Below are positions 1 through 51,135 of a stretch of 51,135 nucleotides of DNA, one piece after another (position 1 is the first letter of the stretch; each line of letters begins with the position of its first letter). The stretch spans positions 4,600 through 55,734 of the forward strand of contig MQRK01177396.1 in NCBI GenBank assembly GCA_001938485.1. Reading direction: 5' to 3'. The notes below the pieces were generated by a model, which did not search any database, was not told the DNA's origin, and was given only the letters and a program-made list of their open reading frames with translations. The translations under genes and the position numbers were made by a program. The DNA is from Girardia tigrina. Its lineage: Eukaryota.

Positions 1-114
1 ATTCGTAAGAGTAGCTTCTACCATGTCTACCAGCAAAAATAAAATTATGTAATTATAACACACAAAAAGATATGGTGTCTATATTACGTGTTCTCAAATA
101 GCTGCCGCACCCTG
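1..114 (-). mobile_element. Terminal part of a Tc1/mariner-superfamily (maT-like) DNA transposon, same family as 30844-32135
   Basis: Near-identical to about 32022-32135. 26-bp TIR TGTTCTCAAATAGCTGCCGCACCCTG (89-114) followed by TA. Transposase ATG at 24 on the minus strand runs off the window. Confidence 0.85.
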
Positions 115-494
115 TATAGTAACTAAAGATCTCACTAAGTGTCCAGTCAACAATAAACTGTCATATTTTGTAAATGCAATCGACACCAACGTCGGCATCC
201 TTTCCACTACCCCGATGTATCTACTACTCTATCTACAGCGCACACACTCGTGTGTGAGGTTTGTGTATATATGAGAGAGATAGCGGTGGCAGGGGGCGAT
301 AGAAAGAGAGAGTAAGACATTACGGTTAGTCGTTAGTGGTAGTGACACTCCTGCTTACATTATGCTGTGCTTGTGTGTGCGTTTGTTTGTGTGATGCATC
401 ATATACAGCAGTTGAGGTGAGACGGAAGCGTAGCCATATAATTCATTCCTTAATAAATGCTTTCCAATTTTTAAGCCAATACTGCCTTAAAATC

Positions 495-577
495 AAATAA
501 ATGCCGGTATGTCATACCGCCTCAAAAACAAGTGGCGGTATGGCATACCGGCACATCCCGGCTCACTTCGAGCCCTG
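495..577. mobile_element. One end of a hAT-like non-autonomous element
   Basis: Ends in CACTTCGAGCCCTG (reverse complement CAGGGCTCGAAGTG, a hAT-type terminus) with subterminal palindromes GCCGGTATGTCATACCG and GGCGGTATGGCATACCGGC. No partner end seen. Confidence 0.5.
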
Positions 578-1039
578 CCTATGTGGAAATAAGTCCTAAT
601 TTGGAAATCACTTTCAGTGATAATGAGCCGGTTGATCTATTTAAAAAATTCCATCCGATAAATTTATTATTTTGAAGTAATTAAAGTAGGGACAATCTGA
701 AAATATCGACGAGTTAGGAGGTTATCGATCAGAGTCAGAGCGCGACATGATGGATCGCAAAACGTCCTTTGTTTGTCAAATTGTCACCTCGTTATGTGGT
801 TATCTAAGAGATCAAGTTTACGGCAGACGACATAGGAATATAAACGATGAAATTATTAAAATCTCTCTATCGAAGTTTCAGAATGATATCTTATCTTTGA
901 AAATTGGTTGCAATTGTGCCAGGCAGCACCTTTAAAATTGTAACAATGACTCTGGGTTGTATTTGTTTCTAATTGTTTGAATAGAACGTTTTGAAAATTT
1001 ATATGTTTTATGATTGATTAATAATTTATTTTTGTTTAG

Positions 1040-1363
1040 AAAAATAAATTCGACTTAAATTATTTGTCTCGGTACTCTTTGAGAGGAGTTTGTATTATGT
1101 CGTACCCAGAAGCACTGAACTTCGGAGACATATGGTCAGAAATCAAAAGCAAATTTCAGCTAGTCATAGTAATAGATCAGTCAAAGCCAACATTGCACAA
1201 TTATTTAGAAAATGCCAACTTTAAAATTGTCAGCCTTTACTACAAAGGATCGAAACACTATGCTTATTATTTGCCAGAGCCCCACATTCGTATAAAGATC
1301 CCTGATATCGAAGAAGAGTCGGAATCATTTTGGAATATTTTTAGTAAATGTACGATTTTGTAA
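1040..1363 (+). CDS. Terminal exon of an unidentified protein, paralogous to 16244-16568
   Basis: Acceptor TTTGTTTAG at 1031-1039, then open frame KNKFDLNYLSRYSLRGVCIMSYPEALNFGDIWSEIKSKFQLVIVIDQ to stop at 1363. Shares the CIMSYPEALxFGxIWxxIKxKFxLxIxIDQ motif with the minus-strand ORF at 16549. A possible upstream exon at about 690-935 is unresolved. Confidence 0.55.
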   Translation, partial: KNKFDLNYLSRYSLRGVCIMSYPEALNFGDIWSEIKSKFQLVIVIDQSKPTLHNYLENANFKIVSLYYKGSKHYAYYLPEPHIRIKIPDIEEESESFWNIFSKCTIL

Positions 1364-1499
1364 AACAGATTATTTTGATTTATTTATTTCTTTATTGTCA
1401 AATTTGAGAGATACTGTATTTTTGTGATATTTTGGTTGATTTTTTACTATAATTTTGTGACTTGATCAATGTCTATTGTTGTTTTGATATTTACAATAT

Positions 1500-3725
1500 A
1501 CAAGGAGTACTTTGCCTAAATTCAAGAAAGGAACTTCGATAAAAAAATGTCAAAAGGTACTATGCGAGTGTTTTGTCTCTTCATATCGCCGTTAGCTTTC
1601 GTATAAAAAATGCTATCGGTGCAAGCCGCCTATTGATTTCATGGTTGAGGCTTGCTCCCACGGCTGTCTTTGAGGCATCAGTACAAAGAATTAGATGCTT
1701 TTATGATCGAACGGTTCCATAGTGGTGATTTCGTTGAGCTTCTGTTTGATTGAGTAGAACGCTTGTTTTTGTGAGGCATTCAGTGTGATCTTCTTGTTTC
1801 TGTCCGATTAAGCAAGCAGATCATGTAGTGGAGCCATTTTTTCGGGTAATTTTGGAATAATCCATTGATAAAATACAACCACTCCTAGGAACCTTCGGAG
1901 TGCTCTTGTATCGCTTGGTTCTTTGAGGCTTGCGATGTCGTCAATCCGTTTCTGTATGGGATTGACCCCGCTCTTAGAAATTATAAAGCCAAGGAATTTG
2001 ACTTCGGTGACTCTGAAGTTGCATTTATCTTCGTTTATTTTTAGAGATTTCCGTTGTTAGAGGCTCATTATATGTGACAGATGTTGCTCATGATAGCATC
2101 AATGTAGCAGGCTCAGAAGGCTTCAGTGCTGTGAAGCAAGGCATCCATGTATCTTTGAAACATCTGTGATGCATTGCCTACGCCAAAAGGCATGGTGGTG
2201 TATTCGAATAGCCCGAAGGGTGTCCTTACGGCGTCTGAATTTGGGAAAACGCTTTTTGTAGATCTAGTGTTGAAAAGACTGTTTTCCAGAATATTCGATC
2301 CAGGATGTCTAACATTATTGGCAGTGGGTAGCTGTCCGGTCGTGTTGCAGAATTTAAAAGCCTGTAGTCACTGCAAGGACAGTAGTTTCCGTAGTGTTTC
2401 TTGACGAGCATAAGGGTGAAGCCCAGGAGCTCGCGCTCCTTCTAATTGTGCTTTCTGCTAATAGGCGATTGAATTCCTCGCGGATCGTGCTCAGAATGTG
2501 GTTCCCAATTCTTCTTGGTTTCTGGGCGATTGCATGACCATTTGTTTCTATCCTCAATACCGGTATGACTTCGGTTGCTAAGGGTGTGATGCTGTGGCAT
2601 GTCTACGCTGATCCCGATATAGTGATGTTTCTTGTTGAGATTTGATTCCTTTTGCAATTGACAGTGATATCCTCGTGAGTAAGGAAGTCTAATCCTAAGA
2701 TCGGTCTCTGGATGTCGACCAGGTTAAAACTCCACTTGAATTTTTTTTGTATCCCTGGGAGCTGGAATTTGATTGTTTGTCTCCCGTAGGTAGGGCTATT
2801 TTCCCAATTTGCCGTCACGAGTTTCTGAGTTTCCGATTCGCCGCTGGGTTGGAATATGTTGTAGGGTAGGATGCTTACATTGGCTCCCATGTCGACAAGA
2901 AAGTGAAATTACCTTGTTGGCTGTGGTGACTGGAACAGAAAAAGTGTTGTTATCTGATCCGGAGGTTTTGTGAGGTTCGGTATTACCGGTTTCACACCGA
3001 GCCTTTCATTTTTCCCGAAGATTTGTGTTCGTTCAAGTTGCATGGTTTGAGACATTTCTGCGCTTTGTGACCGAATTTGCGGTGTAAAAGCATATGACGT
3101 TCACGTCTTGGTTTTCGATTTTGTCGATTCTCCTTTTGAGTTGATCTATTTCATTCGGGGGTTTCTTGATTTTGGTTAGGAAGGGATTCGTTTCCGCGAC
3201 ATTTATGCAGTAGGGTTGTTTAACCCTGAGTAGATCATACGCGAGCCAGGCTAGGTGTGATATGTTTTGGTTCCCATTCGCGATGAGGTGTTTCTGGACA
3301 TCAATCGGAAGAGCCCGATTGAAGGCGTTTTGTAGAATTTCATCGTCCTTGGAAGTCGTTCCGAGTTGAGCATGATGACACTGTATGATCCTCAGATGCT
3401 CCGATGGACGTCGGTTGCCCAAGCCGTTAGCAGAGAAAAGCGCATGAAAGTGAACTGATGATGGTTGTTTGCGACTCTGGATTATTGTTTCATAAAGATC
3501 CGTGTACTGTATTGCCGATTCTGTATCGAAGTATTCTTGAAATTTCATGAGAATGGCTAGTGGAAAGCTGACAGTGACATGTTTTAATTTTTCGCTGTTT
3601 CGCTGGACATCTTGGACAAGTTGAAAACGTCCTCGACTTGTTGAAACCACATATTCGCCGTTTCGAAGTATGGCAGCAGTTTTGTAGAGACTTGGTTGCA
3701 ATCGAGCGAACCAGTCCTTACACCA
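1500..3725 (-). mobile_element. Decayed Ty3/gypsy (CsRn1-like) gag-protease-RT-RNase H fragment, no LTRs seen
   Basis: Gag with LGNRRPSEHLR (3033-3720), protease FLVDMGANVSILP, RT motifs SSWASPL, CSDYRLLNSATRPDSYPLP, FSTLDLQKAF, TPFGLFEYTTMPFG, and RNase H LCTDASKTAVGA. Many frameshifts. Confidence 0.88.
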
Positions 3726-3879
3726 TTGTAAATTGTATTCATCGATAATTAAAAACAAGAAAACACGATTTCTAAAAATTTTATTATTTGATAATTCTGA
3801 TTATTAAAATATTAGTTATTTTAAAATATCTTTTTCTAATAATTAAAAATAATATTTTTAATTTAAGTAAATGCATTTT

Positions 3880-4270
3880 ACAATAATAATGAGATAAATC
3901 AAATTAGAGAATATCTCACAACTGGGAAAACAAAGAAATGGGTAGTGAAAGATGATACTGTAATGACAATGGATAACAAATACTGGATCCAAAAAATCAA
4001 AAGAGCTGAATTCGTAGAAGATATACACAAGATGCTATGTCATGCTGGTTGCAAGAAAGTTAACAATTATTTGAAAGATAATTTTGATATGGAGGATATG
4101 AGAAAAACGATAAAGAAAATCGTACAAACCTGTTTAAATTGTCAAAAGAGGAAGACTCTAACAACGAAAACAAAAGAGAAACGCATGAAACAATTTGCTG
4201 ATAAACCCTTCCAAAAACTATATATGGATTTCTGCGATCCATTTAAAAGAAATATTAATGGATTTCAATT
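3880..4270 (+). mobile_element. Gypsy integrase N-terminal fragment (HHCC zinc domain to start of core)
   Basis: HKMLCHAG...CLNCQKRK...PFQKLYMDF in ORF 3945-4304. Confidence 0.8.
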
Positions 4271-4385
4271 TCACTGCTACCGACAGCAGTTCCTTTTCCC
4301 CTAGCATTTCAGCCCCCAGCCACTCGGCGCGCTTCGATCGAAGCCCGGAGCTCATCCCGGGCACTTCAAACTACAACCTTTACAA

Positions 4386-4545
4386 TCAAATATTCACATA
4401 ATCATTTATTGTCATCGAGAATGAGTAAGTGTGCAAAGTTTGGAGAAAGTTAATTGAGTAAAAAGCCTTCAAAAATAGGTTTCTAAATTCCATTGATACA
4501 TATAGAAAGTAAGCTAATATAAAAAATGGAAAAAATATAAATTAT
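4386..4545 (+). repeat. Dispersed repeat, copy 1 of 3
   Basis: Core CATTTATTGTCATCGAGAATGAGTAAGTGTGCAAAG recurs at about 26532 (direct) and about 46635-46670 (inverted). Confidence 0.85.
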
Positions 4546-4627
4546 CATAAAAATATCGCAAAATTAAACTTATTCCAAAATTTCAAAAGGAACAATATAA
4601 AACAATTTATTAAATACAATCAAACAA

Positions 4628-5425
4628 TCAAAAAAATACATCGACAATAAACTCGAGCAGCCACAAAAGAAAATGGTAGAGAAAAGAATCTTCATCAATG
4701 AGACTCGATTTTCGGTTATCTGACAGTTTCTGTTTACGAGTTTTCTCCTTCAGATTATCCTTCTGTAAATTCTTTTGGTTTTTATTGACGTCACTCATTT
4801 TCTGCTCGATGCCCGGATACGAGTCAATCGACAACAGTTTCAATCGGGCCTTCTCTTCTTCAGCGTAAAATGCGTCAGAATCAAACGAGTGTTGCAAGCA
4901 CAACTCTTCATAAGACGACCCAGTCGCTCGCTGAACGGTTTCATCAATCGTCAAATAATCCAAGTCCTTAAAAGCTTGACTGGAAATCTGCAAAAAAATT
5001 TCTCCGATCAAACTACCATTTCAAATGTCGCTCAACAACCATCACCTGTAAAACGTATCTTGAGTCGTCCATTGACACTCCAAACACGACAACACTCGAC
5101 GGAAACTCGTAATCTCGATCGATGACAATTTCATCGACGCCAAAACTATCCGATTTAAACTCATAATCACTGAAGTTGATTTTCTATTGCAAAAAATTCA
5201 AAATATTTCTTTTTAGTTTCAATTTCATAACTGCTTTATCGAATGTCGACCATTTAAACACGTAAAGATCGGCATCACCGGTTTCCGAAAACAATTTTAA
5301 ATGGATATTTTTCGGATTTGGGATTTCATAAATCACAGAATTCTGATGAGAGACATTTCTGATTATAAAAAAAAGATTATTTGGAGAAAAGATTAAATAA
5401 AACGAAAAAAGCAATCAGAGATGTA
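4628..5425 (-). pseudogene. C6orf120/UPF0669-like gene, interrupted by mariner; original ATG at 9053
   Basis: Exons 5425-5232, 5183-5046 and 4987-4628 joined by GT-AG introns of 48 and 58 nt give GDADLYV...FSDYEFKSDSFGVDEIVI...VVVFG...EDSFLYHFLLWLLEFIVDVFF, matching recalled C6orf120 motifs ([36 protein letters not shown]). In-frame TGA at 5417-5415. Confidence 0.8.
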
Positions 5426-8400
5426 TTAGGTGTACAATTATGAAAGTTCGCTTCACTTTGTCTAATATTTTTCCATTAATAAACTTTTTTCTATAACATT
5501 TGTTTGTGTCTATAATGTAGAGTGTTTGAGCGTTTCTAATACGTTTTGAATTTTTAAAAATAATAGCATATAAAATTTCATTGTAATTTTACAGATGACC
5601 ACCGAAGCTCCAACAAAAGAGCATTTGCGGGAAGTTCTTTTATTCATGTTTAACTCGAAGAAAAGTGCCATCGATTCTCAAAAAATGATGGCTGAAGTAT
5701 ATTGCGAAGATACAATCACTGCCAGAGCCTGTCAGAAATGGTTTAAGAGGTTCAGAGAAGGCGAATTTGATCTGAGCAACAGAGACAGCGGTAGACACCA
5801 AAGCAGTTTGAAGACACTGAACGCAACAACAATTAGCTGATGTGTTAGGTGTGACTCAGCAAACAATTTCAAATTGCTTGCATGACATGGGCAAGATTCA
5901 GAAAGAAGGACGATGGGTGCTGCATGAATTGACTGAACACCAGCAAGAAAATCGAAGAACAACGTGCGAAATTTTGCTTGATCGGCAGCAACGCAAGTCA
6001 TTCATGCATCGAATTATCACTGGTGATGAAAAGTACATTTATTTCGATAATCCAAAACGAAAGAGATCATGGACAGTCCTAGGATAGGCACCAAAACATC
6101 CTTGGAAAGAAGGTGCTGCTCTGCATATGGTGAGATTAGAAGGGTATTTTGTATTATGAACTTTGTAAACACAACTCTATTGATTTTGTTAAAATATAAT
6201 AAATAATTTAACTAAAAATATATATTTATATATAACTTCTGTATTTTAATTTTTATATAAAATAATAACAATAATAAAACCAAAAAGACTTACTACGGTA
6301 GGGCTATTCGGCACCGAAAATTTTCATATTTTTTTATTATTATTATTATATTCTCATTAAATGTTCTCTTTAATAAAAAATTATTTTTTTCCACAACCAA
6401 CATTTTAACTCTTATACGTGATTTTAAAATAAATTTATACAAACTCTTTTTTTTATTTTCTTTCATTAAAATTAAATTATAGATATATATATTGATATAA
6501 GAATCGTGATAATCTCAAGAAGATGCATTTTCCTTTATCGTTAAAATAAATTTATAAAAATATTTTTCTTATTTATATCTTCAATACCTTAAGTCTTTCC
6601 AAGATAAAAAAAAGTATGAAAACCCCTCAAATTTTATAATATTTTTATCTTTTGACAATTAAAAGATCTCTTCAAAAATTCTCATAAAAAATTTTCATGA
6701 AAATCTTTGAGTCTCACCAAGATAAAAAAAAGTATGAAAAACCCTTAAATTTTATAATATTTTTATATTTTACAAAAATGTACAAAAACTCTTAAATTTT
6801 ATAATTATTTTTTTTAATTTTTTTATATTGTTATCTTTTGACAATTAAGAGATATCTCTTCCAAAATTCTCATAAAAAATTTTCATGAAAATCTTTGAGT
6901 CTCACAAAGATAAAAAAAAAGTATGAAAAACTCTTAAATTTTATAACATTTTTTATTTTCATCAGTTATGAGATCTCTCTTCAAAAATTCTCATAAAAAA
7001 TTTTCATAAAAAAATTCTCATAAAAAATTATCATAAAAATTCTCATGAAAATCTATAAGTCTCACCAAGATAAAAAAAAGTATGAAAAACCAATAAATTT
7101 TATAATATTTTTATCTTTTGGTAATTAAGAGATATCTCTTCAAAAATTCTCATGAAACAATTTCATGAAAAAAATTACCGTGAAAAAATCTTTAAATCTC
7201 ACGAAGATAAAAAAAGTATGAAAACCTCTTAAATTTTATAATATTTTCTATTTTCATCAGTTATGAGATCACTTATCCACATTATCACAGATCCACATTA
7301 TTAATATGGATTTTCGTTTTAACATGAGCTCGATAGTAAGTTTGTTTATAGAATTTATTACAATTCTTGCAAAAAATATTTTGGATATTTGGGTTCATTT
7401 TTACATTGGAATTTTTTATGTAATTTCAATTTTTTGAATTTTTTTCTGAATTTTTTCGGAAATTTTTTTTTTAATTTTTGCGAATTTTTTCATTAATTTT
7501 TATAAAATCTTATAAAATTTTTATGATTTTTACTATTATTTTTTATTTTGAAAAATTTGAATCATGAACGTGAACAATAGAAATTTTATAGTTTCAGTCT
7601 AAGATTTTTTTGTTCGTGAACCTTGAACAGCATAAAGAAATAAAAAATTTTTGCTGATTTTTGACTGTTTTCGATATTATTTTTACAGATTTAAAAAACG
7701 ATAATAAAATTATATGATTTTTATTTTTATGAAATTTTATTGATTTTTGACTGTTTTTACTATTATTTTTATAAATTTCAAAACAGTAGTAAAATTAGTT
7801 GGAGAAATTTTTTACAAATTTTTTTGATTTTTAGCCGATTTCGAGGATATTTTTTAATATGAAATTTGAAGATTTTTTTCAGAAAATAAATCAATTATTG
7901 ATAGATTTACGAATTTTATCTATTTTATAGCTATTTTACTAGTAAATTTTATGAATTTTATCTATTTTATAGCTATTTTACCGGTAAAAATGAAGTCAAA
8001 GGCAATAATAGTCATTTTACCACGATTTTTGGTGTCCCAGAGACAATATTTTTGCTATTTTACCCTGATTTTGAGAAGTCTAGAATCAACATTTTAGTCA
8101 TTTTACCACGATTTTTGGCGGTAAACGAGCTATTGGCTTTATCCATCCCTTTATATACTAATAATGGTTTAAGAGGTTCAGAATAGGTAATTTTGAACTG
8201 AGCATCAGAGACCGCGGTAGACTACCAAAGTAGTTTGAAGACAATGAAGATGATGCCCAAACGCAACAACAATTAGCTGATGTGTTAGGTGTGATTCAGC
8301 AAATAATTTCAAATCGCTTGTATTACATGGGCAAAATTCAGAAGGAAGGACGATGGGTGCTGCATGAATTGACTGAACACCAGCAAGAAAGTCGAAGAAC

Positions 8401-9041
8401 AACGTGCGAACTTTTGCTTGATCGACAGCAACGCAAGTCATTCATGCATCGAATTATAACTGGTGATGAAAAATACACTTATTTCGATAATCTAAAGTGA
8501 AAGAGATCATGGACAGTCCCAGGAAAGACGCCAAAGATGACTCCCAAGCATAACATCCATGGAAAGAAGGTTCTGCTCTGCATATGATGAGATCAGAAGG
8601 GTATTTTGTATTATGAACCTCTGAAACCTGACGAAACTGTTACCGCGGCTCGTTATGGAGACCAATTAATCAATCTGAACAGAGAAGTTGCCCCCAAAGG
8701 ACAGTTATGGACCACAAGACACGAGTACCCGATATTACTTCACGACAATGCGAGACCTCTTGTCGCAAAATCGGTCATAAATACAATAAAAGAACTGGAC
8801 TGGAGAGTCTTACCCCACCCGCCCTACTCTCCTGGCATTGCTCTATCAGATTATCACTTATTTCGATCAATAGCTTGATAAATGGATTGCGTCGAAACAA
8901 CCGAAATTCTTTTTTGATGGAATCCATAAATTACCAATAAATTGGAATAATGTTTTTGTTAATAAAAGTTTAACTAATTTTTTTTTGGAATTTTAATTTT
9001 TTTAATCGTAAAGAAACGAACTTTCATATTTGTACACCTAA
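5426..9041 (+). mobile_element. Mariner (Mos1/mauritiana-like, DD34D) with internal duplication and about 2 kb foreign insert
   Basis: TIRs TTAGGTGTACAATTATGAAAGTTCG (5426-) and CGAACTTTCATATTTGTACACCTAA (-9041), flanked by TA and TG. Transposase motifs WFKRF, GRWVLHEL, TGDEK, HDNARP, HPPYSPGIALSDYHLF. Segment 5737-6161 is repeated at 8163-8618. Confidence 0.92.
6598..7270. repeat. AT-rich irregular tandem repeat, about 5 units of 120-190 bp
   Basis: AAGATAAAAAAAAGTATGAAAA anchor at about 6601, 6719, 6907, 7067 and 7204, with shared AAATTCTCATAAAAAATTTTCATGAAAATC blocks. Confidence 0.85.
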
Positions 9042-9443
9042 TGGGATGCTCATTTGAAATTGAGATTTTTATCGAATACTAAGAATTCTGTGCTCTTCGT
9101 TTAATCGTGGAAATAATTTACTTTGGCTAGAATCACTCTCGCCTTTATAACACCTCTTTGTAACATATCCTTGTATATAAATCTTTATTTGCATAAAAAA
9201 AGGACTTCAAGCAATTCATGATTATGACAATACAAGTTTTGAAACGATAAATTCGAACGTAATGATAGAGTTTTGCGATAGTTGAGAACGAGAATATTTC
9301 GAGATATAAATATAAATAATAATGAAATATAAATACGAATTCAATTTCAAATTCCAAATGTAATAATGAACATTCGTCAAATCATATTAGAGTATTTTGA
9401 CGTAATGGTCATCTTATTATATAAACAATAACTTTTTACTTAA

Positions 9444-9520
9444 GGGGCTGTTCATAAATGACGTCACGCGATTTTAGCAGATTTCCAACCGCCCTCCCCC
9501 TCGTCACAAAATTCTGCAAC
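9444..9520. mobile_element. PIF/Harbinger-like MITE terminus (single end)
   Basis: TAA followed by GGGGCTGTTCATAAATGACGTCACGC...CCCCCTCGTCAC, typical of invertebrate Harbinger-type MITE ends. Confidence 0.5.
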
Positions 9521-10349
9521 TAATTAATTTAAATTTACAATAAATCCTTTTATTAAAAATTATTTCTTAAAATATTAACCGTTAATTATTTATTTTAAAA
9601 TTTATTTAAACTTATTTCATAACTTCTATTAAAATATACACTTGTTCTCTTTTTAATATGCCATGTAGGCATTTGGATATATTCCTATATATAAAAATAT
9701 ATTTAAAATTTAAAAATAAATAAAGTTACCAATTAGAATCGACCTTGTATGCATTTATATAGATCATACATCATTTGTATATGTCAAAAAATATAAAAAT
9801 AAATTGCACACAAACAAAATAAGGCATGCATTTGCAATACATACCTACAATGCATTGTCAAAACATCATACACACCAGCACGCAAACATAATTTTGGAGC
9901 ATTAAAATATATTCGTAAGCATTTGCTTATGACAGTTCCCACATTTTAAAAAATAACTTGAGCAAGTAAATTTCAAAAGAATAACGCAAAATAGCCAGAT
10001 ACGAGTAGCTTAAAGATTACTGCATCAAAAATGGATGTGGGAAATATTATTCCCTGAGCTAGTACCCATCTGTCACTAGGACTTGATGTGCACGAATGAT
10101 AAGACGAAATGGAAATTTATCTGGCAACGCTTCATTACATCGGTTTCATAAGCATAAAAATATTCTTTAGAATTCTATACTCATCTCATACTTTTTGATT
10201 TATCGTCAAGTGTTTCCAGATCCATAGGATCAGTAGATAGTAAATCACACATAATTTCCGTAAATCAATTCTGATGGTCAAGAAATACTCCTTATTGTTT
10301 TTCCATGATCATTGAATAAGATCTGTTACTCTGAACAAATCAACAATAC

Positions 10350-10985
10350 GTGATCTTTTCCTTTACCAAATTGAACGGCATAAATCTAAGCGCGACTTGC
10401 CGATATCGGGCACTCACAACACAAAACTCCTAGGTCCCTCTTATGACTCAAAAGTCACCAGTCAAAGTATATTCCGTATATAAATTTCAGCATGATTCTG
10501 TAGTGATTAATGAGGATGCAGTTTCTATGCAGCTAAATCCGTGTTGATATTAAGATCTTTATATACAAAATAAACAAAATCAGACAACAAAAATATTCCT
10601 TAAATTTTATTTAATAGATGTGTTTTTTTGAACAAACAACTTCAAAACGTAATCTTTTCCTTTACCAAATTCATTGGTATTTTAAAATCTAAATGCGACT
10701 CGCCAATATCTGGCACCCGCAACACCAAACTCCAAAGTCCTGTAGCGAGTCAAAGTTGATTCCGCGACATAATTCCGACATGATTCTGTAGTGATTAATG
10801 AGGTGCGGTTTCGATGCAGCTAAATCCCAGTTGATACTGCCTGACTTCTTTGTGTATCCAGTGTTTTCGATGAATGTTTTTGTCGTAAACATCGGAAATC
10901 TCGGAATCTAAATTGCATTTGCAAGAGCGTCCCAGATCGTATTTACGCATTATGCAGATAGAGCAATCGAGAACGCCACATTTTC
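10350..10985 (-). pseudogene. Unidentified decayed coding sequence in two diverged tandem copies (about 10350-10550 and 10651-10840)
   Basis: Shared blocks ATCTTTTCCTTTACCAAATT, CATGATTCTGTAGTGATTAATGAGG and TGCAGCTAAATCC. Reading frame INWDLAASKPHLINHYRIM...GVWCCGC with stops. Confidence 0.4.
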
Positions 10986-11897
10986 AATTTATATAATCAC
11001 AGATTTAATTCGATATCGATAATTAATACATATTTGTGTCATATATAAATGCCTTTGTGGCATAAATAAATGAGAATGGGTGTATCAATTGTTATTACTG
11101 TAAACATATTTTAAACAAGTATTTGTTTTATCATATTTTTACTCTGCATTTTAATTTTTTAATTTATTTCTTTTAAATTTTCAAATTAAAAAATAATAAA
11201 CTATTTTGGCGAAACTTAAATTTAAACTAACCCCTCATATCCATGACCACGAGAACAGCAAAGAATTATTAGGAATAAATAAATATACATTTAAAAATCT
11301 CAATGTTGAATGAATTTTCAATTAAGTTAAAAAATTTAAATTTAAAATAGAAAAATCAGAATTTAAATGTTGAAATTGTAAAATGAAAATATTCTCACCG
11401 AAATAAAAAAATCGTAATTTTAAATGAAAATTTGAAATTATTACAATAAAATAAAAAAAAATTCAAAATTATAAGTTTAAAAAGAAAAATTCTAAAATTA
11501 CAATTAAAAATTTTAAATGATAAATATATAAATTTTAAAATAAAAAATACTTAATTTTAAGGTGATAAAAAAATTAATTTTAACTGAAAAATTATCAAAT
11601 CAAAATAAAAAAAATAAATTAAAATGAAAAAATCTCATTTAAATTAATAAAACGATTGCAATAATAAAAAAACTCACTCACCCGTATTTGATAACGTCAG
11701 ACGACACGAATTTTAAACAAAGCAAAACGAACAGAATCATCGAAAAAAACCGTCTAAAAGATAAATTTAATAAAAAATCGATTTTTATTTCATTTTATTT
11801 TTCAAATAAAAATAAATTAAAACAAAAATTAATCAAAAATTTTAATTAAAATTTAATTTTAAAGAAACAAGTCAAAAGCTAAATCACTAATTTATTA

Positions 11898-12046
11898 TTA
11901 TTTAATTTTAACGATCATCCAACAAAGGATGAATATGAGTGAGGCAAACATCGGTAAATAGAGAATGAGTTTTGCTGGATTATGTTTGGCGATGTGACCC
12001 AATTTGGATATTGTCCATATAAGAGTGCCGTCGACTCTGTCGACAT
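11898..12046 (-). pseudogene. Partial duplicate of the BET1 3' end within a tandem duplication of about 770 bp
   Basis: VDRVDGTLIWTISKLGHIAKHNPAKLILYLPMFASLIFILCWMIVKIK* aligns to the BET1 C-terminus. The 3' flank (CTCACTCAC...GATAACGTCAG) is also duplicated at about 11673 and 12451. Confidence 0.9.
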
Positions 12047-12656
12047 AGAAAACATCTAAATTCTAAATTTAAAATGAATAATTCTCGAAAAAAAATGAAA
12101 AATCTCTCAATTAAATGAATAAATATTAAAATTATCAATTAAAAATGAAAAAAATATCAAAAAAAAATTAAAAATTCTAAATCTAAGATGAAAAATTATC
12201 AAATGTAAAATATGAATAATTCTCAAAAATATAAAAAATCTCAATAAAATGAAACAATCACAATTTAAAACGAATAATTCTCAATAAAATGAGAACACAT
12301 CTAAATTTATTTCTAAATAATTCTAAAAATAAAAAAATATTAATTAAATGATAAAATCGAAATATAAATTGAAAAATTCTCAAATTAAAAATCAAAAAAT
12401 TGAAATTTTAAATCAAATAAAGTAACAAATCGACCGCAATAATAGAAAAACTCACTCACTCGTATTTGATAACGTCAGCCGAAACGAAATTTAAACAAAA
12501 CAAAACAAGTAGAACCATCAAAAAATGTCTAAATGATTAATTTTAAAAAGGAATCGATTTTTTCTACTTTTTTTAAATAATTTTTAATTAAAACAAAAAT
12601 TTAAATCGCTTTTTCTTCAAAAAAAAACAAAAGTCAAAACCCAAATCGATAATTTA

Positions 12657-12977
12657 TTATTTCATTTTAACGATCACCCAACAAAGGAAAAATATGAGCG
12701 AGGCAAACATCAGTAAATAGAGAATGAGTTTTGTGGGATTATGTTTGGCGATGTGACCCAATTTGGACATTGTCGATTTGAGAGTGCCGTCGACTCTGTC
12801 GGCATCGCACATGAACGACGATTGGAGAAAGTTATTCTGATTTCTCACTTCTTCACCGATGTGAATACTGAGATGTTTCAGAGCGTCAGTTTGAAGATGG
12901 AGTTGATTGATTAAATGTTCGTTTTGTTCGTCGATAATCGAACTGTTTCCACCAGAACCGATATTCGTTCTACGCAT
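12657..12977 (-). CDS. BET1: BET1-like Qc-SNARE (ER-Golgi), 106 aa, intronless
   Basis: MRR start, SNARE heptad ALKHLSIHIGEEVRNQN with central Q, and C-terminal transmembrane anchor LILYLLMFASLIFFLCWVIVK. Confidence 0.92.
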   Translation of the reverse strand: MRRTNIGSGGNSSIIDEQNEHLINQLHLQTDALKHLSIHIGEEVRNQNNFLQSSFMCDADRVDGTLKSTMSKLGHIAKHNPTKLILYLLMFASLIFFLCWVIVKMK

Positions 12978-13207
12978 TGAAATGTTACGATTTTATTTTT
13001 TTTAATTTTGGTTTGGAAAGAAAGTTAAAGGGAAACAAAAGTTTAAGGAATGTGTTGTTTTGTGTTTGGAAGAAGTAATAATTTGAAATTAGTATCAATC
13101 TATACGTAGTGATTTGGATTATTTAAACAAAGTTTTTAGAAAATTGATAAAACGAATTCCGGATGATTTTTTTCTTTAACAATACTCATCCATTAAAAAT
13201 ATATTTA

Positions 13208-13250
13208 TAGACAATATATTTCGACGGATCTACCGTCATCTTCAGGTCAC
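13208..13250 (-). ncRNA. Minimal type I hammerhead ribozyme of Penelope-like pLTR type
   Basis: Minus strand: GAC-CTGAAGA-T-GACGG TAGAT CCGTC-GAAA-TATATT-GTC. This gives the CUGANGA and GAAA cores, stem II GACGG/CCGTC, palindromic stem III ATATAT and stem I GAC/GTC. Confidence 0.75.
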
Positions 13251-13475
13251 TGATTAAAAATCAATTCACCTGTATATAAATACAAAAATGATGATTATGT
13301 AAAAATATTTCTTTTTTATTTAAAAATTGAAATATAGTTATCATGAATTTTATTTTATTTCAATTTTGAAATGTAAAGATTTTTTGTCAAAATTGAAATG
13401 AAATAAAATTATTTATTGTCTCTCTGAGTATCGTTTCTGATGTAATTGGAAACATTGTGCCACGAGAATTCGCCA

Positions 13476-16243
13476 TGTTACATGTTAAATTTATTTATTT
13501 AATGAAATATTTAACATGAAAAAATCTGGATAATAAAATCTAGATAATTTCTTTAAATAAATAAAAGTATTTTTTGTTGAAAAATAAAGTTTATAGATTT
13601 GTTATTCGTTGTTACAAGCTATCCGGGCAATGATAAGAGATTTAAAAATTATACTCGATCATTTAAAGAAATTTAATGCAAAGGGCAGTTTTCAAATGCG
13701 GAAGAAAAAGTTCAAGATGATTATGAAATCCAGAGGATTTTGGATCCGGTCCCATATCTTCCTTTTTTGTTAACGGATGTTCCGTTAAATATATACATGG
13801 AATTGAATGAAAAGAAACAAAGCAACTGTGAAGAAGTGCTGCAAATCTTGGATAATTCATTCGGATTAACCAGACGATCTGTGTACAGTCAACTGATTTA
13901 TTTGAAATATTACGAATGACAAACTATTGACGATTAAGTTTCTCAAGTAAAGATGCTGGCATTAAAAATCGACAATCTGACCAAGGCAGCCTTTATGGCT
14001 CGATTGCCGTTCGAGTTGCAATTGAATTTAGAACAGGCCGGTGATCAAGATTTAACCGAAATGGTTGAATATAGTCGCAGATATTTAGGAATTAAAAAGT
14101 GCATCACACAAAGTTCAATGTCAGCGGTACAAAACGTTGGTGATGGAAAGATTGTTTCTAAAGAACGAGGTGAGGTCAACCGCGGTAGAAGGAGTTCCTT
14201 TATAAAACCCAGTATGCCACATAACGGAAATCTGGTACAAACAAGGGTAAACCCTTATGAAAATTCTCAGCGCCGATCTAATGGACAAATAATTTGCTAT
14301 AAATGTACGCAACTTTGACATATAGCAAAATATTGCAAGTCGGGAAACGGACAGGGGAGTTTGTAGACGCCGGCTCTCTCCCTCTGAAATTTCCGGAGCT
14401 GCCAACCATGACTGTCATTGTTAACAACAAGTCGGTTACAGCGTTGAAAGATTCAGGTTGCTCAAAAACTGTTGTTTTGAAAGGGTTGGTGAAGGGAAAC
14501 TCATTAAAGTCGAATGAGCAACGAATTGTTTTGTTCAGTGAAGGAAAATGAGATGAGAAAATAGTTGTCGAATTATTCGAGAAAATCAAATTTGTTTTGA
14601 AAAAAGTTAAGGAGGAAGATCCTTGTAGAGGAATATGGAGTATTGATGATTGTAAATACGGCATCATATGGTGTGATGCCAGTTCGATAGCCATTCGGGC
14701 AGCATTGTAAGTTATAGGAAATATTATAGAAGGTTAAGGAAAACTGAAGATTCTAGGCACTTAAACTTAGCAGAACTAGAATTAGTTATAAAGGGTCTAA
14801 ATCTGTTTATTAAATGGGGACTAACGAATGTTGTAGTAAAATCACATAACAAATCAGTTTTTTCTTGGATAACTGAGGTACTATCAGAACGAAATAAATT
14901 ACACACGAAAGCCTCTTCCGAGCTTTTGATAAAGCGTCGATTGTCAATGATTAAGGAGTTGTGTCAGGAATACGAAATAACTTTGAAAATTGAGTTTCTT
15001 AATAGTGAAGACAACAAGGCTGATGAATTGACAAGAATACCCAAACAATTAAAACGAAGCAGTTACCTTTTGTCTGTAACAGATGACCTATTAAAACTAC
15101 AGAAACTGCATGACAGATGTCATTTAAGTGCAAAGAGAATGCAATATCTGTGCGATAAGTTGGAAATAAATGTGTCAAATGCGGATATAAAGGATTTGAC
15201 CTCAAAGTTGTCAATCTATTGATCCGGCGCCAATAAAATGGGGACCTGGAAAATTAGCTGTCAATGAAAACTGGACAAGACTTGCAACGGATGTCACAAA
15301 ATTTGATCAACAAAATTCTTAAGTATCATTGATTGTGGACCCTCTCGATTTACTGTATGGAAACTAATCAAGGCTGAGGATGTCAAGTAGATTGTTACAG
15401 AGTTTTCAAATTTATTCTGCAAGTGTTTATTTATCTCCCACGGAGTTGATTATTGACAATTATACGACATTTTATTCAACAGAATTCAGCAAGTTGATGG
15501 AGAAATGGAATATACATGTCTTATACCGAGCTATTAATCGACCAAATTGCAACGGAATAATAGAGAGAAATCACAAGACAATCACGAGAATTGCGTCTAG
15601 ATCGAATATCAGTATCATGAAAGCCTTATAGTGGTATAACAACACACCGTCCGACGGAAAGGAGACACCTCGTTCAGCACTTTACAAGTACATTTCATTC
15701 GGTTTGGAGATAATCGAAAAAATTGAAAAGGAGCCGGTTTACAATAAGGTAAAGACAGACTTTGTAGAACAACAGTTAGTCTGGATAAAACTTGAAAATA
15801 ATATGCCATGTACAAAGCAATGAACAAGAGGTGTTGTCGTTAGGAAATTGGATCAAAGAAAGTACTTAATAAATTGTGATGGTTTTTTGCGGTCCACGGC
15901 ATATAGCAGATATTCGAACAAGACAACCTGACTTGCTGCGAAACTCTTACTCGGATTACATCTTGGAAAATAACAACGAATCAGCTTCGAGTGTTAAGCA
16001 AAATGAATCGGGAATCAGCAACAGACCCCAAAGAGAAAGACGAAAACCGAATTATTTGAACGAGTATGTAGTAGATATAGATTCTTGTGACGAAGAATCT
16101 TGGGGGAGTGTTACATGTTAAATTTATTTATTAAATGAAATATTTAACATGAAAAATATGGATAATTATTTGTTTATATAATATCTATTTAAAAGTATTT
16201 TTGTTGAAAAATAAATTTTATAGATTTTTTATTCGTTGTTACA
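13476..16243 (+). mobile_element. Compact gypsy-like LTR retrotransposon, RT domain deleted
   Basis: LTRs 13476-13616 and 16109-16243 (TGTTACA...GTTACA), TSD CGCCA/TGCCA, PPT GGGGGAG at 16102-16108. Gag from ATG 13630 with CYKC knuckle, protease LKDSGCS, RNase H DPCRGIW...WCDAS...HLNLAEL, integrase IDN...NGIIERNHKTI. No RT motifs between protease and RNase H. Confidence 0.93.
13617..13628 (+). promoter_or_regulatory. Non-canonical primer-binding site complementary to tRNA-Lys(UUU) nt 1-12
   Basis: AGCTATCCGGGC directly after the LTR-terminal CA. Its reverse complement GCCCGGATAGCT is the recalled 5' end of metazoan tRNA-Lys(UUU). Confidence 0.7.
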
Positions 16244-16568
16244 TGCCATTAGAGTAATCTTTGTATTCTGGATAGTAATTCTATATTGATTTGGTTTTCT
16301 CATATAGAAATTAGACTTATAATATTGATTTGACTCTTTTAAGTAGTATACATAACATTTGTCTCCTACATGGCTAATTGCACTAAATACGAAACTAAGA
16401 TCTTTTAAATAATTTGTAAAAGAATAATTAAACTGATCTATCATTATTTTCAATTTAAACTTATTTTTAATTTTCATCCAGATTTCGCCAAATGTAAGAG
16501 CTTCTGGATATGACATGATGCAAATTTCACTTAGACTAAAAGACCGCAAAAATTCTCATTAACCTCAA
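16244..16568 (-). pseudogene. Paralog of the 1040-1363 exon, interrupted by the LTR element and continuing at 13475 to about 13400
   Basis: RSFSLSEICIMSYPEALTFGEIWMKIKNKFKLKIMIDQ...CYVYYL. Removing the LTR element and one TSD gives continued open reading. Probable frameshifts at both ends. Confidence 0.6.
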
Positions 16569-17039
16569 CTACCGGAAAATAGAAATAATATAATCAAAGT
16601 TTTTTTGACAACCTTGATATTGAAATTTCATAAACTATAATTATAAGTAATGTTTTAACCCTTTAAATTTGAATAATTCATACAGGGGGATCTAAAAGTT
16701 TCTACCACATTTTCATAATGCATTTTTATCATTAAAAATATATAAAACATATGTTTACACTAGAAAACGTGTTAACTTTATTAGGCCTTTCAAATATTTT
16801 TTATTTGCGACTTTTTTTACTTGGAGTTGTGAGTAATGGTTTATATGTATGAATGTTGCATGTTGATTTAAGATTGTGTCTTTCTTACACAGATAGCTGA
16901 TGAATATTTTAATTCGTATAATCTGAAAATTATTTAATCTAATTTAATGTTTAAATTTATTTGAAATTTAAAAATCACCGAAATTTTAAATGGTTTGAAT
17001 AATTTATATTAAATTTTAAAAATAATAAAAAGTCATTTT

Positions 17040-17540
17040 AGTTTGGCAAAGGAAACACAGATCTGACGTAATATGATTCAGCTGGCGAAAGTCAATGCAA
17101 ATTTGAAAGTCATGTTTCCCTTACTACACTTCTCTATGATATCATTTTTCTAAAATCTAATAACATCATCCAATTTCTCTTAATAATGTTTTGGCTGCCG
17201 AAAAGGACTTCTCTAGTATTAAGTTTCCATATTTCTTTATACTGTGTTTTCACTAATCTTTTCCTGATAAATTACTTATCAGCAATCAATATAGATCTAT
17301 ATTCTGATAAGATCTGCTTAATTGCCCGTCAATTTGATCGTTATATATTTCTATTATTATTCTTTCAGTCTAATCTCAATGGAGAGATCATATTTAAGCT
17401 AATAAATTTCCCTACGTAATGGTGTTTGTATATTCAATTTTATTTCGAATTTATCCAAGAAATCTATACTTGCGTTCATTTCTGGATGTAGTTTTTTGAA
17501 CGCATGAGACTATCAACTTATGAGGTCCTTTAATATCCTC
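17040..17540 (-). mobile_element. Highly decayed gypsy RT N-terminal fragment
   Basis: CIDFRQLNHITSDLCF motif at about 17100-17045. Confidence 0.6.
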
Positions 17541-17609
17541 ATTCAATTGAAAAATTCTATAATTTATTAATTTTGAGTCATTTGAGCATTTTATACGTTT
17601 TCTGTTTTA

Positions 17610-18412
17610 TTAGGTTGGGGAATAAGTTCGTAGCGTTTCTACCGAAGATTTTTATTTAAAGAAAAAACAATAATTATATCGATTATTTAATCAATTATAT
17701 ATTCGCAGTTGTTGTTTACAATCTCTTCCCACCTCTTGACCAAGTTGTAGATGCTGTTCCACCAAAAATTGCCTGGTCTGGTGTCAAAAAAGTTGTTGAG
17801 CTAGTTTTCAAGGACCTCTTTGTAATCAAAATGGATTAATAGGGAGCGGAAAAGATGGCAATCGTTCTGTGCAAAGTCTGGAGAATATGGTGAATGCTGA
17901 AGGACATCTCATTCGAGCTCTTGGAGTGCAGTTTTGATGATTTGTGCAACATGGAGCCTGTCTTATCATGAAGGAGTATGGTTTCATCCTCTTGATCATA
18001 TCTTTTCAGTCGAATAGAAGTGCGAATTGAATCCAGTTATCACTACGAGAACTTTCGAACAATCTTTAACTTAGAAGAGAAACGAAAGCAAACTTAATTC
18101 TTGAAAAGTTGGTATCGTTAGTATCGTTAGCCTTCCCATCAAACTCAAAACAATCCGAAATCTCATAGATGCAATTTGACTGAAATGTCTGACCAAATGG
18201 AAATCTGAAAGAACGTTGTGTTCTTTCTTTCCGAATTTTTTCCGAACATTTCCTGGTGCATATGCCCTCCAAGTCCCACCAAACACATATCATGATCTTT
18301 TTTGGATGAATGTCCTGCTTGACTCTCGGTTTTGGCGTATCTGCTGGAGCCACCAACTCCTGTCTTTGCTTTATATTGATTTAAGGCACCATTTCTCATT
18401 TCCCGTGTCGAT
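17610..18412 (-). mobile_element. 5'-truncated mariner (cecropia-like) with a foreign insert at about 18022-18250
   Basis: TA followed by TIR TTAGGTTGGGGAATAAGTTCGTAGCGTTT. Motifs TGNEKW, KPRVKQDIHPKKIMICVWWD and SIYNLVKRWEEIVNNNCEYIID*. Confidence 0.85.
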
Positions 18413-18629
18413 TCGGTAAAAAAAACACCATTAATGATTTTTTACAAAAAATCAAGTATAAATACTGAGTGATTTTGACAGAAAAAACGAAGCAAACAAC
18501 CAAGAAACTCATTTAAGAGGAAAGAATCGAGCGAATTGAATCCAGTTATCACTACGAGAACTTTCGAACAATCTTTAACTTAGAAGAGAAACGAAAATAA
18601 ACTTAATTCTTGAAAAGTTGGTATCGTTA
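18022..18629 (+). repeat. 99-bp direct repeat (18022-18120 and 18531-18629)
   Basis: GCGAATTGAATCCAGTTATCACTACGAG...GGTATCGTTA occurs twice with about 2 mismatches. Confidence 0.9.
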
Positions 18630-20192
18630 TTTTTCGAACCGATAGAGGGGAGATAATCCGTTACTCTCTCTCTCGGGTCCCGTGAATAAATTAATTAATT
18701 TTTAAAGAAAAGACAATGGTTGGATGATTGATTCAAACGAATGTTTTTAATTAAAATGAATTTTAAGAAAGTACTTTAAAATAGAACTATAAAATATCAA
18801 TGGATTTTATTTCTTTTTTTCATTTCTTTTTATTTATCTTATTTTCCGATCGAACTAAAATGGCCTCGGGTAGAATAACAAATAAAATCATTTATGGTTA
18901 CTCTAAACGATTGATGTATTCTATAATCGCGAAACGATTTGACGTTTTGGCTAAATGTCTGAAGGCCCAGACTGGCTCATGCTAACACATAGTACAGAAA
19001 GGGTTTTTCACCTTGGGCGCCGGAGACGAACAAACGTCCGGAGGCGTCATGTGAGCGCCCGGTCTCGAAATCGACTCCGATCCTTTGTCCCTTCTTGACT
19101 TAGAATAACGAACACAATATCTGGTATTCTTTATTTAATAATAATTCCAAATGTTCGGACAGATTGATTGCCAGCAGTCCGAGATAAAGAATCAGCGGCT
19201 TGTCCGCAGATTTTCAAAGTTAAAAAAGAGAGAGAGACTCTCCGGAATGATAACCTGCACCTGAGTTTGAACGAGTGACGAAAAGTCTAAAAGTGACCAG
19301 AGACGCCGCTATCGACCCTGACGAGTATGTCAGAGGAGTGAAGCGATCCATCACTCTCGAGACGCGGTTGTGCGAGGTAGAAAGGTTCTACACAGAGCAA
19401 GTCCGATTGATGATGCGAGAGAAAGTCGAGCGCTACAAGCTGACGGAAACGGATACTCAAAGTACCCAGTGGACGGTTGCCAACTATCATGGCTAAAATT
19501 ATTTAAAATGGAGACAGAGACAAGAACTGAAAAAGAGCATGGACCAAATCTTTAAAGTTTTTAAAAAAATAATTTTTTGAAAATTCGTTTTCGTGTTATA
19601 TGTTCGTTATTTAAAATATTAATTGATAAGGTGTCAAATGATTCTCTTTCTGTCTTTGTCACTGATAACGTGCGTTTATACCAAAATGAAATGTACAGTA
19701 AGAAAGACGGATTTGCGTCAAGGATATTCGAGTTCACACTTTTGTAGATATAATACATTACAATAAAAGATAAATTATTATTACAATAAAAATTGATTAT
19801 TACAATAAAACAGTGTTGTGTTTTTCAAGTCCGTACCATAATAATTCTAATAGACATATAGTGGTTATTATTATTATAGATAAAATTAAATTGAATCAAA
19901 CAATCAGATTTATTTTAAACACTAAAAAAATCAATTCAATTAATTTAAAAAATTATATTAACAAATTAAGTTTAAATTATAAAAAAAATATTTGATTAAA
20001 TTTAATCAGATAACTTGATTTAGTTTAATTTCAAAAAAATCGTTAAAAGCTATATCAATATTTATAAATATTTAAATATAATATATATTAGTTATTATAA
20101 TAATAATTACATATACTTTTATGTATATAACAAAAATTATTTTGTTTAAATAAAAAAATCTTTTATGATAATGATTTTTTCGCTTTAAAATA

Positions 20193-20525
20193 CTTGGTTG
20201 TTGCAAAAGCAATGTAGGGTTTTAAACCTAAACTTTAAACAAATGCAGCTCAGCACAGAATAAACTTTATTAATCGAAATAAAAACCATCAGAATCAATA
20301 TATTTTGGCGAACGAGAAACAAGTTTATTGATGCCCCCAATGTAGAACTCCTGAGTTTTGGATACGATAAAGGCGTCTTTGGCGTCGTCTTGGTTTTTTA
20401 AGCATTTTCCTGGAGGAAGTTGTCCAGATGCTTGAAAAAATGGTAGTCGGTTGGCTAGAGGTCCGGTGAGTAGGGTGGATGAGGCAGAGTTTCGTAGCCC
20501 AATTCGTTAGCTTTTGTAGGGTCGT
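20193..20525 (-). mobile_element. 3' fragment of an Hsmar1-like mariner
   Basis: ELGYETLPHPPYSPDL*PTDYHFFKHLDNFLQ...GINKLVSR...DSDGFYFD*. TIR-like TTGGTTGTTGCAAAAGCAATG next to TA. Confidence 0.85.
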
Positions 20526-20559
20526 TCATGAAAATGGATGGAAAAAGACGGACAAGGAA

Positions 20560-20940
20560 GAGGAAATATATCGATAGTAACACGATCAAATCAGACAATA
20601 TATATCAGAGTTTGCTGACGTCTCTGATGGACTACCGGGGCAACCCGATGAACTGCGTCTACGTCGAGCAAGTCCGCACCTCAATAAATAAGAGTAAGTA
20701 CCCGATCTATATAGTTTGCTGGACCCCAGAAAATTTTCGACTCAATTCAAGATGTGGATCCAATTGAGATTTAATTTTGAAACAAGCCTCCAAGAGACAT
20801 ATTGTCTGGAGAGCCAAGAGAATATGGTTGCCAGCAACAATCAAATCTCTAGGCTCCCACTCAAAATACATTACAACAGATAGAACAACAGTTCCGGACT
20901 ATGAGAGACATAAAGGACACAACGTTAAAAACTAATAGTT
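20560..20940 (+). mobile_element. Possible decayed gypsy integrase C-terminal fragment
   Basis: SLMDYRGNP resembles the LLxYRxTP motif and WLPATI resembles the GPY/F-region motif. Confidence 0.35.
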
Positions 20941-23900
20941 GCAGGACTTTTATTTGTTTTGATAATAAATAATTTGGTAAATGTTGTGTCATATGATTAA
21001 GGACTGTTTGTTTAAATGCTTAAATAAATAATTCTTTAACATTGAACTTGATACGACATGGAGATGAGGACAAAGTATTAAACTGCCTTTTCCACTATTA
21101 CAATTACGATTGTCCTATATTATTCATAATTCATGGCTACAATTACAATTCCATTTTTATCTCTGAACTACAATTCTGCCACCACATGATTGGAGCAGTT
21201 CAATTCATCTTGAAAATTCATTATGACAAGGCCGACCTGAAATTGGTGTTTTTGTCTTTCTGTGGCTCAGAGTGTTACAAATTACTTTCAAGCGTAGTGC
21301 CACTGAAGAATTTACTGGATGATTCATACACATTTTCATTTGAAGATGACAAGGATGTCAACAATCTCAGAATTGTTTTGTTCAATCATCTACGTCCCAA
21401 AATTATTCTTCATCATGAGAGACACAAGTTCTTCATGCTCAAGCAGAAATCTCTCTCTACTCAACCATTCGTTGCTCTCTTGCGACAATTTGCTGCATCG
21501 TGCAATTTTGGTGACCTTCTAGATAGTTTGCTTCTAACCTAGTTCATTAATGGGCTAACTGACACTACACTGCAAACGAGACTATTATTGCAGGCTAACT
21601 TGACATTGGACGTTGCAGTACAGTACTCATTATTACATGAAGCATCTTCATCAATCCAACCATCTATTGATTTTGTTTGCAAGTTTGACAGTCACCAACC
21701 TCAGGACAGCAAAAAATACAAATCTGAGGAATACAAATGCTTCTATTGCGGCAAAACCAACCAAATACGAAAAGACTGCAAGTTTCGCAATGCAAAGTGC
21801 TCAACCTGCCATTCTATGGGCCACATTGCCTCAGTGTGTAGAAGTAGCGAAAACAAGAAACCTGACAAGCACTTCAAAAGCACCAATTACCTCATGGTGA
21901 TAAATGATGATGTGGTAGCAACTTGCGACAATTCTGATCATGGGTTGAAGAAAACACTAAATGTCAATGGTGTTCCTATAACTTTTCTGTTAGACACCGG
22001 TTCTCCAGTCAAGGTTATTCCATGTCGTTTGTTGCCCATAACATCAACCCTACGACCATTTCCACGAGTACAATGTTACAATCGAAGCCCCTTAGACATT
22101 CTTGGTGCCACTGGTGTCACTATATTACATACTGATCAACCAATGGTTTTGGAAATATTATTAGTAAATGGTGATTTGGTACCCCTGTTTGGTCGCATTG
22201 CTCTATTTCTCTTCATATTTTTTCTGTGGCACCAATCACAGTGGACAACAATCTAGGTAATGTCTGTGCTGAATTGGTTCTAAAGCCAGGTATTGAATAC
22301 TCGAAATTTCCAATATTCAAACCTCGCTGACTTCCATTGTCTTTGCGAGAAAAAGTGGAAGAAAGCATCCAGGAACAATTAAAATGTGGAATTCTGGTTC
22401 CTGTCAGTAAAGCGATCATGGCATGTCCGATTGTCCCCATCCTAAAGGCTGATGGCTCAATTCGCATTTGCGGAGATTATTCTCTCACAGCAAATAAATT
22501 TATATATGCAGAACAATATCCTTTGCCAACCTTCGAGGACATAACAACTGCATCGTTTTCTCTCAGTTGGATCTTAAAGGCGCTTATTTGAAGCTTCCTT
22601 TATAAGAAGCATCTCAATGTTACACCACCATATCTACTCACATTGGTCACTTTAACTACACAAAACTGCCTTTCGGAATTTCTTCTTCTCCTCGCATATT
22701 TTAGCAGTTTATTGATCGTCTAATTTGTTTCCCAAGGGTTTGTAGTTACCAAGATGACATTCTGATTGGTGGATTATCTCAAACTGATCATGACACTACT
22801 CTAAAAATGGTCACGGATATTCTTGAGAAATACAAACTACAAGCCAATAAAGAAAAATCAGAATTCAACAAGTTATCAGTTCACTTTCTTGGTTATATAC
22901 CTTCTGCTCATGGTGTATCTCCTGATCCTCATCATTTGGCTCAAATCAACAAACTGCATTCACCAGTCAATAGATCTCAACTGAAATTTATCATTGGCAC
23001 TTTACAATTCTACTCATGTTTCACGCCAGAAATGAGTCAAATGGCAGCTCCTCTGTTTTGCTTGCTAAGCCCAAGAGTTCCTTTCAAGTGGACACCAAAG
23101 GAGGAGGTCACTCTTCAATCACTTGTATCCAAAATAAACCTGACATCAAATCTGGTATTTTATGACATCAAGAAACCGCTCTTTCTCTCTGTGGAGTCCT
23201 CATCCACGGGTTTGGGAGCTGTAATACATTGAAAATAATCTGCTGTAAGAAAATAATCAAATAATACATTGTTCATCACGCACTCTCTCCAGCTGAAAAA
23301 AAATGCTAACATAGAACTTGAATCGCTGGTTATTATCTTTGACATCAAAAGATTTTATCAGTATTTGGCAGGCAGATGATTCACAATTCTAACTGACCAT
23401 GCTCCACTAAAATTTATATTTAATTAAATACTTTAAGTAAATACTTTACAGAGAGAATTTCAATGAGACTTCAAAGATGGGGTTTAATTTTGAAATGTTA
23501 CGATTGTGACATTCAATACATCCGTGGTGAAGAAGTTTTCCTTCCAGATCTTCTCAGCTGTATTCCCGGTAGTAAAGACAGGGATGGAAAGCAAGAAGTG
23601 GATGACATTTTTGTTGCTCAACTATCTTTGGAGGACAAATTTCTTATTTTTAATGACTTGGAAGCTGAAACCAAATCAACTTTACTTAAAACGGTCATTC
23701 ATTGGGTTCAACGCAGTTGGCCTCACAGAATTAAGAAGAAATTTATCCCATACTCATCAAACAAATACGAATATACTGTGGTAAAGGGTTGCCTACACCG
23801 AGGACACAAAGTGGTAGTTCCACCTTCACTTCGTCAAGCTGTTCTTCGATTCTTTCATGAATTTCATCCAGGTATTATTCGCATGAGTCAACTCATGAGC

Positions 23901-24244
23901 CAGTTCGTTTGGTGACCGGGAATGGATGGTGATATACAAAAATTAATCAGCCAGTGTGATCCATGTGCAAAGTCTGAACAATCGAGAGTAAATTACTCAC
24001 CTTCTGCAGGGCCGGAATCAAGCAAATTCTTCCAATGGTTGTTCATCGACTTATTCTTCTTTGATGACAAGAGTTTCCTTACCCTAATTGATCATTTCTC
24101 TAACTTTGTAGACATTCATCTATTAAAGTAGTTATCTTCCAATCAAATCATCAGTGCTCTACAAAAGACATTCTGCTATTTTAGTCTTCCCGATATTATT
24201 GTGTGTTTTGTGGTCAGCTGTAATTGACTATCATCGGGGGATGA

Positions 24245-24412
24245 CACGATCTCGTCTGTGTTCACATTCCGCGCATAATAAACGGCCCCGAAGTTGCCGC
24301 AGCCGATCTGGCGCAAGTCCGTATAGGTGAGCGCGGGGTCGTGCTCGATTGAGAACAGACCTGAGATATCGGGTCGCTTCTTGAATATCGTCGGGCGAAT
24401 CGTGTTGGGCAT
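24245..24412 (-). pseudogene. TAOK: Captured 5' fragment (56 codons) of a TAO-family Ste20 kinase
   Basis: MPNTIRPTIFKKRPDISGLFSIEHDPALTYTDLRQIGCGNFGAVYYARNVNTDEIV matches the recalled TAOK1 N-terminus ([54 protein letters not shown]) and stops just before VAIK. Confidence 0.9.
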
Positions 24413-24650
24413 CTCTATGACGACAAGAGTGACGATGATGAGGCGATTATCGATTGAGAATGTCAATGGATTTTTCGAACTGACCAGATGCCAAAAGAAA
24501 ATCGGTAGAAAATAAATTACGAATTTTGTCGACTGCAGAGACACGCGCGTTTCGTCAATCGATCAATATTGAATATGATTGCGATTCGATTTGACGAAAC
24601 CAAAAGAAAATCGATAGAAAATAAAAACACGCCATTTGTTAAATTTATTT

Positions 24651-24697
24651 TTATGACAATTAATTTCGACGGTATAACCGTCATCGTCAGGTCTCAA
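24651..24697 (-). ncRNA. Hammerhead ribozyme, left arm
   Basis: TTGAGAC-CTGACGA-T-GACGGT TAT ACCGTC-GAAA-TTAATT-GTCATAA. Perfect 6-bp stem II and palindromic stem III ATTAAT. Confidence 0.8.
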
Positions 24698-25190
24698 GAA
24701 AGAAATGAATTTTAAATCTGCTTATATAGGCAAGCAGTGATTATGTCATCCATGGATTATTATGTCATCTAAACACGCTTAATAGGGTTTTCGAGAGACC
24801 CGTTTGCACATTAATCTTAGGATCTAAAGATCTGATATAAAGTGCTTCACAGGCCACCCTCTCCCAATAGTTTTTAAAACGAGAACACAGAATTTTAAAA
24901 TCATTTATGTTTATGTTATATAATAATATATTATGTTATATAATAATATTATGTTATATAATGTTTATGTTATATAAACATAAATGATTTTAAAATTCTG
25001 TGTTCTCGTTTTAAAAACTATTGGGAGAGGGTGGCCTGTGAAGCACTTTATATCAGATCTTTAGATCCTAAGATTAATGTGCAAACGGGTCTCTCGAAAA
25101 CCCTATTAAGCGTGTTTAGATGACACAATAATCCATGGATGACATAATAACTGCTTGCCTATATAAGCAGATTTAAAATTCATTTCTTTC

Positions 25191-25237
25191 TTGAGACCTG
25201 ACGATGACGGTTATACCGCCGAAATTAATTGTCATAA
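25191..25237 (+). ncRNA. Hammerhead ribozyme, right arm
   Basis: Same as the left arm with one stem II mismatch (ACCGCC). Confidence 0.75.
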
Positions 25238-26516
25238 AAAATAAATTTAACAAATGGCGTGTTTTTGTTTTTAAACATAATTTGCCATTATTTTTTAATT
25301 TTTTGATAGAAAATAAATTACGAATTTCTTTGATTATAATGTTTTCTGTTTTATTTAACGAATTATCGATAGAAAACTTTTTGAAAATGAAATATGAAAT
25401 CGAATTATTTTCAAATTCAAATACATGAACTTTGAATAATGTTTATTTTACAAAAAATCCCGCAAAAGCTTTTTACAAATTTATTGACATTAATCCTGTT
25501 AAACAAAAAAATATTGAAATTCCAATTCACAATTAAATAAACAGTTTTTGATAAAAAAGAATTCGTATTATTTTATAAAATTTATTTTTTTATACAAGTA
25601 TTTCACTAAATAATATCATTTCTTCAATCAACAAAAATCATTTTAATAAACGAACAGCAAAAACAAAAAAATAAAATACAATTTTGAAATGTCAGGCAGA
25701 TATTTAATAATTATGTGTAATTATAAATAAGAAATATCGGATTTTTTATATATATATTTAATATTTATAAATACTGATTAAAATTTTGTGTCAAAACTGT
25801 GTGTGATAATGGAAAACAATTTGTCTCCAAGGAATTTTAATCTTACCTTTCAAGTTGCAATATTGACCTCATATTAACTCCAACATACCATTCACCAAGC
25901 AATTGAAAAGCTGAACGAGCAATAAGGAGTGCAAAACTATTTTTATCCAAGAATCTGACTGAAATGGGTTCTGTGGAATTCTGTTTACATCAGTATTGCA
26001 TCGTCAACAATTTCTTCCCTAGCTCAAACGGCACAATTCCCTCAACGGAATATTTGAAACACTCTCCTAAAGTCTTAATGAGGAAAGCACTACTGTCATA
26101 TAAGCAGGGCATAACGGAAGTGGCTATTCCACAAACACAAATGGGAACGACTATAGTTCCAATATCAGGTGGTCGACTAGCTCACAATGAGGGCGTGTTC
26201 CATGAAGAAGCCCGAAGTAGACGCGTTCGTCAACCAAACTCTCGTTACTTCAATAAAAACTTTGTAAATTAATTGTGGGGGGATGTTGTGTCACATGATT
26301 AAGGACTGTTTGTTTAAACGCTTAAATAAATAATTCTTTAACCTTGAACTTGATATGATAGTAAATCTTTCACAAACCTTTACAACACAAAACAGCATCA
26401 AAATATTTGATAAATTTTGAAATAAAAGATATCGCGCTTTACTCACATTTGTGCTTTCCGAAATCAAAGGATTAATTCTTTCATGCAGCAAATAAATTCC
26501 AACAAAACGTTTTTTC

Positions 26517-26690
26517 ATCAAATTTTCACATTATCATTTATTGTCATCGAGAATGAGTAAGTGTGCAAAGATGGGAGAAAATTGATTGAGTAAAAAGCAC
26601 TCACAAATATGTTTTTAATTCCATATATATACATACATATATACATACATAGAAAGTAAACTAATAAAAAGAATGGAAAAATAATCATTA
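26517..26690 (+). repeat. Dispersed repeat, copy 2 of 3
   Basis: Aligns with 4386-4545. Confidence 0.85.
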
Positions 26691-28630
26691 AATACTATAT
26701 ACTAGTAATCTCTGCATATTCATATCTAATAAAACACTGTTTATAAAGAGTTCTCTATAATTCCACATCATTAGATTAAAAAAGACAAGCAATATAAAAC
26801 AATTTAGAACAAGTTCTTCCATTCTATACGTACCAAAATCCTTAAATATGACAGATTTGTTTAAAGCTTTCATAGTCTCGGTGGCTAAAAAACAAACAGA
26901 AGAATCATTATGTAATCTAAGGATTACACATTGTTTTTCGTGCTTGTTAATTTGATAAACGTATCTTGCATGATATCACAAATGTGTTTTGTTGAAACAG
27001 AACAAACATGTAAATAAAGTTTTTTTCTCTGATGAATAAGCTTTTTACATTTACTTCTTCTGATAATCATTTACAAAAACGTTCCCATACGTTATTTAAA
27101 TCGCTTCTATAATATACAGTACACTGAACACAGGGTTTGTTCATAGTGGACTACTAATCTATCAGTCCTTTCTTGTACAATAATATTTTCTAATTTTCCA
27201 TCGTTTCAATAATCCAATTCACATAATACTTAACTAAATTCGTTTTGGTTAAGATTTTATTTCTTTTTGTAATGTCTGAAACATAGAGTTAATGCTCTGG
27301 ATATATATGATAAATTTCTTCTTACATAATCTCCAGAGAGTTTAGATTGGGACATTTTGTTATTTTCTGATTTTTGCGATATTCAAAAAATTTGTTTGCT
27401 CTTTAAAATCTCTTAATGTCTTGTTTTATTGCATCGGAAATTTTCATACTTTCAAATCCCCTGAAAACCGTTATTTGTTTGATAAAGTCCATATTTTAGT
27501 TTGTATATTTCATCGAGCACTATTTGCTATTGTTCTAATTTCATGGAAACTAGACTTTTGTTAATGTTATAACACGTTTTGATTGCTGGGAATAACATTT
27601 ATTTCTGGTAATCACAGTACATAATACTCTTTCCATATTTTTTATACATTACATAGCTACCCAATTTGTTGACTGAAAAATAATTTAACCCAACTTTATT
27701 CAAGTTACGACGACATTCTGAGTTAACTGTTTGTTATAACATTGAATTAAATAATTTTTAATTAGATACATTCATAAAAACTGTATAAAAAACAATGACT
27801 AAAAATATTTGCCTAAATCATCAGAAAATAAAAAATAAAATAATCATTAAACATTTCTTTCCTACTTTTCATCAACATTCAATTTTTTAACACAGTTTTA
27901 ATTCAAATTAAAGACGCTCGTGTATTATCAGATATTATCCAATTTATCCGATCGGAAACAAAGTAAATTTGCCAACGTAAAAATCAAAATAAGTAAACAA
28001 ATAAACAGAATTTATGATTAATCTACAATCAAATAAAGGAGATTTCTCTCCTATAAATACGTGGCTGTGACTGTGTGTCTGCACTCATCTGTCTGTGAAT
28101 GCATGTATCATTCCAGACAAAGACATTCGAAAATGCAAAAATTATATAATTAACAATCTAAAATATTGTTTTAATTTTAATTACATTCTAAATTTATAAT
28201 AGTTATTATTTTATTAATTAGTATTAAATTTAATTAATTGTTAATGGATATTATTATGAAACATTAAACTTTAATAAACAAAACTTAAATCGATTATTAT
28301 TTATGTCTAAATAAGTGTTTGCATTTTGTATGTGTGCATGTATATACATATATCATACACACACACAAATTAGATGACTAATGATCAAGTTACAGTATTA
28401 TTGAATGAAAACGAACAATAACTGAAATCAATCAACCAATCGGATTACAGTGAAATATGTTTATCATTTGTTATAATGTCTCAGTAAAATTAATAATACA
28501 TCGATGAAATTACATATTACAATAAATTTAAAAGAAATTTAAATAATCGATTGATTTAAACAAAATTTGATTTTATTTGGATATTTCTATTGATTGTTTT
28601 TTTAATAAAATTGAATTTTAACTCACTTCA

Positions 28631-29687
28631 ATGGCAACGATTAAAGACCGTTTGAAAATGTTCGAAGCGAACGGTCCGCCGATTAAACCCAAACCAAACA
28701 TTAAACTAGATCAATTATCCAAGCCATTATCGACAGATCGTGAAATCAAATCGAAAAATATCGATAATATTGACTCAAATTCCAACGATAGATCTAAAGA
28801 TTTTGAATTATCGAAACCCGAAACCGAGAACAAAGATCTCACGAAAACCGCTTACGACACGACAAAAACAACAACAACCGATAAAATCAATCAGAAATCG
28901 AATTCATTCACAAAAGAAAATCAATCAAAACACATTTTGAATTTCAAACCGAAAAACGAACCGATTGAAAATTTGAATTCAAATTCTGAACCGAACTCAT
29001 CGGACCGAGATTCACTCGAGGAATTCACTTACGAATTCGACGGATCGATTTATAATCTGCCGGGATTGGAGAATTACATTCTGAAAGACGAGCACTACTA
29101 TCAGGAGATGATCGAGCCGGAAAATAGCGACCCAGTCGTCATTGACGTCGAAGACAATCAGTCGAGTCGACCGATCGAATCGTCAGACAATACAAAAGAT
29201 GAATCGAACAACGAAATCAAGCGAACGGCGTCGAAAAAACGAATCGAAGAGATTTTCAATACGTCTGTGTGGAGAAATTCGAAAAATTTCGACGACGATT
29301 ATATATTCAATCCGGTGGCGGCCACTTCACAGACCGGGATCGAGTCGAGCGGATCGGAAAAATACGTCGATGGACAATCGACAATGTCGTCCAGTCCGTC
29401 GACTGACGAGCGGAGAAAATCGACAACGTCTCTCAATCAGAAATCGAATAAACGGAATTTGTTCAGTGGGATATTTCGTTCGAAACGAGGACCGAAGGTA
29501 AATATTGATTTGTTTGGAGTTGATTGATGTTTGTCAAAAGAAATCAAATGAGAAATGTAATAATACAAGCGAGCAAGGATACGGTAATAATCGATTGATT
29601 GTTGTTGTGATTGTTGAGATTTGATCAGATGTCTACGATTCGGACGGGATCCACGGCAGTCCCGATAAGACCAGTCTCAATAAAATG
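28631..29687 (+). CDS. 5' exons of an unidentified disordered, adaptor-like protein (exons 28631-29497, 29541-29583, 29629-29687)
   Basis: 289-codon first exon MATIKDRLKMFE..PPIKPKP with host-like codon use. GT-AG introns of 43 and 45 nt keep the frame (..GPK|KSNEKCNNTSEQGY|DVYDSDG..NKM). Acidic Tyr motifs YQEM, DDDYIF, DVYD. Confidence 0.75.
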
Positions 29688-30099
29688 GTTTGTGTCTACT
29701 TGATTATGTCTTTTTTTAACTAATGATAGCGTTATTTTGATTTATATCGTGATCTAATGGGTAAACAATGTGATTTTGTTACAAAAAAGGAATCAGCTCG
29801 TCGAAATAAGTATTTTGATATATGGAAACAAACTGAAATGACAACTTGGAATTTCGAGATAAAAATGAGTCATTAGAAAATTTTTTTACTGATTAATAAT
29901 ATCTCATTTGTTTTTTTTATAAAGTAAGTAGTTCAAAAGTTAAAGGGGCTTTAAGTTGTGAAAATTAATTAAGATTGATAAACATATTTATTAATCTACA
30001 TAGATTAAACTTATATTCGTTCTAAAAGCTTACATATCACAAGACGAAATGGCAATTACCTGCTTGAGGAAACATTATCAAGACGGGCGAAACAGCTAT

Positions 30100-30430
30100 T
30101 GTCGACTGTATTTATTATTATTGGCATACAGAGTAGCATTCGTGCGTCTCTTCATAAATACAAACAATACAGTCGGAATTCTCACATTTCATGCGTCCGT
30201 GAATGTGTTAAGGAATAATTATAAACAAATTTAATTATGCAGTAACTCAATTGCTTCAAAAACTCTTTCGAATGACTTCTCACTTGTCCCGATATTCCGA
30301 GTTATTTAATTTGATGTAGGTTGAGCAATCTCAAAATATTTCTGTACACTGATACCCATTATATATCAACGATCTGATTTCATTTCTGTAAAACATGTAT
30401 GACATCCATTGCAACCGTCTGTATAATTTT
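30100..30430 (-). mobile_element. Possible MULE transposase remnant
   Basis: IPTVLFVFMKRRT resembles the MULE PxxfxLmxxKt motif. Heavily decayed. Confidence 0.3.
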
Positions 30431-30843
30431 GAGGATTCAATTTTAAATATTATTTTAATATTTGTCGGACTTTATAAGGTTTATCGGATTATGAAAAATT
30501 CTTATTTAAATTGTTTTTTGGTAAATGTTAACTGTCTTAATTTGGTAAAATTTTAATAATGAATAACACTATACCAATCAGAACAAACAAAAACAACCAT
30601 TAGAATAAGAAATAGTTCAACATCTTCTGATGAAGTGTCACAGTATTACTGTACCATGTATCTAATCACTTTTTTCAGTCAGGTCTCATTCCTAGCACTA
30701 TTCTTGATCATATGAGTTTTGTAAACAGAAAATACGTTTTGAATTGGAATAAAAGCAGTCTGGATGAAGATACAAAATCTCCATTTATATTTGTAAAATT
30801 ATCATTACTTAAAAGAAATCCTTTTTAAAACAGAACGCTTATA

Positions 30844-32135
30844 CAGGGTGCGGCAGCTATTTGAGAACAAAATGACATAAAGTTCAAAAAATGAATATAC
30901 AACAGAAAAATAACATTTATTACAATTTAAAATTTTACATATATTAACACGTACANNNNNNNNNNNNNNNNNNNNNNNNNNNNNNNNNNNNNNNNNNNNN
31001 NNNNNNNNNNNNNNNNNNNNNNNNNNNNNNNNNNNNNNNNNNNNNNNNNNNNNNNNNNNNNNNNNNNNNNNNNNNNNNNNNNNNNNNNNNNNNNNNNNNN
31101 NNNNNNNNNNNNNNNNNNNNNNNNNNNNNNNNNNNNNNNNNNNNNNNNNNNNNNNNNNNNNNNNNNNNNNNNNNNNNNNNNNNNNNNNNNNNNNNNNNNN
31201 NNNNNNNNNNNNNNNNNNNNNNNNNNNNNNNNNNNNNNNNNNNNNNNNNNNNNNNNNNNNNNNNNNNNNNNNNNNNNNNNNNNNNNNNNNNNNNNNNNNN
31301 NNNNNNNNNNNNNNNNNNNNNNNNNNNNNNNNNNNNNNNNNNNNNNNNNNNNNNNNNNNNNNNNNNNNNNNNNNNNNNNNNNNNNNNNNNNNNNNNNNNN
31401 NNNNNNNNNNNNNNNNNNNNNNNNNNNNNNNNNNNNNNNNNNNNNNNNNNNNNNNNNNNNNNNNNNNNNNNNNNNNNNNNNNNNNNNNNNNNNNNNNNNN
31501 NNNNNNNNNNNNNNNNNNNNNNNNNNNNNNNNNNNNNNNNNNNNNNNNNNNNNNNNNNNNNNNNNNNNNNNNNNNNNNNNNNNNNNNNNNNNNNNNNNNN
31601 NNNNNNNNNNNNNNNNNNNNNNNNNNNNNNNNNNNNNNNNNNNNNNNNNNNNNNNNNNNNNNNNNNNNNNNNNNNNNNNNNNNNNNNNNNNNNNNNNNNN
31701 NNNNNNNNNNNNNNNNNNNNNNNNNNNNNNNNNNNNNNNNNNNNNNNNNNNNNNNNNNNNNNNNNNNNNNNNNNNNNNNNNNNNNNNNNNNNNNNNNNNN
31801 NNNNNNNNNNNNNNNNNNNNNGCTTACAAATTCTGCATTTCTCATACTGTCCGAACGTCTACAAACTTGTTTCCGTTGCGAAGCTTCAGCCCCATCACCC
31901 TTCGCAGCTCCTAATTCTGTACGAACTTTAAAAACAAACGGGCGACTTTCAAAAATGTAGCAATTTCTGAATCGGTGTGTCCTGCAGCTAATGACACAAT
32001 AACTGCATGCCTTTTCATTTCATTCGTAAGAGTAGCTTCTGCCATGTCTACCAGCAAAAATAAAATTATGTAATTATAACACACAAAAAGATATGGTGTC
32101 TATATTACGTGTTCTCAAATAGCTGCTGCACCCTG
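30844..32135 (-). mobile_element. Tc1/mariner-superfamily (maT-like) transposon, about 1.3 kb, interior in assembly gap
   Basis: 26-bp TIRs CAGGGTGCGGCAGCTATTTGAGAACA with TA on both sides. Transposase N-terminus from ATG 32045: MAEATLTNEMKRHAVIVSLAAGHTDSEIATFLKVAR. Confidence 0.88.
30956..31821. other. Assembly gap (N run)
   Basis: Run of n. Confidence 1.
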
Positions 32136-32784
32136 TATGATTGTTCAATTTTCTTTATTTGATTTTTCGACAAGTCGATGTTTTACACCTCATCGGTTCT
32201 GGTCAGGACTATTACTGAAAAATGTACCGGTCTACTCATCTTAGTAGTGAAATATGTTTACTTAAATGAAGTTAATTCTACTTTATCAAAATGGTCATAT
32301 TTTACCACTGAGATAAGATTATCAGGAACTGTTTTTTGTTTTGATTGTTTTTGGAAAATAAAATGAAGAAAGAGAATGGAACGACAAATGACAGCGCTTG
32401 GTACGGTAATTAAGATTAACTAATAAATCATGGATGAAGAACCGCTGTCGTATGCGAGAAACGCCGATGTTCACTGAGTCCCAACCTTATTCTCATAATA
32501 TTAAAAAAAGTACAAACTAGATGAATATTTAACCAAAATCATTGCGTAGCATTTTAGTCATTAATGAATTTTGTATTGTCATCAAGATTGAGTTTGTATG
32601 ATACATTTCAGCTCGTTTCGACGTTATAAGGTAGTCTAAAATTCAATCGCAAGATTTGAAAAATAAGTACTGCACTCAGACAGACAAAGTAAAACATATA
32701 AGTGTTGTAATTAAAGAGTATTTTACCTTGATATCATTAATTTCGAAATCAATAACATTGATCGGGAAAATTATCTTTAATGTA

Positions 32785-34213
32785 TACCCCGCGATTCAAT
32801 TTTTTTGCAATTCACAAAATATCTAGTTTCTCAACAATCTATATATAATGTTATATATCATTCGATAGGGAATTTAAAACTGCATATTAAATATTCAACA
32901 CATCTTTGTTTTAATGTATTACTTTAATTGTCTTTCCAATTTTGCATTTTTGAAAGTTGTAAATCGATTCAAAATTTTTGCCTTAGTAATGAAAGTAAGC
33001 TGTTGTTTTTAATTTTAAAACTATATTAGTAATTTCATTTTTTACAAATCTTTAGATGACTTTATCATCTGAATTACGAAATTTAATTTATGAAAAATTA
33101 AGGGAGAACATGACCAAAGTCGACATTGCTAAGGCATATAATGTAAGTTTAAGGACCGTATATGGCATTCAAAGGCAAGCAGTAGAACCCAAACCTTCTG
33201 TTAAACGTTCGAAGAACGCTAGGAAATCAAAAGAAGTTGTTAGAAGGGCTGTTAATGCATTCAAAATGAAAAATGAGCGCACATCTTGCACTAAAATAGN
33301 NNNNNNNNNNNNNNNNNNNNNNNNNNNNNNNNNNNNNNNNNNNNNNNNNNNNNNNNNNNNNNNNNNNNNNNNNNNNNNNNNNNNNNNNNNNNNNNNNNNN
33401 NNNNNNNNNNNNNNNNNNNNNNNNNNNNNNNNNNNNNNNNNNNNNNNNNNNNNNNNNNNNNNNNNNNNNNNNNNNNNNNNNNNNNNNNNNNNNNNNNNNN
33501 NNNNNNNNNNNNNNNNNNNNNNNNNNNNNNNNNNNNNNNNNNNNNNNNNNNNNNNNNNNNNNNNNNNNNNNNNNNNNNNNNNNNNNNNNNNNNNNNNNNN
33601 NNNNNNNNNNNNNNNNNNNNNNNNNNNNNNNNNNNNNNNNNNNNNNNNNNNNNNNNNNNNNNNNNNNNNNNNNNNNNNNNNNNNNNNNNNNNNNNNNNNN
33701 NNNNNNNNNNNNNNNNNNNNNNNNNNNNNNNNNNNNNNNNNNNNNNNNNNNNNNNNNNNNNNNNNNNNNNNNNNNNNNNNNNNNNNNNNNNNNNNNNNNN
33801 NNNNNNNNNNNNNNNNNNNNNNNNNNNNNNNNNNNNNNNNNNNNNNNNNNNNNNNNNNNNNNNNNNNNNNNNNNNNNNNNNNNNNNNNNNNNNNNNNNNN
33901 NNNNNNNNNNNNNNNNNNNNNNNNNNNNNNNNNNNNNNNNNNNNNNNNNNNNNNNNNNNNNNNNNNNNNNNNNNNNNNNNNNNNNNNNNNNNNNNNNNNN
34001 NNNNNNNNNNNNNNNNNNNNNNNNNNNNNNNNNNNNNNNNNNNNNNNNNNNNNNNNNNNNNNNNNNNNNNNNNGAAAAATATGTAAGTAAAGAAAAGGGT
34101 GAATATAACGTCTAATAGACATTTAAATTAGCTATTGAATGACATATAATATTCCATATATAGCGTGATGCAATTAGATAATTTATCAATTGTAAAAAAA
34201 TTGAATCGGGGTA
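32785..34213 (+). mobile_element. Tc1-like transposon, about 1.4 kb, interior in assembly gap
   Basis: TIRs TACCCC(GC)GATTCAATTTTTTT(G/A)CAATT flanked by TA. HTH-type N-terminus MTLSSELRNLIYEKLRENMTKVDIAKAYNVSLRTVYGI from 33056. Confidence 0.8.
33300..34073. other. Assembly gap (N run)
   Basis: Run of n. Confidence 1.
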
Positions 34214-34215
34214 TA

Positions 34216-37200
34216 TGTAAGTTTGAACAAATTGAGAGGAAACAAAAAAAACAAATCACGCTTTTAACAAAAATTTATTGTTACGACAAAACCCTGAATA
34301 TTCAAACAAAATTTTTCATCAATAATTATATCGCCACCTGAACCCTAGTTCATATAATCGTTTAACCAATCAGGTCTCTTCCGAGTTCTGCTGGATCGTC
34401 GTATGCAAATGTCCTGATTGACTTGATCGTCAGATTCTTCCTCGTAACTACTACTACTGCTGCTATATCCATCTTGTATTTCGTTTTTGCCGTCAACCGC
34501 CATATCCGGCAGTTCGATGTTCTATTCTTGTCTCTGTCGTATGTCCTGAACGTGTCTCGGTACTCCATCAACATCAACACACTTATCACTAACCACCTTT
34601 GTAACGACCCCCGGTGTCCATGTCTCGGTACATCGTGTATGTTGATGAGGTTTAATAAACACCTTATCACCGATTTTCCATTCATTTTTTACCGTTTTTT
34701 TCAGCTAAATCACGCATTTCTGGTAATCTGATGTTATATCTGTATATAGACTCTGCTGGAACTACCTTGTCTTCACCTTTTCCGCGAGGTACTACATTGT
34801 AGTAAAATACTGCTTTCCATATTGGAATATCAGACCTCTTCGCAATTCGTTTAATTGTGTGATAGCATCTCTCCACAATACCATTTGTTGATGGCCTATG
34901 TGCCCATCTATAAATAATATTTACTCCCCATGAGTTACACAACATTTTGAATTCTGATGACCTAAACGCAGTTACATTATCCACCAAGATTTGTCATGGA
35001 GGTCCTCTTTCTGAAAATACAATTTGACATTGTGCAATCACATTCTGAGCCGATTCAGAATTCACGCGTTTCGATACAGAAAATCTACTTAGTCCGCAGT
35101 CTATCATTGACAAGTACGTAATACCATTGTAATGTGTATGGTCTAACGCGAAACGTTTCCAATTACTTTGAATACTTAACGAATCATGAGTTACTTTCTT
35201 CGGTGACGGATCGATAATGTTGCATTTATTACGCTCTTTTATCACCCTTTTAACTTCATCAACGTCTGCTGCTATCCCATATCTCTCGAGTAAATAAATG
35301 GTCTTTTCTACATCCATATGGTGCAAATTATGATGCTCTCTGATGTCAGATATTGCAGATTTACACTCACTTACAGTCATTGCTACATTTGGCTTTTCCA
35401 TATCTGCAATATTCTTCTCTGAATTTATCCACATACATTTACATCGAAGATCAAATTCTCCAATTATATCTTCAATCATTTTTAAACGACGCTTGACCAA
35501 CATTTCATTTATTCCAATTTACTTTCATTTTTTTATTCCGATCAACAACGGAGTTTAACCAACCATATACTACTTGAGAATCTGTCATTATGTCAAACTC
35601 TTTCACGTCTCATTTCAAGATCATATTTAATCCTTTGATCACCGACTCTAGTTCAGCTACATTTATATGACTCGAATCATCTTCTTTTCTAAGCAAACTA
35701 CCGTCTTCTAACGTATTCCCATTACACTCAACAACACATACTGTTGCTATCTTACTTGCATCGCACCACACTTTCCATTTAGTTGACGTTGATGTTGGTG
35801 TATTCCATACGCCCTTCACAGGATCGTCTTTATTTACTCTTTCTAATAAATCATTCATCAAAACTTCTGTTATACGTGATACCGGTTGATTCCATTCGAT
35901 TCCGTTACACATTCGTTTTAAATAGCTTCACGATACCATCAACCATCCACATACAAGATAGTGTCCAGTTAATTTACCACAGATAGAATAAATTAGTTCC
36001 TTGGTCATTACTTGATCCTCCGCTATATTAATATTATTCGTTCTTTTCCACATCAATACGTTTTGCTTCAAATACATCTGAAGCCCAAGAACTGTTGTCG
36101 TGCTAATTTTCTCTGGTTCTTTACATATCAGTCCATAATTTTCTAAATGATTTCTCACTTCCGAAACCGACATTATATTTTCATCTACAATCAAGTCGTC
36201 CACTTAATGAGATACCCCTTTTTTAAATACATTCTGAGTTTCTAAAATAAAGTCTAGTATTCTATTCATGATCTTCGGAGCTGAAGCCAATCCAAAACCC
36301 AATCGAGTTAATTGATGTATACAATCATTAATAAACACTCGCTGATATTCCCACAGATCTTTTTCAACATGTATCCGTAAGTACGCATTTTTAGATCAAT
36401 AATTTTACAATTTCCAGATATTTTTTCTCCACTTGCGGAGCGATTCACTAACTGCTATTGTATCCACCGTGTGAGAATGAATAAACTTATTAACCTCCCT
36501 GAAATCCAAAACAGGTCTTACCTTCCCTTTTGCTTCTTGCTTCACACACATGAGATGAATAATTCCATTCTTGTTTCTCTCAACTGGGACCAGCCATCCG
36601 TTATTAATCCATCTTTCCAGTTCCTTAAAGTACTCCTCTCTGTCTTCTTCACTCACCTTATATGGAGCCACAGTGTTTAGTAGAATTGGTTTTATGTCCT
36701 TCCATTTCCATCTTACCACCCATTGACTACCACCAAACCTTGCTGTGAAGTCAACATCATCGATCAGTGTGCACTCTACCAAATTTTTTTCTACTCGCAT
36801 AATCTATGACATGAAGATTTATCTTCTCATCTTGTATGTTCGAATTCCATGACACATTACCATCTATATCAATTTGAATACCTTATTTCTTTATCAAATC
36901 CATTCCGAAAATCGCATCAACACCAGATACTAGTTTATTAATCACTAACATATCACTATTTACTCTTCTTCTTCCTACGGTTACTTCAACACTAACTTGC
37001 ATTTTATACTCTACTTTTATTCCACCCACTCCAGTGAGCCATCCTCCTTTTTCGTTTATCTCTCCACAGCATACTTTTCTCTCGATCATACTCACCGTGC
37101 TGCCGGTATCTAACAGTGCCTGGACCTCTATACCATTTATCCAAGCACTCACAATTGGTAGCGTCTGAATTATAATAGGAGAGCCAGCGACGCCTACTGC

Positions 37201-38046
37201 TCTCCATTGTAGTTTAAATTATTGCAATTCCTTGCAAAATGGCCCGGTTGACTGCAAGTATAGCATTTAGCAAAATATGTTTTATATAGGTGTCTCTCAT
37301 CCGCCTTCTCGACACCGTCATTGGACTTTTGTGACATTTCTTGGGGAGCGTTCTGCCACAAACGTTTCCCATCACGTCCTTGTGGCTGTCGGACATCATC
37401 TCAAATCAATTTATTCCTGACGGCCAAAACATTTTTTTCTCGATTTTCCCTTAAAAATACATCGGCCTTACTGGCAATACAATCTAAACTTATCTTTGAA
37501 TATTCGATCAAAGTTTGTATTTTTTCCTTCACATTCGACAGAAAAGAGCTGATAAAAAATAACCTTACTGTATTTTCGTCGGTAATGCGATATTTTGAAC
37601 ATAAGAGCTTTATATCACTCAATAAACTCTGGGCATTTTCATCGCCGTTCCATTTTCTTTGCTTCAATTCATCAAAAACTTCCACATCATTTTTTTTAAA
37701 CATTTCTTTCAATGCCGATTCGATTTCATCGATATCGCATTTCCGCGATTTATTTAATTAACCCAGACATCATATGCCTTACCTTCCAGCAACATTGGCA
37801 TGGCTTTAGCCAAATCTTCATTAGCTACTTCAGCTATGACTTTAGTGCGATCGAACCACTTCCCAATATCCTCTTCTCCATTGTATTGTTTAACAGTTTT
37901 AATCAATGTCTTCATCTTGGCCGAGTAGCTTGTAAGTTTGAAAAAATTGAGATGAAACAAAAAAAAACAAATCACGCTTTTAACAAAAATTTATTGTTAC
38001 GACAAAAGCCTGAATATTCAAACAAAATATTTCATCAATAATTATG
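34216..38046 (-). mobile_element. Full-length decayed compact gypsy-like LTR retrotransposon (3.8 kb), same lineage as 13476-16243
   Basis: LTRs of about 115 bp at 37931-38046 and 34216-34330. Gag from ATG 37915 with CYTCSQPGHFARNC, protease LLDTGS, RT KVRPVLDFREVN, LTRLGFGLASAPKIM and H*VDD, RNase H DPVKGVW..WCDAS..HINVAELE, integrase VDN..NGIVERCYHTIKR. Confidence 0.95.
37919..37930 (-). promoter_or_regulatory. Non-canonical primer-binding site complementary to a tRNA 5' end (N7-TAGCT pattern)
   Basis: Element strand reads LTR-CA|AGCTACTCGGCC|AAG ATG. The complement GGCCGAGTAGCT fits tRNA positions 1-12 with U8 A9 G10 C11 U12. Confidence 0.6.
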
Positions 38047-38169
38047 TAGGTATGAACAATCTATTTTATTGGATAATAAATACAGTTGTTCTAAATTTAA
38101 TGAATTTCTAAATGTAATGGATTTTCTAACTGTACTATTTGGTCCTTTTTCATTTATTGGGGAGAGGTT

Positions 38170-38830
38170 GGATCTATATCCTCTTCCACACTGTCGTTTC
38201 CCGATACTTTACAATTTGATTTAACATACCGGACTTAACCCCATTTAAAACATTTACGCTTACACTTATTTTGTGAGTATCCAAGACGATTGCGTCCGAC
38301 ACATCGAATTTTGCTGTGAATCGCTGCAACCACTTCTTGATTATGTTGTTGATCTGATATCTTTTTTGACCACACTTTTGGAATGTCAAATCATCGTTTA
38401 ATCTTGGCTACACTTCTTTTTGCGTGATGGCGAAGCTGTGAAGGAACAACATTAAACAAAATGCATCGATCGGATCATGATTTCCAGCCACAGTCTTGGT
38501 CAGTTGTTTGATTTTAGCCACTGAAACATCCAAACGATCACCCGGTGAATTTTCTTTTTACCAAGTAGTAGTAATGTATCAAATTTGCTCAAACCGAACA
38601 CTTGGTGCTTTTAATATGCTTGGTATTTCTTTGATAATCTGACGATAATCCCTTCCACATGTCATATGCCAACTCATCTTATATCATAACCTAGTTTGCG
38701 ACCTACTTTTCCACTAAATCATCAACTTCAATGGTAAACACAAATTGGTCGGTCCAACGCGGACATCTTTTTCAGCATCAAATTTCTTGAGATTCTTGAT
38801 TGCTTTTATTGCCACGACATATTGATAATA
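38170..38830 (-). mobile_element. Very decayed gag of the same LTR lineage
   Basis: KAIKNLKKFDAEKDVR..., ELAYDMWKGL (compare EGKAYDVW in the neighbouring element), and knuckle remnants RCVGRNRLGY and KCFKWG. Confidence 0.55.
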
Positions 38831-40120
38831 AGATTTTACAAAGTGATTTCTATTTACGATAATAAAATAAATAAATTCAAAAGGAAGGCCATTTGTCATT
38901 ACATTTATTGTATATATTATCTTGGCCTCACCATTTCAGCCCCTTGAAAGTTATGAGATAAATAAAGTATTAATATTGTTAAATAACTATTACACACATC
39001 TAAAATACACTTTACACGTTTAAGTATTTTAAAAATCTTAATGATGACTCAATCTCCCTTTCCATTCTTGTCTTTTAAATTAATTATATCTAATAACTGA
39101 TACATTAAATATTTTAAGTAATATAATGTATAATTAGAAAAAGGAATCATTGAATATGAAATAAAGGTTAATACGCGTTGCAATAAGACACTCAAAGCCT
39201 TTTTATAGAAATATCTTTTATATGGAATTGTGAAAGAAATATTTGAAAATTCGTAAAACAACCAAAAATGCAAAATAAATAACTATTTAATCGTCATAAT
39301 TTATCTAAGTAGAATAAGTTTTCAAATTTAAAAGTACGTAATAAAAAATTTATGTATTTAAAGAATGTAAAATTTGTGCATGTAAATATTGTTTAAAGTA
39401 GATTAAAATTGTGATTTTCGATAAGAATTTGAAAAAATTACTTATACTCAAAAAATAAGGGATTTTGGAAACCTAATTTAATTCTTTTAATCTTTACCAA
39501 ATGTAAGTCTAGATTCAAATTAAATCAATAACAATTATAGGAAAATATTTATACTTTAATTTTATTTTGTCAAAATAAAATTCGGAAAATGTTACTGGAC
39601 GAAGATGATAATGACTATGAAATATTATTGAGTTACACAAAGGAGAACCACTTCACAAAATTTGTCAATAAAATACTTTGCTAAATAAGTTGTCGGCATT
39701 ACTGAATTAAACGAATGATAATTGCTCATTAGTTTGCGTAGGACCAGAAGATCACTGAAAAGATTCAAATAGTAAAAAAATAAATTAAATGAATCTTTAG
39801 ATTGATTTCAATATAGTTTTACAACTATTAATATGTTAACTAAATTGATTTATGAAAGTCGTTACACTGGATACGAGACTTCTCAGGAAAAGTAGAGGAG
39901 TTACAACTTAATTATACAGAGCACAAAACGAAAATAAAAATTTGATACGTAATATATCACGAGTTTATGTTTTGATCGGTTTGGTAATGGTAACATTTTT
40001 ATAATTTAGTTACATATAATTATGTGTGATTTATACAATCTTTCTTTAGGATTTGATTTCATATCAGATTTGACTTTGAAATTATTTCACAATTTTATTT
40101 TCATTAATTATATAAATATA

Positions 40121-40334
40121 CACTGAAACCTCTGATTGCGAGTATAATCTTTTGCAGAATTATAAATGCTAAACTATCATGTTGAATAATGAGTAAGCTA
40201 TATCAAACTAAATGATGGCACTTGATTGACGAACTGGAGAGTACTACTCGAATTGCAAGACATCGCTCATATGTCGTTTGCTCGTTTTTCGAAAAACTCG
40301 TAAACCAAGTTACTTGAAATCCTAGGTTTGACTG
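40121..40334. mobile_element. Tigger/pogo-type MITE, 214 bp
   Basis: Imperfect TIRs CACTGAAACCTCTGATTGCGAGTA and TACTTGAAATCCTAGGTTTGACTG, each flanked by TA. Confidence 0.6.
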
Positions 40335-40461
40335 TATAATATAATTTTCTTTGTCAAATAATATATAAAAAATTACTCTCAAATTAATTTTCTTATTTTA
40401 AAGGAAATAGTTTTAAAATACAATTACTTGAGGAAACTTAGAATCTTTGCTGTTAAACATA

Positions 40462-42036
40462 CAGTCATGGCCAAAAGTAATCAAATAAATAAAGTCAAAT
40501 ACTACTAATATATCGACAGTTTCATACACTTTTAATATTTTGTATTCTGTCTTTTTGCAGTCACAACAGCCATGACCTGGAATTGCATCGAATTCGTCAG
40601 ACTTTCGCAGTAGGCTTGGGTGACTTCTTTCTCCAAAACTTTCTTTATAGCATCTGCTAGGTTGGCTTCTGACGTCTGATTCATCTAAGCGACCTTTTGC
40701 TTCATAGAAACCTTCATATTCTCAATTAGATTAAGGTTTGGACTTGATCACGGTCATGGTCCAAGAACTTCAATGTCGCTATCAGACAGCCAGTGGCCCG
40801 TTCGCAAGGTGCTCCGTCTTGTTGAAAAACATTATTCCTTATTGTTACCATGTGTCAAAAGCTTATCATGTAAAATGTTAAGGTGTGTGTTATATTTGTG
40901 TTTTTAGCCATGAACCACAAAGCACCTCATCCGCGTCCTGAAAAACAGCCCCACACAATGATTGTAGGAGCCTGTTTAACTCTTGAAGCCAAGTATCATT
41001 TTTTCAGTGAACATGCCTTAAATGTGAGAAGAATTGGGAAAACGTAGATTCATCCACATATTCTCGGTCCAGTTCTTGTATGTCTTACAGAAAGTAATCC
41101 TGTCCTTGTTATTTCTTGCAGTGCAACGTAGTTTTTTGGTTGGTTTTCGTGATGGAAGATCGAAATTCACTAACAAGCGACGTTTAATAGTCCTTGACCT
41201 GACATTGAAACGCGTTTCTGTTGCAATTGTGGTTGATGGACAGGTGGAATTCTTCACGGCAGCACGATGAAGTTGGCGATCGGTTGATGCTGACGTCACA
41301 CGAGGTCGTACTGATCGCTTTCTTGGACTGAAAGTCTGCTTTTCCTATAACAGTTTTAGCGTATAAAGCACTATGCTTTGTACTATATTTCCAATGTTTA
41401 AAAATTTTCGAGTTGAAAATCGCGACTGGGTCAATATTTTTATCTGAGCACGCTGTCCCGATGAAAGTTCACGCTTTTTTGATATTCTTACTGATAAATG
41501 ACTGAAATATTCTTTTAATAAAATTGACAGTTTACAACAATCGCTCTATGATATGACAACTAATGCACGCAAGTCCTACCAACAGCTGAAATAATGTATC
41601 AGTTGACACTTTCGTATACATTCAAGGACTGCCAAGCAGAGCTACACTCGAGGACAAAGTGCAGGTTTTGACCTCTTTTTTTAGACCACCCTGATGACAG
41701 CAGTCGACTGTCAGGTAAAAAAATTGCTTGCTCAGTTTTTTTTCAATAATGACAGCAACAGAACTAATGACTCATGTAGGCTGTGCGCTTTACCGCACAT
41801 TGTAAACCGCCACATTTCCGAGACTGCTATCACTGCTGTTTAGAGCAACCATTTTGAGTTCGTTCATTTCAGTTATGTAGTTAAATTAAACATAAATGAA
41901 AATAATAAATAACATATGTGACTTGCAATACGGAATCATATTCCTAACATGTAGAGGTAGTTGCTGTTGAAGGGAATGTGGAAAACACATTTAACTCAAA
42001 AAACGTTAAGTGATCGAATACTTTTCTCCATGACTA
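40462..42036 (-). mobile_element. Decayed Tc1 element (DD34E type), 1.58 kb
   Basis: TIRs CAGTCATGGCCAAAAGTA and TACTTTTCTCCATGACTA with TA flanks. Transposase remnants RPRVTSASTDR, SRTIKRRL, TIIVWGCFS, FQQDGAPC, SPNLNLIEN. Confidence 0.9.
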
Positions 42037-42727
42037 TATATATATATATTCAATAATACGTTATCATTACATCTTTTACACTTCTAAATCCCCATGTTTA
42101 AAACGTATTGCTCTTATTATTCAAACTGTACTGTATTTGCAAATTTTTATTTCTTGAAATCTTAAAAACTCAAAATATACTACATTCTTTTTTCATTTGT
42201 ATAAAATAGAAATGTATAAACTAAAGACTGCCTATAATAATGAAATCAATACGATGAAACCTTAATCAAATAAAATATTTTTTTGGTAATTTTTTATTTT
42301 GTCGATGTTAATCTCCTTACTATTTTATTCATTTTCAAAATTTCAAGGATATTATGCGGCGGAATTTCAGAAACCCCATCCAATTAGTATATGTAGAACA
42401 AAAGATTGTATTCGGGTTATTAAAAGCTTCTATATGTATCGAAATCATTTCGTTAAGAAGACTATTTAATAAGTTCAGGGCAGTGGATTTTGATATGATT
42501 GTATGTTTTTTAATTCGAATGCCAGTCATAATTTATTTCACTCTGTATTCAGATTTGTTCTACTCTAAAGTTTTCTTCATTCTTCAGATTAACAAACTTG
42601 ATATTCATTTATTTGTTGGATATATTATTATATTATGTTATATTGTTTGTAAAAAATGTTTTGAAGCAGTTAAATTTACATCAACAATTTATTTTATGAA
42701 AATATTTTACTCTTTTACATTATTTAG

Positions 42728-42946
42728 ACTGATGGGGACACTGACTCTGTGGAGCATGTAACGAAGAAACCATTGAATTCCATATTCAATCGGGACTGGT
42801 TGAACAGTCTTGGGGAAGGTATCAAGAAGAAAGCAAATGTGATGGCAGAATTACGAGTTTATTGCATTATTATAATTTGATTTTAATTATCAATTATTTT
42901 TAAACAGAAAGTTTTCTCTCACGGAAAACCCAAAGTATCGAAAAAG
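42728..42946 (+). CDS. Two internal exons (42728-42856, 42908-42946), probably continuing the 28631 gene
   Basis: AG/GT-bounded phase-0 open frames TDGDTDSVEHVTKKPLNSIFNRDWLNSLGEGIKKKANVMAELR and KVFSHGKPKVSKK around a 51-nt intron. Phase matches the donor at 29688. Confidence 0.5.
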
Positions 42947-43239
42947 GTATTTTTTTTCTACTTTGAACATTACTTTTATAATTTATATTAATGGGTAGTT
43001 AATCTTCTGCTTTAAATTCTACTAAACTTTTAAACCAATAAAGTAAAGCAATATTTTAAATTAATGTGCTGTGTTGTTTTTCTTAAAAACAGACGGGCAA
43101 TATTTTCTTTTCAAATTACATATTTCTTAACTCAAATAATAAAAATAAAACTTAGTGTTCTTTTTGACGAAATAGAAATATATAATTGCAAATGTCTTAA
43201 TATTTACTCTTAAAAGCTCTTAATGATAAATTTCATTGG

Positions 43240-43850
43240 TGCCTAACTAGTCGCATAGAATCAGTAACACCGGCTGCTGATACCTAGATAGTTGTCTTGC
43301 GTCTGATTTCCTGGGCTGTTTATACAGCATGGCATTCCAATCTAAAATATGGTCTGTCAACAAGGCCGGACTATAAGTGCGAATTTTAGAAATAAATGTA
43401 AAGTTATGTTAATATTGCTGCAAACTGAAATAATTTAATCTGTTGCTTTTCGAGTTTCACTTAAACTTGCGCTGTATAGACTATTTGTGTTCGCTCATCT
43501 GATAACTTCAAATCATTGAATTTTGACTACTTTCATACACTTTTATGATTTTTATGCTGATACATACGAGATTCATAAGTCATATTCAAATTTCAGTAAT
43601 TTGTTAATCATCTATTGTGTTTGAAATGTGAAAAATGATTGTCTTTCTTAATAATTCTCCATGGATGGGATCTTAAATTTTACAATTCAGCTTCTCTGTT
43701 TTGTATATTAGAGTTTTCTTCAAATTTTTGAACTAAAATTGTTTAATATCAACTTTCTAACATTTTAAGTATTGAAGAAATGAACACTAAGAGACAAAAA
43801 CTGGAATTTACCTTGTGCGATATGCTGGTCGCAGTGAAAGCAGTTATTAT
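43240..43850 (-). mobile_element. CR1/L2-like LINE ORF2 remnant
   Basis: Degraded PQG-like region near 43820 and a C-terminal RPxLExCxxVWxP-like region near 43330-43370. Confidence 0.4.
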
Positions 43851-44738
43851 ATGAATCATTATTACATTTATGTATTAATCACTGATTAAAATCCAAAATA
43901 TGGTAAATATGAAATAGTTTTACGTTATTACTTAACTTTATTCAATCCGATTAAAGTATAATCTTTTTATTAACTGATAAACACTCTCAGAAAATTATAA
44001 CTAAAAAATAAAATAATAATTTTCATTGATCTAAAAGAACTGATTTTCAGGACGAATATGTAGGGGCCTGCTAATATTACCAAGGTTCCTAATTAACTAC
44101 AACATATTTTAACCGTTTTAGGCCCACAGGGTCTTTAATCCCAAGACATTTCAACACAAGACTGAACTTTTCAAATGCGTTTACCAGGGGATTTATGCAG
44201 CCCGTTCCGTCTTTTACTATTTTGATCACGTTTTGATCATGCTGCCGTCACATTATAAACCTCTAGTCGTATTTGTTATCAAAAGATTGCTCCTCCGTTC
44301 AATAACTTACTATTCCACTTTCTGATTTTTGTAGAAAGTCGTCTTGAAACGGTTAAGAGGTTCATTTGTTAGTTAAATTAACAAGTAGGCAAATGGGAAA
44401 TCCTTAAACTCTAAAATTCATTACAGTTTATTAATTTATTGTTTGATAAAATTTATGCAAAAAACTAAAGTAATTTATCGTTATTTTTATGCAAAAATAA
44501 AAGAATAGTTTAATTAGACTAAACTTTTTTCATTTTCTCTCTTTCATCTATTGTGTCTTACTTTTATAAGGGATAAAAACCACATAAACATTTGATGATG
44601 CCAGATAAATTGTTCGAATAAATTATCAATAAATATTTTAAAAGGTTTTCTCTTTTCTTATAATTTACTAAATATTTTATTATATCCATTATATATTTAT
44701 ATACGACCGAAAAGGAAAAATAGCTACTATTATGACCG

Positions 44739-45340
44739 TAATAATAATAATAATAATAATGACAACCAGTTTATATTTTTAATTCCAAACATAGTCCTAT
44801 ATCCGGCAATACATCTCTCACCAGTTCTGCCTTCGATGACCATCTTAAAGGAGTTATGTAAACAACTTATATTAAGCTGATGGTGGTGATCCAATTTTAG
44901 ATAACATTAAATATAACAGTTCGATAAATTGGACAAAATTAAAGTTTTGTAAACAGTTAATTTATTATTTAATCAACTATTCCCAGTCGAATAAACATTC
45001 TACAAATATACATAGTACAAATATGTATAGTATAATATTCACAGATTTTAAGGACTCAATTAGGGTTTTGTCTGAGATTTGACTCCCACAATACCATTGA
45101 TTAATGACGGGATTAATATATTTGTCTATAATTGTTAATAAACGCTTACTTACTTACTACAGTACAAAACTCAAACTTTAAATATTTGAAAAACAATGTG
45201 ATCCATCTATTAGTATCCATCAAGTACTATATTATAATCTTGATAACATCTGTTACATTTTTAGATTGTTGGACTAGATACAGTGTAACGGAGGTTACCA
45301 TTAAAATTATGTACGATAATTGATGCAGATGTAGTTTATG
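44739..45340 (-). mobile_element. RTE-like LINE 3' remnant with (ATT)n tail
   Basis: FKYL near 45185, VIEGRTGERCIAG (compare QGKIEGKRxRGR) near 44820, and a trinucleotide tail at 44739-44760. Confidence 0.4.
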
Positions 45341-46579
45341 TCTTTAAATTCTTATTCATGAGGTTACCTTATCTTTTTAAAATTAAAATTCTTAATAATT
45401 TTTCTTACATCGGGAATAATAAATAATGACTATAATTCAGGATTATTTTAGGGGTTTCACATCAAACCTGAATCTTTTTAGTTAATGTTTGTTATCTCTC
45501 ACTCTCCATTAAAAACATCCAATGTTTTTAATGATATTGGTGTAAATGCGTTTAATATTAAATTCTTCCTCGAAAAAAATTTATTAGTGCGCTCACTATT
45601 ATATGAAAAAATGTCAATCTTTAAAATTATATTAAGTTGTGTCAGCTTTTCATTGGATTCTTTCGTTAAAAATTGTTATCAACTAGATCAAAATACAGAT
45701 TTTGTTGAAATTATCTGTAATACAATATCATCACAAGTTATTGTTTTGTTTGTTAAGTAGAGAATGTTACACTTTTGATAAGAATGAATCAAGAGGTTAT
45801 TCTTTACTTAATAACTTTTTATTGACAACAATCAGTTAGAATACTATTCTTTTCTGTATCTTCTAACTTATAGTAAACAATACATTTGAATTATTTATGT
45901 TTTTAAAAAAGAGTAAAGTATTATAAACGCTCTCTGTGGTTATTCCTCCGTGTTCTTCACGCCTTGTCAAAAAATATTTTTTTCGAAGATTTTTTTCTGT
46001 CATTTTTAAAATATTTTCATTATTATTTTATTGTTTTATTTGATCACTAAAGTCCGGTGTCGCATAACGATACATGAAAAATTACTGCTTTCAAATACTT
46101 CTAATAAATAAAAAGTTTATTTGTATTATTTTTTTTAATTTGGCTTTAAAAAATTTTTAAAACACAAAAAGTTTATTAACATTTAAAAATAATTATTACA
46201 AAATTCAGACATTTTGTTTAATGTTTAAAAAAGAAATTTTTATTAACTTTAAAGGTTCATATATTTTGTTCGCGTGATAGAACTTACTCGAGTGTACTGC
46301 AGCCATTACTGGTCAATGAGCAAAATAATGAGCAAACAGTAAAAAATAAGAGTGAAGATGGAACTTCACAAAAACAATGTCTTGGTGGGAAAATACGGAC
46401 GAATTACCTGTTCTTCTTCGTTGCATTTTGAACTAAATTTTCCTCTTATTGGAAATGTGTAATTATTTTATTTTTCTTATTTAATAATCAAGTAAACAAT
46501 TAATAATAAACTTCTTTTGTGATATTCTTTTTCATAAGTTTTTTATTTTAAGTCACTTTAATAAATACAATGACATCCT

Positions 46580-46690
46580 ATTTTTCTAGTCTTTATATAT
46601 TTGAACGTCTTTTACTCAATCAATTTTCTCCAATCTTTGCACACTTACTCATTCTCGATGACAATAAATGCTTACGTGAAAATTTGATCG
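46580..46690 (-). repeat. Dispersed repeat, copy 3 of 3 (inverted)
   Basis: CTTTGCACACTTACTCATTCTCGATGACAATAAATG is the reverse complement of the core at about 4403 and 26532. Confidence 0.85.
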
Positions 46691-47830
46691 AAATAACATT
46701 TTAAGGTTCCAAAATAGGAAAAATACGGAAAATTCGGAGTTCTTGAACAATATTAATTGGAAAAGATCTACTTATAAATTATAAGTAGTTTATATTAATT
46801 TTTTATTGTTTTTTAATTAAAATGTTATAAATGTTAAATTCTAAAATTTTAAAAACTTTGTTGGCAAAGTGGAGTTTTATCTGCATAAAGAATGGATATA
46901 AAATTTAATATTTTTATTTACTAGTTGCTACTAGTTCCGTCATATATCTCTAGAAGATTGACGATGCTCAATAACTTTACTTTTTTATCTGAAAAAGTGT
47001 TTTCCTTGAAAATTATATTTTCTTATCCAGATAATTAATATTTCATAAATTAATTTGTGTTATAAAATTTTAAGAGTGTGCCATATCCTCAAAATACAAT
47101 TTTTGAAAAAAAAATAATTATTATTATTTGATAAAGTTAAAATTGAACTGTGTGATTTATTTTTTTCAAAATGAAAACTGGGATTGTAATTTTTGTTTTA
47201 TGTAATGATTTTTCCATGTTGTCCTGTTACACAATCGTGCGATTTTCGTGATTCATTTTTGAATTGTAAAATATTTATTTTATTGAATATTTTCTGAACG
47301 AAATATGCGTACAAGTACATAATGATGCATATTATATGCGTCGTGACGCATTGTATGATTAGTTTGTAAAGATTCTTGTTACTGGCAATCGATATTGTTT
47401 ATTTGATTTTTTAGACCTTTTCATTTATCTGTTTTTTTCTGATTCTAATATTAATATTCTCTTATAATTTATTTGCATAATTGCTAGACTTTAAAATATT
47501 TCATTGCTTAATGATTTTTGATCTGTATTTTCAATATTTTTATTCTTTCTCTACGAGAGAAGATTTGAATGTCAATATCATCTGAGATATTTGATATTAG
47601 TTTTTCCCAAAATGTTTTTTTAATTTTATATATTTTCATTTTTATTTATAAATTTTATATAAAATTGCTATTAGATAATGATTTATTTAAATCTTATAAA
47701 ATAAATCTATATAATTAAAAGAAAAAAAAGTAGTATGAATTTACAAACACACTAAAATCGTACTATTTGTTTTAATTGAAATAATCTATTAACAAATGTA
47801 CGAGATAAAAAGAAGCAAATTTGATTAAGA

Positions 47831-48045
47831 ATGTTTTGTGGCCAACGCCTTTCAATGAATAGAACAATGCGAATTGTATTTTCGGAAAGGAATATTATGA
47901 TTAATTTTCAAAGATTAAAAGAAATACTTGATAAAGTTGTCTCGAAAATAAATTTCATGAACTTGAGATCTTTAAATTCGCGCAATTTTGATTATTTATG
48001 TGGAGAAGTTGGAAGCAACTACAAACATTTACTATTAACTATCGA
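47831..48045 (+). mobile_element. hAT (Charlie/Buster, ZBED5-like) transposase fragment
   Basis: LKEILDKVVSKINFMNLRSLNSRNFDYLCGEVGSNYKHLLL matches the Buster-family motif preceding TEVRWLS. Confidence 0.75.
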
Positions 48046-48495
48046 AGAAACATTTTGTATAGAATTTTTTAAAAACAGGTTTTATTATTTCATCATAACG
48101 AGAAAAAAACTCGAATTCCGATAAATTTAATTATTTTTCAAAATCGAACCCATACGAAAATGTCGATGATGTCCCTTGTTTTCCAGATTTATTTGCAAAG
48201 TATGTAGGCCATTATTACCTCACAGATTCTTTTTTTCCCAATTTAAATAAAATTAAGTGTTCATATAGTTTAGTTTTTTATATACAAAAAAGAACTTGCG
48301 GGCATGGATTTTTTGTAGTATTTTTAATAAAATATAAATATAAATTTATTTTAAAATAAAGTTTTTTGTACAATTTGTATGATAGACTACTTTGCGAAAT
48401 TCTAATAAAACTGTTTTTTAATTTTCGAATAATTTTAATAAATATGAACTATTTTAATAAAAATATTAATATGGGGTCTACAGAAAGAATAATTA

Positions 48496-50138
48496 CCGTA
48501 TTTATCGCATTCCATTTTTTTTAAAATTTTGAAAATTAAATTCGACAGCGTATAAGTCGCAAATTTTTGTGACTTGAAAACTTGAATCAAAAACTTATTT
48601 TAAATTATGCAAATGAAGAAATCATTAAATTTAAACTAATATTATTTTAATTTTGATTTAAATTATTTTTGTTTTTATAAAATAATTTGAATTTCAAATC
48701 CACGCTAAAAATGAAGAAAACAAGAAGATCGTTTACGGTCGAAAGAAAATTGGAAATTATTACTTATGCTGAAAAACATGGTAACAGAGAAGCAGAAAGA
48801 GAATTCAATATAAATGAAAAAAAAATTCGGGATTGGTGAAAATTGAAAAATCTTTTAAACGTAATGCCGAAAAAAAAGAAAGCAAAAAGAGGTGGATTTG
48901 TAGATTGGCCCGATTTAGAAAAGGCTGTTAAAAGTATGCATTTCAGAATAGGGATAAAGGGTTTTAAGTTTCTACATTTGATATTAGATTAACAGTGAAA
49001 AAAATGGCAAAATATCATTTTAAATAGAAAATTTTAAAGGTACGAATGGTTGGTGCACAAGATTTAGGAAAAGAAATAATTTAAGCATAAGAGCAATAAC
49101 TTCAGTTGGACAATCGTTGCCAGCTGATTGAGAAGAAAAAAATAATCATTTTTACTTTTTATTAAAGATAAAAAGAGAGATATCGATTTGAAGCATCTTG
49201 GGAATATGGATGAAGTTTCTATTAGTTTCGATATTCCGGATACAAGGACAGTTGATGAAAAAGGAAAAAAAGATATTCTGAACAAAACAACCGGAAATGA
49301 AAAATATAATTTTACAGTTATATTAACTGTAACTGCCATTGAAAAAAATGTAAACCAATGGTGATATTTAAAAGACTAACAATGCCCAAAGAAAATTTTC
49401 CAAAAGGAATTATTGTTGAAGTCAATAAAAATGGATGGTCAAATAGTGAAATAATGAAAAAAATGGATACAAAAAATTTTGATAAAAAGAAATGATTCCT
49501 TTTTTTAAGCCAAAATCACTTTTAATATACGATTCTGCTAGATGTCGTCTTACTGAGGAAGTTAAAAATGAAGTCAAAAAATATTCTGAACTTACAGTGA
49601 TCCCTGGTGGCCTCACTAAAATCCTTCAGCCACCTGATCTATCAGTTAACAAATCGTCCAAATTTAAGCTAAAGATATATTGGGTAAATCGGATTATCAA
49701 TGATTGTCACATTTACAACAAAACGGGGAAAATCAAAAGAGCGACATATTCAGAAATATGCGATTGGATTGTTAAAAGCTGGGTGTATTAAAAACCACAG
49801 TGTATTAAAAATGAATTTAAGAAAGGATGCAAACTTATGATGAAAATATCGAAGGTTATGATGATTCAGAAATTGAAACTGGAAGTGAGTAAAAGATTTA
49901 CAAGAAATCCAAACGGAATTTTTGCACATTTTCGAAACATTTGAAATAATAGATGATGAAGATTTTGATAGATTCGAGGAAACCAAATAATCTTAAAATA
50001 AAATTATTGGTTTTGTTTTTATATATTGATGTATTTATTTTTATATAAGTCGCACACGTGTTTAAGTCTAACCAATTTTCTTTTAATTTTCATACTTTTT
50101 GTTCATATAAGCCGCGGTTTATAGTCCGATAAATACGG
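48496..50138 (+). mobile_element. Decayed pogo-superfamily (POGK/Passer-like) transposon
   Basis: TIRs CCGTATTTATCG and CGATAAATACGG with TA flanks. Transposase from 48711 MKKTRRSFTVERKLEIITYAEKHGNREAEREF, with GNMDEV, IYDSARC and IPGGLTKILQPPDLSVNK. Confidence 0.9.
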
Positions 50139-50499
50139 TATTGATTTTATTCATAAGTTGTTCTTTTTGAATTCTCGTTTTATATATCACCAAGGTGACC
50201 AAAATTCAATAAAGTCAAAGTTGAAATGCAAAGTTATTTTTAAAAATTATACACAAATCTGTTACTTTTTTTTAAGTGTAAGTACGTTGTGAAGGAAGTT
50301 ATTAAGTCAAGATAAGGTCTAAATTTGACGTTCGGTCAAAAAGTTGAAAAATGTTAATTGTTGATTATTTAGCGTAATAAATATACAATAAAAAATTTAA
50401 AAAAGCGAGAATTTTATTTAATAAGTTGTATTCTATTGAAATAATCCTTTCTTTAATGTTAAAAATTAAAAGAAATTAAATTAAAATGTTATAAATAAA

Positions 50500-50730
50500 A
50501 ATCGTGATCGTCGTCTGCTTTTTGATGAAATCGGTCAAACACCTCAGCCGATACTCAACGTTGGGGGATATGGCTTAAAGCATCAATCTAGTACTCGGAT
50601 CATTTGCCTGCAATTTGACCCATTGTCGAGAAAATCACAGATGGTGGAGTTCTTATTAACCGTGTCAGAACAGCCTTAACACATGAGAATTTAGTACAAG
50701 AGTTGGTTTGTTTGCTAGTTTGTTAAATTA
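50500..50730 (+). mobile_element. hAT C-terminal dimerisation-domain remnant
   Basis: VEKITDGGVLINRVRTALTHENLVQELVCL, preceded by a decayed WW motif (TGA TGA). Confidence 0.55.
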
Positions 50731-50963
50731 TGTTTAAGTAACCCAAAGCACCTCATATACTATAACAGCGCGTATAATGATTTGTGTATGTTTTATTATA
50801 AAACCATAAGTAATCTCTATGTGTGTATGTGTGTGTTTAAAATTTTAAAATATGATTTTCGGTTATAAAAATGAACAATGAAAATTTCTATGAACACACA
50901 TATACAAACACAAAAAATAAAATTTATACAAATATGTGTGTGTTTTATATTAATTATTTTATT

Positions 50964-51124
50964 ACTAGAAAAAGACCCGTCACATATGACGGAAGAGCTG
51001 AATTTTCTTCTTTGAAAGTTTCTGTTTTAATTTTATTCACCCATTATGATTTTAAAATTAAAACAGAAACTTTCAAAGAAGAAAATTCAGCTCTTCCGTC
51101 ATATATGACGGGTCTTGTTCTAGT
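50964..51124. repeat. Palindrome of two Helitron-like 3' ends (72-bp arms, 17-bp spacer)
   Basis: Arms 50964-51035 and 51053-51124. Each ends in hairpin CCGTCATAT(A/G)TGACGG followed shortly by CTAG|T. Confidence 0.75.
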
Positions 51125-51135
51125 ATATATATATA

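Follow-up and report, generated by a model that had tools for sequence, protein, structure and literature searches.

A putative primer-binding site for the 5' end of tRNA in a clade of small LTR retrotransposons

How might an LTR retrotransposon begin minus-strand synthesis when the sequence behind its 5' LTR matches the first nucleotides of a tRNA rather than the 3' CCA end? The question is raised by an LTR element of 2768 bp that spans positions 13476-16243 of the window, the whole stretch of DNA that was analysed (51,135 nt). This element is a decayed copy from a clade of small LTR retrotransposons in which a 12-nt tRNA 5' fragment probably primes the minus strand.

The decayed element and its primer-binding site

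The element has the hallmarks of an LTR retrotransposon, with two direct LTRs that have TG...CA ends, a target-site duplication and a polypurine tract, and all of its features lie on the forward strand. The 141-bp 5' LTR (13476-13616) aligns with the 135-bp 3' LTR (16109-16243) over 143 columns, 121 of them identical, and the pair is bordered by the copies of a 5-bp target-site duplication (13471-13475 and 16244-16248) that agree at four of five bases. Directly behind the terminal CA of the 5' LTR, with zero spacer, lies the putative primer-binding site (13617-13628), an exact complement of nucleotides 1-12 of tRNA-Lys(UUU). A single A separates the site from the gag ATG at 13630. A three-frame reading of the short gag (13630-14366) recovers a zinc-knuckle remnant, recognized as zf-CCHC in relatives, together with a frameshift and stops. 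The front part of an aspartic protease comes next (14408 to approximately 14560), and behind it the RT that full copies possess has been deleted. The end of the RT thumb with a broken RNase H (PF13456; approximately 14570-15040) and a broken integrase (approximately 15100-16000; Pfam rve and H2C2 in protein P0002) are left, and a polypurine tract (16102-16108) abuts the 3' LTR with zero spacer. With its RT deleted and with stops and frameshifts in gag and pol, the window copy is dead. Full copies of the same family are 3.8-3.9 kb long, retain RT and have perfect 5-bp duplications, and elements of the clade measure 3.8-4.3 kb.

A sequence-only reading of this DNA had proposed the order of 5' LTR, site without spacer, single A and gag ATG. 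This layout is confirmed, and the LTR end is fixed independently of the site by the alignment to the 3' LTR and by the target-site duplication. Perfect 5-bp duplications in the sister copies L090, L092 and L102 confirm the same edge.

The partner tRNA that this reading had named is encoded by the host. Four assembled genes for tRNA-Lys(TTT) (L031 and L032; ARAGORN calls, with Rfam scores of 65.8-74.1 bits) begin with exactly the 12 nucleotides that are the reverse complement of 13617-13628, and the match stops at nucleotide 1, as that reading had it. If the reverse complement of the site is extended by three bases, it occurs at four places in the 1.43-Gb genome, all of which are tRNA-Lys(TTT) genes. 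The pairing is bounded on both sides: neither the -1 base of the tRNA gene nor nucleotide 13 pairs with the flanking element bases, which rules out an extension of the site into the pre-tRNA leader or the D loop. When the site is compared with an incomplete set of host tRNAs (39 sequences, 16 types) to which CCA was added, its best match is at position 1. Priming from the 3' CCA end is ruled out because the site is not complementary to the mature 3' end in these 39 sequences, in agreement with the earlier remark that a TGG-type site is missing. Half-tRNA priming from the anticodon loop is likewise ruled out, since the match is to nucleotides 1-12. Copies of the family that were picked by their protein keep the 12-mer rather than a different or TGG-type sequence: nine of 20 such loci have it exactly, two have it with one change, and the rest lack or mask the junction.

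Elsewhere in the window lies a second, unrelated decayed Ty3/gypsy element (20982-26400; PF00078 and PF17919) that matches gypsy RNase H models and has lost the end of its 5' LTR together with the primer site. A near-perfect palindrome with 283-nt arms (24641-25247) is nested within it. Long frames without a Pfam match are open on both strands at 30805-34127, and this segment is probably tandem-repeat DNA. The tRNA-Glu called by ARAGORN at 6884-6962 falls inside an AT-rich repeat array and is likely spurious.

Site types in the host genome and in other organisms

Exact matches to the LTR end plus the 12-mer number 1452 in the host genome, and a reversed control pattern has none, so the junction between site and LTR is not due to chance. 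Further families with a Lys-type site contribute at least 198 and at least 143 more copies, and in the fetched loci this site is kept by 132 distinct LTR ends, which fall into 12 clusters. Within one family, the next base is variable while the 12-mer is constant, which indicates that the constraint ends at tRNA nucleotide 1.

A second site type is found behind many LTRs that are unrelated to one another (34 LTR ends in 18 clusters of the fetched loci). A pattern that excludes the Lys type has 1194 genome matches compared with 57 for its control, and the second type makes up 78 of the first 100 of these matches listed. Some LTRs that bear it are linked to the same pol clade as the Lys-type elements. 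It is complementary to the 5' piece of a host tRNA gene that is split by a 1.8-kb insertion (L308), and the 3' piece of this gene contains an anticodon arm with GAA as well as the matching acceptor strand. We read the isotype of the split gene as Phe from its anticodon arm. No intact tRNA-Phe gene was found in the host, and ARAGORN and Rfam recognize neither part of the split gene. Further dedicated site types (Ile, Thr and Met) do not rise above control in the host, where the fly-Phe and L110 types, the two most frequent foreign ones among the metagenome loci considered below, are nearly absent with two occurrences each.

Several other observations concern these loci. C-to-T or G-to-A changes at CpG positions are present in 21 of the first 100 Phe-type sites listed; they resemble methylation decay, which would be notable if the host is a flatworm. 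The split tRNA-Phe gene (G000:C181207:89-1947) lies in a tandem array, and its 1.8-kb insertion is accompanied by a 16-bp duplication. Similar junctions recur in L211, L212, L224, L309 and L310, and the insertion is possibly a mobile element that targets tRNA-Phe genes. In L023 (177-564), L478 and L483, elements of one family are located inside or beside LTRs of sister families, a possible insertion preference for related LTRs.

Relatives are not confined to this host. The RT-RNase H region has 469 protein matches with E below 1e-30, including barnacle and crab records, and a search of viral contigs found no relatives. A profile built from 60 proteins fetched 78 metagenome loci with 31-44% protein identity. 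A generic pattern for tRNA 5' ends, constructed a priori from the conserved tRNA positions 1, 8, 9 and 10, matched the LTR/gag junction in nearly all readable metagenome loci. A stricter pattern, written after this result was seen, finds the site in 44 of the 51 loci whose sequence reaches 900 nt or more beyond the protease on its upstream side, and it matches only 56 times in 635,542 nt overall. By eye, the site is recognizable in four of its seven misses, where the LTR end is altered or a small change is present; the other three are without a 5' end. Two shorter loci also carry the site, for a total of 46 junctions, and in L110, L119, L125 and L164 a second LTR sets the edge exactly at the site.

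The 46 junctions represent 11 site types, including four (L110, L106, L123 and L172) without an assigned tRNA. The commonest type (14 of 46) equals the start of Drosophila tRNA-Phe and corresponds to the 3' end of an antisense probe for the 5' end of that tRNA (given in an excerpt of PMC7038984). The second commonest (11 of 46) is the Phe type of the host. Single metagenome loci equal the starts of tRNA-Lys(UUU) and host tRNA-Lys(CUU), the latter at 12 of 12 positions; covariation of sites with host tRNAs was compared in this one host genome. The site of L180 matches the start of host elongator tRNA-Met at 11 of 12 positions and includes the Met-specific change at nucleotide 12. The suggestion of the sequence-only reading that this lineage may prime from a 12-nt tRNA 5' fragment is supported, and each of the three conditions that it had named as refuting turned out in its favor: the host has the tRNA, family copies carry the same 12-mer, and the LTRs examined contain no complement of more than 7 nt. 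The site feature, as judged by these matches, is clade-wide and appears to involve Phe-, Lys- and Met-type tRNA starts, not Lys alone. Every site type pairs with U8-A9-G10. Where position 9 of a tRNA is a G, methylation of this base is frequent, which may explain the choice of A9-type tRNAs.

A quick protein tree with 55 rows, from which loci with fewer than 200-220 aligned residues were left out, needs at least 17 changes of site type. The Lys families of the host form one branch, apart from its Phe-type families. Kin share site types, so the tree does not show coevolution. The metagenome loci (L103-L180) have almost no leader: in 45 of 46 junctions, only 0-43 nt separate the site from the gag ATG, such that a bound primer would overlap the start codon or lie next to it.

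Priming mechanism and its alternatives

Nucleotides 1-12 of the tRNA are very probably the primer for minus-strand synthesis, as far as the sequences can tell. Under standard LTR replication, the zero spacer at both primer sites implies that the 3' end of the primer must be nucleotide 12. The site in the element RNA, which abuts the LTR, would pair exactly with nucleotides 1-12 of a host tRNA, and the zinc knuckle of Gag would help this RNA to anneal to the tRNA 5' strand. A cut between nucleotides 12 and 13, in the D stem, would then yield the primer 3' end. The likeliest agent, by comparison with the cis cleavage of Tf1, is the RNase H of the element, which would act where the 12-bp RNA duplex ends. 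Later, when the plus strand is made, RT would copy the primer as far back as tRNA nucleotide 1 and run off, and progeny could inherit the primer sequence as they do in retroviruses.

Folding predictions bear on the annealing step. Binding of the free 12-mer is predicted at -23.5 kcal/mol and the tRNA cloverleaf at -27.5 kcal/mol, and unconstrained cofolding leaves the tRNA closed. Naked RNAs are thus not predicted to open the tRNA, and a chaperone or a prior cut would be needed. Cleavage of the tRNA by the element's own RNase H has, by analogy, roughly even chances of being correct; it is favored because the cut position is constant across isotypes and hosts and because Tf1 provides a precedent in cis. 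The four acidic residues of RNase H are invariant in 60 of 60 proteins, as are the acidic residues of RT. An intact RNase H is needed anyway, and its conservation says nothing about the cutting of an RNA duplex.

Sequence changes within the site carry signs that the primer is copied into progeny. The change from Lys(UUU) to Lys(CUU) accounts for 19 of 37 changes at site position 6 compared with 2 of 25 for the same base change at a control T at position 4 (one-sided Fisher p = 0.0003). In families D and E it occurs in 10 of 341 copies versus at most two other changes, a count that omits about 55 copies of family D with another next base. The two largest families, A and B, have no excess of Lys(CUU) changes relative to a control T in the LTR (6 of 16 versus 5 of 16, p = 0.5). 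None of 200 bootstrap trees unites the copies with Lys(CUU) sites in a single clade, and the starred branches force at least three changes in families E and B; the tree of family A is compatible with a single origin of these sites. The switch trees were built without the site itself, and copies with short flanks or N were left out. Switches to the Met- or Thr-type sites of the host are represented by 0 of 33 matches.

Aberrant insertions preserve what may be intermediates of this process. L023 consists of an LTR, the site, three bases and an inverted LTR inside a 5-bp duplication, which is the expected shape of plus-strand strong-stop DNA joined to another cDNA end. In L372/L376, a single insertion that was assembled twice, the site leads into a copy of tRNA-Asp from nucleotide 45 to nucleotide 1 and then into the integrase region. 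The tRNA-Asp insert is identical to host gene L403 at 44 of 45 positions, showing that RT copied a tRNA up to its first base, and Rfam does not recognize the insert when it is examined alone. The jump is accounted for by a 6-nt identity between nucleotides 46-51 of tRNA-Asp and nucleotides 1-6 of tRNA-Lys, and this shared identity fixes the end of the cDNA only to site positions 7-12. Such fossils are rare, single events: one palindrome is present among five matches, and 34 additional loci have no further fossil like L023. Breaks exactly at the site edge occur in L407, L415/L418, L372/L376 and perhaps L419, and with a background of 3-4 in 32 copies broken within 200 nt, they suggest a mild excess by this rough estimate. 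Pieces of tRNA-Asp that extend from nucleotide 1 to about nucleotide 35-44 are also found in L398, L399, L400, L401 and L404. Four of these five have no homology to three elements tested, and the pieces are perhaps retroposed 5' tRNA fragments.

The closest competitor to cleavage by the element's RNase H is a 12-nt fragment made by a host nuclease, either as a pre-formed short 5' fragment or by trimming after annealing, that the element captures. We consider this origin possible but rather doubtful. It agrees with the predictions that a free 12-mer binds and that naked element RNA does not open the tRNA, and 5' tRNA fragments, including those of Lys-TTT, are abundant in planarian stem-cell regions (as reported in an excerpt of PMC7962491). 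The 5' piece of tRNA-Asp also served as an RT template in the L372/L376 fossil. However, the cut position, exactly at the LTR edge, is the same whether the site is of the Phe, Lys or Met type and even when the hosts are distant, which fits measurement by an enzyme of the element, and no copy has a longer tRNA remnant through nucleotide 15, where only the four tRNA genes match.

In retrons, priming from a 2'-OH makes branched RNA-DNA, and RT could in principle extend the 2'-OH of nucleotide 12 in an annealed but uncut tRNA. This scheme also predicts a match bounded at nucleotides 1-12 and a zero spacer, but copying of the primer into progeny would need read-through of the 2'-5' link, and Tf1, the precedent in cis, uses a cut (PMC7175516, in part); we regard it as improbable. 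Still less likely is a primer from another small RNA with a tRNA-like head, such as the transcript of a tRNA-derived SINE or pseudogene. Partial tRNA copies are present in the genome, but the Lys start through nucleotide 15 exists at four places only, all tRNA genes, and the site types follow several isotypes as well as the Lys(CUU) isoacceptor. Similarly slim is the prospect that the site binds tRNA for packaging or for translational control of gag while priming takes another route. The short distance to the gag ATG (0-43 nt in all but one of the 46 junctions) would suit such a role, but the site occupies the obligatory primer position with zero spacer, no other tRNA-complementary site is found there, and the aberrant cDNAs L023 and L372/L376 end at it. 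Priming of the Tf1 type from the element's own 5' end would use a primer of similar length (11 nt in Tf1; PMC7175516), but we give it almost no weight. Barring a 12-mer supplied by a trans-spliced or untemplated 5' end, it is ruled out at the sequence level since the longest complement to the site within the LTR is 5-7 nt in eight of eight elements, which also answers, for the LTR, the earlier concern that the 12-mer might pair with the element's own transcript, and since LTRs differ wholly between families whose site is constant.

Priming by a tRNA 5' fragment that the element's RNase H cuts leads to a broader picture. Throughout an animal-wide, deep-branching clade, element RNA may displace one strand of tRNA-Phe, -Lys or -Met by pairing with the 5' strand, and the element's RNase H may then cut the tRNA in trans after nucleotide 12. 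The 12-mer would serve as primer and pass into progeny by copying, and standard primer-site finders, which use tRNA 3' ends only, would have missed the clade. This full combination is a tentative proposal whose chances fall somewhat short of even.

Relation to known elements and priming systems

The pol gene has the order PR-RT-RH-IN with catalytic residues (Pfam order in P0002). Its RT region matches DUF7047 and RVT_3 in Pfam and not the usual gypsy RNase H models. The nearest solved folds are the RTs of foamy virus and HIV at 11-16% identity, and retroviral and Ty3 proteins are equally distant among PDB and fold matches. An AlphaFold model (pLDDT 84) has no close relative in Foldseek, and the ESM Atlas returns generic RT clusters only. 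The clade shares LTRs, a gag with a zinc knuckle, the PR-RT-RH-IN order, a polypurine tract and a 5-bp duplication with Ty3/gypsy elements (Metaviridae), but it differs from them by matching DUF7047 and RVT_3 instead of gypsy RNase H models. The Cigr-1 group, which PMC6238403 lists among the Gypsy clades as a small one found in Ciona and molluscs, is a possible home for it. No description of a primer site in this group was found in the literature searched.

Truncated tRNA primers are known from Ty1/copia elements. In copia, Ty5, fungal Copia elements and Helenus, roughly one half of a tRNA serves as primer and its anticodon loop is what pairs with the site, a mode that PMC10886601 reports for Copia alone. 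A 3'-truncated host tRNA as primer and evolving switches of primer type are common to both systems (same source, in part), but here nucleotides 1-12 are paired, the primer would be 12 nt, and the integrase follows RT, whereas in Copia it precedes RT. Tf1 pairs its own 5' end with its site, and RNase H cuts an 11-nt primer (excerpts of PMC7175516 and PMC4600332) between bases 11 and 12 (PMC7175516, in part). Tf1 and Tj1 (Ty3/gypsy) resemble the present clade in using the very 5' end of an RNA as a short primer, but theirs is their own transcript in cis; no such complement exists here, and the partner would be a tRNA in trans. Primer inheritance is known from HIV and MLV and from ETn, with its switch from Lys3 to Lys1,2, and is explained by copying of the primer into the site; Ty1 and Ty3 are said to inherit the site strictly from RNA (PMC7472051). 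Scattered switches between two lysine tRNAs are therefore shared with retroviral primer inheritance, although the retroviral primer pairs through its 3' 18 nt with CCA, behind a spacer of 2-4 nt, in contrast to the 5' 12 nt and zero spacer here. The SL-RNA priming of Oikopleura Tor elements that the sequence-only reading had mentioned does not appear in the portions of PMC4402516 consulted.

Section 3.6 of PMC10886601 names no more than two kinds of primer, one from the 3' end and one, in Copia, from the anticodon loop. No published description of priming by a tRNA 5' end was found in searches that included the site sequences and DUF7047, with Repbase, supplements and subscription papers outside their scope; nothing that bears on a 5'-tRNA site is present in the sections of PMC12471100 consulted or in a term search of PMC2774666. 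There is a modest chance that this priming mode has already been noted somewhere. On the evidence of the sequences, it is likely to be a real, clade-wide variant of truncated-tRNA priming that is apparently undescribed.

If so, it would be a fourth way to start LTR reverse transcription, intermediate between half-tRNA priming and Tf1 self-priming. It predicts either that the RNase H of a retroelement cuts host tRNA at a fixed position in the D stem or that very short 5' fragments have a role. When only tRNA 3' ends are used, as in a recent large survey that restricted its search to the final 12 nt (PMC13524379), this abundant clade would look as if it had no primer-binding site. The 12-base site could serve as a diagnostic for the clade, and the tRNA fragments that fuel or block such elements could be those from the 5' end, not the 3' end.

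Follow-up and report, generated by a model that had tools for sequence, protein, structure and literature searches.

A putative primer-binding site antisense to the 5' end of host tRNAs in a DUF7047-bearing clade of LTR retrotransposons of Girardia tigrina

On the minus strand of the window analysed here, a stretch of 51,135 nucleotides of a Girardia tigrina contig (MQRK01177396.1), lies a decayed LTR retrotransposon of 3.8 kb (element B), whose 5' LTR is immediately followed by a 12-nt site antisense to the 5' end of a host isoleucine tRNA. Comparisons within this genome, protein databases and metagenomes indicate that the feature is real, clade-wide and follows host tRNA 5' ends. A primer role is strongly implied by the position of the site, and we propose, with a probability of roughly 0.65, that a 12-nt 5' piece of the tRNA, cut by the RNase H of the element, primes minus-strand DNA.

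Results

Anatomy of element B

Read along the minus strand, element B shows the LTR end CAAACTTACA, the 12-mer AGCTACTCGGCC (37930-37919), AAG and the gag ATG (37915-37913), which bears out the layout given in an earlier, sequence-only reading of the window. The 5' LTR (37931..38046, minus strand; ~115 bp, with a CA end) was delimited by self-BLAST, with 95.7% identity to 34216-34329, and its first base differs from that of its pair, the 3' LTR (34216..34330, minus strand; 115 bp, 95.7%). Since the 3' LTR (34216-34329) sets the boundary, the LTR end is known independently of the motif. The putative primer-binding site (37919..37930, minus strand) adjoins the LTR with a spacer of 0 and is followed by the AAG and gag start codon (37913..37918, minus strand).

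The coding region, likewise on the minus strand, comprises gag with a CCHC zinc knuckle (37194..37915), broken by frameshifts and stops; an aspartic protease (36886..37160; Pfam RVP, E 2.6e-9); a broken reverse transcriptase with a DUF7047 (PF23088) segment (35930..36803); and, both broken and with approximate limits, an RNase H domain (35440..35780) and an integrase with HHCC finger, DDE core and C-terminal beta domain (34525..35340). A slippery-type heptamer is found at 37212-37218, close to the gag/pol overlap, and a purine-rich tract (34331..34348, minus strand), degenerate in the window copy, adjoins the 3' LTR. No clean target-site duplication was found around the window copy; a perfect 5-bp duplication was present in 7 of the 16 two-LTR clade copies inspected, including one of the element B family (L117). 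Element B and its clade thus display the marks of LTR retrotransposons, namely two direct LTRs with CA ends, a purine tract and, in other copies, a target-site duplication.

Match to host tRNA-Ile(AAU)

The site AGCTACTCGGCC is exactly antisense (12/12) to the first 12 bases of host tRNA-Ile(AAU), a closer match than the 10/12 to human tRNA-Ile(AAU) given in the earlier reading. The search of host tRNA genes suggested there found the complementary 12-mer head in three complete tRNA-Ile(AAU) genes (ARAGORN; one in L002, two in L158), and two further heads, broken off, carry the same 12-mer (L006, L013). In the 1.43-Gb assembly, the Ile-type 12-mer occurs 103 times vs 20 for its reversed control, and the first 30 sites comprise 27 adjoining an LTR and 3 tRNA heads. 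The pairing spans tRNA nt 1 to nt 12 and ends at both sides: beyond the site there is no pairing to the pre-tRNA leader, and at the LTR end the extra pairing of tRNA nt 13-22 is weak and unconserved.

Acceptor stems are self-complementary, and for this reason the strand followed by the site was examined. At a G:U wobble pair of tRNA-Ile, and likewise of tRNA-Lys, the base in the site forms a Watson-Crick pair with the 5' strand and is unlike that of the 3' strand. No TGG was found near the element B junction. Complements of the site reach at most 3 nt within the LTR of the element (5 nt in element A, described below) and 7 nt within the whole element (6 nt in element A). For a fixed position, an exact match to any one of 60 tRNA heads would arise by chance with a probability of ~2e-7 per junction, and the pattern recurs with five isotypes, which speaks against a chance match, as the earlier reading had argued.

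Copies of the element B family were also picked by RT similarity (27 loci, 20 of them chosen for having no listed exact match; in 14 the junction was unalignable or degenerate). The site was present in 13/13 well-aligned junctions with 0-3 substitutions, so that the N7-TAGCT pattern expected of the family is kept.

A second antisense match was noticed in element B: the stretch 37913-37922 (minus strand), made up of the final four site bases and AAGATG, is also antisense to tRNA-Ile nt 63-72, in the T-stem and 3' acceptor strand. Of 27 junctions, 22 retain AAGATG, and a match of this kind was not seen in the Lys, Tyr or Phe families; it may be due to chance or represent a second anchor.

Element A and other families of the genome

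Element A, on the plus strand of the window, belongs to the same clade but to another family. Its 5' LTR (13476..13616) is followed by a putative primer-binding site (13617..13628) exactly antisense to nt 1-12 of host tRNA-Lys(UUU), and its 3' LTR lies at 16109..16243, with a 5-bp target-site duplication bearing one mismatch; protease and RT are mostly deleted in the window copy. The sequence-only reading had described elements A and B as dissimilar and independent. The first claim holds for DNA, as neither LTRs nor internal DNA show real blastn similarity, but not for the proteins, which are homologous (tblastx E 9e-51; pol identity ~35%). The second does not stand: by their proteins, A and B are homologous members of a single DUF7047-bearing clade, and the geometry is therefore inherited rather than of independent origin.

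The window holds other repeats. A third, unrelated gypsy-like LTR element (20981-26358, plus strand) has a 76-bp LTR match and a conventional TGG-type site at 21059, and contains an inverted-repeat insertion with 283-bp arms (24641-25247). Two 99-bp direct repeats (98%), 509 bp apart, surround non-coding DNA at 18022-18629, a TRIM-like size, with no TG...CA ends as far as read. By eye, 5737-6161 and 8163-8618, which are 86% identical, look like mariner-type transposase fragments.

Across the assembly, the Lys-type 12-mer has 2443 sites (11 for the reversed control), of which 24 with sufficient flanking sequence fall into ~9 clusters, and the Phe-type 12-mer 1122 (8 for the control), with ~19 clusters among 29 sites. 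Phe-type sites match the head of tRNA-Phe(GAA) exactly (12/12), which the assembly holds as overlapping fragments only: heads in L256-L259, and pieces from D-loop to 3' end, with GAA anticodon and complementary acceptor strand, in L361 and L363. The Tyr-type 12-mer, first seen in the RT-selected locus L100, has 81 sites vs 4 in the control; 80 of the 81 match one tRNA-Tyr isodecoder (CCGATG), and a single LTR family accounts for 17 or 18 of 20 loci read. Conversely, Thr-AGU, Thr-YGU and Ile-UAU heads before an LTR end were unenriched (degenerate pattern, 111 vs 133 in the control), the 30 loci read for the Thr/Ile-UAU pattern being mainly point mutants of Lys/Phe sites or background, and no Met-type site was found in this genome (0 vs 5 in the control). 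The genome counts cover Ile, Lys-UUU, Phe, Tyr, Thr and Met heads.

Furthermore, junctions were inspected without regard to the motif in 60 RT-selected loci plus the window copy, which yielded 19 repeat pairs, 2 of them spurious and 1 unresolved (42/60 loci had no LTR pair). With the LTR end fixed by the 3' LTR, all 16 resolved junctions start with AGCTA, and none has TGG within 0-5 nt of the LTR.

A sister family of element B, grouped with the Phe families, pairs to tRNA nt 3-12 only in 16/18 RT-selected copies, and no tRNA with a head matching this 10-pair type was found (27 of 51 sites read). The conserved 12-nt geometry claimed earlier thus holds in that matches end at nt 12 across isotypes, but this one family keeps only 10/12 pairs. 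Two loci (L090, L109) combine the RT of the 10-pair Phe family with a different LTR end carrying a full 12-nt Phe site, and are possible recombinants or nested elements.

Some loci depart from the common pattern. L053, L056 and L221 have CAT, not CA, before a Lys-type 12-mer, near clade RT-RH and without gag. A clade member at L099:1235-5579 has a coding region visibly G+C-richer than the host-like families and LTRs resembling L108, and is a possible horizontal transfer or recombinant. As for the tRNA genes, many truncated tRNA-Tyr, -Ile and -Phe genes (L161-L175, L256-L259, L361-L363) keep their genomic upstream flank and break after 25-50 nt, and no complete tRNA-Phe gene was found in the assembly; tRNA arrays may have collapsed, or repeats may have captured the genes.

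Phylogeny of the clade and isotype changes

An IQ-TREE tree without an outgroup was built from 48 RT-RH-IN rows, after dropping 26 near-duplicate or doubtful rows from 74; the loci with a Lys 12-mer and no CA junction (L053, L056, L221) and one too short (L216) were excluded. The Ile family clusters with the Tyr family and one Phe family (100/100 for SH-aLRT/bootstrap), and its sister is this Phe family (92/99), not Lys; the Lys families of this genome form their own branch (100/100). On 30 rows, parsimony requires five isotype changes and the AU test rejects a forced Ile+Lys clade (p-AU 0.014). The switching between isotypes proposed earlier is therefore supported by the trees, but not as an exchange between Lys and Ile. 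Phe was likely the isotype used first, from which Ile, Tyr, Lys and Met were each reached by a switch of their own, given that Phe is spread over most branches of these outgroup-free trees.

Relatives in protein databases and metagenomes

The pol protein of the clade matched 643 clusters at E<=1e-30, with DUF7047 in nearly all of the 120 clusters listed. Few clusters are named, and these derive from a gastropod, two crustaceans, a nematode, a bryozoan and an insect (Plakobranchus, Petrolisthes, Trichuris, Watersipora, Palaemon, Macrosteles). A metagenome scan gave 56 loci, from the best 80 of 223 matches, and 42 of the 56, in ~38 families, include the gag start and upstream DNA.

A site of the tRNA-5'-end type was present in 41 of the 42 relatives with intact gag start, by a pattern written after the data were seen and on contigs that mostly hold one LTR only. 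The sites were typed against tRNA heads of this host and of Drosophila. The Phe type accounts for 32 of the 42, 12 of them identical to the Phe site of this host, with variation concentrated opposite tRNA nt 5-6. In 9 of these 32 the site reads AGCTATTTCGGC, antisense to Drosophila tRNA-Phe nt 1-12 as given in the probe table of PMC7038984. Beside the Phe type there are one Lys-type, one Met-type, three 10-pair types and one a single base off the Drosophila type, and in three relatives the site is 2-3 bases off every tRNA head checked. The sole relative without a recognisable site of this type upstream of gag (L293) lies on a long branch. In most families, the gag ATG stands 2-30 nt behind the site.

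The Met-type relative (L300) is informative with respect to AGCTA, which had been called invariant between the two elements of the window. Although this holds for all resolved junctions of the genome, the first base of the L300 site is changed from A to C (CGCTA), as nt 12 of elongator tRNA-Met predicts, with one mismatch to the Met head of this host; the junction is placed there by the terminal inverted repeat of the LTR. The element thus tracks tRNA nt 1-12, not an AGCTA motif.

The catalytic D-E-D-D columns of RNase H are conserved in 68-69 of 69 intact relatives. Viral contigs held no relative of the clade; four of their tRNAs have a similar head, all Thr or Val, and are uninformative.

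Discussion

Proposed priming mechanism

In different families the site matches the heads of four host tRNAs; it adjoins the LTR, ends at tRNA nt 1 and nt 12, and is shared across a widespread clade. Minus-strand synthesis starts at the LTR edge. In the mechanism we favour, the RNA of the element would invade the 5' acceptor strand of the tRNA and the 5' side of its D-stem, and antiparallel pairing would set tRNA nt 12 at the LTR edge. An intact tRNA therefore offers no 3'-OH at that point, and a cut between nt 12 and 13 would be needed, most likely made within the RNA duplex by the RNase H that the element encodes, in the way described for Tf1 and its 11-nt self-primer; the freed 3'-OH of the 12-mer would then prime minus-strand DNA. 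The predicted duplex is worth -25 kcal/mol, vs 10-14 kcal/mol to free nt 1-12 of an unmodified tRNA, modifications being ignored. The conserved D-E-D-D would allow primer cutting; since every LTR element requires an RNase H, its conservation is not in itself a pointer to this function. A strict 12-nt primer copied back in each cycle misfits the sister family of element B, as only 10 pairs are kept there; the family can thus do without the two distal pairs, and the primer apparently does not restore them.

The most serious competitor, although improbable, retains the same tRNA 5' piece but attributes its making or trimming to a host nuclease, so that a ready-made fragment is captured and the RNase H is uninvolved. 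All sequence evidence for the RNase H model fits it equally, and among TAGC-bearing tRNAs only Phe, Lys-UUU, Ile-AAU and Tyr are used, with Thr, Ile-UAU and Met unenriched, which could reflect fragment supply. Nevertheless, pairing stops at nt 12, inside the D-stem, in every isotype, as would suit an enzyme that measures its cut from the end of the duplex, whereas short 5' tRNA fragments are usually cut in the D-loop and are 14-16 nt or longer.

A still less probable reading leaves the tRNA whole, with its 5' end positioning the enzyme and synthesis starting from the 2'-OH at nt 12, as a retron-like branch, or without a nucleic-acid 3' end. It would agree with the lack of a 3'-OH at nt 12 in intact tRNA, with the 10-pair sister family, which suggests a site not refreshed by primer copying, and with an RT distant from those of Ty3 and retroviruses (best RT matches in PDB at E ~5e-11, 11-14% structural identity). 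On the other hand, in its domains and RNase H the element resembles any ordinary LTR element, and we know of no LTR element that primes in either of these ways.

It is quite unlikely that the site serves not priming, which would take another route, but the binding of tRNAs or their 5' fragments for packaging, control of gag translation or host silencing. The proximity of the gag ATG means that a bound tRNA could affect translation; yet the site lies exactly where minus-strand synthesis must begin, without a spacer, in 16/16 resolved junctions, and neither a TGG site nor self-complementarity (at most 3 nt in the LTR of B and 5 nt in that of A) offers another primer. Finally, chance, a degenerate canonical 3'-end site or Tf1-type self-priming is barely credible, for, although self-complementary acceptor stems make part of the site resemble the tRNA 3' strand and ten bases overlapping it in family B are antisense to tRNA-Ile nt 63-72, the wobble positions follow the 5' strand, nt 8-12 are matched too, a CCA end would meet mismatches, the chance is ~2e-7 per junction, and the pattern recurs with five isotypes; counts, junctions and wobble positions rule out these readings and a copy of the 3' strand alike.

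If the element's RNase H cuts as proposed, one would expect a defined tRNA cleavage at nt 12/13, an enzyme possibly able to unwind and cleave folded tRNA, and control by 5' tRNA fragments, not 3' ones.

Classification

The pol order PR-RT-RH-IN with an HHCC/DDE integrase is that of Ty3/gypsy (Metaviridae), and the termini are also Ty3/gypsy-like. Comparisons with PDB, fold and atlas entries confirmed that PR-RT-RH-IN is of retroviral type, without giving the clade a name. The Ty3/gypsy RT-RNase H profiles PF17917/PF17919 were unmatched in two clade proteins (P0002, P0016), which matched RVT_3/RNase_H and DUF7047 instead, and Ty3 matches the clade profile in the integrase only; for these two reasons the clade is not filed under a named Ty3/gypsy lineage. 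It may perhaps be listed in supplementary material as MolGy/PolGy or as a Repbase Gypsy entry. The RT/RNase H motifs of the clade (P0002 / alignment A1) are DLxxAY, RLGFGL and HINxxEL, which may resemble DIRS-type motifs, although the element carries a DDE integrase.

Comparison with known systems

Three primer types are distinguished for LTR retrotransposons by Neumann et al. (PMC6317226): a whole tRNA, a half tRNA arising from a cut in the anticodon stem (Ty1/copia only), and a self primer; Kojima 2024 gives sites for the 3' end and the anticodon loop (PMC10886601). No description of a site for the tRNA 5' end was found in the accessible portions of the full-text literature, where site sequences were also queried, Repbase and subscription journals lying outside this scope. 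Such a site would be a fourth primer type beside the three of PMC6317226. We hold it about evenly balanced whether this large, apparently unnamed, deeply diverged DUF7047 lineage, with hosts in several animal phyla, represents a fourth primer class, whose RT/RNase H opens the acceptor and D stems of a mature tRNA, cuts after nt 12 and primes from the 12-mer at its 5' end. If true, this would amount to Tf1 self-priming in a trans-acting form, and to a class of tRNA fragment made by a retroelement. Pipelines that, as described in PMC6317226 and PMC13524379, compare tRNA 3' ends only would score the whole clade as having no PBS.

Canonical 3'-end priming, as in retroviruses, Ty3/gypsy and BEL/Pao, shares with the clade a tRNA-specific site by the 5' LTR, TG...CA LTRs, a purine tract and a 5-bp target duplication; the clade differs in lacking TGG, in recognising the opposite end of the tRNA, and in having no spacer between LTR and site. 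Half-tRNA priming (Drosophila copia, Ty5, Osser, Bryco, Bianca, fungal Copia/Helenus; PMC6317226, PMC10886601) likewise uses a 5'-side fragment with changing isotype. There, according to the same papers, the sites pair with the anticodon stem or loop and are confined to Ty1/copia, whereas here nt 1-12 (acceptor 5' strand and D-stem) are paired and the order is RT-RH-IN; with a junction match at nt 1-12 and integrase after RNase H, membership in the half-tRNA group was rejected. Spliced-leader priming in Oikopleura Tor elements, considered as a parallel, was not borne out by the accessible part of PMC4402516.

The closest likeness is to Tf1, Tf2 and Tj1 of the Tf1/sushi group, Ty3/gypsy chromoviruses with self-priming (PMC7175516, PMC4600332, PMC6317226), which also have a short PBS (11 vs 12 nt) on the very 5' end of an RNA, and in both cases the primer 3'-OH must come from a cut at the end of the RNA duplex; in Tf1, according to the review PMC7175516, pairing covers 11 nt and RNase H cuts between bases 11 and 12. 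The 5' end there belongs to the element's own transcript, whereas here it would be that of a host tRNA acting in trans. Moreover, the LTR contains no complement of the PBS in this clade, and Pfam gave no chromodomain match. A tRNA 5'-end site would thus bridge self-priming and tRNA priming, whose order in the evolution of LTR elements has been debated (PMC3601003).
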